Shown here: piece after piece, positions 1 to 64,000 of the stretch
Position numbering within the stretch: the stretch's first letter is position 1
Layout of the letters: each line of letters starts with the position of its first letter
Assembly (NCBI GenBank): GCA_965112155.1
Contig: OZ218098.1
Origin: Podarcis liolepis
Taxonomy: Eukaryota
DNA: 64,000 bases
Direction: 5' to 3' (one strand)
Notes under the pieces: model-generated
The model's input: the letters and a program-made list of their open reading frames with translations, nothing else
Told to the model about the DNA's origin: nothing
Databases searched by the model: none
Translations under genes and position numbers: made by a program

Positions 1-1377
1 AGAATCTGAAAAATCTATTTACACAACCAAAGATTACTGCATCTTAAGAAGAAAAATCATTTCTTTGATGGTATTAAAAGGGAGAAGATTATAAAGGCAG
101 AAGATTATCATCATGCAACTGAATAATTCTGAAGTGCTGTTTATATAAACTAGATGCCCACGTTCTGCTGCCAGCAATTTGTCTTTTGGCAGAAATGTCT
201 CAATACACAGACTGAACATTAAAAGGCAGAAGTACATATTATGGGTCATTCTGGGATTTTTCTTCTTCTGCCTTTTAAAATATGAATCAGCTGCCAAGTT
301 TGCAATCTGAAGTGGAATACTAGAGATGGGGAGAGAGGCTTTGTCTTATTCCTTTTTTTTTATTCCTTTATTTGCAGTTTTATAAACTGTTTCACACAGA
401 AAGCTACCAAAGTAGTGGATGGTAAGATAATAACAATATAACAAAAAGTAGAGACTCACTAAACTAAAGGCAATCAACCCATTTCTACAATTGTACAATT
501 AATATCCTATAAAATGTTCCTGTATCCTGGCTCAGATTCAACATGTAATTTAATTCTGAACAGAAGTAAGCCTGTGAAAAAGCCTTTAAAAAATAAATAA
601 AAGGATGGATAAATGTTTCCTAACATGGAAGTCAAGTATGTGTAAATGCATACTTTGGGACACTTACCATGAAAACCTATGTCCCCCTCCCTGCCCCCCC
701 CCAAAGTAATTACCAATGAGTTAAATGGGATTTTCTCCAAGGTAAGTGGATATAGTAGTGTTGGTTAATGTGGTGCCCTCCATCTTAAACGGTCTCATTT
801 CTGCATTATTTGTGGCTTTAAAAAAACCTGTATGAAAATTCACATGGCCATAGTATGCACATGACGGAGTGAGAATCCAAGATGGAGGAAACACAGACTC
901 CAAAGCCATGACTGTCTCACACTGGCCAAGGTAGAAAAAGAAAGTGGGCCAGCATCAGATCTGGCATACTTTTCAACTCTGCTGTGAGCGTACTCATTTC
1001 CCACCCAGACGAATGGGGAAATAAGTATACCAATTCTAGGTCTGCTGTTTGGGGGGCATGTCAGGTAAATGGAAAAGCCCCCCCCTTAATGCTGCTAGCA
1101 TTAGAATGCTGACAGCAGAGTGGCAAAGGTGACAGATGTTTTCATGCAAACAATAGGGAGCTTTGCAAAGGTGGACCTCCTTTTCCTCCATGGGAAGAGA
1201 GAGTGAGCTTATCTATCCCATGTCCCCTGTAATCCCCCACAGAGTGCATGGCATTGTGTCCTTAAACACTGATATAAATACATTACGTAAAGCCTATATT
1301 TCCCCTGAAAATATGCATTTCCCCCACACCTGGACTTGATGAATCAAGTATTTAGTAAAAGTTTTTTTATATATATA

Positions 1378-1619
1378 CAGTGGTACCTCGGGTTACATAC
1401 AATTCAGTTTACATATGCTTCAGGTTACAGACTCTGCTAACCCAGAAGTATTACCTCGGGTTAAGAACTTTGCTTCAGGATGAGAACAGAAATCGTGCTC
1501 TGGCGGCATGGCGGCAGCAGGAGGCCCCATTAGCTAAAGTGGTGCTTCAGGTTAAGAACAGTTTCAGGTTAAGAACAGACCTCCAGAATGAATTAAGTAC
1601 TTAACTCGAGGTACCACTG
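1378..1619 (+). mobile_element. Tc1/mariner (pogo/Tigger-like) non-autonomous MITE, family A
   Basis: TIRs cagtggtacctcgggtta...taactcgaggtaccactg, flanked by TA at both ends; homologous to 8987-9388 and 39335-39559. Confidence 0.85.
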
Positions 1620-3321
1620 TAATGAGAACTTTCAGGAAATCTGCCTGCTTCGGTGAGCCAAGCTATGCCAGATGAACTTTATCGCCAACACAGGCATGGC
1701 GATGGTAGGTCAACAGTATTTTTCCTGAAAGGGAAGTCATGGGGGTGCGACCTGACCTGTGTTAGTCACCCCTGCTGTTCAGTGTCCAACAGGTGACATG
1801 TGCCTGGTCCTGAAAGCTCAAAACCCATGCTGCCCCCCAAGTCAGTCAACAATAAGAGGGGGGTTGTGATATACCAATCACTAAACATGCCACAGGGTGC
1901 TGCCCCATGTTAAAATCCACTTTCTGCCTCCTCTACATGCCAGCAGACAACAGCCAGATTAAAACTAAGCCTCCGAAAGCCAATGAAATTAAGAGCAGGG
2001 TAGAGGAGATAAAAAGGACACCCCCCCAAAAAAAAAGGCCAATGAAAGAACATCTCCAAAAAAACTCTACTCAGCCCCACATGGTGAAAGGCAAAAGATG
2101 GTGGAAGAGTAGGATGCTGAAAAGAGACAAAGAAGAAAGTGAGGGCCCTCATTTTATAAAAGGTCTGCTTCCCCAAAACCAGTTGGTCAGAAGAGGCTAC
2201 GGGGGTATCCCTCACCCCTCCTTTGGGGAGCATTCCTCCTTCAGATGGTGGGTGTAAACTGACCCCAGCTAAAGACTGGGAATGGCATTCTCTCTTTAAA
2301 AATGTAAGTATATAATGATTTGAGATGAGATTTATGCTGGAATACTTGGGAAGTGTGAAACCCTAACAGATTGTTAAGTTCCGATCCACAAGTTAGTCCC
2401 TGAGGTGCAGATTCCTCAAGCACCCAGCAAATATCACAGACAGGTGTATTGTATAGCATTTACCTATGTTCCACTGTCTCACTTTACTGCCAACCTGTTG
2501 CAGTTACCAGGAAATGATGCCAACTGCAGCCTCCACAAGATGCAGATGACACTTTACAATAAGTATTAGAATATCTGGATTTAGCAATCTCCTGGAATTT
2601 CTACTTTAGAAATGTATTTGCTGCTCCCACATCATATAGGCTCAATTTATTACACACAAAACCCCCTCAGCTTCAGTCCCTCCCTTCTCCCTTCTCCAGT
2701 TGCTAGACTACTGTGGCTTAAAGAAATCACTTTTGTCCTTGTGTCCTTTTAGCTCATCCATCATTCATTACCAGTTTAAAATCTGCACATGTTTTCTTAC
2801 TCGTTGACTATTCTGCTGGCGTTGCAGCATAGGACAGAGAGAGGAGACAGTTTGATTTTCATATGCCACAACAGCAAAAGTAAAAAAAATAATTTTTTCT
2901 GTTACTGTAAAATAGATTGTTTCAAGTAAACACAAGACACAAGATGATAATTCATAAAGCATATGTGCAATGCCAACTTATGTTTCCACCAAATGTTTTT
3001 CTTTCTTTTTTCTTCCGATCAAAATTAAATGAGCCTGATTTTCTCAATCATGGTGAAAGCTAACCATGAACCAAATATTTCTGTGGCAATCTTTTTGAGC
3101 ATTGTACAGCAATGCACAAGTGAATTCCCCTTGAGTGAGGGCAAGGAATCTTCACAGACAGTTTCAAAGGGGAGCAGAATTGACTTAGTTATGAGGCAGC
3201 CACAGGGTTTATTATTATTATTAGCTGGGGGTGTGCAGCATTGCTTTCCATAGTTCTTCTGCAGCATACCAGCTGCATTTATGGGTCTAGAAGGCATCTA
3301 GGAATGGGATGCTATGCCAGC

Positions 3322-3767
3322 TAGGGATAGGCAGGTCTGTCAGTTTTAGTTGCTCATTCTTTCAATCCTAAATTCAGTTTTCAACATGTCTCTTACATAT
3401 AGAATCATAGAATTGTAGAGTTGGATGGGTCCCTGGGGATAATCTAGTCCACAGTTTGAAAATTTTATTTTTTAAAAAATTCTCTTCCAAATTCACCAGC
3501 ATTTTGTTACACATTTCTCCTTATATACATGTTTGTATGGATTTCCCCCTAATTTACACACATTTGCAAAGCAATTTCCCATAATATAATGCATTTTTAT
3601 TTACACTTCATCTCATTATATGCATTTCTGAACACATTACACGGCTGGAGAACTGCATTGCAAAATTCAGAAGAGGGAGAATTTCAAAGAATGGTTGCAT
3701 TTCAGTTCTCATATTGTTTCAAAAACTGCAAATTGGGTACATTGGCCTTTAAATGTGAACTGAATTG
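3322..3767 (-). mobile_element. Old non-autonomous DNA-transposon-like interspersed repeat (same family as 17745-18546)
   Basis: Reverse-complement similarity to 17745-18546 (ctgtcag... end, aaatgtgaactgaatt end); contains a CR1 3'-end fragment at 3401-3451; boundaries approximate. Confidence 0.55.
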
Positions 3768-3821
3768 ATGAGGAACCATTAGTGAGCATTCGTTTGGTTC
3801 AGTCAGTCAACCAGCTACACC

Positions 3822-4199
3822 TGTCATGGGCCAGGAGTCAGCTTCACCTGCTGAGCAGCAGCCTGAAAGAGCAGAAGGCAAAGTGACTCTACCTGCTGCT
3901 GATCAGCCTTCTTGCTCCTGATGAGAACCAGCTGGCTCCAGCTTTCTTAAGCAAGGTCTCCAGCCTCAGTCAGTTGCTGGAAACAGCATTTGTTGTTCCT
4001 GACCAGACCTTGCTGCTTCTTATGACCTTGGACCCTCAGCTTTCTTGACCCTTGTATCGCCTGACTATGTGAACTGAGATACTCCTGAACCTTGTGTATT
4101 GACTCTGTCTCCAGGCAAGTACCCCACTGAGACTCGACTCATTGGCTGGCTTCTCCCTCCACCGAGCTCTGCCATGGCTGGCAGCGCAGGACTACTACA
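3822..4199 (+). mobile_element. Solo LTR (Gypsy-like), degraded
   Basis: TGTCA...ACA termini; 5-bp flanks acacc/tcacc (1 mismatch); CR1 sequence resumes on both sides. Confidence 0.65.
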
Positions 4200-4387
4200 T
4201 CACCTAACAGTAACCTCGTCCAGCTTAAATTTTACCAGCTTATCCACAGGAATATCAGGGGGGACTTTGTCAAAAGCGTTAATGGAATTAAGATCCACTA
4301 CATCCAAAGCATTCCCCTGAACCACCAATTTTGTAATTCTTTCAAAAAGAGAAAGAAATGAGATTTGTCCGGCATAACTTGCTTTTA

Positions 4388-4749
4388 GGGATGCGGGTGG
4401 CGCTGTGGGTAAAACCTCAGTGCCTAGGACCTGCCGATCGTATGGTCGGCGGTTCGAATCCCTGCAGCAGGGTGAGCTCCCGTCCTTCGGTCCCAGCTCC
4501 TGCCCACCTAGCAGTTCGAAAGCACCCCTAAGTGCAAGTAGATAAATAGGTACCGCTTTATAGCGGGAAGGTAAACGGCGTTTCCGTGTGCTGCGCTGGT
4601 GCTGGCTCGCCAGAGCAGCTTCGTCACGCTGGCCACGTGACCCGGAAGTGTCTCCGGACAGCGCTGGCTCCCGACCTCTTAAGTGAGATGAGTGCACAAC
4701 CTTAGAGTCGGACACGACTGGCCCGTACGGGCAGGGGTACCTTTACCTT
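4388..4749 (+). mobile_element. Sauria SINE, full length
   Basis: tRNA-like head (gggtggcgctgtgg A-box, ggttcgaatcc B-box), core aagtgcaagtagataaataggtacc, BovB-like tail agagtcggacacgact, (accttt)n end; 13-bp TSD taacttgctttta at 4375-4387 and 4750-4762. Confidence 0.93.
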
Positions 4750-4879
4750 TAACTTGCTTTTAAGAAACTTATCCTGGTTCTTAGTTATCACAGCATCCTT
4801 TTCTAAGCACTCACAGACTGACAATTTAATGATCATTTATTACAGCAAATCACAATTTCTTATTTAATTTAATAATAAT

Positions 4880-4912
<33 letters not shown>
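4880..4912. repeat. (TTG)n microsatellite
   Basis: Direct reading. Confidence 0.95.
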
Positions 4913-5701
4913 GTTATCTGTTTTAGGTATCTAGCTGACCATTCAGTAGTTGCCTGCATTCTTTCCAATACATGTATCTCCCATAACTTACAGTATGTCT
5001 CAAATCCTGTTCCAGTTGTTTGTTTGGTCCTGATTTGTTGCACAAAGTGCAAGAGTGCCCCTTCAGATGGCAGTATTGGGATGATACTGGGGAAATGTTG
5101 CAAAAGGACTGATGAGTGGGATGATATGATGGTCCAGTGGAAATCCACCAATAGTGGCATGTTGCGGGATATACTTGTAAAAAATAATACAAAACAGCAA
5201 TCTGAAAGGGGCCCTCAGTAAAACAGTTTTGAAATGGTTTTCGATTTGTTGTGTCGGCACATAGCCATATAACACATATCCGTTCATCTAGCAGTCACAC
5301 TCATGAAAAGATGGTGAGGTGCTCTATTTGAGCAGATCCATGAGATTAACGTGCCTATTTCTTTCAGCGAGCATCATTCAGCTCCCAATTTGCAACACTG
5401 AAAAAAGTTCAGCTTGACACAAGTCATTTTTATTTCATTTCACATAGTTCCACCATAAATGAAATTTTCAAAGTCAAATTATAACTTTGTTAAGCAAATC
5501 AAGTGAGTGACTCATGCAAAGCAGGAATAGATATTCATCCCACTGCTCTAACATTCCAAAAGAAACACCAGCTTTTCAAGTATGCTAACGCTGTAATACT
5601 GTAATCCTAGATCCTGCTACCTGAACCCTGAGGCTTACTTCTGAGTAGACACATACAGGATTGCATTATAAGAGCGTATACTACAAAAAAACAGCTGACT
5701 A

Positions 5702-5834
5702 TCGGTCCCTGCTCCTGCCAATCTAGCAGTCCGAAAGCACGAAGTGAAAGTACGCCGGCTCCATCGGCCAGCAAAGCGAGATGAACGCCACAACCCCAAA
5801 GTCATCCTAATGGTCAGGGGTCTCTTTACCTTTA
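5702..5834 (+). mobile_element. Sauria SINE, 5'-truncated and internally deleted
   Basis: gtccctgctcctgccaatctagcag core joined to the 3' part ending tggtcaggggtctctttaccttt. Confidence 0.8.
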
Positions 5835-8800
5835 TCACCAATTAAAATTTAGTTCATATAATATGTTTTTTATTCAAAAAAATGTTTGTACACTGTTGTT
5901 CACTTCATACTTGAGATGTATATTTCTAGGGCCCATCTTATTTCTATGATTGTAAGTTGTATTAAAGTTGTATTATTTAATATGGTGTTTTAATTGTTGT
6001 AACCCATCCAGGGACCTTAGGATGAAGGTTGGGTAATAAATTAAAATAATACATAAAAATGGTTTTTCAAAATGGTTTACAGAAACCATGCAAATACACA
6101 ATAAAAACGATGTAAAAAAAATTAAAACCAGAGATCACCTATTACAGAAATATATTTTCTTAATTGCCTGCATAAACTTGGCGGCAACTTATATTTATGA
6201 TAAAAATAAACTGTGTTTATTAAAAGTTATCATTTCAACCATTTGGAATCTAGCTGTCTTTTGAACCAGCACACCAGTTGTTTTTGCTCCTGAACCTAAG
6301 CTGGTGCAATGGACCTTGTATGATAAAGCCCCTACTCATTATAGGCATGAGTCAAAATGGGATGGGAAGAACTCTGCTTTAATATGAAATGGGGAAAGGG
6401 CAAATATAAAAGGGAAAGAAAATATCCCAGCCATTTCCTAATACCTAACTGCCCTAAGCTAGATTCCTGTCTTCCATGTATCAGGATGGAAGCAAACTCT
6501 GCAGAAATCATCGGTCGGAGGGAGGAAGCATTTTTCAGCGAAAAGATTGTGACAAGATATTTATTCCTCTCTGGTGAACCTGCTGATTCTTTCATTCACC
6601 CCTTCCACTCCCTGCCCGCCTGCTTTTCTGCCACTTGGCCATTCCATCCCAGAAGCTTTCCACAAATTTTCTCACTGGTGGTTCGCAAGCCTGGATCTAC
6701 TATGGAATAAATGATAAGCCCATTCATCTTGTTATCTTTAATAAATGATAAATTTACAGAGTGCAAAGCATCTGTTTCTATGCTGACATAAGGTTAGTGC
6801 ACTAGATCATTGCTAATCATTTATATCTGATTTGCTGCTTTACCCAGACTGCTATTTGACAGTACTAGAAAGACAATGTAGGTCTTGATTATGATAGAGA
6901 AACCTTTTATTCCTTTTCACACATTCAGTGAACAAATGGATTGGGGTGAGTGGGTTGAGTGGGTTGAGCTAGAACTGGGGATTGTGTTTCCTGACCCACA
7001 TGCCAAAGTTTCACACATTTCCCACCTCCACCAATGTTTGGAATAGAGACTGCACATGAACAATGTATGAGTTGTATGCATGTGATGGACAAGTTATATG
7101 CATGGTGGTGAACTATGCAATAGTCAGGGACCCTGATAATATGCATGTAGTGCGCATATATATATAGTGTATGTAAGCCTGTTCAGAGGCCTGCACTGAG
7201 AAAAGTCAGTCCTAAGTGCTCCCTCAAAAGGGGAAAACTACTTAAGAGTAGACACCATATGGGTTTGATGACAGTAAGGAAACTGATATATCTCACATGA
7301 GGAGATCTTAGATGCATCAGACCCTGTTCAATTTAATGGTCAAAACACAACAGGTAATCAGATTTGGGACAGTATGTAAACAATTATGTGTTTTAGAGAA
7401 TCAGATGAAAGCAACAATACTATTTATTCCACATGCACATAAATGGTTTTTTTAAATGCTTTTTGCTAAGGGGCTAGCTCGGTGCTTTTCTTTAAAAAAA
7501 ATTCTTTTTTAAGTTGCAGAGTGGTTTTCAAACTTGAATATTCAATGAATCCTTCTACATCAACTTCATTGCTTCCACATTAGCCAATTTTCTCTGAAAC
7601 TATAATCCGATATTCAGTCACTGTCCGTAGAGCATACAGACAAATATGAGCAACTTGTATTCAGATGTATACTGCCTCTGATTTGGGAGGCAAAATGATT
7701 AATCCAGTCTAAGCCACCCAAGTTGGTGGCCATTATATCCCATGGAAGTGAACTTCATAATTTATCTATGTGCTTGTGAAAAAAGACTTTTTTTTTTGTC
7801 TGTCCTGAATTACGAAACATTCAGAGTTTCACACATACTATAGGCATACTCCCTTACCCACATTTCACAGTTTTGGACTGCAAAATTGGGGTGAGCATAT
7901 TACCCAGCTCTTAAATAGAAACTGCAATGTAAAAAGTTTATACTCCTTAGAAATGGGCTGCTCCCCTAACCTCAGTATCTACAAATACTCTAAAAATACA
8001 CCACACTATTAGTTAACATAACTCTGGAGTAAATCACTTTGCTATAAAAAGTTCTATTATAGAGTGTCAATGGGTGCGATAACATGCATAATTTAACTTA
8101 GGGAGTATGTAATTAGAAAATTAACCTTTTGCATTTCTCACTTTAACAAGCTATCACAAATGATTGGAGCACTGCACATCTGCAGCTGCATTTTATTTTA
8201 GCTGGCGCACGAAACAAGAAATTCTAAATTCTACAGGAAAGAAAAGTCTATGCTGTGATCTGTTGTAGAATATTGCAGGTGTTGTAAGGTTTTTATAGAC
8301 AGCCACAGGTTTTTCATTTGTTTTGGTTTTTTCACTTTCAAAAATTATGTCATGTGACAATGAATGTGGAAGAAACAACAGAACTACAGACATATCACAA
8401 TTTCATTACTAGCAGTTGTGTCTGCTCAGAAGAAAGTCCCATTGCAGGCTGACTCCCAGGTAACTGAGTGAAGGATTGCAGCCAAAGTTTGCCTTCACTT
8501 CAGTATAGTGTTGATGTAAGCTATGTTTGGGAATTCATATTCATATGAGTGAGAGTTTTTACCGGTCATTAAAAAACTGTGGTGAATATATTTACAGCAA
8601 GAGTGAGAAATAACCCATTTGCATCATAGTCCTTTCAAGAAAAAGGTCAGTGTAACTCCTACCTATGGTATGTGGAAGCTGGACAGAATAGCCCTAAGCT
8701 CCCATAGATGTGACTAGCATAAGCCCCGTGGCTCTCAATGAAGTGATCAATAAAGCCCCTTACAAATATTTATAGTCACATGTTCCCCATCACATGAGGG

Positions 8801-8986
8801 TCAGAGTGAGGCCTTACTTGCTGGCACCAGGTGGGCCTTCAGGACCCCACTGCCCACATGTTGGCAAGGGATTTTCTCTACATGCACAGGGTCTCCATAT
8901 GGCCAGTGAGGATGGAACAGGAGAGGTAGAGCTAATAAGCGTAGCCTCTTCATGTGATGGATGGCGTGTGAATATGAATGGTTATA

Positions 8987-9388
8987 CAGTGTACCTTGGG
9001 TTAAGTACTTAATTCGTTCTGGAGGTCCGTTTTTAACCTGAAACTGTTCTTAACCTGAAGCAGCACTTTAGCTAATGGGGCCTCCTGCTGTGCCACCAGA
9101 GCACAATTTCTGTTCTCTTTTTTTTTTTTAAATGCATTTTTATTGAAGTTATACACAAAAAACAGACATATATGAAAATACAGAGAAAAAATTACAAAAA
9201 AATTACAAAAAAAGGAAAAAGGAAAAAAAGAAAAACCACACATCCGAAAAAAGAAAAACAATTTCTGCCACAATTTCTGTTCTCATCCTGAAGCAAAGTT
9301 CTGAACCCGAGGTACTATTTCTGGGTTAGCAGAGTCTGTAACCTGAAGCGTATGTAACCTGAAGCATATGTAACCCGAGGTATCACTG
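8987..9388 (-). mobile_element. Tc1/mariner MITE family A, interrupted by a poly(A) retroposed insert
   Basis: Reverse complement of 1378-1619; TA flanks; insert at 9118-9268. Confidence 0.85.
9118..9268 (-). mobile_element. 5'-truncated poly(A)-tailed retroposed fragment (probable L1-type 3' end)
   Basis: Poly-T at left end, AATAAA on minus strand ~20 nt from the tail, 16-bp TSD cacaatttctgttctc (9102-9117, 9269-9284). Confidence 0.75.
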
Positions 9389-10188
9389 TACTGAGGCATC
9401 CGGCTTTTCAGTCATACATACAATAATTTATGAATCATCCCTGATGAGGGTATCCAATAACATTTTTAATCAGAAGCAGCAATATTACAATTTCAAAATA
9501 CTAAAAGATAAAATGGCAGATATAACACACTTTTTTAAAAAAAGCAAGGGATTCCCCCTCCTTTTTTTAAAGGAGAGCTGATCAAGCCAAATAAAAGAGC
9601 TGAAACAAAATAGTCTTTACTTGGCTTCTAAATGCAGCCAACACACTGGATTTCCCCAAGCAAAGAATTTCATAGCCTCTTTGTTACAATGAAGTTCTTC
9701 TCCCTCCTGCCCATCAACTGTGCCTCTGCTAGCAGTGGAAGGTATGTAAAAACCAGCCAGGGACATTCCCGTCTCCTTGTGAAACAATAGTTACTTTACT
9801 TAAATAAAAAGAAGGGAAAGGCAGTTTAAGAGACAGCTGGAGTGGGAGTGTGTAGAACGGGAACTCGTTAGAAATGTAGCTGGCTACATTTTTCAGGATT
9901 TGAGAAAGAGGGTTTCTTACTACTATAAAAATATTGTTACCTTTGGGTTTGGGGATTGTATATATATTTAGCATCCCAATCTTTTTTTCAGTATTCTTGT
10001 TGGATGAGGTAGCAAATAGTTTACTACATCAATAGTTTATCTAATTCTAAGAATTGTAATTTATTTTTATAAAGAGTGTGTGTGTGTTTTAAAAATGCAA
10101 ATAGATGTTCTAGTTCATTAGATTCTTATTTCCTTTTGGATTCTTTCCCTTTTAAAAAATATGTTGATGATAAGTCATTTATACTGTT

Positions 10189-10533
10189 GGGTGGCGCTGT
10201 GGGTTAAAACACAGAGCCTAGGACTTGCTGATCAGAAAGTCAGTGGTTCGAATCCCCATGATGGGGTGAGCTGCTGTTGCTCCGTCCCTGCTCCTGCCAA
10301 CCTAGCAGTTCGAAAGCACTTCAAAGTGCAAGTAGATAAATAGGTACCGCTCCGGCGGGAAGGTAAACGGCATTTCCGTGCGCTGCTCTGGTTCGCTAGA
10401 AGCGGCTTAGTCATGCTGGCCACATGACCAGGAAGCTGTATGCCGGCTCCCTCGGCCAATAAAGCGAGATGAGCACCACAACCCCAGAGTCGGCCACGAC
10501 TGGACCTAATGGTCAGGGGTCCCTTTACCTTTT
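10189..10533 (+). mobile_element. Sauria SINE
   Basis: Head, core and tail as in 4388-4749; a different subfamily, closer to 62959-63313. Confidence 0.92.
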
Positions 10534-10594
10534 AAGTCTCATTGAGCAGTTTTCTTTTTCAATAAAAAAAGATGCTGATTATTATTTTAATAAT

Positions 10595-10731
10595 GGGGTA
10601 CCCTTTTTTAGTTGGAACCCATCAGAACTCAGTTCTGGCACCTTTTAGGTGGGCACCATTGTCATTATAAGAAAGCAAGGGAGGTGTTCATGGTGAGTTC
10701 CAGAACCCCCTTTTCCAGAAAAATTGCACTG
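10595..10731 (-). mobile_element. hAT-type MITE, degraded (family of 14576-14709)
   Basis: gaggtgttcatggtgagttccagaaccccct...agaaaaattgcactg is the reverse complement of the 14576 left end. Confidence 0.55.
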
Positions 10732-12361
10732 TTCCCCCCCCCCTTCCTTCTCCTGTACACTGCTACTCTGGACCTTTGGAAGAAAATCAGAATAAGTTTT
10801 CACCATTAATGAACCACCTTGACACTGTCTTGCACTGACAACCATACCAAGTATTTAGCAACCCTTTGCACACATTCCTTGCATGTAGGGCAATGCTGAG
10901 TTAAATGAGAAGCAGGACCGTGCTTATAGCCCCAGAGTCAATGCTACATCTGCATTCTCCAACAACTGCATGTTGGACAAGGCTACAAAACAGAACTTGA
11001 CCTGCTTGGGGTCTGGTCTCATGGAAACCCTACACACAAGCAGGAACTCACACACACTGGGGCTCTACTGACAGCTGTGCATTGTGGGGAGCCTTGATTC
11101 CAGTTCAAAACAGTGTTACCCTCCCCATGAGTAATATCATATATCTAGCGGCAGAAGCTGCTTCTAGTAATATCTGATCAGTGACAATCTGCTGTACCAT
11201 TAAATGTCTGTCTTTCTCTAAATCCCCAAGTGCATGTCTGCAAAAGGGTTTTTTTGCTTCCTTTGCTAACTGGGCTTTGTGTAGTTCCAGCTCATTCTGT
11301 AGGTCTACTACCATCTGTGATTCATTGAGCTCTGAAGACCAAATGCCATGTACGGTAACCTGGTGTTACATACAGCAGTGAATGTCAAAAATGCCTATAA
11401 TAAATCCACACATCTGTAGACAATTGGTTGCCAAGTTCTGGGATAGCTGATGTAAGAAATGTCACACACTGCATTAATACCCGCAAGCTCATGATATTCA
11501 AATTAGAACCAATCAACTCCTCCTGCTGTACTTCCTGCAGATATAAGATGGATATGTTGTCAATCTTCCAAGACCAGTTTATCTAACACACTCTCTTTCT
11601 CAGATTCTTGTTAGCATATATCTTCTCTCTCCACCCATCACCCGGTAGAAAGTGACTGTCCTCTATAATGTGAGGAGGGAGAATCATGCAGTTGTAAATT
11701 CTTATCTTTGATTTGTGCACCGGCATGTTCCCTTATTCAATTATTGAATTAAAATCAATCATGTCTAGAGTACATGGGTGTAGAGAAATTCACACTGAAT
11801 TGCATAAATATTTGGATGGATGGATGGAGATAAATCAGTCTGTTGATGTGGAGAAAACAGAGGCTGCTGGGATTGATAGAGAGTATTTCATCCCAACACT
11901 TCTGCTGACTTAAGTGGGAAAGATGGAAAGCACAGGCTTTGGCACGGAGCGACTGTGTTGACACTGCTGGTTAGATGCTTTTAAAGATCAGAAGCAAAGA
12001 TTTCTGTTGAATATTTCTTCTTGGGGGTATCTATTTTTAAGGAGTGTGAAGAAGTGTTGTGCATCAGTAGGATATGGGCTATGCTGTGATGAGAGGTTGA
12101 CAGCCAATATGGAATTATGCAGCTTTGGGGAGGGGGCTGGGAGGGAACTATAATGAAAAGCCAGAACAGGGGCTGTTGAAAATTCCATTGTTGTGGCAAC
12201 AGTCGGGGCAAACCCTGCTCCATGGGGTTTTAGAACCAAAGTAGGGGACCTCAGGCTCAGGGCCTGAATACAATCATACATGCTTCTCTAACTGGCCCTC
12301 AGAACTGTCCCCAGACCACACATGCCACTTTCCCTGCTTCACATCCTGTGTTTTTGATAGG

Positions 12362-12512
12362 GAACATAGGAAGCTGCGTACTGCATCAGTACTGTCCATA
12401 CTGGCTGGGAATAGCTCTCCAGGGTTTCAAACAAGGTTCTCTCCAAGCCCCACCTGGAGATGCCAGGGATTGAAACAGGGGCCCTCTGCATACAAAGCAG
12501 AGCTGTGGCCCT
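12362..12512 (-). mobile_element. tRNA-derived SINE with CR1-like tail (Squam3-like)
   Basis: Reverse complement of 33120-33307 (cctggcatctccaggt; gcagcttcctatgt tail). Confidence 0.65.
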
Positions 12513-12575
12513 TCCGCTGAATGTGCTAGAATCTTCTGGAATGTGTTCTTAAACACTAATGATGCCTCTTGTTTG

Positions 12576-13198
12576 TGTGATGGCCTGGGATTCCGAGTCT
12601 GAGAGCGATCCGGAGGAATCCCAGCCGGCACAGGAGTCCCCGCCTCCAGGGCCGGCTGAACTGGGGCAAGGCCTAGATGCTGAGGAAACTCAAGAGCAGG
12701 CACCAGGTGAAACCATTCTGGCCCCAGAGGTGCTGGATGACTCAGTGGCCACAGGTGAGCCTCCTCCAGGGCCCAGTAACCCTTCGGCCTCTCCTGATCT
12801 GCAGAGGCTTAGGGCAGAGAGGCGAAGGGAACTGGTTGCCCCCAGGAGGAGTGCTCGCCTTAAGGCCAGAGGAGGCGGGGCTCCTGGGGGTCGGGACCGC
12901 CCCTGACCTTAGAAGAGGATAAAAGCCCAGTCAGGCCGGCCCCAGGTTGCGGGAGCAACGTCATTGTTGGCTACGGACCTACCTGTGTTCTTGATCCCTG
13001 CTCGGCTTCCTGTTCCTGACTATCCAGTACTCCGGTTCCCTGCTCGGCCTCCTGTTCCCGACCATCCGGCGTTCCTGTTACCTGCTCCGCTTTCTGTTCC
13101 AGCGTTCCTGTTCCCCGCCCGGCTCTCTGCATCGGACCTCGTCCCTCTTCGTGTGGACTCTGCTACACTCACGGTACCTTACCCCCGGGACCAACATA
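12576..13198 (+). mobile_element. Solo LTR (Gypsy-like), young, GC-rich
   Basis: Starts TGTG, ends ..ccaacata; perfect 5-bp TSD gtttg (12571-12575, 13199-13203); TATA-like GATAAAAG at 12918-12925 after GC boxes; pyrimidine-rich repeated downstream half. Confidence 0.85.
12580..12906 (+). CDS. Hypothetical LTR U3-encoded 108-aa acidic/Pro-rich protein with C-terminal RRSARLKA motif
   Basis: Uninterrupted ATG..TGA from LTR base 5 to 12 nt before the TATA-like box; expression not shown. Confidence 0.4.
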   Translation: MAWDSESESDPEESQPAQESPPPGPAELGQGLDAEETQEQAPGETILAPEVLDDSVATGEPPPGPSNPSASPDLQRLRAERRRELVAPRRSARLKARGGGAPGGRDRP

Positions 13199-13339
13199 GT
13201 TTGTCTGGATGGGGGATAAAGAAAGGTATGAGGGTGGTCAGGATTTCCCACACTACCTGTTCTTCTCCTTTAGGACAGATCTACGTATATGCAACTGTAT
13301 GTAGGAAACCCTACTTTGTAATGGTTCCTCCAAAAGTGT

Positions 13340-13871
13340 TGTCAGGAGCTGGAGTCAGAAGCAGGCCACAAATTAAACACTCAAACACTCAAAAGAAACC
13401 AAAACAGTGCAGGCCTACTGATCACAGCATGTCTTCTCAGTAGGTCTTTCTGCAATGAGGTGGTTGCAAGGACTGAAGGTCCTTCCCAGCCTTCCCACCT
13501 CCAATACTCCTCCCCCAGGTTATTCCCTTCATCTTGTCTTTCTTTTCTCTGCACTCTTCATTCCTCCCTGTGTTCTGGGAGACCAGGGGGAGGGGAGCTA
13601 GTCACAGCAGGAGGGGCAGACTCCCTGGCCTCTTCAGCAAACTGCCCCCACTTCTAACCAGCCTCTGCTTTGGCTTCTGATTCTGTACTCCCCTTCACCA
13701 CAACCTCTTCCTGCTTCTGATACCTCCTCATCCCAGTCTGCTTCCTCTGACCACTCATTGGCATCCCACCAGCAATACCCTGGCTCTGAGCCTTCTTTCC
13801 CTGGGGGTTCCCTTGGGGGTTCCCCAGCTGGTGCCTTCCATTACTCCTCTGTATCCAGCCCAACCATGACA
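13340..13871 (-). mobile_element. Solo LTR (Gypsy-like), second family
   Basis: TGTCA...TGACA inverted termini; perfect 5-bp TSD agtgt (13335-13339, 13872-13876); homologous to 47156-47735. Confidence 0.85.
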
Positions 13872-14575
13872 AGTGTGGAGATAGGTACACCTGCATTGCT
13901 GAGTGATTTGCAGACTGCGTTCCAGTCGTCAAATAAACACATGGAAGTCAGAAGTGCGGACAGCTCGTGAAATCCCCACTTCCTTCCATTCAATGAATAT
14001 CTGAAAGAAACTTTTCTCAGCCTCATTTGCTTAAACTTGTGCTGAGTGACATTTAATTTTTGCCTTCTTATGCCAATCACCCGACACAGTGGGAGGGCTT
14101 GTGCATCTATCAATCATGGCATGTGTTCTGACAAGCAGTTGGACGAGACTCAGGCTATGGAAGTGGGGTAATTGTAATACAGCTCACCCAATTGGCTGAT
14201 CAAACAGAAATAGCATCACCTCAAAATCTCTTTCGTTGTACATTTGTGTGTCACTCCTCACACTACAGCAGCAGATAATCGCCATGGTAAAAGCTTTAGA
14301 GACAGATTAAGGATAGAGTAACTCTTGGAAGATAAATTAAGAAAAGTAAAATCCCATTATTATGGGTAATACTATGCAGATTGCCATGTCAGGAAGGCTG
14401 AATAAATTAAAATAGTTGGAACTTGCTAAAACTTCAGCAGCCACTTTGTTCAAGCTAAGATTTACAAAGCATCACTAATAATGCTAAGCCAAAAGAGCTT
14501 GTGAGCTTGTTTGTTTCATCTTTGAATTTACATACTCCCACAGATGTACAGGTTCATTCCCAGATAACTAGTATG

Positions 14576-14709
14576 CAGTGCTATTTTTCTAGAAAAAGAG
14601 GTGCCAGAATTCACCATGAACACGTCCCTCATTCTCTTAGAATGGCAAAGGCACCTACCTGAGAGGTGCAGAGCTGACTTCCCCAAGTTCCTGCTGAATA
14701 AACACTCTG
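14576..14709 (+). mobile_element. hAT-type MITE
   Basis: cag...ctg termini; 8-bp TSD ctagtatg/ctactatg. Confidence 0.75.
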
Positions 14710-17700
14710 CTACTATGTAAGATTCTCATGTTTGGTTTCAGAGAAGGTCAGACTGGTGAACCATTGACCTCCAGGCCTTTTCCAGTCTCCTAAGTCTTTC
14801 CTTTGTTCAGCCTGCCAACTCCAAGCCAGCACCAATCCAGAGCTCTACACACATATAAAATTGTTGAGCTTTCTTTGGGAAACCCCGAAAGTTGTTAAGC
14901 TTTTTCCCATTGACTTGCCTAACATCCAGGACTAACTTTGACTCCCAAATACCATCGTGCATAGCCATTTTTCAGTGACTAATGTTTAGCTTCCACAGCA
15001 CACCAGAATGTTTCAATAACCTCTGGTTAATCACAGGTGAGATTTGAAGAAACAGCTATTGTGTCAATGAAAAAGCTGTGAGATCAAATACATCATTTTC
15101 AGTGAGACTGCTCTAGAGAATATGATTTTCATTTTACAGCTCAGGATTTTTTTGCCATTGACTTACAGCATTTCTTTAAAAAATGAGTATTACTACTTAG
15201 AACCTTGGATTTATTATTTCTAAAGTGAGGGAAACTGAGGATTTCCCCCCTCCTGAAACTACAAGCACCATGCAGATGCTAAATAACATTATTTAGGGAA
15301 GGATGACTGGTATAGAACAACTACAGTACAGTGATTATTAAAAAGCATTAGAACTGTGGCGTTACAGTAATTGCAACAACCTGCCTAAATGTCACCTGAG
15401 ATTAATTATACCCTGGCCTACTTACAACATTCTATAGTTTCTAGCTGAGCAGCTGCATTTTGTTTAATGGTGTAGTTGAAGCAGACGTCAAGCTCCACAC
15501 TAGAGTGAGCTGCAACCGTATAATCACATACTCCATACAGCATATTCTCTAACAATACCTGTCTTCTCAATACATGTGTAAAAACTGTTGTGCCTGCTGA
15601 ACACTGACTAGTGTGTATTAAATGATGACTACTACAGCTTACTTGATATCTGTATCTGAGTTTCTGGCATGTTTCTGTCTATCCTGACCTGCAATTGAAT
15701 CTCTTCACTGTAGGAACTGAGCACCAGGGAAAGAACTCTCTACGTATATAGGATAATTAAGCTCCTGGGTCGTGAACCTACATCAAGGCGAGGCTTTTAC
15801 TTCACATGATCAACAAGTTGTGTTGGACATAGCATATTGTACATAGTAAATTGATTCACTTGGCTTAGGTATGGGGACTCGGCAAGATGTGGTTCAACAT
15901 TCAAAAACAAAAACGCTATATTCAGGCATAGAACTTGCAGTAAGAGTTTATTCTGTTGCAGTTTTGTGACTCTAATCCTTGGGGAGAGCACTTTTCTGCT
16001 TTCTTTTGTAGAAAGCTTCAGTTATGTCACATCAGACAGAAGTGAAGGACCAACAAAAACTTCAGTCTGAAACTATATTCTATGCTTTTTTGGCAAGGAA
16101 AAACATTGCTGCTCTGGAGACCAGGACCCAAATAAATGGATTCAAATTATATGAAGGGAGATTCCTCCCAGAGGCATACCTATGGTCACATGCACCCTTG
16201 GCAAAGAGCTCCCCCTTTCTGAAAAAAAATAATCAGTTTACCGCAATAGCCACATTAGAAATTACAACGTTTTATACCCACCCACAGCCAAGTACTTGAA
16301 ATCCTGGCAAGCCTTGTAGACGGGAGCACAGGCCGGGTCCCTTGTTAACTGAACTATTTTGGGTTGTGGTTTATTTATTTTTTAAAAGTAAATGTTCCAA
16401 AAAGTCTCAGCCCAAAATACTTAGAAAGAAATATCCCCCCACCTCAATCTATATATTGGGCATGTTGTCAATATACATACAAGGCAAGGCTTGTAAAGGG
16501 TTCCACTGGGAATGCCAAATAAATCAACTGACAGTGCAATTTTCTGCACTACTCAGAAAGAAGCTCTACAGTGGGTGCGGATAATTGGGAGCTGCTGTTA
16601 ATCACAGTTTTTGGGGTGTTTTTTTTCTTCTTTTTCTGTTAATCACAATTGATCGTACTACTCTAGATGGACCACTGATCTAACTTAGCGTTAGACAGTT
16701 TCATATACTTATATGCCATTTATCATAAAGCATGTTAGTGTAATATGATAAAACCTATCTACAAACGGTAAGAAATGAGATCACACAACCTCATTTCATT
16801 CTGAAAAAACGAGGTGTGATGCTTCCATTATTTCCCTCTCTTTGTCCCACATCCCTGGTTCGTTTTCCAGCCATCGAGCTCACCTTTGTTCAGCATGAAA
16901 AACAGAATGACAAGCAGGCAACATTTTATTCTTGCAAGTAGCAAAACATTAGAGAATAAGAACCCATCTGTTACGATCATGTAAACAGGCCAAAAGTACT
17001 AAAGCAAGGCTGGCACTCGGGCTGTCTCAGCTGGACTAGGTCTCTGCCAACCCTTTGCCCTAGAGTCTCTGTTCACTGTGGAGAACTAGCCGCTGGCAGC
17101 TCATTTTCTAGCCTCTCAAAAAATCTGCAGAACAACAACGAACAGATGTAAGGAACAGGGGTGGTAAAACAGGTTGCGGAATGAGTGATAGGGTGATGTA
17201 AGGGTCATTAGGTCTTTCTGATAAATGGGCTGTAAATTAATAGGCTGTCCCAGTAATTAATTTATTTTCCTCTGGTTGCTGGAAAGATCATGCCTTCCAG
17301 TTTCCATTGGTAGAACACGCAGAGGGTATGATTTTTAAAAATGGAAACAAAATAGTAAGTGGCAGTACAGCCAAGCTTGCTTAATTGTCATGGTTCAAGT
17401 CTTTCCACATTCATCAGAATATTTGATAGTGGCCTGTATAGTCACCCTGCCCCCTCACAAGGAGAGAGCAAAAGGAGGAACAAGCCACATTCCGAATGGA
17501 AATGCTACTGGCATTAGATATTCAACAGGTGTACATGCGTTCCTAAGATCAAGTGGGCCCTGCAATTGAAGTCAATTACTGGTTTTATTCCACCCACTCT
17601 TGGCAGAAATCCTATCTGCAGTGTGTGCCACAATTGTAGCACATTTTGGTGTGGGTGGGCTATCACTTGGCTTGCGCGTAGCTGCTATTTCCTTTATTTT

Positions 17701-17744
17701 TTCTTAATTTTCCCTATGACCACGAACACCCTGTGCCTCCAAAC

Positions 17745-18546
17745 TAGAGATGAGGAGAGATTTAATTCAGTTTGCATTGAAATACAGACTTACTCAATTC
17801 ACACTTTCTTTTTTAAAATAAATTTTCTTAAAGATTTTCATGAATTACAAAAAAAGTGGGATCTCTCTCTCTCTCGGTTCAGATTATAAAGTATTTTGGT
17901 TACGTTCAATGTAAGGCAATATGGTATCCAGAGGTAGGGGGAGAGAATAGAGGGGAGAGGGATAAACTTACACACTATTTTTTCATTTTTCCAACTTGGT
18001 ATATGTGTGAGGTTTTTATGTCAGTGTCATTTTGGTAGGTTCTCTTCCTATACATCTGTTAGTTTACATGGGCAGCGAGAGAAGGTTGATGGGGACCCAG
18101 GGCATGGTTGCTTGCCTTTGATTGACTGAAGTGAGATTCATTTGCTTGTGTGGAAGGGGGAAGGGGGAATTCACACTTTCTGAAACAACACACAAGCCAA
18201 AACACACTCATCCTTCAGAATTCACACTTCTCCATATTTTTCAGTGAAGTTCTCCTGCCATGTAAGATGTATAAAGATGCACATATGAGGGTAAATAAAA
18301 ATGCATGCATTAGTGAAAATACCATGCAAAAGGGCCTTATATGTGGGAAATTGCTTTGCATAAATGTGCTTATTAATTAGGCAACATTGCATATAAATAT
18401 GGAACTTAGGAGAAATTGTATTAATATGTTGGTGAATTTTCATTAGGACGTTTATTTAAAAAATTGCAAACTAATGTGGAAATGTGGCACAGATTTAATG
18501 ATTGAAAAAAGTGAGAATCTGAATCTGACAGATTCCCTGGCCCCCT
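17745..18546 (+). mobile_element. Old non-autonomous DNA-transposon-like repeat carrying a 358-bp insert
   Basis: tagagatgagg...ggcccccta ends; similar to 3322-3767 and ~20240-20380; split by a 14-bp duplication. Confidence 0.55.
17810..18167 (-). mobile_element. Retroposed insert, probable LINE (L1-like) 3' UTR fragment
   Basis: 14-bp TSD aattcacactttct (17796-17809, 18168-18181); T-rich left end. Confidence 0.6.
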
Positions 18547-19101
18547 ACTCTTTTTGTAGCTGTCCCAAAACTACCAATTTAAACTAAGTAGGAAACTAAA
18601 ATTAATTCATAAGTGAGGTTCCATTTTAATCAGAGACTGAGACTGAAGGCAGAAGAAAGATGGAGAGGTAGCAGGAAGAAAGGAAAGGAAGAGGCGGCCT
18701 CAAAAGGTGTCATTGAACCTGTTCATTGGGCCCAATGCATGTCAGCTAACCCTCTTCCTTTAGGGATCAACTGAATTGGTTTCATCAAGACACCCAAGGA
18801 ATTCCTCTGTGGTTCCTATTTTGATTGTGCAAAAGCAAGAGAGAAAGAACCAATCTCAATATAATGAAAGGTTGCACTTTTAATTAACAATCAATATTTC
18901 TCCATGGAATGGGAGAAGAGAGAATAAACCCTCATTATCACAGAAATCCATTGTCAATAGCTCTTGACATTTTTTCATGTAAAAACTTTAATGGTCATGA
19001 GAGTGTTATAAATATGTGACTTGAGACTGTATTTTAAGGTTTTTATATTTCTTTAGTTTTTCTTCTTCATGCATTACTCTGAGTATGTTGTCCCTATAAT
19101 G

Positions 19102-19237
19102 CAGGCATATTCAAACTCGGCCCTCCAGATGTTTTGGGACTACAACTCCCATCATCCCTGATCATGGGTCCTGTTAACTAGAGATGATGGGAGTTGTAGT
19201 CCCAAAACCTCTGGAGGGTCAAGTTTGCCTATGCCTG
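19102..19237. mobile_element. hAT (Charlie-like) palindromic MITE
   Basis: TIR caggcata/tatgcctg; internal inverted repeat gttttgggactacaactcccatcatc; perfect 8-bp TSD ctataatg. Confidence 0.92.
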
Positions 19238-21535
19238 CTATAATGTGTATAATCTCTATGTATAGGAACATGTTGACTCCAAATTATTCTAGAGGTTTCC
19301 CGACTGCTTCTTAGGACAACCAATATAATTTATGAAAAACAAGTTCACACATAATTCCAATAGAGTACAAAGTTAAAACAAGGGTTAAAACATTTCAAAA
19401 GCTTGCTCGAATATTCATTTGAACAGCTAAATTTAAAACTAATATCCCTGCATTATTCTGCCTCGGTATGGTTTCATTTGTATATGCAGCTATACACTGA
19501 TTTGTATCTACATAGCCAGTTGAAGAATTAAGGCCCATTATCAGTTTTGGTTTATGGAGAAAAACCTCCTGACATTTCCTATTTCCCTTTTATCAGCGTA
19601 AATGATACATTTTGTTCTAGACAGATTATGAATATAAGTTATAAATAGCAGCCATAATCAAAAAGCTCAAACTTTCCAAATAGTATTTTGAATAACACAG
19701 TGATTGTCAAGTCAGCAATAGTATTTTCATCAGAGTACTTCCATTCTCTCATTATATTTGATTAAGTTCCTCTGTTTAAATACCAACTGTCTAAAAAATG
19801 GAACCAGATAAATAAATGAATGCATTTCCTTGGTGCTCTCACAATAACAGACCACCAGTGCAATAATAAATGGAGAGGGAAAAATAAATTCACTGGTGCA
19901 CCTCTCTCTCTTAAATAGGGCTGAGTTTGTCCAATCCCAAAGCAGAAGAAGCTCTGAGAGACTTCATTCCAGTTAGAATGAGCGGTGAGAGCAATTTGAT
20001 TGATGAGCTTTCAAAAATCCTGAAAGGGCAGACATCCCCTGTATAAAGGTCGCTTCCTCTTTCATCTAGTGTAGCATAGGTGTTGAACTTCTACCATGCT
20101 ATAATGTCTCCTGAGCTCATGCCAAGGTCTGAATGAGTTCAGGCAGCAGATAGGATAAGTGTAATGGACTTAGAAGCCTTACACAATTTCCTATAATATA
20201 AAGTTTCTTTGTATGTTACTTTTCACTCATATGTGCATCCTTAAGCACATTAATTGGTTGACAAACTGCATCATAATATTTGGAAAAGTGTGATTTTGAA
20301 GGATAGCTATGTTTTGGTTTGTTCATCGTCTTGGAAAGAGCAAATTAGGTAGTTTTGTATTAACATGCAAAACTGTATGCATTATCTCTTCAGTTTTCCA
20401 TGAGACCAATTGCTGAAGCATCTTGGTGAGAATGACGCCACCCTGGAACTGAAGAATATTGCATCTTTTTCTGGTATGACTTCAGAAGTTTGAAAGAATT
20501 TCAGTGGAAGGTGTTGAACTCTAATTAAGTGGAAAGAATCAGATAGATGGTTAATTTGCATATTAAGAAGGATGTTGACTGATGGCAGAACATACATCCT
20601 TCATCCACATATTCAGTACCATCTTCTTCATCTGTTCTCCATTATTCTTCTGCAGGATATGACACATTCAAAGAGGATCTGCAGTGAGTCTCATTCAACC
20701 TGCTGGCCAGTAAGTGGCCTCCATTTGCCAAAATTAAACTGACTCCTTCTGGTGGTGTATAGCGCTGGGTCGGGAAGAAGACTAGTTTAGGATGTTCAGA
20801 GGCACCATTGAATGAAGAGCACTTGACAGCCCCTTCCTGTTGCTGAATGGCTCATGGGGGTTGTGTTGACTCTTGAGCCCTGGAGGATTTAGCCTTCTGA
20901 AAGCTGACTATCAAAAGTTGGAGTGGGTTGCCTTTCTGGCAACGGGAAACGTGTACCAGTCAAATTACAGGTACTGAGCCTCAAGACAGGATGGTTTCCC
21001 CCAACTGAGGCAACAGAGGAACATTAAATCACCACTTTTGTCTTTGTGAATTGGCTATGCCTCCAAGCAGTAAAATAATTTATTCTTGCAATAGCTGCAG
21101 ATCCTTAATAACAGGTTAATAGCATTGTTGCCTTTCATATCACCGCTTGTGTGCACATGTCTTGTGTGAATTTACTGGACTAGTGCATTTAACTGAGTGT
21201 TACTGTATTGATATTAATGAATATTTATCTGTGGGTGGCTTGGGTGTGATCTTAGAAAACTCCAAGCTCTTGTCTTGTGTCTCAGCAAATAAGGCATGTC
21301 AAATTGCGTTGTAAGAAGGAAAGTGCATATTCATTCATGTGGGCCAAAAAAGAGGTGTTTTTGCACTCTGACCAGAAGTTCATTTTTATGTAGATTAAAC
21401 CAGTGGTCCCCCACCCCAATGTATTTACTAAAAAATTAAGCTAGTTCTTTGTTTTTCTCACTCTCTCCTAATAGTCGAATTCGGGGACATCCAATGAAGC
21501 TGAATGTTGGAAGACTCAAGTTCCTCCCCCATGTA

Positions 21536-22065
21536 CCGTATTTTTTGCTCTATAGGACACACTTTTTCCCCTCCAAAAATTAAGGGGAAATGTGTGTGCA
21601 TCCTATGGAGCGAATGCAGGCTCCTTGGCTTCAGCAATAGCAATGCGAAGCCTCCGAAGAACAGAGGGAGCGCTCCCTCCATGCTCCGAAGGCTTCGTGT
21701 TGCTTTCGCTGAAGCCTGGAGAGCGAGAGGGGTCAGTGTGCACCGACACCTCTTGCTCTCCAGGCTTCAGGGATAGCCGCCTGAAGCCTGTGGAGCGCTG
21801 CGCGAGTTCCCGCTGCGCTCGGTAGGCTTCGGGTTCCTTTCGCTGAAGCCAGGAGAGCAAGACTCTCCTGGCTTCAGCAGAGAGGGAGAGCTGCGCAGCG
21901 CCCCTTCAGCCAAGCGGGAGGAGAAATGGAAGGGGCTCCGTTTCTCCTGCCGCTTCGCTGAAGGGGCACTGAGCAGAGAGGGGGAGAATTTTTTTTCTTG
22001 TTCTCCCTCTCTAAAACAAGGTGCGTCCTATGGTTCGGTGCGCCCTATAGAGCACAAAATGCCGG
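21536..22065 (+). mobile_element. Tc1/mariner (Tc2/pogo-like) non-autonomous element, GC-rich
   Basis: TIR ccgtattttttgctctatagg / cctatagagcacaaaatgccgg; TA flanks; internal gaagcc...ggcttc hairpins. Confidence 0.85.
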
Positions 22066-22813
22066 TATTTCTTCACACAACTCTAGGGATCTTACATTGT
22101 CCTTGTGTATTTTAGTGCCTATTCCTCAAAATGCTGCAACAGCTGAAGAAGACAGGCAATGCGATAACACTGTTTCTGTCTTTCTCTATATGACACCGCC
22201 AGAAAGACTTTAGGGTATGGGTTATATTTTTCTTTATGGGTCAAAACTAGCACCTTGAATTGTGCCCAGAGCATAGTAGCTGCCAACGCAATGGTCACAA
22301 AATCAGCTGAATATATTTGTATCTACTGACACCACTAAGGAAATGAGCTTTGGCACATTCTGCAGTACTTCTATTTTCCCAACAGCCTTCAAGGGCAGCT
22401 TTATGTAGAACACATTGGAATCATTTACCCTTCATGTAGAGAGCATTTCAATAATTCCGCCTTGCAGTTACAAAGCGACAAATGCTAGTAGTGGTTAGGT
22501 TCTCTGCTCCAGGAAAAAAAAATGCATTTTAAGATTTTACTCCACAAAATGGACATGGATTAGCAACAATGGGAGGTGGATCTCAAAAGATTATAAGAAA
22601 CCAATGGCCCTAATTAGGCTATCACCATAACATTTTTTTTAATGAAATGCTTCATTAAACAACTTTTAGGTTTGTCTCACTCTGTTTGTTTTCGATTTTA
22701 TTTCCTATTCAAGAAATACCCCAGGACTCCAAGATCTGTGCCATGACTCCAGCTGGACTAGGGGTGTTTTTAGGCTTACGAAGAAAAAATGGAGGTGGCG
22801 TATGAACTGATGC

Positions 22814-23320
22814 ATGATGCTGATGGCATTTTACCATTGTACTGTTGAGAATGTATTAACTTATGGTCTCTGTGTGTGGCTTGGGAGTTGCACAGTCAGG
22901 GGAAAAACAATGCTGTCCAGGATTGTAAAGACTGCAGAGAGAATAATTGGGTGCACTCTTTCCACCTTGGATCAAATCTATGCTTCCAGAAGCCATAAGA
23001 AAGCTGCAGAGATAGTGCAGGATAGTGCGCACCCCGGAAATGATCTCTTTCAGCTTCTGCCTTCTGGAAGAAGGTACAGGGTTATAAAGACTAGGACTAG
23101 CACCTGAGAAACAGTTTCTATCCAAATGCGATTTTGGTTTTAAACACAGTGTAAGGTAGTCTCTATTGTATTTAATTATGGGGTATCAGAGTTTTTAGGG
23201 GACCAACCAGGCTGAGATAGCTGGGATAGCAGGCTTGTTGGTTTTTGAATGTCTGAGGTAGATTTTTTCAATTTCGTTGTTCTGTATGGGACAATGACAA
23301 TAAAGATTATCATATTGTAT
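22814..23320 (+). mobile_element. Rex1/Babar LINE, 5'-truncated 3' end
   Basis: FYHCTVENVLTYGLCVW...HPGNDLFQLLPSGRRYRVIKTRTS then RNSFYP after a stop/frameshift, typical Rex1 C-terminus; 3' UTR ending caatgacaataaag. Confidence 0.85.
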
Positions 23321-24647
23321 AAGAGGCCAACAACAGACAACAGTGTACTTGAACATAATAATAGGCAGGTTTTCCTTGGTTCTCAGCTAAGAGGTTAACT
23401 ACTTCCCCAAGCTTCTTTTGTTTAACTAGTGTTTGGGTTACAATGAAATATTAATAATTTCTGTTTCTGAAAGTTATAAATATCTAAAGTGGCAGAGAAT
23501 GAAGAGCTTTCACATACAAGAGTGCTAGAGTTATGTGCCTTTAAAGTCTCCATTACATATTTAAAAGGTGAATTATTTATAGAATTTTGACTGCTTGGTG
23601 CAGGGGAATTTGCTTACTGTTACATAGTTTTACTTAGTTACACATAGGCATATTTTTAGCATTAACTTCCAAGTACAGTTTCACATCCATTCTCTGGGTG
23701 GCATTTACATGAATCTAGAACGATGGAGTCAATGTTGATTTCAGTTACATGGCACTACACTAAAACATGGCACAACACTTGAAGTTATTTTTAGCAGTCT
23801 ATAAACTGGGAGTGGGATGCTGTGGACATCACCTGTTTTTTCAACTGTCTACTCCCATACAATGCTGCCCACAGCTTAAGTTCTGCTTCGTAGGGCCTCC
23901 TGGTGTGCCTACCCACTAAGACAATAAGGATGCTTTGTGGTGTCCCTACAGCTCTGAAACTCCCACCCATTGGAGCTGTGCAATATCTCTAAATTGCAAA
24001 CTGTTTGGCAGGTCCTGAAGAATTGGTGCGTTGTCCCCCTTCCAACTGGCCTTTCAGGCATGCTGTTCATCAGCTGAGTGATAGTTTCACTCAGTTATGT
24101 TCTCTCTGCAGTTCTGCAAACATTTTTCTATATAAAATGTTGACGTTCAATTTTAAAAGTTATTTTTACATAAATGGTTGTAAATGTGTTGCAGAAAAGA
24201 GAGTGTGCAAGTTGCAAACAAGAAATATTCTGACCAAATATAACAACTCCTATTGTTCTTTGGTAAAAGTTCAAAATCTAGTAAATCACAACTTTCATAT
24301 GAGAATGTAGAGAATCCTAAACAAATTTGGGTATTTCACTAGAATAGGTTTTTGGGAGTACGTTGTTGCTTGTCCAGCTAACACTGGAGAACGCTCACAA
24401 TTTTATTTAGGTGACTGTTAACCATCACTGGTGTATCTCCGAGCTTTCGAATATTCACAATATTCATTTGGATCATCAACATTCACATGTGAAGGTAAGG
24501 TCAGCATTCAGCCCATTTTAAAGATTTGTGTCAATACTTTCATACTTTTATCTGGCACAAGCATGTTCCTTTTAAGGATGATTCTTTCTTACAAGTAGAG
24601 AATATAAAATTTTGGTGTATGTTGTCATGATATCGGTAGTTTTATGG

Positions 24648-24782
24648 TAGGGCTGGTGAATTTGTGGCCTACTAGATGCTGTTGGCACTACAATTCCCAT
24701 CATCTCTGGCTGGCCATGTTGGATGGGTTGATGAGAGCTCAAATTCAACTGTATCTGGAGCACCAAAAGTTTCCTGCACCTG
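24648..24782. mobile_element. hAT MITE, degraded (related to 19102-19237)
   Basis: actacaattcccatcatc core; perfect 8-bp TSD ttttatgg. Confidence 0.8.
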
Positions 24783-24858
24783 TTTTATGGCATTCAGCTG
24801 CGTTCCACAGAGTACTTTATGCTATTTTTACTCATCTTACATCACTGCCCAGTTCATT

Positions 24859-24861
<3 letters not shown>

Positions 24862-24896
<35 letters not shown>
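24862..24896. repeat. (AC)n microsatellite
   Basis: Direct reading. Confidence 0.95.
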
Positions 24897-24899
<3 letters not shown>

Positions 24900-26179
24900 T
24901 TCCCAATAGACTTTTTGTAGTTTCTCAGATTAGCTCTATTTCCTAAAATAATCAAACAGGCATTAGGCTTATGTAGTTTACATAAACTACAGGTTCTTCT
25001 CCAGCCATTTCAGTGCCTATAGTTTAAATATATCTTGTTGGGCCATGGGGAAAGCATCTGAAGGTGGTAAGTAAGGAAGGAATTCAATACAACTCTATGG
25101 AAAGTTCTTTTATGTAGACATGTATAGGATTCTTCTGAGTCTTGCTTCCAAGTCCCTCCAGGACAACTAAAGCACACAGATTCAGAACCATAAGCAGAAG
25201 TATTAAAAAGTCCACAAGGAAAACTACAAGGCTCTAATTGCTGAGAACAGATCCATAGAGACTTACTGAAGTTGACATTTGCTTTCAAGGAAACAGGTAT
25301 AGGATCATGGTGAATGGGTCATTGATTTAAATGCTATGAATGTGTCCTCACAGGAGCAGCTTTATAAATAAATCGTATATAATATCCCATATAAATACAG
25401 TATATAAAAATCATCAGGTACATGTTATCTCTGGGGCAAATATACTTAATTAGTATTTGGATTCTTATCAGAACTGAATTTTTCATGGATTAAGCTAACT
25501 GTTATTTATTTAGATTGATATGTAAGAATGTTTACACCTACATGCAAATACAGTGACTTGAATCCTGCATTCACAGAAGGGACTCTTATCAGGCCAAGAC
25601 TCCTGCTGGCAAACACAGTTGCAGAGTGGTTGTAGTTTTTTGGCCATTTTCTCTTTTCCATCTAGTCTATCATATGAGCTCATGTTGTTTCAGCAGATTG
25701 CTAAAACCCACTGGAGCAATTTTTTTTTGGGGGGGTGGGGGTGGAGGAGCGAATGGGACTGGGGGAAAAAGGGAGAATCAGCAAAAAAAATCCACAGGTT
25801 GAGCAGCCTGTTAGTGGAGGTCTGTTCATGGGAACTTGCTCTCTTGATACTTGCTCATATTGGTTTTTAATAGCTAACTGGAAGGAATAGGTGGGTGTCT
25901 CACTGTGGGAGGGGGTTCTTCATGGAAATAGTTAGTATTGTACTTCTTTAATTTTCCTCTCTGGACCCTTAGATCTGCGATACCTGCCACCCAATTGCTA
26001 ATATCCCCTTCTTTGGCAAGGCTCTCAAAAGAGCTGTGGCCATGGAACTCCAGACATTCTTGCATTTTATCTTGACCCATATCATGTGACAATAAGAAGA
26101 GCCTGCTGGATCAAGTCAATAGCCCACTCGATTTCAGCATCCTGTTCTCACAGTGGCCAGAGATGTCTGAGGGAAACAT

Positions 26180-27010
26180 GCATTTCAATCTGGTTTCAGG
26201 CCAAGGTCTGTACTAAGACGTCTTGGTTCATCCTGGTTGAATTGTATTGGGAAAGAGATGGGAACTGCAACCACATTGCTACTTCTGGATCTCTCAGCAG
26301 CTTTTGGTACCATCAGCTATGGTTTCCTGGGTTGGCTCTGAAGGGAATTGGGAGTTATATGGTTTGGCTATCTGCAAGACTGTTTCCATAGAAACAGAGA
26401 CTGTTGGGAGACTTCTACATCGGCCCTTGACAGCTATGCTATCTGTCTATATGAATGAAAACTTTGGGTGTGGTCATCAGGGGGTTTGGAACTCAAGGTA
26501 TTTGGATGACATCCATCTCAACCTCTCAATACCATCTGAACCAGATGAAGCAGTTATGGTGTTGACATGGTGGAGGCAGCAAAGGGTTGGATGAGGGTCA
26601 ATGAACTTCAGCTGAATCCTGACAAGATGGTGGCACTGTTGATGGTTGCTTCTTGTTTCTGGGAATTTGGTACATAGCTAGATGGTATCACATTCACTTT
26701 GAAAGAACAGGTGTGTAGCCCTGGATGAGCATGTGTCTGTCAGCTGCTGCTGACTCACCAACTATAGCGACTTTTCGACCAGGATAGCATTGGCACAGTG
26801 ATCCAAACTTTAGTAACCATGCCTTTAGATTACTATAATGCAAGCTGTAGGGGTTCTCTTAGAAATGGTCCAGAAGCACCAGCTAATGTACCATGCTCTG
26901 CATAGAATCCTATAATGTCTATTTCATAAAGTCTGCACTGGCTGCTTATATTTTACCAAGCTCAGTTTATGGTGTTAATACTGACTTATAAAATCTGGGA
27001 TCCTGATACT
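26180..27010 (+). mobile_element. Old L2 LINE RT/C-terminal fragment, degraded
   Basis: Remnant motifs YLDDIHL, WMRVNELQLNPDK, LDYYNA, SLHWL; colinear with the young L2 at 43523-44312; boundaries approximate. Confidence 0.7.
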
Positions 27011-27814
27011 TTTTGGAGTGCTTCTCCCCATATCAAGTGAAAAGGGCTCTAAGTTTGAGGGGATGGGTGAAGATAGAATTTCGAGGATACAGCCTTCTCT
27101 GGAGTGGCACCCAATGCTGGCCCAATACATTTTGGCACCTGAGGTGAACTACAAAATGGCGTTCCTCTTCCCACCAGGGAAGGAGATCTGCATTGGGATC
27201 TGCTGTCTCTGTGGCTATTGCCAACTGAGGTGGTCACATCACCTTGTCTCATGGCTGGGCTGGCCCTGATGGCACACAAATTGTGGAGCCTTCTCCCAAT
27301 GGAGGTGTGGCTGGATACAACCTGTCTGGAATTCTGACGTCGGGTTTCTTTCTTTCATGCCTTTCAAGAAAATTAATTGAGATTATTTCAATATGTTACA
27401 GTTCTATTATTTCTTATGGCTTAATTGGTTTTAACTGATTTTTTTGTGTGGCTCTTTAGTGCACTGTACAATATGTTGTTTTATGTATTATGTTTGAAAA
27501 CAGCTCTGTGATTGCCATATGATGAAGAGTGGTCTAGACATTTGGTTGATAACAAACAAACAAACCTTCCTTATTTTCTTGATCTGTCTTCAATAATTTA
27601 AAAGATTTAAAAAAAATTCAACAAACCTTTCTGTATCACTCTTGATTTTTGATTGCTTTCATCTGTGATTTGTGCAGAATCTCCCTTAAACACTGCTCAA
27701 GGTTCTGCAGTGTTGTGGCATGTCCAAAAACATTCAGATTGCTGATGGTACATATGATATAACATTGGAAAATATTTGCAGCCTCTGTGAGGATGATGAA
27801 AGTTCAGTATGGAG

Positions 27815-28408
27815 CATAGCTGTCAAGTGTCCCTTATTTGAAGGGACAGTCCCTTATTCCAGTGCCATGTCCCGCTGCTGTCCCTTATTGATAGATGATG
27901 TCCCTTAAATGATGTCCCTTAAATTTCAAAGGAAGCAGCTCCTCTCCCTCCCTCCCTCCCTCCCTGTCGGCCAGGGAGGAGGGAGGCTCCAGCTGTGTTG
28001 CTTGGCTGTGTTGCTCACCCAGTAAGAAGTCTAAGAACAACTGGGGGTGGAGCTTGCATGCCTTGTGTGTGGCTAGTTAATGCAAACTGAGGGGGTTTTT
28101 GAATGCTGGACGCCATTTTGTTGTACGTGCTGCTCCAAACTTTGCAGTGCAAAGCCAGGCTGGGGAGTCATCTTAAGTTGAGGCTGCATAGGCCTTGTGG
28201 GGCATGTGATTCAGTTGAACCTCTGGTTACAAAGTTGGTTCGACAGTGTTCTCAAAGCTACCAGCATGAGTTTGACCAGACTGCAGGAGGACAGGAAGAC
28301 TGGAGTGCCTGGAACAGGTGAGGCTGCAGGTCCCTTATTTTGGCTGCTGGTCCCTTATTTTCAAGGCTGCTGGTCCCTTATTTTCAAATCTGTAAGTTGA
28401 CAGCTATG
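27815..28408 (+). mobile_element. hAT non-autonomous element containing a BovB fragment
   Basis: 12-bp TIR catagctgtcaa/ttgacagctatg; TSD gtatggag/gtgtggag; subterminal gtcccttatt repeats. Confidence 0.88.
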
Positions 28409-28619
28409 GTGTGGAGACAAAGACTGCACACGGTATTTTTGTGAGACAAATAAATAATGAACAAATAGCTGCTAAGGTTCTGAGGAATAAGAGCTCAAGA
28501 ATAGGACAAACAAAGTAGATAGGATAAACATGTAAAGAAGGTAGAGGAATGAAGATTTTAAGTCAGCAGGTACCAAAGACTGGTAACCTCAGTAATGTTT
28601 TAGTGATAGAACGGCACAT

Positions 28620-29280
28620 AAAAATAACCATGTTGGATGAGACAATATGTCTATCTAGTTCAACACCAGTGGCCATCAGATGCCTATAGGAAGCCTACAA
28701 TCAGGACATGAGTGTGATGTTTCCCTCTCCAGGGCTGGCCTTCCCATGAGATTAGATGAGGCAGCCACTTCAGGTGGTGGAAAGCCAAGAGGAGGTGCCA
28801 CACAGCCATCCCACTCACCTTGCTGCCCCTGCCATTGACAGAGAAGCAGGAATGGCAATGGCAGCTTCCAGCAAGCTCTCACGAGATCTTGCTGGAATAT
28901 CACAAGATCTCACCCAAATCTCAGGAGATCTCATGTACTCTATGAGATCTCACAAGAGCTCCATGAGTTCCTGCGAGAGCGCCACAAGAACTCACTGGAA
29001 CCCATTTTTGCTCTGCAGGCCCCAGTACTCAGATGGAAAAAATAAAAATAATGTATCTAACAATAACACAGTCCCTGCCCCTCAGGCTTTTTCTCTCCCT
29101 CCCAGCAATTGGTATTTTAGAGGGATATGACTTCTGATACTACCAATAGTATATAGCACCATCATGACTTGTATCCATAGATAACCTTATCTGCCCTGAG
29201 TTTGTCTGTTTCCTTTTTTAAAGCTGTCCAAGTTGGCAGCCATCGCAACATTATCTAAGGTGAACTCCATAGTTTAACTC
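28620..29280 (-). mobile_element. Old CR1-type 3' end, interrupted by a hAT-like fragment (~28730-29030)
   Basis: Similar to 26090-26175 (tggatca..ccca.c.a.ttcagca..cagtggcca); degraded. Confidence 0.45.
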
Positions 29281-30732
29281 TTTGCTTTTGGCAGGAAGAT
29301 CTAATCTGCTCCCCTCCACCACTTATTGCAGAATTCTCCTGCCCTGAATAATATGGCTTGGCTAATCTGATTAATTGCTTTTGCAGATCCTATAATTTTT
29401 TTATATTTTAATAACTATAACCTGTTTTCACCATGTTTATTGTGTCTTGTGTCTCTTCTTTGGGTGTGATGGCAAAGTTTTAAATATCTGGTAGCAGAAT
29501 AATGCAGGCCTGAAGAGTGAATATATTTGTGTGTCATCAAATTACCCCTTCCTCTAATATTTTCCCCCTGAGACACATCCTGAATATTTATAATAATAGT
29601 GCTTGTGTTCAAATTTCATGTTAAAATACTAGTGCTGCCTCCAGTGGTTAAACAATCCAGTTTGAAATTCACATTGCAGTTTACGTTATTTGTGGGTTTT
29701 GTTTCATTTTCTGACTCTCTTTCATTAGAAATGTTGGATCTAATACATGAAACAGCCATTTTAATATCCTTTGTCCCATATTGATTTCCTATGTAGCATT
29801 AATTTCAACAAAGTCAGGACTGTTTATTCCTTCAATTTGTACAATTCATATTTGGGTACATTTCTTATAGTTAATGCTACCATTTTGCTTAACTGTGTTT
29901 CCATATCTGCACTCTGTTTTTCTGCTATGCATCTCCCCCTTCCCTTTTCTTTTCTTTTCTTTTCTTTTCTTTTCTTGGGGACTGGCATAAAAAGCAGAAT
30001 CTTTAGGACCATGCAGAAGTAACCCATACAGCTTACCACAGTCCTGCTACCTACAGGCTTTGGAGCACAGGTAATTTACAATGCAGCATAGAGTTTAGGT
30101 TCTAGTATATACTATTTAATTCTGCAAAGGTTCCAAGGAATTGCCACTTCATTTATTGCTGGCAAATAATAACTGAAGGAACAATCCATGGGGTATATCA
30201 CCTATGTGAGTCTCATTGAAAAGAACAGAATTGATACAACAATACTGAAAGAATGCCTCAGTGGATTGTTTGTCTGGTATACAGGTCAAATATACCATCC
30301 ACAACCTTAATTCTGTATTCTCAGATGTCTTTGCTCAATTTTGTCAAGCAACAGCATAATCCAAGTTTTCTCACAATAACCTTGAAACCATAGGACATCG
30401 CTCCTCGCATGGTTTTCCATTACATTACAAGGGGAGAAAGGAAAATACTGCCTGCTAAACTCTGTAACAATAAGGTACAACACTTTTTTCTTTTCACTGT
30501 TGGATACCTATTGTAGTGTGTACATTATGTGTCTCTCAGAGTTTTTTCCCACTTTCTGTATTAAATGAAAGAATTCAATTTCTTGCTGTATCCCATTTCT
30601 CGCTATATTTTCTTTCAATTACTTATATAAACTTTCACCAAGGACTAATTTATCCTCCCTTCCTTTGAGGACGGATATGCTTTGTGAATAGATGTGCTTA
30701 TTTCAAGTTAACTTTCATCACTATAATTCAAA

Positions 30733-30733
<1 letters not shown>

Positions 30734-30766
<33 letters not shown>
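30734..30766. repeat. (CA)n microsatellite
   Basis: Direct reading. Confidence 0.95.
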
Positions 30767-30773
<7 letters not shown>

Positions 30774-30819
30774 GGGCAACGGTTATGTTGCTTGTGTACT
30801 AGAAATGACTCCCTCTTTC

Positions 30820-31066
30820 TGTGAACTTTGGCAGTCATTGATTATATAAAGCCCATTGACATGTAATGGCACTTGTAATGTGGATTTTATTAGGGTAACT
30901 ATGGATATAAAATAGATTGATAATGGTAAAAGATGCAGAAATTTTAATCTTAAATATAGAAACCATGGAGGGAGGGGAGGAGGTCTGAAGGTTCAAAAGA
31001 ACTTTTTATTTTAATGTTTGAAATGGTTAAAGTTAAAATGTATAAAATTGTGAAAAACCAATAAAT
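30820..31066 (+). mobile_element. Probable L1 3' UTR fragment
   Basis: A/G-rich tract with a G-run followed by tgtataaaattgtgaaaaaccaataaa; recognised by composition only. Confidence 0.4.
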
Positions 31067-31321
31067 GTGTGTGTATATAAAGATTATATAAAGCCCAAGT
31101 TAAGCATGATGGGTGCATTTAATTTCCCTCACCAATGCAGAAAAGAAGGGGACGCTTGCCTCAGGCTGTTATCTGAGTGTTGTTGTTTTTTCCTGCCTTG
31201 TTTCTCTTTCTTCAGCAGCAGGACTGTTTTAATTGAGGGCTGCTTCGGCTTCTGAGACTGAAAAATGAAAAGATGCCACAGCTGGAGACAAATGAAAGGA
31301 TCAAGGGGATCTTTCCCTTCA

Positions 31322-31403
31322 CAATGGTGGTAAAGAGAGATGAGTGCCGCAACCCCAGAGTCAGTCACAACTGGACCTAATTGTCAGCGGTCCCTTTACC
31401 TTA
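31322..31403 (+). mobile_element. Sauria SINE 3' fragment
   Basis: gagatgagtgccgcaaccccagagtc...ccctttacctt. Confidence 0.8.
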
Positions 31404-31639
31404 ACCATTGCCCAACTCAGGTTCCCTGTCAGAGCCTGTAGCTTCCTGACTTTGAGGTTAGCATTGCTATGGGCTGTGCAGAATAGTAGCTAAATCAACC
31501 TACATGAAAGACAATTCTGATAGGATGTCTTCCTTCTTCCCATTCCGTTCTTCCTATTCCCAACAATGGCAGTCTTCCACTGCTGTGGGATAAAATAAGC
31601 AGCAGCTTTTGCTATCGGACAGCAAACAAGCTTGTGGTC

Positions 31640-32024
31640 GGCGGGTGGCACTGTGGTCTAAACCACTGAGCCTCTTGGGCTTACCAATCAAAAAGCCATT
31701 GGTTCAAATCCACACAATGGGGTGAGCTCCTGTTGCTCTGTCCTGGCTCCTGCCTACCTACCAGTTCAAAAGCACACCAGTGCAAGTAGATAAATAGGTA
31801 TCACTGTGGCAGGAAGGTAAACAGCATTTCCATGTGCTCTGGCTTCCGTCACGGTGTTCCATTGCGCCAGAAGCAGTTTAGTCATGCGGGCTACATGACC
31901 CAGAAAGCTGTAAAGCTGTCTGTGGACAAATGCCAGCTCCCTTGGCCGGAAGTGAGTTGAGTACCGCAACCCCATAGTCACCTTTGATTGGACTTAACTG
32001 TTCAGTATCTTTTAACTTTTTCTT
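31640..32024 (+). mobile_element. Sauria SINE
   Basis: Head and core motifs; 8-bp TSD ttgtggtc (31632-31639, 32025-32032). Confidence 0.9.
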
Positions 32025-33119
32025 TTGTGGTCACTAGGACAAGATGCAGACAGAATACCCATAGATGGGGTGCACCTCCCAAAGAATCCCTGTGATAGCC
32101 TGAACATTTTCCCTCTGATCCCCATCACCACTACCATCATTTTGCTTGTCTGCAGAATCAGCTCATAGACTCATAAAATTACTAGCACCCTTCCCAACTC
32201 AATGTCTTTCCAAGAGAGAAGTTTTCAACAGGACTAGATTTCTAGTTCACAGGGGGTGGGAAAACCCTCATATTTCATGCATCTTTATCCCCCTTACCTT
32301 TTCAAACTTAATAAAAGACTACACAAACTGTGCTAAAAGGTACCGCCGATGTCACTCCCATGACAAAGAATGGATAGAAGGAGGTTGGGGGAATAAACTT
32401 GACACACTTTAAGTAGATTAGCCTGCCAAGATCATATTGTGTGCACACAAGAATAAGGTGCATAAAGATGCTCTGAAGGCAGCTTTATACTTTGGACTAC
32501 AGGAGCTAAAACCCAGGGCTCAGAAGAAGAAGAAAATCATAGGTTTCCCTATTCTTCTTAATAGGTTTATCTAGGGGTTTCACTGAAGTGCTCTATTATG
32601 AAACCTAAGCTGGAATTTTCAATACCCAATTAGCTTTGAATATTACACAGGAAGAAAAAAGAAAGCCACAAAGTCTCAGGAAGGAGGGCTCCTGTGTACG
32701 CCTTGCCAAATGAGCAGCAACATTTTCTGTTCTAATGTCCAATGGTCTGGGAACGCTATTGTTGCAGGCATAATAGAGGCTTTGCTTGCCTACATTGACA
32801 GCATAGTTCCAGCAGATGGATAGATATAATACAATAAAAAACCCCATGCTTTGTTGAGTGCTTAAAAAAAAGAGAGAATCATTATGAAAAGCACTCTAGG
32901 ATACCATAATCCTCTACTTTTCTGAATACTTTTTTTGGGGATCAATAATTAAGGCATTGTTTTCTTTTAGCAACATCAAGCTGCTGTGATAGTTGCATGC
33001 TGTCAGAGATTTTTAAAAAAGTGATGTGTTTTAGTTATGTTTGTGAGAGTGCCAAGGTGAGAGCTTGATACCAGCCTTAGTTACTGTATTCAGACACAGC
33101 GCATGGAACAACTATGGGT

Positions 33120-33307
33120 TGGGGAAAGAGCATAGTACCGTGGTAAAGGATCTGCCTTGCATGAAGGTTCAACCCCTGGCATCTCCAGGTAGGGGTGGAA
33201 AATTCACCTGCCTGAGAACCTGCAGAGCTGCTGCTAGGCAGTGTAGACAATACTGAACTAGAAGTGTAAATGCTCTGACTCAGTACTATAAGGCAGCTTC
33301 CTATGTA
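33120..33307 (+). mobile_element. tRNA-derived SINE with CR1-like tail (Squam3-like)
   Basis: Degenerate A/B boxes (ggttcaacccc), cagtgtagacaatactga core, ataaggcagcttcctatgt tail; partial copy also at ~52528-52650. Confidence 0.7.
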
Positions 33308-35960
33308 TCTAAGCTGTTCCATTCACAGAAGGACTTCTGCTTGCATTGGCATACTACTAAAAGAATGACTGGAATAAAGCAAGCCCCTAGAGATATATCC
33401 TTCTGCTTAATGAAAGATTGTCTTCACGTGTTTGCCTACATAGTCTTTTATTTTATTTGCTGCTAAGGAATTATTATTTTTTATTTATATGTTATGCTAT
33501 TTACTCTAGACAGATCTATTAGCCTGTGAGTTAAATAAGGAGCCTTTTTATTACACTATTTTGTTTTAATTCCAGAAATCTATATAATTTTTAGCTGCTT
33601 ACCATTAGCTGGATTGAATGTTCTTGTGATGAAAGGCCCATTTAGACAGTACAATGAACATCAACTGGTATCAAAGAACTGATTCACATACAACATCTGT
33701 ATGCATTGTTTAGAAAAGCCCTTGGGAATGGCTCCCTGACCAGAAACTGACAGCTTTTGAGGGAGATTTTCTTATATCACCTAGTGCTTGATATGAGAGA
33801 ATAGTCTTGATGACAGCAGCTTAGTTGTTTATAAAATCAGAACCAGCGTCTATTGAGAAACGAAGCCTTATTTGGCAAATATACACAGCTAAATAAATGG
33901 CAGCATCATTTTAATTTCCTGTCACCCCGTCGCAAAGGCAAGTCTTATTAGCAATGATTCTAAAGTTCTTTTAAAGACTCAGCATGTGGCAATATTGTTG
34001 TCTGCAGAAAATCACAGATCAAATGATAAAACAGATGGATCAAATCACACAAATGCTCCGTTTCAAGAAAAACTATTTTGGATTCTCTCACAAACACTGT
34101 TTCATCCTGGAAGTCACTAAGATCCGTGTGACAGATTGAACAAAGCATCTTCTATTACTACATCAAATAGCTGCATGTTTGTTTCTTAAAGGGCTTATCG
34201 GCATAGAGGCCAATATGAATGACAAATACTTTAATTTACTTAACTGATGTTGTTACAAATCATTACAGCTTTCTAAATATGGTTTAAAGAAATGCATCTA
34301 AAACCACAGTTCTCATGGGTGGGATCCAAACTCATACATGCTTAGAATAAACATTGAAATAAATGGGACTTAAGTTTGTCAAGTGTGACAAAAGTCCCAT
34401 TGATTTCAGTGGGTCTGCTCTTACCATGTCTAAGTTTGGATCCAACATCACAGAGGTGGGGAATGAAGGCATCTGAAGATTATCTAGCCCCCTACATTAG
34501 TTTATTTTAAACATTCTTTTCTCATGGAATCCTATTCACTTCAGCTTGTCTATCAAGGGATATCTGCAAGTTGCAGATGATTAGGGGGACTGTACAATGA
34601 CACACCATCAGTTTGAACATGACTCTGACCATAATGGGGATAGTATACATCCTATCATACAGTGAACAAGTCCCTGTGGTCACACATTGCAGGGGATGGC
34701 AGAAGTGGACAAGTTGTCTTTCCTGGAAGCTTGTCTGTCATTTTTATATTATATAGGAAGGGTGAAAAAGTATGGGGCTGGTGGGTGGCAGAAGCAAAAA
34801 CAGGAGGGAAAGGGGAAAGAGAGAGAGAGAGAGAGAGAGACTTAGAAATGCTCAGGAGTCTTACACCCCTTACTTCTGTTCTTGAAAAGTCCCTTCGCAA
34901 GGCTTTGATAGTCTACCTCAAGCAGAGAGCAAAAGTGATCAGTCAAAACCAGAGGGACCCGGAAAAGAACAAATACGTTTTATGGAGCATCCTTAGCTGG
35001 CTTAGGCAAGCGTTCAAGTCATGCATCATGCTGCATGGAAGATGTGATTGCTGTCAATCAATAACGGGAAAGTCCTTCCTAACTAAACATGTAGCTGTCA
35101 ATTAAACTCCTAGGAAGGAATTCAACATAGCACTAAGCAGATTGCTTTGTCAGCACAAGCTTTTCTCCTTCCTGATTGAATTATCTTCTCTCTCATCTCC
35201 CTGCATCCTGTCCTGGCGGTTCTCAATTCATTTTTGGGGGGTAAACAATGGGGAAAGCCCTGTTACTCTACCATATGTCCTTGCATGGGCTTCTGCTAGT
35301 GGGACTGGTTGGTTGAATATGTTTTCCTCAGGCTCCAGAATGTAGATGTTTTGCAGCAATCAGTAACAATATGGATCAGGGGGCCATCCATTGATGGGAT
35401 CCAGTTAGCTGTCCTTCTTTTTCATTTGACCATACAATGTTACTTCTTACCCTTTTCTAGCTGTGATGGGGAAGTGAAGCCAGACAAGAAGGTCAAAATG
35501 TTTAAGTGGTAAGAATAGTCATAGAAACAGTATTCATCATCCGCTGCTCTTTTGAAGCCTTGGAATGCTTATGAAGCCTCATCCATCATGGCAATTACTG
35601 TCTTCAGAACTGCTACCATCTATTGATTCTGTGAATGCTCACAGGTTTGGAGGAAACTTCTTGACGACCAGAAAATATTCTGGGACATACTGGATTGGAT
35701 CCAGACTGGGCCAACTGAAATGAATGAGATTTAGGTGAGCCATAACCAAAGCTATAACCACAGTAGGCCATTCACGAAAAAGTAGGTCACTCTTTCCAGG
35801 TGTGTGTTTGTGTGCCTTCCACCCACACAAGATAGATTTCTGGAGCCATAAAATAGAAAGCTATCTCAGTGTTTCCCACCGACTTTTGTAGGTGGTGCAT
35901 GATAGGATATATTCATCGGTTGCATTGTTGTCCCCTCCCCTCAGTATGTACTGCCCCACC

Positions 35961-36100
35961 CAGTGCTTTTTTCTTTTTAAAAAAATGCTTAGGGGTACTC
36001 TCATTTTCCTACTCATATTGAGATACTGCCCCTCAATGAGGCCAAACTTAGATTCACAAAATGTTTAGGGGTATGCGTACCCCCAGAAAAAAAGCCACTG
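35961..36100. mobile_element. hAT MITE
   Basis: TIR cagtgcttttttc / gaaaaaaagccactg; perfect 8-bp TSD gccccacc. Confidence 0.88.
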
Positions 36101-36727
36101 GCCCCACCCACCAAATTTCCTGAAACCTGGGACCCACTGTGAGCATGCATGCTACTTCTGAATGCATATGTCAGCTGCATTATGGGGCAGTGTGGTGGTC
36201 AGTGCTGGCACATGCATGGGGCAAGGTGAAGTGACCACCGCAGGGTGGCTGTATTCAAAAGGCCAGCAGATCCATGTTCCAAGGAATGTGTTACCCACTG
36301 GGGCTGCTGGGGCCGCCACAGTGTCAACAATGGCTGTGGCTCACCCCTTAGAGGTTAGATCAGCCTTCTCCTTGGCAGGCCCCACCAATGCCATCTCTAA
36401 GTGGTCTCTTGTCATATGGGAGGCATTGCTGGTTGCCTTCTACCCTTATTCCCAATGTAGATATTAATGCTCCCTTCTTTCTGATGCAGCTTCTCACTCA
36501 CCCTTTCTTCTCTGGCTGGGATGCGGGCATTTTGTGGTTTGTATCAGGTGCCAAAATGTCTTAGGCCAGCCCTGGTGGTATGTCCATATAACTCAGATCC
36601 TCAAACCACTGCACTGGTGTCTGTATGCTACCCAATTCTAGATGCAAATACTAATGTATAACACTCAAAACAGCTTAGGGTCCAAGTATTTAAAGTACCA
36701 AGTCTCCCTTTTCTTGCCAGCCTATGC

Positions 36728-36840
36728 TAGGATTGCCATACATCCAGAATTTCCCAGACATATCTGGAACACTGCAGTTGGCAGTGTCTGGGCAGAAATC
36801 GGCAAAAATGTCTGGGAAGATCCAGAAGTATGGCAACCCA
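36728..36840. mobile_element. Short hAT-like palindromic MITE
   Basis: ggattgccatac...gtatggcaaccc inverted ends; internal cccagaca/tgtctggg. Confidence 0.6.
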
Positions 36841-36991
36841 TGTCGACAGTGACAACAATTTTGGCCCAAAAAATTCTAGATCATCTGTGGGATACTGTTG
36901 CATGCCAGTAGCATCTCTACACGGTTACCCTGCAAGAGAAAAAAACTCAATGGGTAAGCTCAATTGTTACCCTCCTTGACTTTTAACCATC

Positions 36992-37344
36992 ATTATGATG
37001 CTGGAGGAGACTCTTGAGAGTCCCATGGACTGCAAGAAGATCAAACCTATCCATTCTGAAGGAAATCAGCCCTGACTGCTCACTGGAAGGACAGATCTTG
37101 AAGCTGAGGCTCCAGTACTTTGGCCACCTCATGAGAAGACTCCCTGGAAAAGACCCTGATGCTGGGAAAGACTGAGGGCACAAGGAGGAGGGGACGACAG
37201 AGGATGAGATGGTTGGACAGTGTTCTCAAAGCTACGAACATGAGTTTGACCAAACTGCAGGAGGCAGTGGAAGACAGGAGTGTCTGGTGTGCTCTGGTCC
37301 ATGGGGTCGCAGAGTTGGACATGACTAAACAACTAAACATCAAC
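36992..37344 (+). mobile_element. BovB (RTE clade) LINE 3' end
   Basis: CWRRLLRVPWTARRSNLSILKEISP..YFGHLMRR..LEKTLMLGKTEGTRRRGRQRMRWLD; tail gagttggacatgactaaacaac. Confidence 0.93.
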
Positions 37345-37909
37345 AGGGTTTACATATTTCAAACAGTGAAAATCCAGATAGAAAAGATTTTTTTTGTTTA
37401 GTTGTTGCTTCTCTTTATTCAAACCTTGGGCACATAGTTTGAGCAACTCATCCACCTAAAACTAACTGATAATTGCTCCATTTACATTTTTACGCCAGAA
37501 CCTACAGACGTTTACTCAGTATTGAGTTCCACCATTTTGTTAGGACTCACGTGTAACCAAATCTATTTAAGGGTGAAACTTCAGATTTATGCATAACTAT
37601 CACAGTTGAAACCCACTATTTCCAGCATTGCATTTTGAAATTCTAAACATTTTATGCTTACACTCAGCACATATTCATATCAGGTTCTGCTTGCTGTTAC
37701 AGGAATCAGTATGTGCCTTACCAGCGCTGGTGAAAAGCAGAGCCTAAAATAACATCTTGAGGTTACAAATTTGTTCTGTGAAAGTGCTATTTGCTCCTGT
37801 CAGTTTAATGGTGGTGCTAATTCAAGACAGCCTATAAACAGACAGGGTGTGTCTTTCACCATATATCATATGTTGGAATGGGGGCTTGTTCTGAAATGAT
37901 ATTGCTGTA

Positions 37910-38895
37910 CAGTGGTACCCCGCAAGACGAACGCCTCGCAAGACGGAAAACCCGCTAGACGAAAGGGTTTTCCGTTTTGGAGGCGCTTCGCAAAACGAAT
38001 TTCCCTATGGGCTTGCTTCGCAAGGCGAAAGCCCATAGGGAAATCTCCGGGGACCTCTTTTAAATGCTAGCGGTGGGGAGCAAAGCCTTTCCCCCCCTCC
38101 GGCCTTCAGAAGAGGTCCAGGAAGGCTGGCGGGGGCCGAAAGGCTTTGCTCCCCAGTGCCAGCATTTTAAAAGCAGTCCGGGATAGCAGGGAAGCGCTTC
38201 CCGCTATCCCGGACAGCTTTTGAAGGCAGGAGCGGTCCGCGAAGCCTGGGCGCGCTGATGTCAGCGTGCGCAGGCTTCGGCATGCGGGCAAGTCTCCGCC
38301 AGCAGCGGCAGCGCTGCCGCTGCTGGCGGAGCGCTCCGCGAAGCCTGGGCGCGCTGATGTCAGCGCGCGCAGGCTTCGGCATGCCGGCAGAGGTCCGCGA
38401 AGCCTTGGCCGGACAGCTTTTGAAGGCAGGCGGGGGGAGCAAAGACTTTCGCCCTCGCCAGCCTTCAGAAGAGGTCCAGGACCTCTTCTGAAGGCTGGCG
38501 GGGGGCAAAAGTCTTTGTCCCCCCTGCCTGCCTTCCCAGGGGCTTTTAAATCGCCCCGGACAGCGGAGAAGTCCTCCGCTGTCCCGGGGCGATTTTAAAA
38601 TGCCGCCCGCCAGCATTTTAAGATCGCCCCGGACAGCGGAGAAGCCCTCCGCTGTCCCGGGGTTTTTTAAAATGCTGGGGGTGGGAAGAAAAGCCCTTGT
38701 GTCCCCCCCCCCCCAGCCTTCAGAAGAGGTCGGGGGACAGACTGTCCCCGGACCTGGTCTGAAGTCGGTTTCCCTAGGAACGCATTAATTGATTTTCAAT
38801 GCATTCCTATGGGAAACCGTGCATCGCAAGACGAAAAACTCGCAAGAAGAAGAAACTTGCGGAACGAATTAATTTCGTCTTGCGAGGCACCACTG
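37910..38895 (+). mobile_element. Tc1/mariner (Tigger-like) non-autonomous element, 986 bp, CpG-rich
   Basis: TIR cagtggtaccccgcaagacgaa / ttcgtcttgcgaggcaccactg; TA flanks; no transposase ORF. Confidence 0.9.
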
Positions 38896-39334
38896 TATTA
38901 CTTAAGTGATTTTTAGCATTTTGGATGCACCCCACGAACTGTAGGTCATTGACCCATCTTTAAAGGGTACAAAAAGAGTATGAATTAGTCACCCTTCTAA
39001 CCTTTGAGATGCCTGCAAGGTTGGATGATGCTTTTGTTACAAGTGTGTATCTGGACTCACATGTGTGCAACCAACAGTCATGTATGTTCATCTACACACT
39101 GTTGAGAAGCTCTCACAAAGAGGAATAAAAACAGCTTGGTTTATTACATGAAATAAATGTGACAGTGTGTAAATGCTGCTTCAGACAGCAAATTACATTT
39201 TAAGCTGGCAGCGATTCCTACAACACACACACACACACATACACACCCTTTGATCAGAAGAGTGAAAGATTTCCTAGCTATTTTTAAAAGCCTACAAAAA
39301 TGTGAGTGTTGCAATTCAGCCAGAAGGACTAGTA

Positions 39335-39559
39335 TAGTGGTACCTCAGGTTACAAACTTATTTTGTTCCGGAGGTCCGTTCTTAACCTGAAACTGTTCTT
39401 AACCTGAGGCGCGCTTTCGCTACTGGGGCCTCCTGCTGCCGACATGCCGTCAGCACGTGATTTCCGTTCTCATCCTGGGGCAAAGTTCTCAACCCAAGGT
39501 ACTACTTTCAGGTTAGCAAAGTTTGTAACCCAAAGCATTTGTAACCTGAGGTACCACTG
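39335..39559 (-). mobile_element. Tc1/mariner MITE family A
   Basis: TIR agtggtacctcaggttacaaa / tttgtaacctgaggtaccact; TA flanks. Confidence 0.88.
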
Positions 39560-39589
39560 TACTATGAGCAGAAAAATTGAAGGGAAGAC

Positions 39590-39655
39590 TATAAGCTGCC
39601 CAGAGTGGCTGGGGAAACCCAGCCAGATGGACGGGATATAAAAATTCTTCTTCTT

Positions 39656-39718
<63 letters not shown>
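39590..39718 (+). mobile_element. L2 LINE 3' tip with compound (TTC)n(TTA)n tail
   Basis: gcccagagtggctggggaaacccagccagatgg matches the reverse complement of 43563-43595. Confidence 0.85.
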
Positions 39719-42219
39719 GTACCTGTCCTTAAACCTAAGTGAGCATGTGCTGTTCCTTGAGAGCACTGAGAAAGAGAGTTCCTTGCGTTAAGATCGTCCT
39801 AGTCTCTTGTAGGACCAACTGACATGTTCTCTCCCTCCTGCTTGATTGTTCGGGAGCTTCAAAAGCTTTCTTCAGTCTGAACATCACAGCGACTGATACC
39901 AAGAAGCATCAGCACACTTATGGATCTGCAGAGTATTCGCAGTTTGCGTAACAGAACTCGGTAGCACAGCATTTTGGCTAATCTATTTTTATTTACATAT
40001 AAGACACTCAGAGCATTCTGACTTAGCTTCTTCCTCTTTCTCATCAGACAGAAAAGAGAGAAAGAACAAAGGACAATAGTCCCACATTCTGAAACACAGT
40101 AACATAAACATCCTGTCTCCGTCACTTCCCACACTGTGGATTGAAAACATACTGTATACTGTCATGTGATAGACAACAATCTCATGACTGCAAACAGGGA
40201 GCAAGAATCCTAACACCTTGTTGTAGCTGGGATAGGTGGCTGTGGGCTGTGAACTGAGTGATTTCTACGATTTCCATAGTTCCATACTATTCCCAAGAAT
40301 TTTCTGCAGTGTTCTCACCTCGCCCATCTTGCTTAACAAAGGTGAAAGACTGTAATCCTAGCAAACCCATCAAGCAATCAAATGGACATGGCTATCTTTT
40401 TGTCTGCTATCTGCCTTCAACTTACCTAATCATTTTGTGGATGGGTCCCATTGAGGTGTTGAGTATTCCGTATTTGGCAACCCAATTTGCATGTGTTAAT
40501 CTTTAGGTCAGGTGTGCCACACTATGGGGGAACTCAGGATATGCCTGAATGCCTTTCAGGAGGTGAGGCCGGAATCAGGCTTTTACCAGGGTCACCAAAG
40601 TTCATCAGGGAGGGTCTCCTGTCATATTAGAATTATGTCAACCATATCATTAATGCCATGATCTACAGTGTTAAACCATGGAAATAAGTTCAGATTTACA
40701 TACATATTGGGGAGCTGCTTCCCACTGTGATATAGAAATATATTCTATTTCTTAATGGCATGAGAATGATAGAGTTGTTTTTAAAAGCACAGTGATAGTC
40801 AAACACGGTATCTAGAGCTCAACAGTCTCTCAAAGAAGTTTAATTCCAATGCTCTGTCCCTATTTTTAACGGTGTTATTACTGACAATTTTCAAGCTGTC
40901 AGTAAAACACTTGCTAAACCAAAATAATTGTTGTGCATAGCTTTTTTATCTTTGAATCAAGTAGTGATGTTCTAATTAACAAATGGAAATATGCAGAACT
41001 GACACATGTTAATTATCATCCTGTGCTTGCTATAGATAGTTTAACAGGGCATTTACTATTTCAGTAACAAGCTTGTATTTAGAGAAAGAGATGAGGAAAG
41101 TAGAAGGGAACAGAAGATAAACAGCATAGCATACCAAGCAAAACAATTTCAAATTTGTAGTAAGGGTCTTTCTTATGTTGCTAGCCAGCCCTGAAATACA
41201 ATGATGGATAAGGAAGAGAGAAGACATGACAGACATGTATAAAATTATGTATAGCATGGAGATACTGAGTTTTTAATACTAGAATCAGACATTATCTAAG
41301 AAAGCTGAACTTTGGAAGGAAAACTCAGCACAGAGAAAAGGAAGTACTCATATAACACAGAAGGGAGGGGAAAATATATTTCCCTAGTGGGTCAGATCTG
41401 TATCTGACCTACCACTCACAGGCCAAATTTGTCTGCCCACCTGTCAGTCACCTGATGTCACAATTACATCATCATGAGCCTCTTGGAAGCTGTGCTCCCT
41501 GTGATCTTGGGTTGGAAAGGGCTTGTTTCAAATGTCCACAAACAGTTATCAGGTATAAGAATGGAAGAATCAATCATCTACTCTTTAATTTCTCTCTAAT
41601 TTCCAAGCGGGATGGGAAGCTAAACACTCCTGCTGGAGAACCTCCATACAAATTGGAATATATTTTTCATTAAAAAAACAACAACAGAAACAAGTTAAAC
41701 ATTTATGCTCTCAACGAGAAGCCAGTTCCCAGCCAGCAATCTCCTTCACTGCCATATTTTTCATTTTTTTTTTATTCCTTTACTACAATGATATCTATCT
41801 TAATATTGTGATTTTTTTTTAATACAGAAAGAATATTTTTTTCTTGATAACACAGCAGGCTAATGGATTTCGCAAGAAAAATGTGTATAAAATGTCAACA
41901 ATAGATAAATACTGGAAATATTCAAAGAGACAGTCTCAGCAGAGTCCCTGATATACATCTGTTAATATCTTGCACTGAATATGAAAGGCTGTTACTTTTA
42001 GGAAATCAGGTTATATGTGTGCTCAGTTGACAACACCACCCTGGCAGCTGGTTCTCTTTCTTTAAATAGGTTTGTGCCACCTCCACTCCCATGGCAAATA
42101 CAAAATCTGAATCTATTATTTTAGCAAATAAGATATTTTTACTTGGCTACAGGATTAATTTCTGTTGAGAGACAACCAGAGTGGCTCAGGCAACCCAGTC
42201 ATATGGGCAACATATACAT

Positions 42220-43014
42220 TTGTTGTTTGTTTAGTCGTTTAGTCATGTCCGACTCTTCATGACCCCATGGATCAGAGCATGCCAGGCACTCCTGTCTTCC
42301 ACTGCCTCTCGCAGTTTGGTCAAACTCATGTTCGTGCTTTGAGAACACTATCCAACCATTTGGTCCTCTGTCGTCCCCTTCTCCTTGTGCCCTCAATCTT
42401 TCCCAACATCAGGGTCTTTTCCAGGGAGTCTTCTCTTCTCATGAGGTGGCCAAAGTACTGGAGCTTCATGATCTGTCCTTCCAGTGAGCACTCAGGATGA
42501 TTTCCTTAAGAATGGATAGGTTTAATCTTCTTGCAGTCCATGGGGCTCTCAAGAGTCTCTTCCAGAACCATAATTCAAAATCATCAATTCTTCGGCGATC
42601 AGCCTTCTTTATGGTCCAGCTCTCACTTCCATACATCACTGCTGGGAAAACCATAGCTTTAACTATACGGACCTTTGTCGGCAAGGTGATGTCTCTGCTT
42701 TTTAAGATGCTGTCTAGGTTTGTCATCGCTTTTCTCCAAAGAAGCAGGCATCTTTTATTTTTGTGGCTGCTGTCACCATCTGCAGTGATCATGGAGCCCA
42801 AGAAAGTGAAATCTTTCACTGCCTCCATTTCTTCCCCTTCTATTTGCCAGGAGGTGATGGGACCAATGGCCATGATGTTGAGCTTTAGACTGCATTTTGT
42901 GCTCTCCTCTTTCACACTCATTAAGAGGTTCTTTAATTCCTCCTCAGTTTCTGCCATCAAAGTTATGTCCTCTGCATATCTGAGGTTGTTGATATTTGTT
43001 ACGGCAATCTTAAT
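42220..43014 (-). mobile_element. BovB (RTE clade) LINE, 5'-truncated, with frameshifts
   Basis: NINNLRYAEDITLMAETEEELKNLL..DFTFLGSMITADGDSS..ITLPTKVRIVKAMVFPAVMYGSESWTIKKA; (caa)-type tail. Confidence 0.95.
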
Positions 43015-43021
43015 TATGTAC

Positions 43022-43023
<2 letters not shown>

Positions 43024-43066
<43 letters not shown>
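43024..43066. repeat. (AAT)n microsatellite
   Basis: Direct reading. Confidence 0.95.
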
Positions 43067-43069
<3 letters not shown>

Positions 43070-43522
43070 TATATTAGATTGAACATCACTGCTCTTTCCT
43101 GTATCATGTCTGCCTTGGGGGTTAGGGCAGAGGAAGGCACTGACATTGTTAGGACGGATAGTGTATGTACAGACATATAAACAATCCTTGAATAAACAAC
43201 AACAACTTATACCCCACCTATCTGACTGGTTGCCCCAACGACTCTGGGCAGCTTCCAATAGAACATAAAAACACAGTGAAACATCATATATTTAAAACTT
43301 CCACTCTTCATTTCTTCTACTCCCCCATTAAAGTCAGTGGAGACAACCAGGGCTTAGCTTTATCATATGAAATATCAGGTTTTTTTAAAAAAAGAAAAAG
43401 AAAAAAGTTTTCCTGTAGCACTCAAAGCCACACTCTGTTCCACACATATTTCACAATGTATTTGAACTTAGAGAGCCTCAGGAACAGGTCAAGTTCTATA
43501 ACACCACCTAGTACTAACAGAA

Positions 43523-44312
43523 TAATAATAATAATAATAATAATTTATTATTTGTACCCCGCCCATCTGGCTGGGTTTCCCCAGCCACTCTGGGCGGCTT
43601 CCACAGAAACCAAAAAACACTAAAATATCATACATTAAAAGCTTCCCTGAATAGGGCCGCCTTAAGATGTTTTCTGAATGTCAGGTAGTTGTCCATCACC
43701 TTGACATCCGATGGGAGGGCATTCCACAGGGCGGGCGCCACCACCGAAAAGGCCCTCTGCCTGGTTCCCTGTAGCTTCGCTTCTCGCAATGAGGGAACCG
43801 CCAGAAGGCCCTCGGCGCTGGACCTCAGTGTCCGGGCAGAACGATGGGGGTGGAGACGCTCCTTCAGGTATACTGGGCCGAAGCCGTTTAGGGCTTTAAA
43901 GGTCAACACCAACACTTTGAATTGTGCTCGGAAACGTACTGGGAGCCAATGTAGGTCTTTCAAGACCGGTGTTATGTGGTCTCGGCGGCCGCCCCCAGTC
44001 ACCAGTCTAGCTGCCGCATTCTGGATTAGTTGTAGTTTCCGAGTCACCTTCAAAGGTAGCCCCACGTAGAGCGCATTGCAGTAGTCCAAGCGGGAGATAA
44101 CTAGAGCATGCACCACTCTGGCCAGACAGTCAGCGGGCAGGTAGGGTCTCAGCCTGCGTACCAGGTGGAGTTGGTAGACAGCTGCCCTGGATACAGAATT
44201 GACCTGTGCCTCCATGGACAGCTGTGAGTCCAAAATGACTCCCAGGCTACGCACCTGGTCCTTCAGGGGCACAGTTACCCCATTCAGGACCAGGGAGTCC
44301 TCCACACACCTC
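43523..44312 (-). mobile_element. Young L2-clade LINE, 5'-truncated
   Basis: Open ORF 43628-44305 with VRSLGVILD, SRLDYCNAL, KLQLIQNAAARL, HITPVLKDLHWLPV, RAFSVVAPALWNALP; (TTA)n tail; 9-bp TSD ctaacagaa (43514-43522, 44313-44321). Confidence 0.93.
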
Positions 44313-44758
44313 CTAACAGAAGTAGGACCCCATTTGTCTGAGTGGCCCCTTGCCTGGATCTCCGCACTTCACCCCAGCCTGCAGGTCAGGGCTCACATAC
44401 AAACACGATGCCCTGTAGGCTGATCACAAAAAGCACAACAGAGAGCTCAGAACCCTTTACCAGGTGTGCAAGTTTTCTCACTCCAGGGAGGTTGGCTTCC
44501 ATTGGTGATCCCCAACCTATACAGAGTAGCTATGACTTATGATTCCCACCCTATCTAGTCTGCAGTTGGCCAGTCTCAATCTAGGAAGGCTTCCCTGGTC
44601 TCATTGTGCTCTCTTTCTGGGAGGCTATAGGACTGCATGGAGCAAGCCCTATAAGGCAAAAAGACTTGCACTCAGTGAAATCACCTGCTGCTGGCTGGAC
44701 TGACCCCACCTGAGTAGAGCACCTTAAGAAGAAAACTCTTGAGAAAATGGAGGACAGG

Positions 44759-45103
44759 CAGTGCCAGATTTATTTATAAGCTAAACAAGCTATAGTTTAG
44801 GGCCCCACTCTCTTGGGGCCCCCAAAAAAAATTAAAGGAAAAAACCCCTGGATGTACATTTACAAATATAATATAATTAAAAAACAATTGTACAATTAAT
44901 TTTCTTTCAGTTCAACAATTACTTTGATAAAATACATATTTTGTGATGTGCAAATGGCTTTAGATAACGGTCCATAAATTACCATATAGCATATATTCAA
45001 CACAAAAACCAGCAACAATTTGTTGTTGACAAAGGACAGCTGGACATATAAGGGGTCCCATGTCAGTAGCTTAGGGCCTCATCAAACCTAAATCCTGTCC
45101 CTG
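44759..45103. mobile_element. hAT (Tip100-like) non-autonomous element
   Basis: cagtgccagattta / taaatcctgtccctg termini; perfect 8-bp TSD aggacagg. Confidence 0.85.
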
Positions 45104-45161
45104 AGGACAGGTGTCAGCACAGCATTACTAGTTAAATTTTCCTTCCTCCGTTGTTGTAATA

Positions 45162-45438
45162 CAGGGGTCAGCAACCTTTTTCAGCTGTGGGCCAGTCCAC
45201 CGTCCCTCAGACCATGTGGTGGGCCGAACTATATTTTTTTTTGGGGGGGGGGGATGAACAAATTTATAAAATATTTTATAAAATTCCTGTGCCCCACAAA
45301 TAACCCAGAGATGCATTTTAAATAAAAGGTCAAATTCTACTCATGTAAAAACATGCTGATTTGCAGACCGTCCGTGGGCCGGATTAAGAAGGCGATTGTG
45401 CTGCATCCGGCCCTCGGGCCTTAGGTTGCCTACCCCTG
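45162..45438. mobile_element. hAT (Charlie-like) non-autonomous element
   Basis: TIR caggggtcagcaacct / aggttgcctacccctg; TSD ttgtaata/ttgcaata. Confidence 0.88.
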
Positions 45439-46701
45439 TTGCAATAGATAGGCTGCTAAGTAAGATCCAGAAGGCTGAATGAATTTCAGCATCAAATACT
45501 TGTCTCCTTTTCTTTGACAGATATATGACTATTACCCAAGGCAGTTAGCTCGTATTTTAAAAAGTAAAAAAATAAAAGAAACATCCAAACGTTTCAAATA
45601 TCATTTTTAATACCATTACTCCTGTTGTCTTGGTTAACAAATTGTGTGGGCATTTTAGATGCCAGAGGAGATATGTCTACTTTCACTTTTCTGATTACTC
45701 AAGCCAAAGATTACAATTGAGTTGAGGGCTAAGGTTAATGAAGGCAACCATTAGTAGAGTACTAAGGTTAAGAGTTGAGTATGAAGGCAGTACTAAGGTT
45801 AATGGGGGCAGTATACAGACATTTAAATATGTGGGAGATTTGCCATTCAGTGGGATATGTATTGCTCCCTAAAACAGCTTGGTTCCACTTTAACTTATCA
45901 AAACTCCCGCCTACTCCCTGCCCAGTATCAATAATATATTTTTTTATTTAAATAATCTGTAAAAATATTGGGTCTTATTGATTTAGATGAGAATTTCCAA
46001 CCTTTCCATGCACATCTCTGAAAGTGACTTACAATTAAAACCAATACCATCATAAAACCACAATATTAAGCAAAATAAAATAGTCAATATCCAACTATTT
46101 CCTACTGACAATAGACCCATTAAAACAATTTGTTTAAGTTGCTTAACCCATTGATTTCAATGTGTCTACCTGTTTGAGCTTTAATGAAGAGCAAACATAA
46201 GCATCATTTATATACATTTTCAAAGCTCAGCAACTGTTTGCAATAATATGAGTTCATTATAGGCTCTGGTTATAAATTCAAGATAGACATGAAGCACAAG
46301 CTACTGATGCTGTTTGGATGTTATTATAGATAATGATGTCACCCACAAATTTAAATCCCAGGTATTTATTCTTTAAATATCTTATGGGGATGCCTTCACC
46401 AAGAACCATTTCCCATACTAAAATCCTGAGTCATCTGAGTTGAAACTCCTACATTTAAAATTTTATTGCCAGAAAAATTAATATAAAAGCCCATTTTATA
46501 TGTGGAGTTGACAGTGGTGTGCAGAACTATCATTAGATTCTTGGATGTTTGTGCCCAGCATACAAATGGATATATCTATAGACCATTCTTATGTTATACT
46601 GTGAAAGTACAAATACTGTGATATGAACCAAGCAGGTATCTGGAGAAAGGGGAATATCTTTTGTCCATGAATGGTTTAGGAAGATATGTATTGTTGAGAT
46701 A

Positions 46702-46953
46702 CAGTGGACTCTTGGGTTGCAAACGTGATCTGTGCGGGATGCACGTTTGCAACCCGCGGCGTTCGCAACCCGTGTCTGCGCATGTGTGGGTTGTGATTTG
46801 GTGCTTCTGCGCATGTGCAAAGCACGATTTAGCGCTTCTGCACATGCGCAACCACCAAAACCTGGAAGTAACCCGTTCCAGTACTTCCGGGTTTCGGCGG
46901 TCCGCAACCCGAAAAGATGCAACCTGAAGCAGCTGTAACCCGAAGTACGACTG
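46702..46953. mobile_element. Tc1/mariner MITE, family B
   Basis: cagtggactcttgggttgca / tgtaacccgaagtacgactg termini; TA flanks; internal tgcgcatgtg repeats. Confidence 0.8.
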
Positions 46954-47155
46954 TACATGTATATGCTTACAACCCAATCTGGAGGGAATTGCCTGAAAAT
47001 GTCATGCACTTCTGTGAAAAAGGGAGGGAGTCATAGCCATTTTTAGATTCCTCATTAAAGTGAATGGAGGAAGGACTGAATGTTGTTTTTAACACATCAA
47101 ATTTGATTCCCAGATAACATGCTGAACAGAAAAAACCAGAGCAGCTGCAAAACAA

Positions 47156-47735
47156 ATCAGGCTGCTCCCGAAAGCTGCAGATAGGTCAGCAACAAAAAAT
47201 GAATAAATTTTATTCTTTCTTATTCAAGGAAAGAAACCACAGCTCATGCCTAGTGATCTCAGCAAATCTTCTTAGGAGGTCTTGCCCCGAAGACACAGTT
47301 GCAAGGACTGAAGGTCTCTGTCTTCCCACCCCTTTCTAAAGCTTCTACTCTCCCAGGTTTTTATCAAAGTGTGTCTGCACACAACTAATCTCTTTTCTGC
47401 TCTTTTCATTTATCTGTGCATTCTTGGAGACGGGGGGGGGGGGAGTTAGTTGCAGCAGGAGGGGAAGACTCCCTGGATTCTTCAGCAGCCTCTTGACCCA
47501 CACTCTGCTTCAGCTGCAGAGTCTGAGCTGCACTCTGCCACAGACTCTGCCTGCTCACTAAACCCTGTTGCCTCTCCAGCTTCCAACACTGCCTCCCCTC
47601 AGTCTTCTCCCTCTGACCACTCGTTGTCATCCCAGCACCAATCCCCTGGCTCTGAGCTTTCTTTTCCTGTGGGTTCTCTAGGGTCCCCTGGCTGTTGTCT
47701 CCCACCACTCCTCTTCACCTAGCCAGTTCATGACT
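47156..47735 (-). mobile_element. Solo LTR, degraded copy of the 13340-13871 family
   Basis: Shared blocks gttgcaaggactgaaggtc, gcaggagggg.agactccctgg, ccctggctctgagc; ends catgact; left boundary approximate. Confidence 0.75.
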
Positions 47736-49295
47736 GATACATATAGAAGTCAAATCTTGTGTGCAGTCATTCCCACCACCAGATGGTGGCCCCAATGGTA
47801 GACGTGTTGACAGCAGCCTTGACAATTTGAATTCTCCCTCCACCAAACTCAAATTCACCTTCACTGTTTCTGTTGGAAAAGTTATGACCCGAAACATTTG
47901 GAAGAGGGGGTCAGGGAAGACGTTCAAGAGGCGCACAAGGCAGAGACAGCAAAAGTGAGAAGTCCTCTTCTCAGTCTCAGGCTCAGTCCCTACCCTGACA
48001 AGATGCAATAGCAGCTCAGGCAGGCCAATATGGAGGATTTGGGGTGAGGGAAAGTAAGGGTCCACAAGATGGAAGTTCCCAAAGCTCAAGCCTGCTCAGT
48101 CCTCAAACCATTTAGCTTGCTGCTCTGCATCCGATCCCACTAGGACCATGCCATTGAATTGATACCCACAACAAAAGGCATGTAGATAAAAGCTGAATCC
48201 TTTAAATTGAATCAGACAGTCTATAAGGCACCTTGGACCAAGAAAGGTTGTTTTTCAAAGCACTGAACTAGGGTCCAAATCTTGCAGTCAATGCACACCC
48301 CTAGTAGAATCATAGAATTGTAGAGCTGGATGGTACCCAGACAGTTAGTTATCTAGACCAACCCAGTGTAATGCACAAATCACAGCTAAATGCAGAAATC
48401 ACAAGTACAAACCTCTTGGTAAGTGAATGTGTAATTGTAGCCTCAGTGATGAAAAGAAATACATGTGTGTGAAAGAAAGAGACCTGTATGCATATTTAAG
48501 AGTGAACAGATGCAACAGAAGAAAGGATTCCTGCATCTTTAATTATTGGATAAAAATATTTTTTTATATCAGGCTGCACTACAAACTTACAGTTAGGTGA
48601 ATCATTTTATGCATTACTAATATTGATTTAACTTTTAAAAGAACAGAGTACTTATTCCAAGCTTTGTTTGTTGCTCTCTTTTATTTCATATATAAATATG
48701 CTGCTTGTAAACTAGATAAACCAAGAGAGCAAGGCAGCAATGCTCATTCTAATTTTCCTCAGTTTGGATCAGCTGGGCAAAGTGAAGAGTCAGCCTTGAG
48801 CAGAATTTGGTACTCAGAGGTGCAAGGTTAACTGCAACAAACAGAGGCCAGTGCTAAAGGATACTTTATAAATGGAGTGAATTTCATTTTGACACAAAAT
48901 ATTTCTGACACAGGCTGTCATAAAAGGGGTTTATGGGAGGGCATGTGTGGGGAAAGTAAAGTTGTCAAACGGAGTTTGCCTGATATAAACACTGAGTCCA
49001 GAGGACAATCTATAAAGAATATGGAGTACTTGTGTTTCAGGACAGCTAAAAATTTAGTGAATTTTGGAAGGTCACTTTTGCAGGCAAATATGGAACAACA
49101 TCAGCTTTCTAATGCCAGTCAGGGATTTCCCCTGAATATTAGAATGTTTAATTTAGATTCTTTCTAGAACAAGATGGATTTGTTTTTCATTCCGTATATA
49201 ACCGTCTATGAGATTATACTATCTGCCCAGATAACCTGTTTAAAAGTTTCAAACTTAAATAAGGGTAAACATAAATCCAGAATCCAAGTCCAGTA

Positions 49296-49525
49296 CAGCG
49301 ATACTTTGGAAGTCGAACAGAATCTGTTCCAGAAGTCTATTTGACTTCCAAAACATTTGGAAATCAAGACACAGCTTGCGATTGGCTGCAGGAAGCTCCT
49401 GCGGCCAATCAGAAGCTGCAGTGGACGTTTGAGTTCCAAAGAAGGTTCACAAACCGGAACACTCAATTCTGGGTTTGCGTCATTTGGGAGCCAAAACGTT
49501 TGACTGCTAAGGAGTTCAGGATCTG
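49296..49525 (+). mobile_element. Tc1/mariner MITE, family C (degraded)
   Basis: Shared core gattggctgcaggaagctcctgc.gccaatc.gaagc with 52262-52503 and 58346-58586. Confidence 0.75.
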
Positions 49526-49710
49526 TATATCTTAATTTCAAAAGGTGGTGGCTTAACCTGTATGATCTGAATGAGCATTTGAGAAAAAGTGTTCACTCTT
49601 TCACACAAACACTTAGGCATCTGTAGAAACAGCTTGCACCTCTGTTTGGTGTAAATGTGCAAACAACCCTAAAATTGCACTTTCACTAGCACAAATGTAC
49701 ATGCACATAG

Positions 49711-50180
49711 CAGCAGCGTAGCTAGCTGCTCGGGTGCCCGGTGCGGCATTGCGTCCTCCAGCCGGGGGCGGGGTGAGCTGCCCATGGGGGCGTGGCAAGC
49801 TGGCCATGGGGGCGGGGTGCACTGCACGGAGTCTCTCCGCTGTCTCTCCCTCAGCTGTAGGGAGGCAGAGGGAGAGGTGGAGGGCAGACACAAACCCCAC
49901 GCTGCCGTTTCAGGCAGCGTGGAGCCTGCAGGTGCCCTAGCCACCACATCACTCCCACGGCTTGAGCACGCTGCAAGCCCCACGGTAAGTGCCGACCCCT
50001 GCAGTGTGGCACCCAGTGCCAGCCACGCTCCGTTACGTTTGTTGACTGAACTAAAAAGTTTCGTGAACCCATTTTTTTTTAAAAAAAACACTCATATTTT
50101 TGTTATTTTGTCACACACATCCCTCAGTGATGACAGCTGGGGCAGCCCGCACCCCCTGCACCCCCCTTTCTCCACTACTG
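49711..50180. mobile_element. hAT (Tip100-like) GC-rich non-autonomous element
   Basis: cagcagcgtag / ctccactactg termini; flanks gcacatag/gcacaaac (6/8). Confidence 0.6.
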
Positions 50181-50611
50181 GCACAAACACAGATCCCAAC
50201 CTTGTTTCTTCTTCTTTTTCTTCTCCACTGCAGAGAGCTAAGCACATCTCTCACACATCCATATATTTGCTGGGTGATTTGTGCAATCAAAAGCATTTGA
50301 ACGGAATGTAAGATTATTTGCCTTGTTAGATTAGACCGAGCTCCATCTTGAAGGCATGGCATAAAAGTGCAGAAATTGAGTCATCTCATTGCTGTGCCAG
50401 TTCGAGCTATTTTGCTGTCTTCCTTGCTAAAGTGCCCTGACATTATTCCGGCAGAGGTGAGTGTATGCGGAGTTGGGAGGAGGGCTATATATTGCCGAGG
50501 TAGCTGGGGAGTCAGAAGGATTTTCTGCACAGTAACAGGGAAGCAGATAATCTTTGTCCCACCAGCACTCATTTTATGTGTAAATTTTTAATCTCACATT
50601 AAGGGGTTGGA

Positions 50612-51399
50612 TATGGTTACCAGATTTTTTTCCATGAATCCGGGGACACTTTTCTTTTCTTTTCTTTTGAAGCTGAGTAGCAACAGGGAGTCAGTAGTGG
50701 GGATGGTGAGGCAAAAGACCCTGAGCCCAAGCACACATGCATATTGTATAAAGGTGCAAAACCCTTCTTTTGCACCTTGTGAAACATAAATGTGCAGAGT
50801 TTGTGAAAAGCTGGGCAACAGCGCGCTGCCCGCCCGCAACTCCCAAGCTTCCCCTGATCTGTCAAAACAGGGGGAAGGGGGCAGGAGATTGGGGAAGGCT
50901 CAGAAGTCATGGGTGGGTGGCGTGCCATTGCCCAGGAGGGGCGCAAGTTGCGCAGTTTCTCTGCCACGTATGCTGTAAAGCCCTTCTTTCGCACCCTGTG
51001 AAACAGAAATGATCAGACTTTTTGAAAAACTGGGCAACTGCATGCCGCCCACCCGCGACTCCCAAGCCTCCACTGATCTCCTGCCTGCTTCCCCCTTTGT
51101 TTTGACTGAAGGGCTTTGCACCTTGCCTGACAGAGAAACCTCTCACCTTGCACCCCCTCCTAGGCAACGGCCACCCACATGCAACTCCTGAGCCTCCACC
51201 GATCTGTCAAAACAAAGGGGGCAGGAGATCTGTACCGCTGGACGTCCCCAGTTCCCCTTCGGCAGTGGCGCCGGCAGCAAGCAGCTCTTGAAGCCAGTCA
51301 GAGCCAACTGCGCTACCAGGCTGGCTCCGGGCTGTGAGGCTGCTGCTGCCATGTTTCCCGGGGACAGATGTGCAAATCCAGGGATGTCTGGTAACCCTA
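50612..51399. mobile_element. hAT (Blackjack/Ac-like) non-autonomous element with internal repeats
   Basis: TIR tatggttaccaga / tctggtaacccta; TSD gggttgga/gggtagga; subterminal ccggggaca. Confidence 0.85.
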
Positions 51400-52261
51400 G
51401 GGTAGGAGGAGCTCTCATTTTCTGTTTCTTTCAGTTTCTCATTTTTTCCAGTCTTAAGGCTCCAAGTACCCTAACCAAGGTTTGATTTATTGATTTACTT
51501 GCAATGAGGGGGGAAAAAACAGTGTGCCTAAAACAGATGTTAAACATAATGAACCATACTTGGGTGGCAGAGCTAAAGAAAATATATTGTGCAGATTTAA
51601 TGCTTTTTTTTAAAGGTGTCAAGGTATTAAAAATTGGGTATTTTATTAACGAACCCTGCAGCACATGAAGGTAACAAACCAACTCTCTTCCCCTAAGAGC
51701 TGCCTTCTCTTTGGGGCAGGAAATGCAATCTCTCTCTCCCCCCCCCCCCAACACACTTATGTAGAAATCTAAGGGAAAGACCCTTTCAAGGCTTCAAAGG
51801 AAGGCAGCTAAGTCTTTTGAGATAATATACAGCAGAGGGTGGTGGGAAATGGACTGGAGCTGGATGAACCCTATTGAATATTTTCTATCTGCAAACTTTC
51901 ATTCTGCAAATGAAGCCAGTGATGCTCGGGAGCATGGGAAATGGATTTCTTCAGTAGTTAAAGTGGCCTATTTTGAACCATTAGGATAAAATGTGTGACT
52001 TTCTGGCAGGCATCACATCTGCGAGACATAAGACTCTCCTCCACTCTAGAGGGTGATACTTTCTCTTCCTCTGCAGGGCCAAACTAGATGTGACATTAAA
52101 TGGACAATTGCATTTAACAAGTCTAGTTTTCTTCTTCTAAATAACAGATATGAAGGGGTAGGGTTATTTCAAACTCAAGTCGAGGGGATGTGGGGAGGGA
52201 AGGTTACACACCCAGCAGCTGTTATTCGCCTTAGAAGTGAACTTTCACTTGGTAGCCTATA

Positions 52262-52503
52262 CAGTCGTACCTTGGAAGCAGAATGGAAGCTGTTCTGGAA
52301 GTCCGTTCGACTTCCAAAATGTTCAGAAACCAAAGTGAGGCTTCTGATTGGCTGCAGGAAGCTCCTGCAGCCAATCGGAAGCTGCAGAAGCCGCGCCAGC
52401 TTTTCGGCTTCTGAAAATCATTCAAAATCAGAACACTCACTTCCAGGTTTTGTTCGGGAGCCGATTTGTTCAGGAGTCAAGGTGTTTGAGATCCAAGGTA
52501 CTG
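52262..52503 (+). mobile_element. Tc1/mariner MITE, family C
   Basis: cagtcgtaccttgga / tccaaggtactg termini; TA flanks. Confidence 0.82.
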
Positions 52504-53683
52504 TAGAAGCTTCTCTCCTAAAAATAGGAGAAGAGGACAGAACTCAGTGGTAGAGCATCTGCTTTGCATACAGAAGCTCCCACCTCAAAAAAACAAAAAA
52601 AAACCTGGAAGAAAACTCTGCCTGAAATCCTGGGGAGGTGTTGCCAGTCTCTGGAAATTGTGGTTCTGTGATGAGGACAAGGGTTTCCTGTCAACTCTCA
52701 ACATTCTCAACAAACTACAGCTGTCTGAATTCTTTGGGGAGTCTGTGATTGTTTAAAGTGGCATAATAATATTTTAAACTTATGGTGTGAATGTACTGCA
52801 TTGCTCTTTTTCCATTGTGTGGGTGGGCGGGCGGGCATCCTTTACCTTTTAACTAGTAAAACTGATCTTCTAAACACAATCAATCCAGACCCATCTTTGT
52901 ATCTGCAGGGTATAGAATAATATCACATAATATGCATGCAATCATCAAGATCCTTCACCAATTGTTCATGAAAGTTATGAATTATGTACTTGTGTAAGAA
53001 AGCCAAATGAATCAGACTTTAAGATGCCACAGGATTCTGTTTCTTCCATTCCACTTCAGTATTTGGCTTTTCAAGTTGCTGCTACATCAGTAATGTGCAA
53101 AAAAATAAAGCAAATGAATCAAAATGTGCATAAAATCCCAATATAATTCTCAAGAGGAGAGCAGAATTTCCAAGCGAAGTAAATAAATTACCAAAGTGGT
53201 AAATATTTCAGTATTCACGCTGCAAGTACCTTTCTTTTTCAAATCAATTACTGAATTCATTTTGAATTCCCAACCCTAAAGAAATAAAAAAAATAAGAAT
53301 GGATAGTAAGGCTTCAAAAGGCAAAGCCTTGCTTTGTGTAATTGAATTCAAGGCTACTTATCATTGAAATTAATACAATGTAGTTCATACTCTCACAAGA
53401 TTCAAGTTCCCACATCTGAGATTTTAGTTTCAGATCAATTGCTGAATTCATTAGACATAATATTAGACATACAAGAGTTCTCAAAGATGATGTCCTATGG
53501 TGGGTCCGAACTCACAGTTGACTTCACATCTGGGAATGTATTATTGTTGATGTACATCCACAACGATCGGAATCACATTAGAAGAAGCCAACACAGGAAC
53601 ATTCACTTGCACAACAAGACTCCTCCTGCTTCTCCTCTGGATTTTTGATCTTCTACTGATAAAATGTGTCTTTTTAACTTTTT

Positions 53684-53914
53684 AATAAAAAAAATTCCTT
53701 CCAGTAGCACCTTAAAGACCAACTAAGTTAGTTCTTGGTATGAGCTTTCGTGTGCATGCACACTTCTTCAGATACACAAGTGTGTATCTTCAGATACACA
53801 AGTGTGCATGCACACGAAAGCTCATACCAAGAACTAACTTAGTTGGTCTTTAAGGTGCTACTGGAAGGAATTTTTTTATTTTGACTATGGCAGACCAACA
53901 CGGCTACCTACCTG
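53684..53914 (+). mobile_element. Penelope-like (PLE) pLTR-derived palindromic insertion, copy 1
   Basis: ~80-bp inverted arms, unpaired 3' tail ..gactatggcagaccaacacggctacc; 12-bp flanking duplication taactttttaat (53675-53686, 53915-53926). Confidence 0.85.
53738..53775 (-). ncRNA. Minimal type I hammerhead ribozyme motif (PLE type)
   Basis: GUAU-CUGAAGA-A-GUGUGCAUGCACAC-GAAA-GC-UC-AUAC: catalytic boxes, stem I GUAU/AUAC, stem II, minimal stem III. Confidence 0.75.
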
Positions 53915-54949
53915 TAACTTTTTAATGCGATCTTCCTATATGTCTGTAGCATGTTATTTAGCTTTCTTAAGAAGAACAATGCCTGAGCTCTTAAAAGCCA
54001 ATGATTCTCTGTGTAATTATAGATTTATCTCAGTGAAGTGTCCATCTATCATCTTCTGAAGCAGCTTCCGGTATGTATTTAGAATACGAGATTAGATTAT
54101 ATACAAATTTACCACTTGATCCAATTTGGTGATGTAACTTTTTTTTCTTATGTTATTATGTCTACTGAGGCAAAATGGATTTGGAAAGTTTTGGGCATCC
54201 TGCAATTATGTGATTTAGCCTGAAACTTGATTGCGTCTTCAACATTTGTCATTGATGTGCATTTTCGTTCGTTCATTTGTTTCAGTTGAAGGTCACTTTA
54301 TAAGAGCCATTTAAGTAACATTACTGCATTCTTCATATTATTATTAGTAGTAGCACATTACTTACTTTTTCATTAATAGTAATAGTAATAGTAATACTAA
54401 TAATAATAAATTTATCCCATGGCTGTGCAAGCAAAAGACATCTTGTACAATCAATCTGACACAAGAATTCTCTGCCCAATTTCAAGTGATTCCTTTGCTG
54501 TGCAGGTGCCCTGCTCTCTCTGAAGTGGCTTTTTAGGGGTACAGAGAACTGCCGAAGGAAAGGCAAATATAGCTACACGAAATACCTCCTGCTTGAGCAA
54601 CAGTGGCATATTAACCCATTATTACTATTTTGCTATTCTGTTCACAAATAAGGACAGGTAATGTAAGGGCTGCAATACATCACATATTTAAGAATGCTTG
54701 TTCTCCAACAATTTCAATGGAAATTAATCATAGTTAATAGTGAATTGAATTCAGCTAGGATGTCTTTTCCTTTTTATTTCTTTAGATTTTATTCTACATT
54801 GCCCAACCTAAGAGGCTTTGGCTAGGCTAAATACATTTAATACACTTAAAATAGCCAAATTCAAATTGATAAAAGCAGGTGAGAAGACTAATGTTGCTCT
54901 CCTCCCTCCTATCAACATGTGCTATTGCAATCAAATGCCTGTCATGGTA

Positions 54950-57532
54950 ATCAAATAGATTTTTATTGCATTAGCCGTGAGGCCATAGCATGATATACAT
55001 TGAAATAACAACATAAAATGGGGATGGGAAGATAAAGGTAGATATCGTCCTGGGCGATTACTTAAAGAAAGAAAAGAAAAGAAACTGCTGAGGCTGGAGG
55101 AGGGCCGTTAAAGGGTCCTTCAGCTCCTCAGATACGTCCTAACTCGATTGTCCTTGTACAATAAGGCTACTTGGAACTTCGTTCAGTTGTGCGGCGTATC
55201 GACTGCAGCTGTGGTGTTAAGGAAGAAGTTAGTGCCGCTTTCCTCTTCATCACACTAAGCAGGAAGTTAGCTGTCATCTCGGTAATCCAACAATCAGAAT
55301 CCTGCAAAAAGAGGGACACTATCCAAGGCTGGATTGGGAGATGAAGCTTATTCACGAGGGGAGTTAAAAACCGAGATCTTTCATCTGTCCAGTTGGGACA
55401 GAAGAGCATTACATGTTCCATAGTCTCCAGGGTCGTGTCATTACAGGTGCATGTTCTGTTTGCGATGGGAACTCTGGAATAACGACCCGACAGAACTGCT
55501 GTAGGAAAACAGTTGAGACGGGCACAGGTAAAGGCCCTACGCTTAGCCTCCGAAGAAATTGTGAAGCAGTATAGAGGGATCCCTTCAGGGGGTGGAATAG
55601 CTAGGGCTAGGCCTGAACACGGTCCTCTTGCATAGGAAGCTGTGTTAGAGAAGTCAAGTTGCTGTAGTTTCTTTTTGATTAGAGGTAGGGCCGCCGGGCT
55701 GATACACTCTAAGTTGAGAACAGTTTTACAATTCAAATTGAGAAGAGAGCGGAATTTGAGGTTAATTGTAGTTTTCCAAGGGGAATTATGAATGTCTCTT
55801 AGGATCAGATTGGAAAAACCGCCTCTAATTCGAGCATCCGATGCTAATAGGTGGAAGCTGTAGGAAATGGCTTGACTCCATGCTCGTTTGACAATTGAGG
55901 GCTGGGCAAACTCAAGTCGTAGGGCTGCACCTGAGACACATCTCGGGACGCCGGAAAGAGATCTCAGAAACATATGAAGTGGGCGATCCAAGTTACCTGA
56001 TATTGCTGTAGTCCATACTTCGCATCCATATAATAATTTAGGGACAACTTTGGCATTAAATATTTGAATTGCTGCTGGAAGATGTTTGCCGCCCTTCTGG
56101 TGATAAAATCGGACAATGGCGTTAGAAGTCATGGTTGCAGCGAGAAAGGCAGATTGTAGATGGGTGGTCCAGGAGAGATTACAAGTGAATATTATGCCTA
56201 GATATTTAAAGGCTTTTACCTTTTCTAAGTAGCCACCTGTGATCTTAAGCGGCTCCAACTTGAGTTTGCGGGAACGAGTGAAGTGGAGGACTTTCGATTT
56301 TTTATAATTAATGTTAAGAGCTTCCGTCTTACAATAGGCGATAAATGCATTAACTGCATTTGCTAGGTCCGCAACTGTTCTGGATAAGATGACGGCATCA
56401 TCAGCATAGAAAAGGGAAGCAACGGGGTGGCCTGCTAAGTGAGGAGGATACTTAGATGCTAGCTTCAAAGTGGAAATTGCATCGTGAAGATAGAGATTAA
56501 ACAATAAAGGGGCCAAGAGACAACCTTATCGGACGCCCTTGGCCGTTGGAAATGGAGTAGTGAGGGAGCCGTTGGGACCACTTCGGACACGGGCTGTGGT
56601 GTTTGAATAAAGGGAAATAATTAGGGAGAGGAGGTGCGGATCAATTCCCAAATGGGCAAGTTTGGACCATAATCTCTGCCTAGGAAGGGAATCAAAGGCG
56701 GCCTCCAGGTCCATGAAAGCGGCAAATAGGTGGCCTTGCCTTGGAGCAGTGTATTTACTGGCAAGGTGATAAAGAGTTAGACAGTGGTCCATGGTTGACG
56801 CTGACTTTCGGAAACCAATCTGTTCCAGCGGTAGAATGTTCCTCTCCTGGACCCATGAGAGAAGTTCCTCCAATAAAACAGCGGCAAATATTTTCCCCGG
56901 GATGGATAATAAACTGATGGGGCGATAGTTCCTAGGGATGTTTGGCTGGCCGCCTTTGAAGATCGGACCTATTATAGCTTCTCTCCAGGAGTCGGGGATG
57001 TCTAGGGCGGAGGAGATAGCGGAGAATACAGGAGTCAGGTGTTCGCTCCACCAAATAGGATCAGTCAGGAAAAGGTCCAACGGGACCATGTGTGGGCTGG
57101 GGGCCTTATTCCTTCGCATTGACATTATGATGTTGAAAATGCGAGTTGAGGTAAAGTTTATTGAGGAAGTGGGACTAAGAGAGCAGGAACAGAGGTCCGA
57201 CGGGGACTGAGGGAGATCTGTAAGAAGATTTGAAGAAGCGAAACTGGTTGAATAATAGGCAATCCATTCATCAGCGGAAATCTGGGTAGCTGGATTGAAT
57301 GGTGCCGAAGGTCTGACTAAGCACCAGAAGGAGCGGGAGTCATGCCTTTCTACAGCCGAACGAAGAGTGGACCAAGCCTCAAGGATGTGCTGCTGTTTCT
57401 TGCAATGAATCATGTTTCTGTATGTCCTTTTAATATCTATGAGCTTTGCACGTGTTTGGGGGTCGTTGGAAAATTTAATGATTCTGACCATTTTCCTAAT
57501 TCGCCTTCTTAGGGCTTTACATTCCTTGTCAA
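54950..57532 (-). mobile_element. Non-LTR retrotransposon, RTEX-like, 5'-truncated
   Basis: RT motifs NYRPISLL, EQIGFR, DLEAAFDS, GVR*GC, FYADD, FKYLG; C-terminal C-x-C..H..C knuckle (RTCTCNDTTLETMEHVMLFC); 3' UTR with stem-loop and AATAAA; clade assignment less certain than class. Confidence 0.85.
55167..57530 (-). pseudogene. LINE ORF2 (RT + Zn knuckle) with one in-frame nonsense codon; endonuclease domain missing
   Basis: ORFs 56526-57491 and 55167-56516 are in the same frame, separated by TAA at 56526-56528 within GVR(Q)GCLLAP. Confidence 0.9.
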
Positions 57533-57654
57533 TGTGCGGTTTCCATTTACTTTAATATAGCTCACATTAATATAGCTCACATTAAAAAGACTGCACTGGA
57601 AAAACCTGGGACTCTGAGCGTTTCTGCTAAAAGTGCCGCGAGGAATTCGCAACA

Positions 57655-57939
57655 GTCCCAGCTTCTGCCAACCTAGCACTTTGAAAGCATGCCAGTGCAA
57701 GTAGATAAATAGGTACCGCTGCGGACGGAAGGTAAATGGCATTTCTCTGTGCTGTGGCACTCGTCACGGTGTTCTGTTGCACCAGAAGCAGATAAGTCAT
57801 GCTGGCCACATGATGTGGAAAGCTGTTTGTGGACAAACACCGGTTCCCTCAGCCTGAAAGCGAGATGAGCGCCACACCCCATGGTCAACTTTGACTGGAC
57901 TTAACCATCTAGGGGTCCTTTACCTTTTACCTTTACCTT
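57655..57939 (+). mobile_element. Sauria SINE lacking its tRNA-like head
   Basis: gtcccagcttctgccaacctagc core through (accttt)n tail. Confidence 0.88.
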
Positions 57940-58345
57940 ATAAAGACAAATTGTTCTGTCTTTAGGTTTTCGCCTACCTCATAGCAATCATCACAACTTT
58001 TGGCAGATTAGGCATTGGGTTGGATCTGTAGTCCATCGGGTACCCAGCTAAAAGCGTCTAGAAGAGGTGCCTGTCCAGGGGCCCACTCTCATGCCACAGT
58101 GCAAAACCCAAAAACATGTGTAATTTGGCCCTGTGCTCTGGCATGGCCAGAGCATGGGAGCCAAAACAGGACATCTGGGATTGGGATCAAAAACCAGGAA
58201 TAGAAACTGTTAATCTGAGATGTCCTACTTAAAATAAAACAGCTGTACAGTATGAGTTATGGAAGGGAAAATATCTACGTAAAAATAAAAAAAGTCAAGT
58301 AGAATCTCATCCATGTATTTTAGTCAGGTGTTAGGCATCTATTTG

Positions 58346-58586
58346 CAGTGGTCCCTTGATTCTTGAGCGGCTTTGTTGTGCAACTAATCAGCTCGCGAAC
58401 ACCGCAAACCAGGAAGTAAGTGTTCCGGTTTGTTAATGTTTTTCGGAAGGCGTACATCCAACATGGCTTCTGCTTGAGTGCAGGAAGCTCCTGCTGCCAA
58501 TCGGAAGCCACACCTTGGTTTTTGAATGGTTTTGGGAGTTCTGGGACTGCCGGAACAGATTAAATTTGAGAACCAAGGTACCACTG
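58346..58586 (-). mobile_element. Tc1/mariner MITE, family C
   Basis: cagtggtcccttg / caaggtaccactg termini; shared core. Confidence 0.8.
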
Positions 58587-59579
58587 TATTTATTTATTTG
58601 TTTTGCCTCAGAACTATTGTTTCAATGTGAAAGCTTTAAAGTAGGTTGCTGCACATGTTTGATTTGTTAGGTTTATTTTGTTGCAATGTCACCAGAAGAT
58701 CGGCAGGGAGGTTGTGCGGGAAGAAATCTAATGAGGAGCCAAGCAACACATTATATTTGCATGGAGTAATAAGATGAACAATTTTATTTTTTGTATGTTA
58801 TCTACTGCTTGCAATAACCCCACATACTTTACTGCCTTTGAATGACAGTCACGGTTTGTATTCTGAGTTCATCTTTTTAAGAAAAAAATCTCATAGGAAC
58901 AGCCACAAGTAAAACCTACAACATTTTGTTGTTGTTGTTCTGAGCAGGAAATCTAAATTTTGAGTTGACAGTTTTTAATCCGCTGCTCCTGCAGCACTGC
59001 ATTAATTTGAGCGGTAATCCTAGCTGGATGGGAGGAAAACTTAATCCTCTCTCATTTACACCATTCCCTATAACCATGACACTGGAATAAAGCTTTCTAA
59101 GCATGAAACACTTTCCTGACAAATGCTACACATGAAGGAGACACACACAATGGGCCGAATCCAACAAAATCATAACCAGAATAGAACCATTGGAATCAAT
59201 GGACTTCCTTTGAAAAGGTGTGCTCTGACTTTTAAAAAGGTGTGACTTAGTTTATTGCAGCTCATATATGCAATATTTATTTAATACATCAATTGGTTTG
59301 AGGTTAGAGATTTCTGAACCACCCTTCATTCAAAATGATAAATGGCTATGATGGTAACAAATATAACAAAAACAAATCCCATAATACATAAAGAGTAAAA
59401 GCTAAAAGACATAAGCTAAAAACCAAAACACAAATGAAGATAAATAAAAATGCCTGGGTGAACTAGAATTCCTTACCCACATGCAAAAGACCTCAATCCT
59501 GACACCAGTCAAACCTTTCTATGAAGAATAAAAAAATTCCTTCCTGTAGCACCTTAAAGACCAACTAAGTTAGTTCTTG

Positions 59580-59617
59580 GTATAAGCTTTCGTGTGCATG
59601 CACACTTCTTCAGATAC
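59580..59617 (-). ncRNA. Minimal type I hammerhead ribozyme motif (PLE type)
   Basis: Mirror image of 59624-59661. Confidence 0.72.
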
Positions 59618-59623
59618 ACCTGT

Positions 59624-59661
59624 GTATCTGAAGAAGTGTGCATGCACACGAAAGCTTATAC
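59624..59661 (+). ncRNA. Minimal type I hammerhead ribozyme motif (PLE type)
   Basis: GUAU-CUGAAGA-A-GUGUGCAUGCACAC-GAAA-GC-UU-AUAC. Confidence 0.72.
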
Positions 59662-60074
59662 CAAGAACTAACTTAGTTGGTCTTTAAGGTGCTACAGGAA
59701 GGAATTTTTTTATTTTGACTATGGCAGACCAACACGGCTACCCATCTGTAACTTTCTATGAAGGGCATTGCAAAGTCAATAAGCCACGAGAGCAAAAGCC
59801 TTTTCTGAGATGCAAGCAGCAGCAATTGACTGCAGACTTTTAAGGCTGTTTTCCAAATGCAAGTGAAGACATAGTGCAGATTGGCAAGAAAGTAGCTCAC
59901 TTAGGACTCAGCTATACAGAAGCAAAGAAAACGTTTTAAGTGTGTTTTAAAGTGCAATATACAAATCTGACACTAGATGGAGATTGTAAGCTATGACAAA
60001 TACAATATATTTTTAAAAAACTTTTTTTAAAGCATTTTCACAGTGTTTTTATATGTGTGTAGATTCCACCTTAG

Positions 60075-60420
60075 AGAGGCCTTCTTATTTCACCGTCAGG
60101 AGGAAAAATCCTTCAGGTATTTTTGTCCCAAACCATCTAGGGCTTTTAAATCTAAGCACTGGAACCTTGGATTGGGCCTGTAAGAAGGTAGGCAGCCTGT
60201 GTAGCTCTTTAATAATTGGTGTAATATAGCTTTGCCTACCGACAGCAGACAGAATTCTTACAGCTGAGTTCTAGACTAATTGAAGCTTCTGCATCATATT
60301 TCAGGACTCTCCCGCATATAATGTATCACAGTAGTTCAAACTAGGATATTACCAGACCACAAATCACTATAGCTAAACTTGCCTTATCCTGGAGTAGCTA
60401 TAGTTGGTGAGCTGCTTAAA
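60075..60420 (-). mobile_element. Old L2 fragment
   Basis: Degenerate similarity to 43860-44160 (agggcttttaaa..agcac, cagtagttcaaactagga). Confidence 0.55.
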
Positions 60421-62958
60421 ATGAAGAAAACTGCTTCTATATTGTTTTCAGATATAGAATTATTTATTTATTTATATATATATGGCTGTAGAAGCCTATA
60501 TGTGAACAGCTGCTTTCTCATCAGCTTTCTTGATGCAAACATTGTGGGTGTGCGGGTGTGTGAACAAGGAATTATCTAAGTGGATCTTCTATGGCTAGGA
60601 GATGAATGGTTCATCCAAAAAGACCCTCTACCAACCAAGCACATTTCTGAGACATTTAAAACATAGAATAAGTTCTCACATTCTGATCTGAGGAGGAACA
60701 GTGTGCTGGCTTAGTGTGCAGGCCAAATTTCTAAAGGTCTTTAAACAGGCTGTTCCTGCCTTTAAATGACTCTTTACGACTTGAAATGTTATGACCAACA
60801 CTTGAAATGGATTCAAAGAAATCAACAGATACATTCATGGCTTTTTGTAAAGTCGAATAAGTAACCTAAGCCACTGTTGCATGCTTTAAAGTTTTATTTT
60901 AGCTTGTTGCTTTGTCTTAAAACATAGCCAGAGTTCACACAGAAGCCTGTGAATAAGGCTTCACGTGGTGATAAGCCTCTGGGAGACTGTAGCAGTTCCA
61001 AGTGCTGCTGCTACCTACTGAGAGATTCTTTCCAGCCCTCCCTTAGCACTGCTGCTGCCACTGACCACCCACCTCCTTACTCACTATTCTTCTCACAACG
61101 CCTGGCAGATTCCAGTTTTTGGAACTGTTGCAGTCAATCGGAGGCTTCTCATCATGCTGAGTCTTCTAAATGGGCTCCTGTGTGGCAAGGAGAGCTAAAT
61201 GGATCTAGCCAAAACAAAATAAGATTGTCCGTTTACATTGAAGCCTAGCGCTGGTGGTCATTTGTTGAGATTTCCCTCAATAAGAAAACAGAACTCATGC
61301 ATAGTGGTCATGTTCAGAATAGATTGTGCAAAATAGCAGGGCAACATTCTGAAGTCAAAGTTGGCTTATGACACTTTGTTTGCTTGTTCCTTGCCTTTCA
61401 GTTGTGACTTCCACTACAGCCCCATCACTGCTAATGGATTCAGCAAAATGTCACAATGTATGGCAGTTAATTTATGGTGGGGGTGTGAAACTTTCTATTT
61501 GTGGGATTTACTCTCCTGGAGTCCATGCACTCCTTGGTTGATTTACATTTGTGAAGGCTACATGCTAGACAAATGGGGCCCATGAAAATGATTCAGAGGA
61601 CAGAAAAGAAATACACAATGAATAAAACAAATGACAGGCATCTCATAAAATTACTTCTCAGAAATAATCACCAGGGTGAAAACAGGGAGGGAAATACTAA
61701 CTTTTTATCTCCTAGACAATATGCACTACTTCACGTTCTATGCATCCCCTTTCTTTAGTCATCATTAATCTTATCAAAACATCAAGTACTTCAAACCAGA
61801 CCTGAATATGAAAATAAAAAAAGAATAAATGAATTGGTTTGCCCAGCTACTAGCAGTAAGGATGATTCAGTCTATGTTCTTGTCTTTACTTTTTTACTTG
61901 TACCATAATATATAAACCACACACAACCTTGCAACAGGATTTATCAGTTCAGACTGAGTTCAAAAGTGTTATTTGCTGCTTCTTACATAATTTAGCACAT
62001 AATTTAACAATTATAAGTTGAAATTTATACGAATGCCTTTGGATCACACAGTGACCTAGATTGCACAGTTGAGCTACAGAGATGGTATTGTATTTATTTT
62101 TTATTTTAGTGATGGGTGGAAAGAGTGTCAGCATCACATTATGCTGCTGCTGCTGCAAGAATTGTTCTGGCTTTCAATCAGTTACCAGGCCAGGTTCAAG
62201 GTGTCCTGTATGGTTTGGGACCAGGATACCTAAAATACCATCTTAGTTCCTACATACTCTATCAATCACTGCATATTGTAGGAGAAGGCTTCCTGCAGAT
62301 ATCATGCTATCAGAACATCTGTTCTACCCAGTGTCCCATTGCAGCAGTTTGAGTCAGCTGGCCCTTGTGAGCCTTCCAATGACAGTGACCAGTAAAAGAG
62401 GGCCTGGGTCATGCCTTTAATAGTGGTATAGGAGAGGGTAATTTGGGCAGATACATCCCACATAACAAACTGTGCCTGCCAAAATAGTCTCTCCTTCACA
62501 CCTCTTACAAGAGGAGAATTGGCATATCTTCAGGAATTCTTTCAGCTTTCTGACATTATGAATATAACATGATGTCTTTCATGAATGCACCAGTTTATAC
62601 AATTTCTTTATTGTCACTGATTAATCAGGAATAATTTGTCTGGCAAATTATTGTTTCAGATGCTCAGTCGCTTTAGTTGCTGTTATGCTCAGGGTATGTT
62701 TCTGTTCAGAATAACAATTGGAATTACATAACAAAAAGGCTAACTAAAAATGCACCCATTTGAATTGTCCCTTTTATTTTGCTTTTAAAGATCAGCTTCT
62801 CGTTTTCTGTTTTTGTGCTTCTTCTTACCATCATTTCCATCACGTGGAAACAGGAAGATGAACCAATAGGCAACAGCAAATGATGCCCACCCATTTGCAC
62901 AAGAGAAAACTGATTGAGCAACAGTTTATCACACACCCCTTCCCAAGTAGCCTCTAGG

Positions 62959-63313
62959 AAAAGGTAAAGGGACCCCTGACCATTAGGTCCAGTCGCGGAT
63001 GACTCTGGGGTTGCGGCGTTCATCTCGCTTTACTGGCCGAGGGAGCCGGCCTACAGCTTCCGGGTCATGTGGCCAGCATGACTAAGCCGCTTCTGGCGAA
63101 CCAGAGCAGCGCATGGAAACGCCGTTTACCTTCCCGCCAGAGCGGTACCTACCGGTATTTATCTGCTTGCACTGCGTGCTTTTGAACTGCTAGGTTGGCA
63201 GGAGCAGGGACTGAGCAACGGGAGCTCACCCCATCAAGGGGATTCAAACTGCCAACCTTCTGATCGGCAAGCCCTAGGCTCAGTGGTTTAGACCACAGTG
63301 CCACCTGTGCCCC
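62959..63313 (-). mobile_element. Sauria SINE, near full length
   Basis: Reverse complement highly similar to 10189-10533. Confidence 0.92.
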
Positions 63314-64000
63314 AAACCCTCTGGAGGAGTTCACTGTGGGCCATACTCCTTACTCTACATCGGTATTTGGCTTACCACTAGCCTCATATCCATTTGTCCA
63401 TGCATTAGTGTGATCATTTGCAACCTATCAATGAGCAACTGAAATTGGCTGACCTGTACCAGGGGCTGAACATTGCCAACAATGGTTCAGCAGGAGTAAG
63501 CACTGCTCATTTTTAGATATCTTCCATAAACTGCATTATTCAGACAGGCCTTCCAAACCTGATATTCTTTGCTAACCGGCTTTTACCAATGTGTTTGATG
63601 TTGTTTAATTGTTTCGCTGTGGCATTTTTATTTTTATTTAGGTTGTATGTCACCTTGTGATGTTTTCTGGGAAAGTATGGTTTATATATGTGCCTAAATA
63701 AATAAATAAATAAATAATAAACAAGATGTCCCTGTGCACAAGAAATAATGTTGGTGTCCCAGTCACATGGAAGCTTACACATGAGCAGCTGCTTCACTGT
63801 ATACAAACACACAACTCATGTGCGGATATCCATCCAGAGGCAGGGTCAGCAGCATTCACAGTGCCAGAGTTGGAGCTAGGAGCATGGCCCCATTCTGCAA
63901 TAACAGTGCAATGCCCCCGTTACATGAGTAACACTATAGGGAGGGGGTTTAAGTATTCTTGAGCCAACTGAAATCAGTGGCTCAGGCTGCTTTTATTCTA

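Follow-up and report, generated by a model that had tools for sequence, protein, structure and literature searches.

A solo LTR with an open frame in its U3 region

The window, a stretch of 64,000 nucleotides from Podarcis liolepis (contig OZ218098.1), carried a long terminal repeat (LTR) whose U3 region contained an open reading frame; the features of this locus are given in Table 1. The repeat began with TGTG at 12576 and had GTTTG on either side, while internal element sequence was absent next to it, and it was therefore identified as a solo LTR. A genome search with this LTR returned 1,884 candidates, the best 40 scored of which were 99–100% identical; the closest copy showed 99.5% identity across 620 bases, which indicates that the insertion was recent. 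At its 3' terminus, this LTR read ..ACATA, where the relatives compared had ..GCACA. The solo LTR is a leftover of recombination, and its U3 frame is orphaned.

The frame opened at the fifth base of the LTR (TGTG-ATG) and its TGA stop ended at 12906, 12 nt upstream of the TATA-like box, within which ATAAAA starts at 12919. Its product passes from an acidic start, through a Pro-rich middle, to a basic end containing RRSARLKA, which was identical to the HMGN motif RRSARLSA at 7 of 8 positions; the RRSAR core was identical and one place differed. A first-pass annotation, made from the letters of the window alone, had described this acidic-to-basic frame, its spacing from the TATA-like box and the HMGN-like motif, and had attributed the LTR to a lizard Gypsy-like element. 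These descriptions were confirmed throughout (frame at 12580–12906, with its stop and spacing; motif at 12844–12867), the element being a Tf1/sushi-type chromovirus. The third Arg of RRSARLKA is predicted to be the arginine anchor, and the charged segment 5' of the motif is likely to be helical. A Pfam search of the U3 product produced no family at E<=1, the HMGN profile included, while the only region matched in a PDB sequence search was the chromodomain described below. A predicted complex of lizard H2A, H2B and tail residues 70–104 scored 0.02, the predictor being unvalidated for peptides, and so weighs on neither side.

Table 1. Features of the solo LTR and its borders, in positions of the window
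Feature	Position	Strand	Remarks
Left target-site duplication copy, GTTTG	12571..12575	+	5-bp; other element copies likewise have 5-bp duplications
Solo LTR, 623 bp, of a young Tf1/sushi-type chromovirus	12576..13198	+	Identified by genome search and flanking duplication
U3 reading frame, 108 aa	12580..12906	+	Equivalent to the last 108 aa of Gag-Pol in full-length copies
Acidic, Pro-rich linker	12580..12790	+	17 D/E, zero K/R; disorder predicted from composition
Charged segment DLQRLRAERRREL	12796..12834	+	5' of motif; squamate tails compared have a basic segment here
RRSARLKA, HMGN-type motif	12844..12867	+	aa 89-96 of the U3 frame
TATA-like box GATAAAAG	12918..12925	+	30 nt 5' of the predicted RNA start
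GCGGGAGCAA, complement of the primer-binding site	12949..12958	+	Predicted 5' end of element RNA; downstream of the ORF
Degenerate 42-nt repeats, about four (family D11)	12982..13140	+	In R/U5
Right target-site duplication copy, GTTTG	13199..13203	+	Identical, too, to the element's first five internal bases

Several other repeats were present in the window. A LINE reverse-transcriptase remnant, split by a stop, lay at 55167–57551 (-); two copies of one small element formed near-perfect palindromes at 59527–59714 and 53688–53877 (93-nt and 78-nt arms, respectively); and SINE-like repeats occurred at 4424, 10218, 31674, 57655 and 62959. A weak Pfam match to NFRKB at 43628–44368 (-) was rejected, as translation identified the region as a 3' fragment of LINE ORF2.

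The U3 frame is continuous with pol in full-length elements

Many LTR matches were found as pairs 5,005 bases apart. In seven of twelve full-length stretches examined, two of the seven belonging to one tandem array, an unbroken frame of 1,557–1,558 codons extended from Gag to the stop seen in the window. Of the remaining five, one had a stop inside integrase, three ended early around the junction and one was split by a nested insertion. Since one frame was continuous from Gag to this stop, the U3 ORF was identified, with near certainty, as the C-terminal tail of the Gag-Pol integrase (a frame of ~1,550 aa), situated behind the chromodomain. The first-pass annotation had raised the question of whether pol runs into the ORF, which it does in these seven stretches, and had preferred an accessory U3 protein comparable to Nef or Sag; that preference was not upheld, the ORF being instead the last 108 residues of Gag-Pol.

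A translated example (P0002) contained Gag, protease, reverse transcriptase (RT), RNase H, integrase, SH3 and chromodomain regions by Pfam, and no env. The chromodomain (PF00385, E = 3e-15, residues 1371–1418) aligned to HP1 with the cage aromatics kept, and about 20 residues, polypurine tract included, separated it from the 108 residues encoded by U3. Among 63 chromodomain-LTR junctions of the window's subfamily, 50 had an in-frame length and 13 differed in a G run; the pattern used to find junctions required an exact second G run, so copies altered there were uncounted. A second young subfamily and an older third subfamily also read through in frame, with in-frame indels of 18 and 30 nt.

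Eleven of the 63 junctions were located on one contig (G000:C20; 40 Mb, ~2.5% of the assembly), an excess that could reflect either targeting or retention in a low-recombination chromosome. The same contig, between 35.6 and 37.5 Mb, contained 20 copies (L073–L092), 99–100% identical, of a stretch with an older-subfamily LTR piece, representing an amplified segment. Elsewhere, a head-to-tail array of three elements with four shared LTRs was observed at G000:C2:104470374-104486009 (L041, L042), and the nested insertion at G000:C3:42835000-42844000 (L040) measured ~3 kb and contained a 610-aa frame on the opposite strand.

Distribution of the tail and its motif

Relatives were sought using the chromodomain plus tail, and these queries contained the motif, which favours its recovery. 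A Podarcis muralis polyprotein was 96% identical over the RT-chromodomain region, and Anolis carolinensis polyproteins (P0005 and P0006, representing clusters of 94 and 366 sequences) were 58% identical. In the Anolis polyproteins the Gly-Asp-Ser-Val-Met junction was shared, the acidic linker contained neither Lys nor Arg, and the end read RRSARIAAK; a third Anolis family (P0327) retained RRSARIAAK while the residues upstream differed, and the tail of P0203 ended in RRSARLAA. Between lacertid and Anolis tails, the alignable part was limited to 18 residues at the motif (E = 0.28), and the chance of RRSAR[LI] was about 0.004–0.008% per shuffled tail. Phylogenetic analysis of 41 RT-chromodomain rows with FastTree placed lacertid, Anolis, king cobra and P0219 sequences in one clade (support 100), inside a 28-row group of amphibian, fish and squamate sequences (support 99).

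The junction and the acidic linker also appeared in gene models of Rhineura, Salvator, Crotalus, Vipera and Naja; outside the genome searched (G000), Anolis and the snakes included, LTR borders were placed from protein only. Open squamate tails (lacertid, anole, amphisbaenian and snake) were 85–117 residues long and had the same charge layout in sequences that could not be aligned, while the complete tails compared had 7–12 Lys or Arg in their last 38 residues. All 16 acidic-type tails, which were picked by eye, combined an acidic middle with a basic or charged end. RRSxR[LI] was found in only six of these 16 (lacertid, Anolis and P0203; three independent groups), being absent from the Crotalus, Vipera, Ophiophagus, Rhineura and Salvator models and from P0219. 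Preservation of the motif across families was partial: it was kept in the lacertid and three Anolis families, while snake and amphisbaenian tails were without it. Its absence from several squamate tails means either that integration works without the motif, or that the gene models concerned have decayed.

Beyond these tails, the motif was seen in 0 of 71 complete chromovirus tails from metagenomes, mostly of one redundant family, and in 2 of 104 further tails, where 1.5 were expected; a general RRSxR rule for chromovirus tails was rejected on these grounds. One frog protein had RRSPRL within an Arg-rich tail (shuffle chance 0.8%), and a degenerate codon pattern for RRSAR[LI]AA-type sequences produced 3 matches, compared with 2 in the control. 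A genome search with P0183 for a second, snake-like family returned the same lacertid families, judging by frame lengths and places. Among 148 of the 149 rows from this search, 75 had open frames of at least 1,550 aa and 42 had frames of ~1,270 aa, possibly representing a subgroup in which gag and pol occupy different frames.

Other short basic elements were noted along the way. Two Salvator merianae sequences (P0329, P0101) had RQSSRL or CRSSWL directly after the presumed LTR start rather than near the end, possibly the motif at a different position. Two tails of the same layout, P0332 and P0105 (the latter from Rhineura), ended in RYSLRAR and SLRPKR, respectively, like GGYNLRPR of foamy-virus Gag; the shuffle chance of RYSLRAR in P0332 was 0.2%, for a likeness noticed after the fact. 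Cyprinid-type fish chromoviruses (P0226, P0229, P0231, P0237 and others) had PRPRGRPRR 3' of the chromodomain, which we take to resemble an AT-hook. Finally, a fragment neighbouring one copy (L135; G000:C20:13388600-13391700), which looks Copia-like, contained an acidic stretch followed by RRSTRSTKG, of the RRSxR type to which the first-pass annotation had referred.

It is the basic end, and not the motif, that is common to all complete squamate tails, and the same integrase tail might accordingly end in a nuclear import signal, or in a general binder of DNA or nucleosomal DNA, with its HMGN likeness incidental. Snake tails that end in Arg/Lys runs without RRSxR, and fish chromoviruses with PRPRGRPRR after the chromodomain, are in keeping with this; Arg-rich integrase ends can equally serve as import signals or DNA binders, and yeast retrotransposon integrases have C-terminal import signals. 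However, such a function leaves unexplained why Ser-Ala-Arg-[LI] is fixed across the lacertid and three Anolis families when neighbouring basic residues change, and the motif has Arg only, whereas classical import signals are Lys-centred. For these reasons the import or DNA-binding explanation is considered rather unlikely.

Predicted RNA start and transcription

In 6 of 6 loci tested (four distinct insertions), a 10-nt perfect complement of the primer site was found at LTR position 374. Self-priming is described for Tf1/sushi elements in the available text of a previous account (PMC6317226). The position of the complement places the predicted RNA start downstream of the U3 frame, so that only full-length RNA, in its 3' LTR, would allow the frame to be read. 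The frame of the solo LTR in the window, being upstream of its own predicted start, is predicted to lack expression from its own promoter.

This arrangement, and the continuity of the frame with pol, argue against a separate U3 protein that begins at its own ATG, whether through splicing, host read-through into solo LTRs or a protease cut, and acts as an HMGN-like chromatin peptide. Such a protein would be favoured by the context of the ATG (G at -3 and +4), by automated gene models that begin there (P0070, P0072), and by the 1,884 and 3,029 candidate LTR matches in the genome. RNA was assessed from the raw reads of four runs, possibly of another species, with 52–135 reads placed per run. In two bulk RNA runs, presumed sense-strand depth was 13–20 over most of the LTR (13–18 over U3) and 0–4 in the internal region, and about half of the placed reads continued into unlike sequence. 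While the greater depth over U3 would also suit a separate protein, the pattern fits solo LTRs within host transcripts plus a little full-length RNA; no splice joint into the U3 ATG was seen among the 52–135 reads per run, at this low depth. Moreover, the ATG belongs to the LTR terminus: the Sushi end motif TGTYANR, as given in the accessible part of its description (PMC3601003), agrees with it in 6 of its 7 positions, and in snake relatives Val-Val occupies the position of the lacertid ATG. A separately translated U3 protein is thus judged improbable.

A search for sequencing runs produced no RNA run among the matches listed. Two Anolis RefSeq proteins, P0031 (XP_062826420.1) and P0032 (XP_062825126.1), consisted of element polyprotein annotated as isoforms of PCBD2 and KCNQ5, which represents either exonisation or mis-annotation.

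Selection on the tail

In three subfamilies, the U3 frame was open in 56 of 56, 18 of 19 and 16 of 18 LTR copies, the 56-copy set being biased through its selection for likeness to the window; RRSARL was present in 55, 18 and 10 of these open frames, respectively, having been lost in 6 of 16 old-subfamily copies. When the window's tail was shuffled 200,000 times, RRSAR[LI] arose in 0.008% and RRSxR in 0.9% of cases. The rarity of RRSAR[LI] in shuffled tails, and the open frame in most LTR copies, show that frame and motif are more than chance.

Net pN/pS between subfamilies was 0.39, 0.47 and 0.56 for the tail (up to 14 copies per subfamily, without correction for transition bias), and the values between the two young subfamilies were 0.09 (integrase core) and 0.29 (chromodomain). 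Third codon positions accounted for 32 of the 60 sites that differed between subfamilies (p = 0.001), compared with 44 of the 123 private changes (Fisher p = 0.026). None of the McDonald-Kreitman-like counts reached significance (p = 0.056, 0.24 and 0.52), and pN/pS within the oldest subfamily was already 0.67. On ORF retention and the ratio of replacement to synonymous change, both proposed as checks in the first-pass annotation, most copies retained the frame, pN/pS between subfamilies was 0.39–0.56, and the McDonald-Kreitman-like counts lent no significant support. The tail is under moderate purifying selection, as expected for a flexible linker. Codons of the motif hardly varied between lacertid subfamilies, with few synonymous changes, which could also be explained by constraint on the promoter at the DNA level.

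The least probable explanation of all is that pol merely has no stop until U3, where sequence is kept for promoter function in DNA. In its favour, fish, frog and fungal chromoviruses commonly have short run-ins beyond the polypurine tract, stop codons are scarce in GC-rich DNA, and the motif block shows few synonymous changes. Counting against it are the excess at third positions, the in-frame indels, and open tails of 85–117 residues that have one charge layout in lacertid, anole, amphisbaenian and snake proteins without alignable sequence.

A proposed role for the integrase tail

Chromatin tethering, the role suggested by the first-pass annotation, is plausible for the tail. Specifically, we think it somewhat probable that RRSARL of the integrase tail holds the integration complex to the nucleosome at the H2A-H2B acidic patch, beside the HP1-like chromodomain. 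The tail would remain on integrase after processing, with its acidic linker of ~100 residues serving as a flexible arm; the HP1-like chromodomain, its aromatic cage intact, would read H3 methyl-lysine, while the motif arginines would dock in the acidic patch. Chromodomain and motif together would then provide a two-point capture of the nucleosome that helps or steers insertion.

Background for this proposal comes from the available text of published work. In cryo-EM, the segment of HMGN2 and HMGN5 visible in the acidic patch is RRSAR, whose last Arg is the anchor (PMC12487698), and yeast Dot5 binds nucleosomes through the same arginines of RRSARIAT (bioRxiv 10.64898/2026.01.14.699602). Foamy-virus Gag steers integration with an acidic-patch arginine anchor (PMC9040877, PMC6042332, PMC12125541); plant Copia elements choose their targets through the integrase C-terminus (PMC11735389); and recognition of H3 methyl-lysine is described for chromodomains in which all three aromatics are present (PMC3059260).

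More tentatively, a squamate-wide lineage may have built a two-point nucleosome reader from an HP1-like chromodomain and an LTR-encoded, HMGN-type arm, with anchors swapped between lineages (RRSAR, a foamy-virus-like YxLRxR or a plain basic helix), the anchor helping to set the insertion site. In the literature searched (supplements, most subscription papers and Repbase entries lay outside its scope), neither the squamate tail nor an acidic-patch or HMGN-type motif on the integrase of a retrotransposon was found described. If the two-point reader is real, no retrotransposon integrase with an acidic-patch anchor precedes it in that literature, and well over a thousand solo LTRs would each hold a ready-made, HMGN-like small ORF.

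An acidic-patch anchor on integrase bears on how vertebrate LTR retrotransposons find and hold chromatin. If correct, it would add a transposon integrase to the cases of acidic-patch mimicry known from herpesviruses and foamy-virus Gag, provide a vertebrate counterpart to the CR domain that plant centromeric elements encode in their LTRs, and make one stretch of DNA both promoter and protein-coding. The motif is short and has solved structures in other proteins, so the question is testable with a peptide and nucleosomes; should binding fail, what is left would be a structural trait of squamate chromoviruses that is modest, though well supported.

Comparison with known systems

The lizard element is a member of the Tf1/sushi (V-clade) chromoviruses of the Metaviridae, with which it shares the Gag-PR-RT-RH-IN order, a C-terminal integrase chromodomain and the lack of env; its RT-integrase groups with frog and fish elements. 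Also shared, going by the available text on the group (PMC6317226), are a self-priming site in place of a tRNA primer site and a 5-bp target duplication. Most of the fish, frog and fungal members compared either stop shortly after the chromodomain or continue as a basic, non-acidic extension, whereas the squamate clade has an extra tail of 85–117 residues, acidic and then basic, that fills U3.

HIV Nef and MMTV Sag resemble the lizard frame in that their coding overlaps the U3 of the 3' LTR; however, Nef and Sag are separate proteins from their own mRNAs, whereas the lizard frame is continuous with pol. With HMGN, tardigrade Dsup and yeast Dot5, which are described as having an RRSAR/RRSSR acidic-patch motif, the tail shares the RRSAR core within a low-complexity, charged chain, Anolis RRSARIAA matching Dot5 RRSARIAT at 7 of 8 positions. 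Unlike HMGN, it is part of a polyprotein rather than a free, small host protein, and has no HMGN Pfam match; the order is also opposite, as the acidic part lies after the motif in HMGN and before it in the lizard tail. Foamy-virus Gag, KSHV LANA and CMV IE1 likewise tether a mobile genome to chromatin by an arginine anchor in the acidic patch, but these anchors, in the available text of their descriptions (PMC9040877, PMC12125541), sit on Gag or herpesviral proteins rather than integrase, and are not paired with a chromodomain.

A parallel in coding layout is offered by plant CRM group A elements, as far as the available descriptions go, where the integrase frame extends into the 3' LTR as it does here; in those elements a CR motif replaces the chromodomain, priming is by tRNA-Met and the host is a plant, whereas the lizard element keeps its chromodomain, has a self-pairing primer and carries the HMGN-type motif. 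Coding run-in to the 3' LTR was thus already known from plant CRM elements, while the putative HMGN-type anchor on a retrotransposon integrase appears to be new in the literature searched.

What the first reader, a model, noticed from the sequence alone, without database searches (positions are those of the whole stretch)
59515..59763. Perfect 93-bp palindrome with back-to-back hammerhead ribozymes on both strands
Seen: 93-bp arms, a 2-nt loop, a 37-nt unpaired tail and a 12-bp TSD. Each strand contains GUAU-CUGAAGA-A-GUGUGCAUGCACAC-GAAA-GCUU-AUAC. Established: Penelope-like elements carry minimal type I hammerheads in their pLTRs, often with an inverted pLTR piece, and minimal hammerheads are thought to cleave as dimers. 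Inference: a tiny non-coding ribozyme-bearing mobile unit. Read-through from either direction gives a long dsRNA hairpin that sequesters its own ribozyme and is a potential Dicer/ADAR substrate, while a transcript starting at the apex frees it. The DNA is cruciform-prone.
Basis: partly seen in the sequence, partly recalled or inferred. Interest (0 to 1): 0.72.

Follow-up and report, generated by a model that had tools for sequence, protein, structure and literature searches.

The report
Twin-primed stub of Penelope-like retrotransposon
This mirror-image insertion is a recent stub of a Penelope-like jumping gene, absent at this site in other sequenced samples and likely built on the spot from two short DNA copies of the start of the element's RNA rather than spreading as its own ribozyme unit; the shape is known, but the copies hint at how it forms.

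Summary
Observation confirmed: perfect 93-bp arms, 2-nt loop, 37-nt tail, 12-bp TSD, a minimal hammerhead motif on each strand. The empty site, with one TSD copy, is present in 4 of 4 runs laid. The unit is the terminal 130 bp of a young autonomous Penelope-like element (3,019-bp period, 909-aa RT + GIY-YIG ORF, Neptune-type linker). The "tail" holds that ORF's first ATG. Inverted pLTR plus a one-sided tail is the published architecture of the class. It does not appear to spread as a unit: 43 short palindromes show 42 different apices, and none of the others matches this one. Arm 5' ends pile up at one base (19 of 71 arms), about 31-33 nt below a TATA box and next to an Inr-like motif, which this copy has lost. 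Both arms of an insertion share variants (H17 concordant in 69 of 70). Best model (inferred): two internally primed cDNAs run off the mRNA 5' end and are joined head-to-head. Ribozyme activity and transcription were not tested. The scan has noted this pattern before on other DNA (191 notes, at least 29 genomes).

The parts
59515..59526 (+). left target-site duplication (12 bp)
   Evidence: single copy at the empty site in 4 of 4 runs
59527..59619 (-). inverted, tail-less arm: positions -130 to -38 of the PLE terminus (tail end = -1)
59580..59617 (-). minimal type I hammerhead motif, minus strand
59620..59621 (.). 2-nt apex spacer, not templated by the element at this place; likely added at the cDNA ends (inferred)
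59622..59714 (+). direct arm: positions -130 to -38; begins at the hot spot of 5' ends (predicted RNA start)
59624..59661 (+). minimal type I hammerhead motif: helix I 4 bp, core CUGAAGA, bulged A, palindromic helix II, GAAA, no stable helix III, U at position 17; predicted cut 59657/59658
   Evidence: numbering from established hammerhead convention
59715..59751 (+). 37-nt one-sided tail; first ATG of the PLE ORF at 59721-59723 and its first 10 codons
59752..59763 (+). right target-site duplication; first 2 nt also match the element's continuation
53685..53917 (+). second, independent insertion of the same family: inverted arm to -130, composite spacer, tailed arm from about -117; both arms carry the C17 variant

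Best explanation
This is a recent, extremely short insertion of the terminus of an endonuclease-bearing Penelope-like element of likely Neptune type, probably made at this site by two reverse-transcription events that ran off the start of the element's RNA and were then joined head to head. Shown: the sequence identity with the coding element, the TSD and empty site, the inverted arm with one-sided tail, the pile-up of arm ends at -130, and shared variants between arms. Inferred steps: (1) the pLTR promoter (TATA at -163, Inr-like motif at -131) starts the mRNA at about -130; (2) the RT/GIY-YIG protein nicks both target strands about 12-13 nt apart; (3) each 3' end primes cDNA internally near the RNA's 5' end, one at the tail end and one about 37 nt upstream, as shown in vitro for Anolis Poseidon; (4) both cDNAs run to the RNA's 5' end, giving 130- and 93-nt products, often with an added A; (5) end joining fuses them into a palindrome with a tail. 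The two hammerheads are passengers. The copy lacks the TATA box and the ORF sequence beyond the tail, so it is probably a dead end.
For: Identical terminus on an intact tandem element with a 909-aa ORF, Pfam RVT_1 and GIY-YIG. At least 40 identical copies of the 130-mer. In 40 copies chosen by the last 60 nt only, 31 have an inverted tail-less arm. 5' ends lie at -126..-135 in 18 of 40 tailed and 18 of 31 inverted arms, and at exactly -130 in 19 of 71. Of the 29 tailed arms that reach -126, 18 stop within 9 nt; of the 11 that pass -135, none stops before -171. Loose ends in 4 other runs pile at 59617-59624, 59717 and 59753. TATA at -163 and Inr consensus at -131. The tail-less arm reaches >5 nt further 5' than the tailed arm in 12 of 31 pairs, the reverse in 9, within 5 nt in 10 (hand count), which an intact fold-back of one arm cannot give. 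Across 79 head-to-head pairs: 146 shared against 58 unshared variants; 37 arm differences against a shuffled mean of 145, with 0 of 2000 shuffles as low. Both-strand nicking and extension and two RT start sites bounding the tail: PMC11167929.
Against: No RNA data: the transcription start is predicted from motifs and cDNA ends only. Ends peak at the G at -130, one base below the Inr-predicted A, and a splice-acceptor-like motif (pyrimidines + CAG) ends at the same place. Shared variants fit one RNA, one active source locus or later homogenisation of arms equally well. Asymmetric deletion across a fold-back apex could also give unequal arms. 9 of 40 copies had no inverted arm by script (2 of them show one by BLAST). 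11 of 40 tailed arms extend past the predicted start, so longer templates are also used. The in vitro evidence comes from a Poseidon element, a different clade. The sample is 40 of 443 candidates, identical to this copy and drawn from contigs C1-C6 only, and includes the window itself.
Confidence: 0.7

Rival explanations
1. Fold-back (self-priming): one cDNA runs to the RNA end, snaps back and copies itself, and the endonuclease resolves the intermediate to leave the tail. Unequal arms come from later deletion across the apex.
For: Arms share private variants. Self-priming was proposed for PLE inverted junctions in PMC3846280, and EN-mediated tail formation in PMC8557442. An ATT motif, preferred by the Anolis endonuclease, lies at the tail-less arm's end.
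Against: Many apices are blunt joins or carry foreign spacers without the pairing needed to snap back. The tail-less arm is the longer one in 12 of 31 pairs. Each arm stops at -130 independently, including in single-arm copies.
Confidence: 0.15
2. One reading: the palindrome is a non-autonomous, ribozyme-bearing unit that is transcribed and re-mobilised as a whole.
For: Dozens of short palindromes of near-identical size exist. Non-autonomous PLE derivatives are described (PMC8557442; bioRxiv 10.64898/2026.07.22.740005). One apex occurs twice (L067, L075).
Against: Only the window's own copy matches its 80-nt apex at 100%. There are 42 distinct apices in 43 short palindromes, although part of that set was selected for apex likeness; the one repeated apex sits in copies of different variant type and arm end. 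There is no TATA box in the unit. By analogy with Anolis Poseidon, the protein-binding region extends about 55-60 nt past the RT start and is missing here.
Confidence: 0.05
3. The -130 hot spot marks a processing or stalling point (3' splice site, or RT leaving the template at the base of hammerhead helix I) and not a transcription start. The twin-priming geometry would otherwise be the same.
For: A pyrimidine tract + CAG ends at -130. In D. virilis Penelope an intron ends at helix I (PMC4209133), and its promoter is TATA-less and internal (PMC2377424). The base before -130 is T in 17 of 19 unbiased arms.
Against: No common upstream exon beyond 1-2 nt among 70 arm ends at -130. Canonical TATA-Inr spacing. 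RT has already passed the whole hammerhead when it stops.
Confidence: 0.1

Closest known systems
Insertion units of EN+ Penelope-like elements: inverted 5'-truncated pLTR, 30-40-bp one-sided tail, TSD (Pen2a_Av, PMC3846280; Fig. 2 of PMC8557442)
   Same: Head-to-head inverted pLTR, tail on one side that carries the first codons of the ORF, short TSD, TATA/Inr-like motifs in the pLTR, hammerhead in the pLTR.
   Different: Here no ORF lies between the arms; both arms stop at one recurrent base. That hot spot was not mentioned in the passages I read.
Poseidon of Anolis carolinensis (PAc; PMC11167929)
   Same: Squamate-type host context (inferred), RT + C-terminal GIY-YIG, tail near the ORF start, hammerhead about 100 nt upstream of the tail end, uncleaved RNA as main template (65 of 71 arms span the cut site).
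   Different: This family has the CX4CxxC linker, which Penelope/Poseidon lacks. Its long ORF starts inside the tail; the ATG in helix II opens only 9 codons, whereas PAc's ORF starts at stem II.
Minimal hammerheads of metazoan PLEs (PMC4209133)
   Same: Short helix I, bulged base before a long helix II, G10.1-C11.1, palindromic 15.2-16.2, no helix III.
   Different: The youngest copies carry U at position 17 and other copies carry C; helix II is itself a 14-nt palindrome that is predicted to drive an alternative intermolecular duplex.
Non-LTR retrozymes (bioRxiv 10.64898/2026.07.22.740005; PMC7229834 seen in listing only)
   Same: Short non-coding PLE-derived sequence with type I hammerheads.
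   Different: Retrozymes are head-to-tail tandem repeats; this is a head-to-head pair with no sign of propagation as a unit.
L1 twin priming (recalled, no call)
   Same: Both target nicks prime cDNA; the products are joined into an inversion.
   Different: In L1 the two cDNAs copy different parts of the RNA; here they copy the same 93 nt.

Membership tests
EN+ Penelope-like element (parent family) | Single ORF with RT and C-terminal GIY-YIG endonuclease | tested here: met
   909-aa ORF in L031; RVT_1 E=3e-12 at 437-585, GIY-YIG E=3e-5 at 807-854, both above the curated cut-off
EN+ Penelope-like element (parent family) | Partial tandem forming pseudo-LTRs | tested here: met
   L031: truncated copy followed by full copy, period 3,019 bp
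EN+ Penelope-like element (parent family) | Inverted 5'-truncated copy and 30-40-bp one-sided tail | tested here: met
   31 of 40 copies; inverted arms begin at -27 to -47
EN+ Penelope-like element (parent family) | Short target-site duplication | tested here: met
   11-16 bp in 33 of 40 copies, 7-9 bp in 3, none found in 4; empty site for this copy
Neptune clade | CX2-5CxxC linker before the endonuclease plus CCHH motif in it | tested here: met
   C-x4-C-x2-C and C-x2-C...H...H read from the translation; definition in PMC8557442; the linker is shared with Nematis
Neptune clade | RT phylogeny with reference Neptune and Nematis sequences | not tested
   No clade-labelled references were at hand; closest named homologues are turtle ORFs at 61-69% identity
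Penelope/Poseidon clade | Absence of the CX2-5CxxC linker | tested here: not met
   Linker present
Minimal type I hammerhead | Core CUGANGA and GAAA, helices I and II, NUH site, minimal helix III | tested here: met
   Descriptor and fold; core unchanged in 139 descriptor hits, which is partly by construction; between 59622 and 59662 only H17 varies at 5% or more
Minimal type I hammerhead | Match to an Rfam hammerhead model | tested here: not met
   No hammerhead family at E<=5 or E<=10; Rfam models are not built for minimal motifs (my knowledge)
Minimal type I hammerhead | Self-cleavage as a dimer or with protein help | not testable with these tools
   Indirect: 65 of 71 arms span the cut site and none ends at it
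Non-LTR retrozyme | Head-to-tail tandem of hammerhead-bearing units | tested here: not met
   Two units in opposite orientation; definition
Non-autonomous element spreading as a unit (MITE- or SINE-like) | Many copies with identical internal junction and ends | tested here: not met
   42 distinct apices in 43 short palindromes; the window's apex is unique

The most novel reading that the evidence does not exclude
Short PLE palindromes are run-off ('strong-stop'-like) products. A dimeric RT-endonuclease primes twice on one capped, uncleaved mRNA near its 5' end, so the apex of each palindrome maps the element's transcription start in vivo. A promoter-started mRNA then yields mostly such stubs, and full-length copies need read-through or tandem transcripts. 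This would explain inverted pLTRs, tails and the need for tandems in one mechanism.
Probability: 0.4. Interest if true: 0.55.

Novelty: new member of a known kind. Interest (0 to 1): 0.28.

Why it matters
The single locus is an ordinary, probably inert stub. The family is useful because the origin of tandem and inverted PLE structures is described as unresolved (PMC8557442), and here a young family with many identical copies, empty sites and an intact ORF gives base-resolution predictions: RNA start at about -130, two priming sites 37 nt apart, both arms from one source, uncleaved template. These can be tested with the published in vitro assay. It also leaves many recent perfect palindromes (up to 1.7 kb per arm) in the host genome, as potential dsRNA sources and fragile sites.

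Tried and rejected
Rfam matches to miRNA and snoRNA families are all below gathering score and reflect a generic long hairpin; rejected. No Rfam hammerhead match. Assembly artefact: unlikely given the TSD, empty site, one-sided tail and 42 different apices, though the filled allele was not seen in raw reads. My first label 'Poseidon-type' was dropped after the linker motif check. In vivo hammerhead cleavage as the source of arm ends: none of 71 arms ends at the predicted 3' product start (-94); the nearest are -98, -96 and three at -89. A cap-derived G at the apex: G precedes -130 in 30 of 70 ends in the pooled set, but that set is biased by my apex query; in the unbiased set it is 1 of 19, so it is not supported. 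A shared upstream exon: not seen. Two searches for an independent sample of the C17 subfamily returned no candidates, so the hot spot has no unbiased replicate within this assembly. No RNA holder was listed for the locus, and no RNA reads were laid, so expression, start site and editing remain open. No host exon was recognised near the locus by eye in the ORF list; this was not scanned against a library. Four '-236' ends are artefacts of a 10-bp indel and were replaced by BLAST values.

Full report
OBSERVATION. The window holds a perfect inverted repeat of 93 nt (59527-59619 and 59622-59714) with a 2-nt spacer, followed by 37 unpaired nt (59715-59751) and flanked by a 12-bp direct repeat. The hammerhead string is on both strands. 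Its 28-nt core occurs 3 times in the window and in none of 100 shuffles. It folds with helices I and II and no stable helix III, which is the minimal hammerhead described for PLEs (PMC4209133; I read parts 1-2 of 4). Rfam's hammerhead models do not match it. In the contigs of all 4 runs laid (3 studies, 4 organism labels) the sequence passes from 59514 directly to 59752, so the site is empty there and the direct repeat is a real TSD. Whether one of these runs is the source of the assembly is unknown. The filled allele was not seen in independent reads.

WHAT IT BELONGS TO. The 130-nt arm plus tail has at least 40 identical copies in the 1.57-Gb genome (861 candidates, 40 scored). Ten of the 30 loci examined continue upstream into a pLTR and the end of an RT/GIY-YIG ORF. 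Locus L031 has a full tandem element with a period of 3,019 bp and an open frame of 909 aa from an ATG inside the tail, with Pfam RVT_1 and GIY-YIG. The ORF has a C-x4-C-x2-C linker and the CCHH motif. By the definitions in PMC8557442 (passages) that excludes Penelope/Poseidon and points to Neptune or Nematis; a preprint reports only Neptune and Poseidon in the vertebrates it sampled (passage). No tree was built. The closest named homologues are turtle ORFs at 61-69% identity. The host is probably a squamate, from my recall of flanking SINE-like sequence; this was not tested.

THE ARCHITECTURE IS THE FAMILY'S NORM. I took the 40 copies returned for the last 60 nt (40 scored of 443 candidates, all identical to the query, contigs C1-C6, window included). 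Positions count from the tail end (-1). The script found an inverted tail-less arm in 31 of 40, starting at -27 to -47, and TSDs of 11-16 bp in 33 of 40. Kilobase versions exist: arms of 1.6-1.7 kb in L031-L033. Inverted 5'-truncated pLTR, a 30-40-bp tail at one end and a short TSD are the published PLE pattern (PMC3846280 and PMC8557442, passages; PMC8969392, passages).

NOT A UNIT THAT SPREADS. An 80-nt query across the apex matched at 100% only the window's own copy among 40 scored. Of 77 distinct tailed copies, 43 are short palindromes, and they show 42 different combinations of arm ends and spacer. The one repeated apex is in copies that differ in variant type and arm end. Part of this set was selected for apex likeness, so the test leans toward finding repeats. 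Each palindrome therefore appears to be made anew.

WHY THEY LOOK ALIKE. 5' ends are not random. They fall at -126 to -135 in 18 of 40 tailed and 18 of 31 inverted arms, and at exactly -130 in 19 of 71. Of 29 tailed arms that reach -126, 18 stop within 9 nt; of 11 that pass -135, none stops before -171. Loose ends in the four other runs pile at the same places: 59617-59624, the tail start and the tail end. In the full element a TATA box starts at -163 and an Inr consensus has its A at -131. The window's two arms both end at -130. I infer that they are complete run-off cDNAs from an mRNA that starts there. The base before -130 is T in 10 of 10 tailed and 7 of 9 inverted arms of the unbiased set, which fits a non-templated A on the cDNA (inference). 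Against this: the peak is one base off the Inr prediction, a splice-acceptor-like motif ends at the same base, and the D. virilis promoter is internal and TATA-less (PMC2377424, passages). No shared upstream exon is seen among 70 ends. No RNA evidence was obtained.

HOW THE TWO ARMS ARISE. For Anolis Poseidon, purified protein nicks and extends both target strands, and starts reverse transcription at two internal sites that bound the tail. It uses mainly uncleaved RNA, and the hammerhead cuts only with protein (PMC11167929, parts 1-2 of 4; the two supplementary PDFs gave only figure lettering; the .gbk and .xlsx files were not read). That predicts one tailed and one tail-less cDNA on opposite strands. 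Here the tail-less arm is more than 5 nt longer at its 5' end in 12 of 31 pairs, shorter in 9 and about equal in 10 (hand count), so neither arm is a simple fold-back copy of the other unless the apex was later deleted. Arms of one insertion share their source: 146 shared against 58 unshared variants in 79 pairs, position 17 concordant in 69 of 70, and 37 differences against 145 expected from shuffled pairs (0 of 2000). This fits one RNA, one active locus or later homogenisation; I cannot separate these. Self-priming (PMC3846280) remains the main rival.

THE RIBOZYME. 65 of 71 arms span the predicted cut and none ends at it (hand count), so the templates of these insertions were mostly uncut. 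The youngest copies have U17 (76 descriptor hits), others C17 (63 hits). In the other runs C is the majority allele. Nothing shows that this locus is transcribed, and the predicted promoter is missing from both arms.

NOVELTY. The element class, motif and insertion shape are known. The pile-up of ends at a predicted start site and the same-source arms were not in the passages I read. My searches for it listed no paper on it, but the library lacks most subscription papers, including Arkhipova 2006 and Evgen'ev & Arkhipova 2005. The scan itself has noted this reading before: 191 notes in at least 29 genomes and 3 in this genome. These are unchecked notes and not independent support. My reading was written before I saw them. 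Verdict: real, ordinary in kind, modestly useful for mechanism.

Noticed in passing
window 53685-53917: Second insertion of the same family 5.6 kb away: complete hammerhead only on the tail-less arm, tailed arm truncated inside helix II, 22-nt composite spacer, both arms sharing the C17 and -56 variants.
   Followed up: yes
L031 (G000:C8:51195500-51205000), L032, L033: Kilobase palindromes of the same family: arms of 1.6-1.7 kb, 0-3 differences; L031 also has a tandem with an open 909-aa frame.
   Followed up: partly
window 59657 and family-wide: Two variants at the hammerhead cleavage base: U in the youngest identical copies, C in others and in most contigs of related runs. U17 is generally the weaker cleavage base (my knowledge).
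   Followed up: partly
L099, L101, L102, L013, L014, L054, L095: Recurrent spacers that repeat part of the hammerhead, consistent with the cDNA end re-annealing through a 4-nt repeat shared by the arm start and helix II.
   Followed up: partly
L001 apex: The spacer between the arms is a 39-nt copy of flanking host sequence from about 250 bp upstream, a templated repair scar.
   Followed up: no
window 55167-57551 (minus strand): LINE-type RT reading frame of about 790 aa interrupted by one stop codon; unrelated to the PLE; not scanned against a library.
   Followed up: no
window about 59880-60070: Another high-copy repeat fragment 120-300 bp downstream of the finding (high summed contig depth).
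   Followed up: no
L035; L032: One family copy sits inside a gypsy-like pol frame (L035); another lies next to a frame resembling a class C GPCR or vomeronasal type 2 receptor exon (L032). Both labels are by eye and recall.
   Followed up: no
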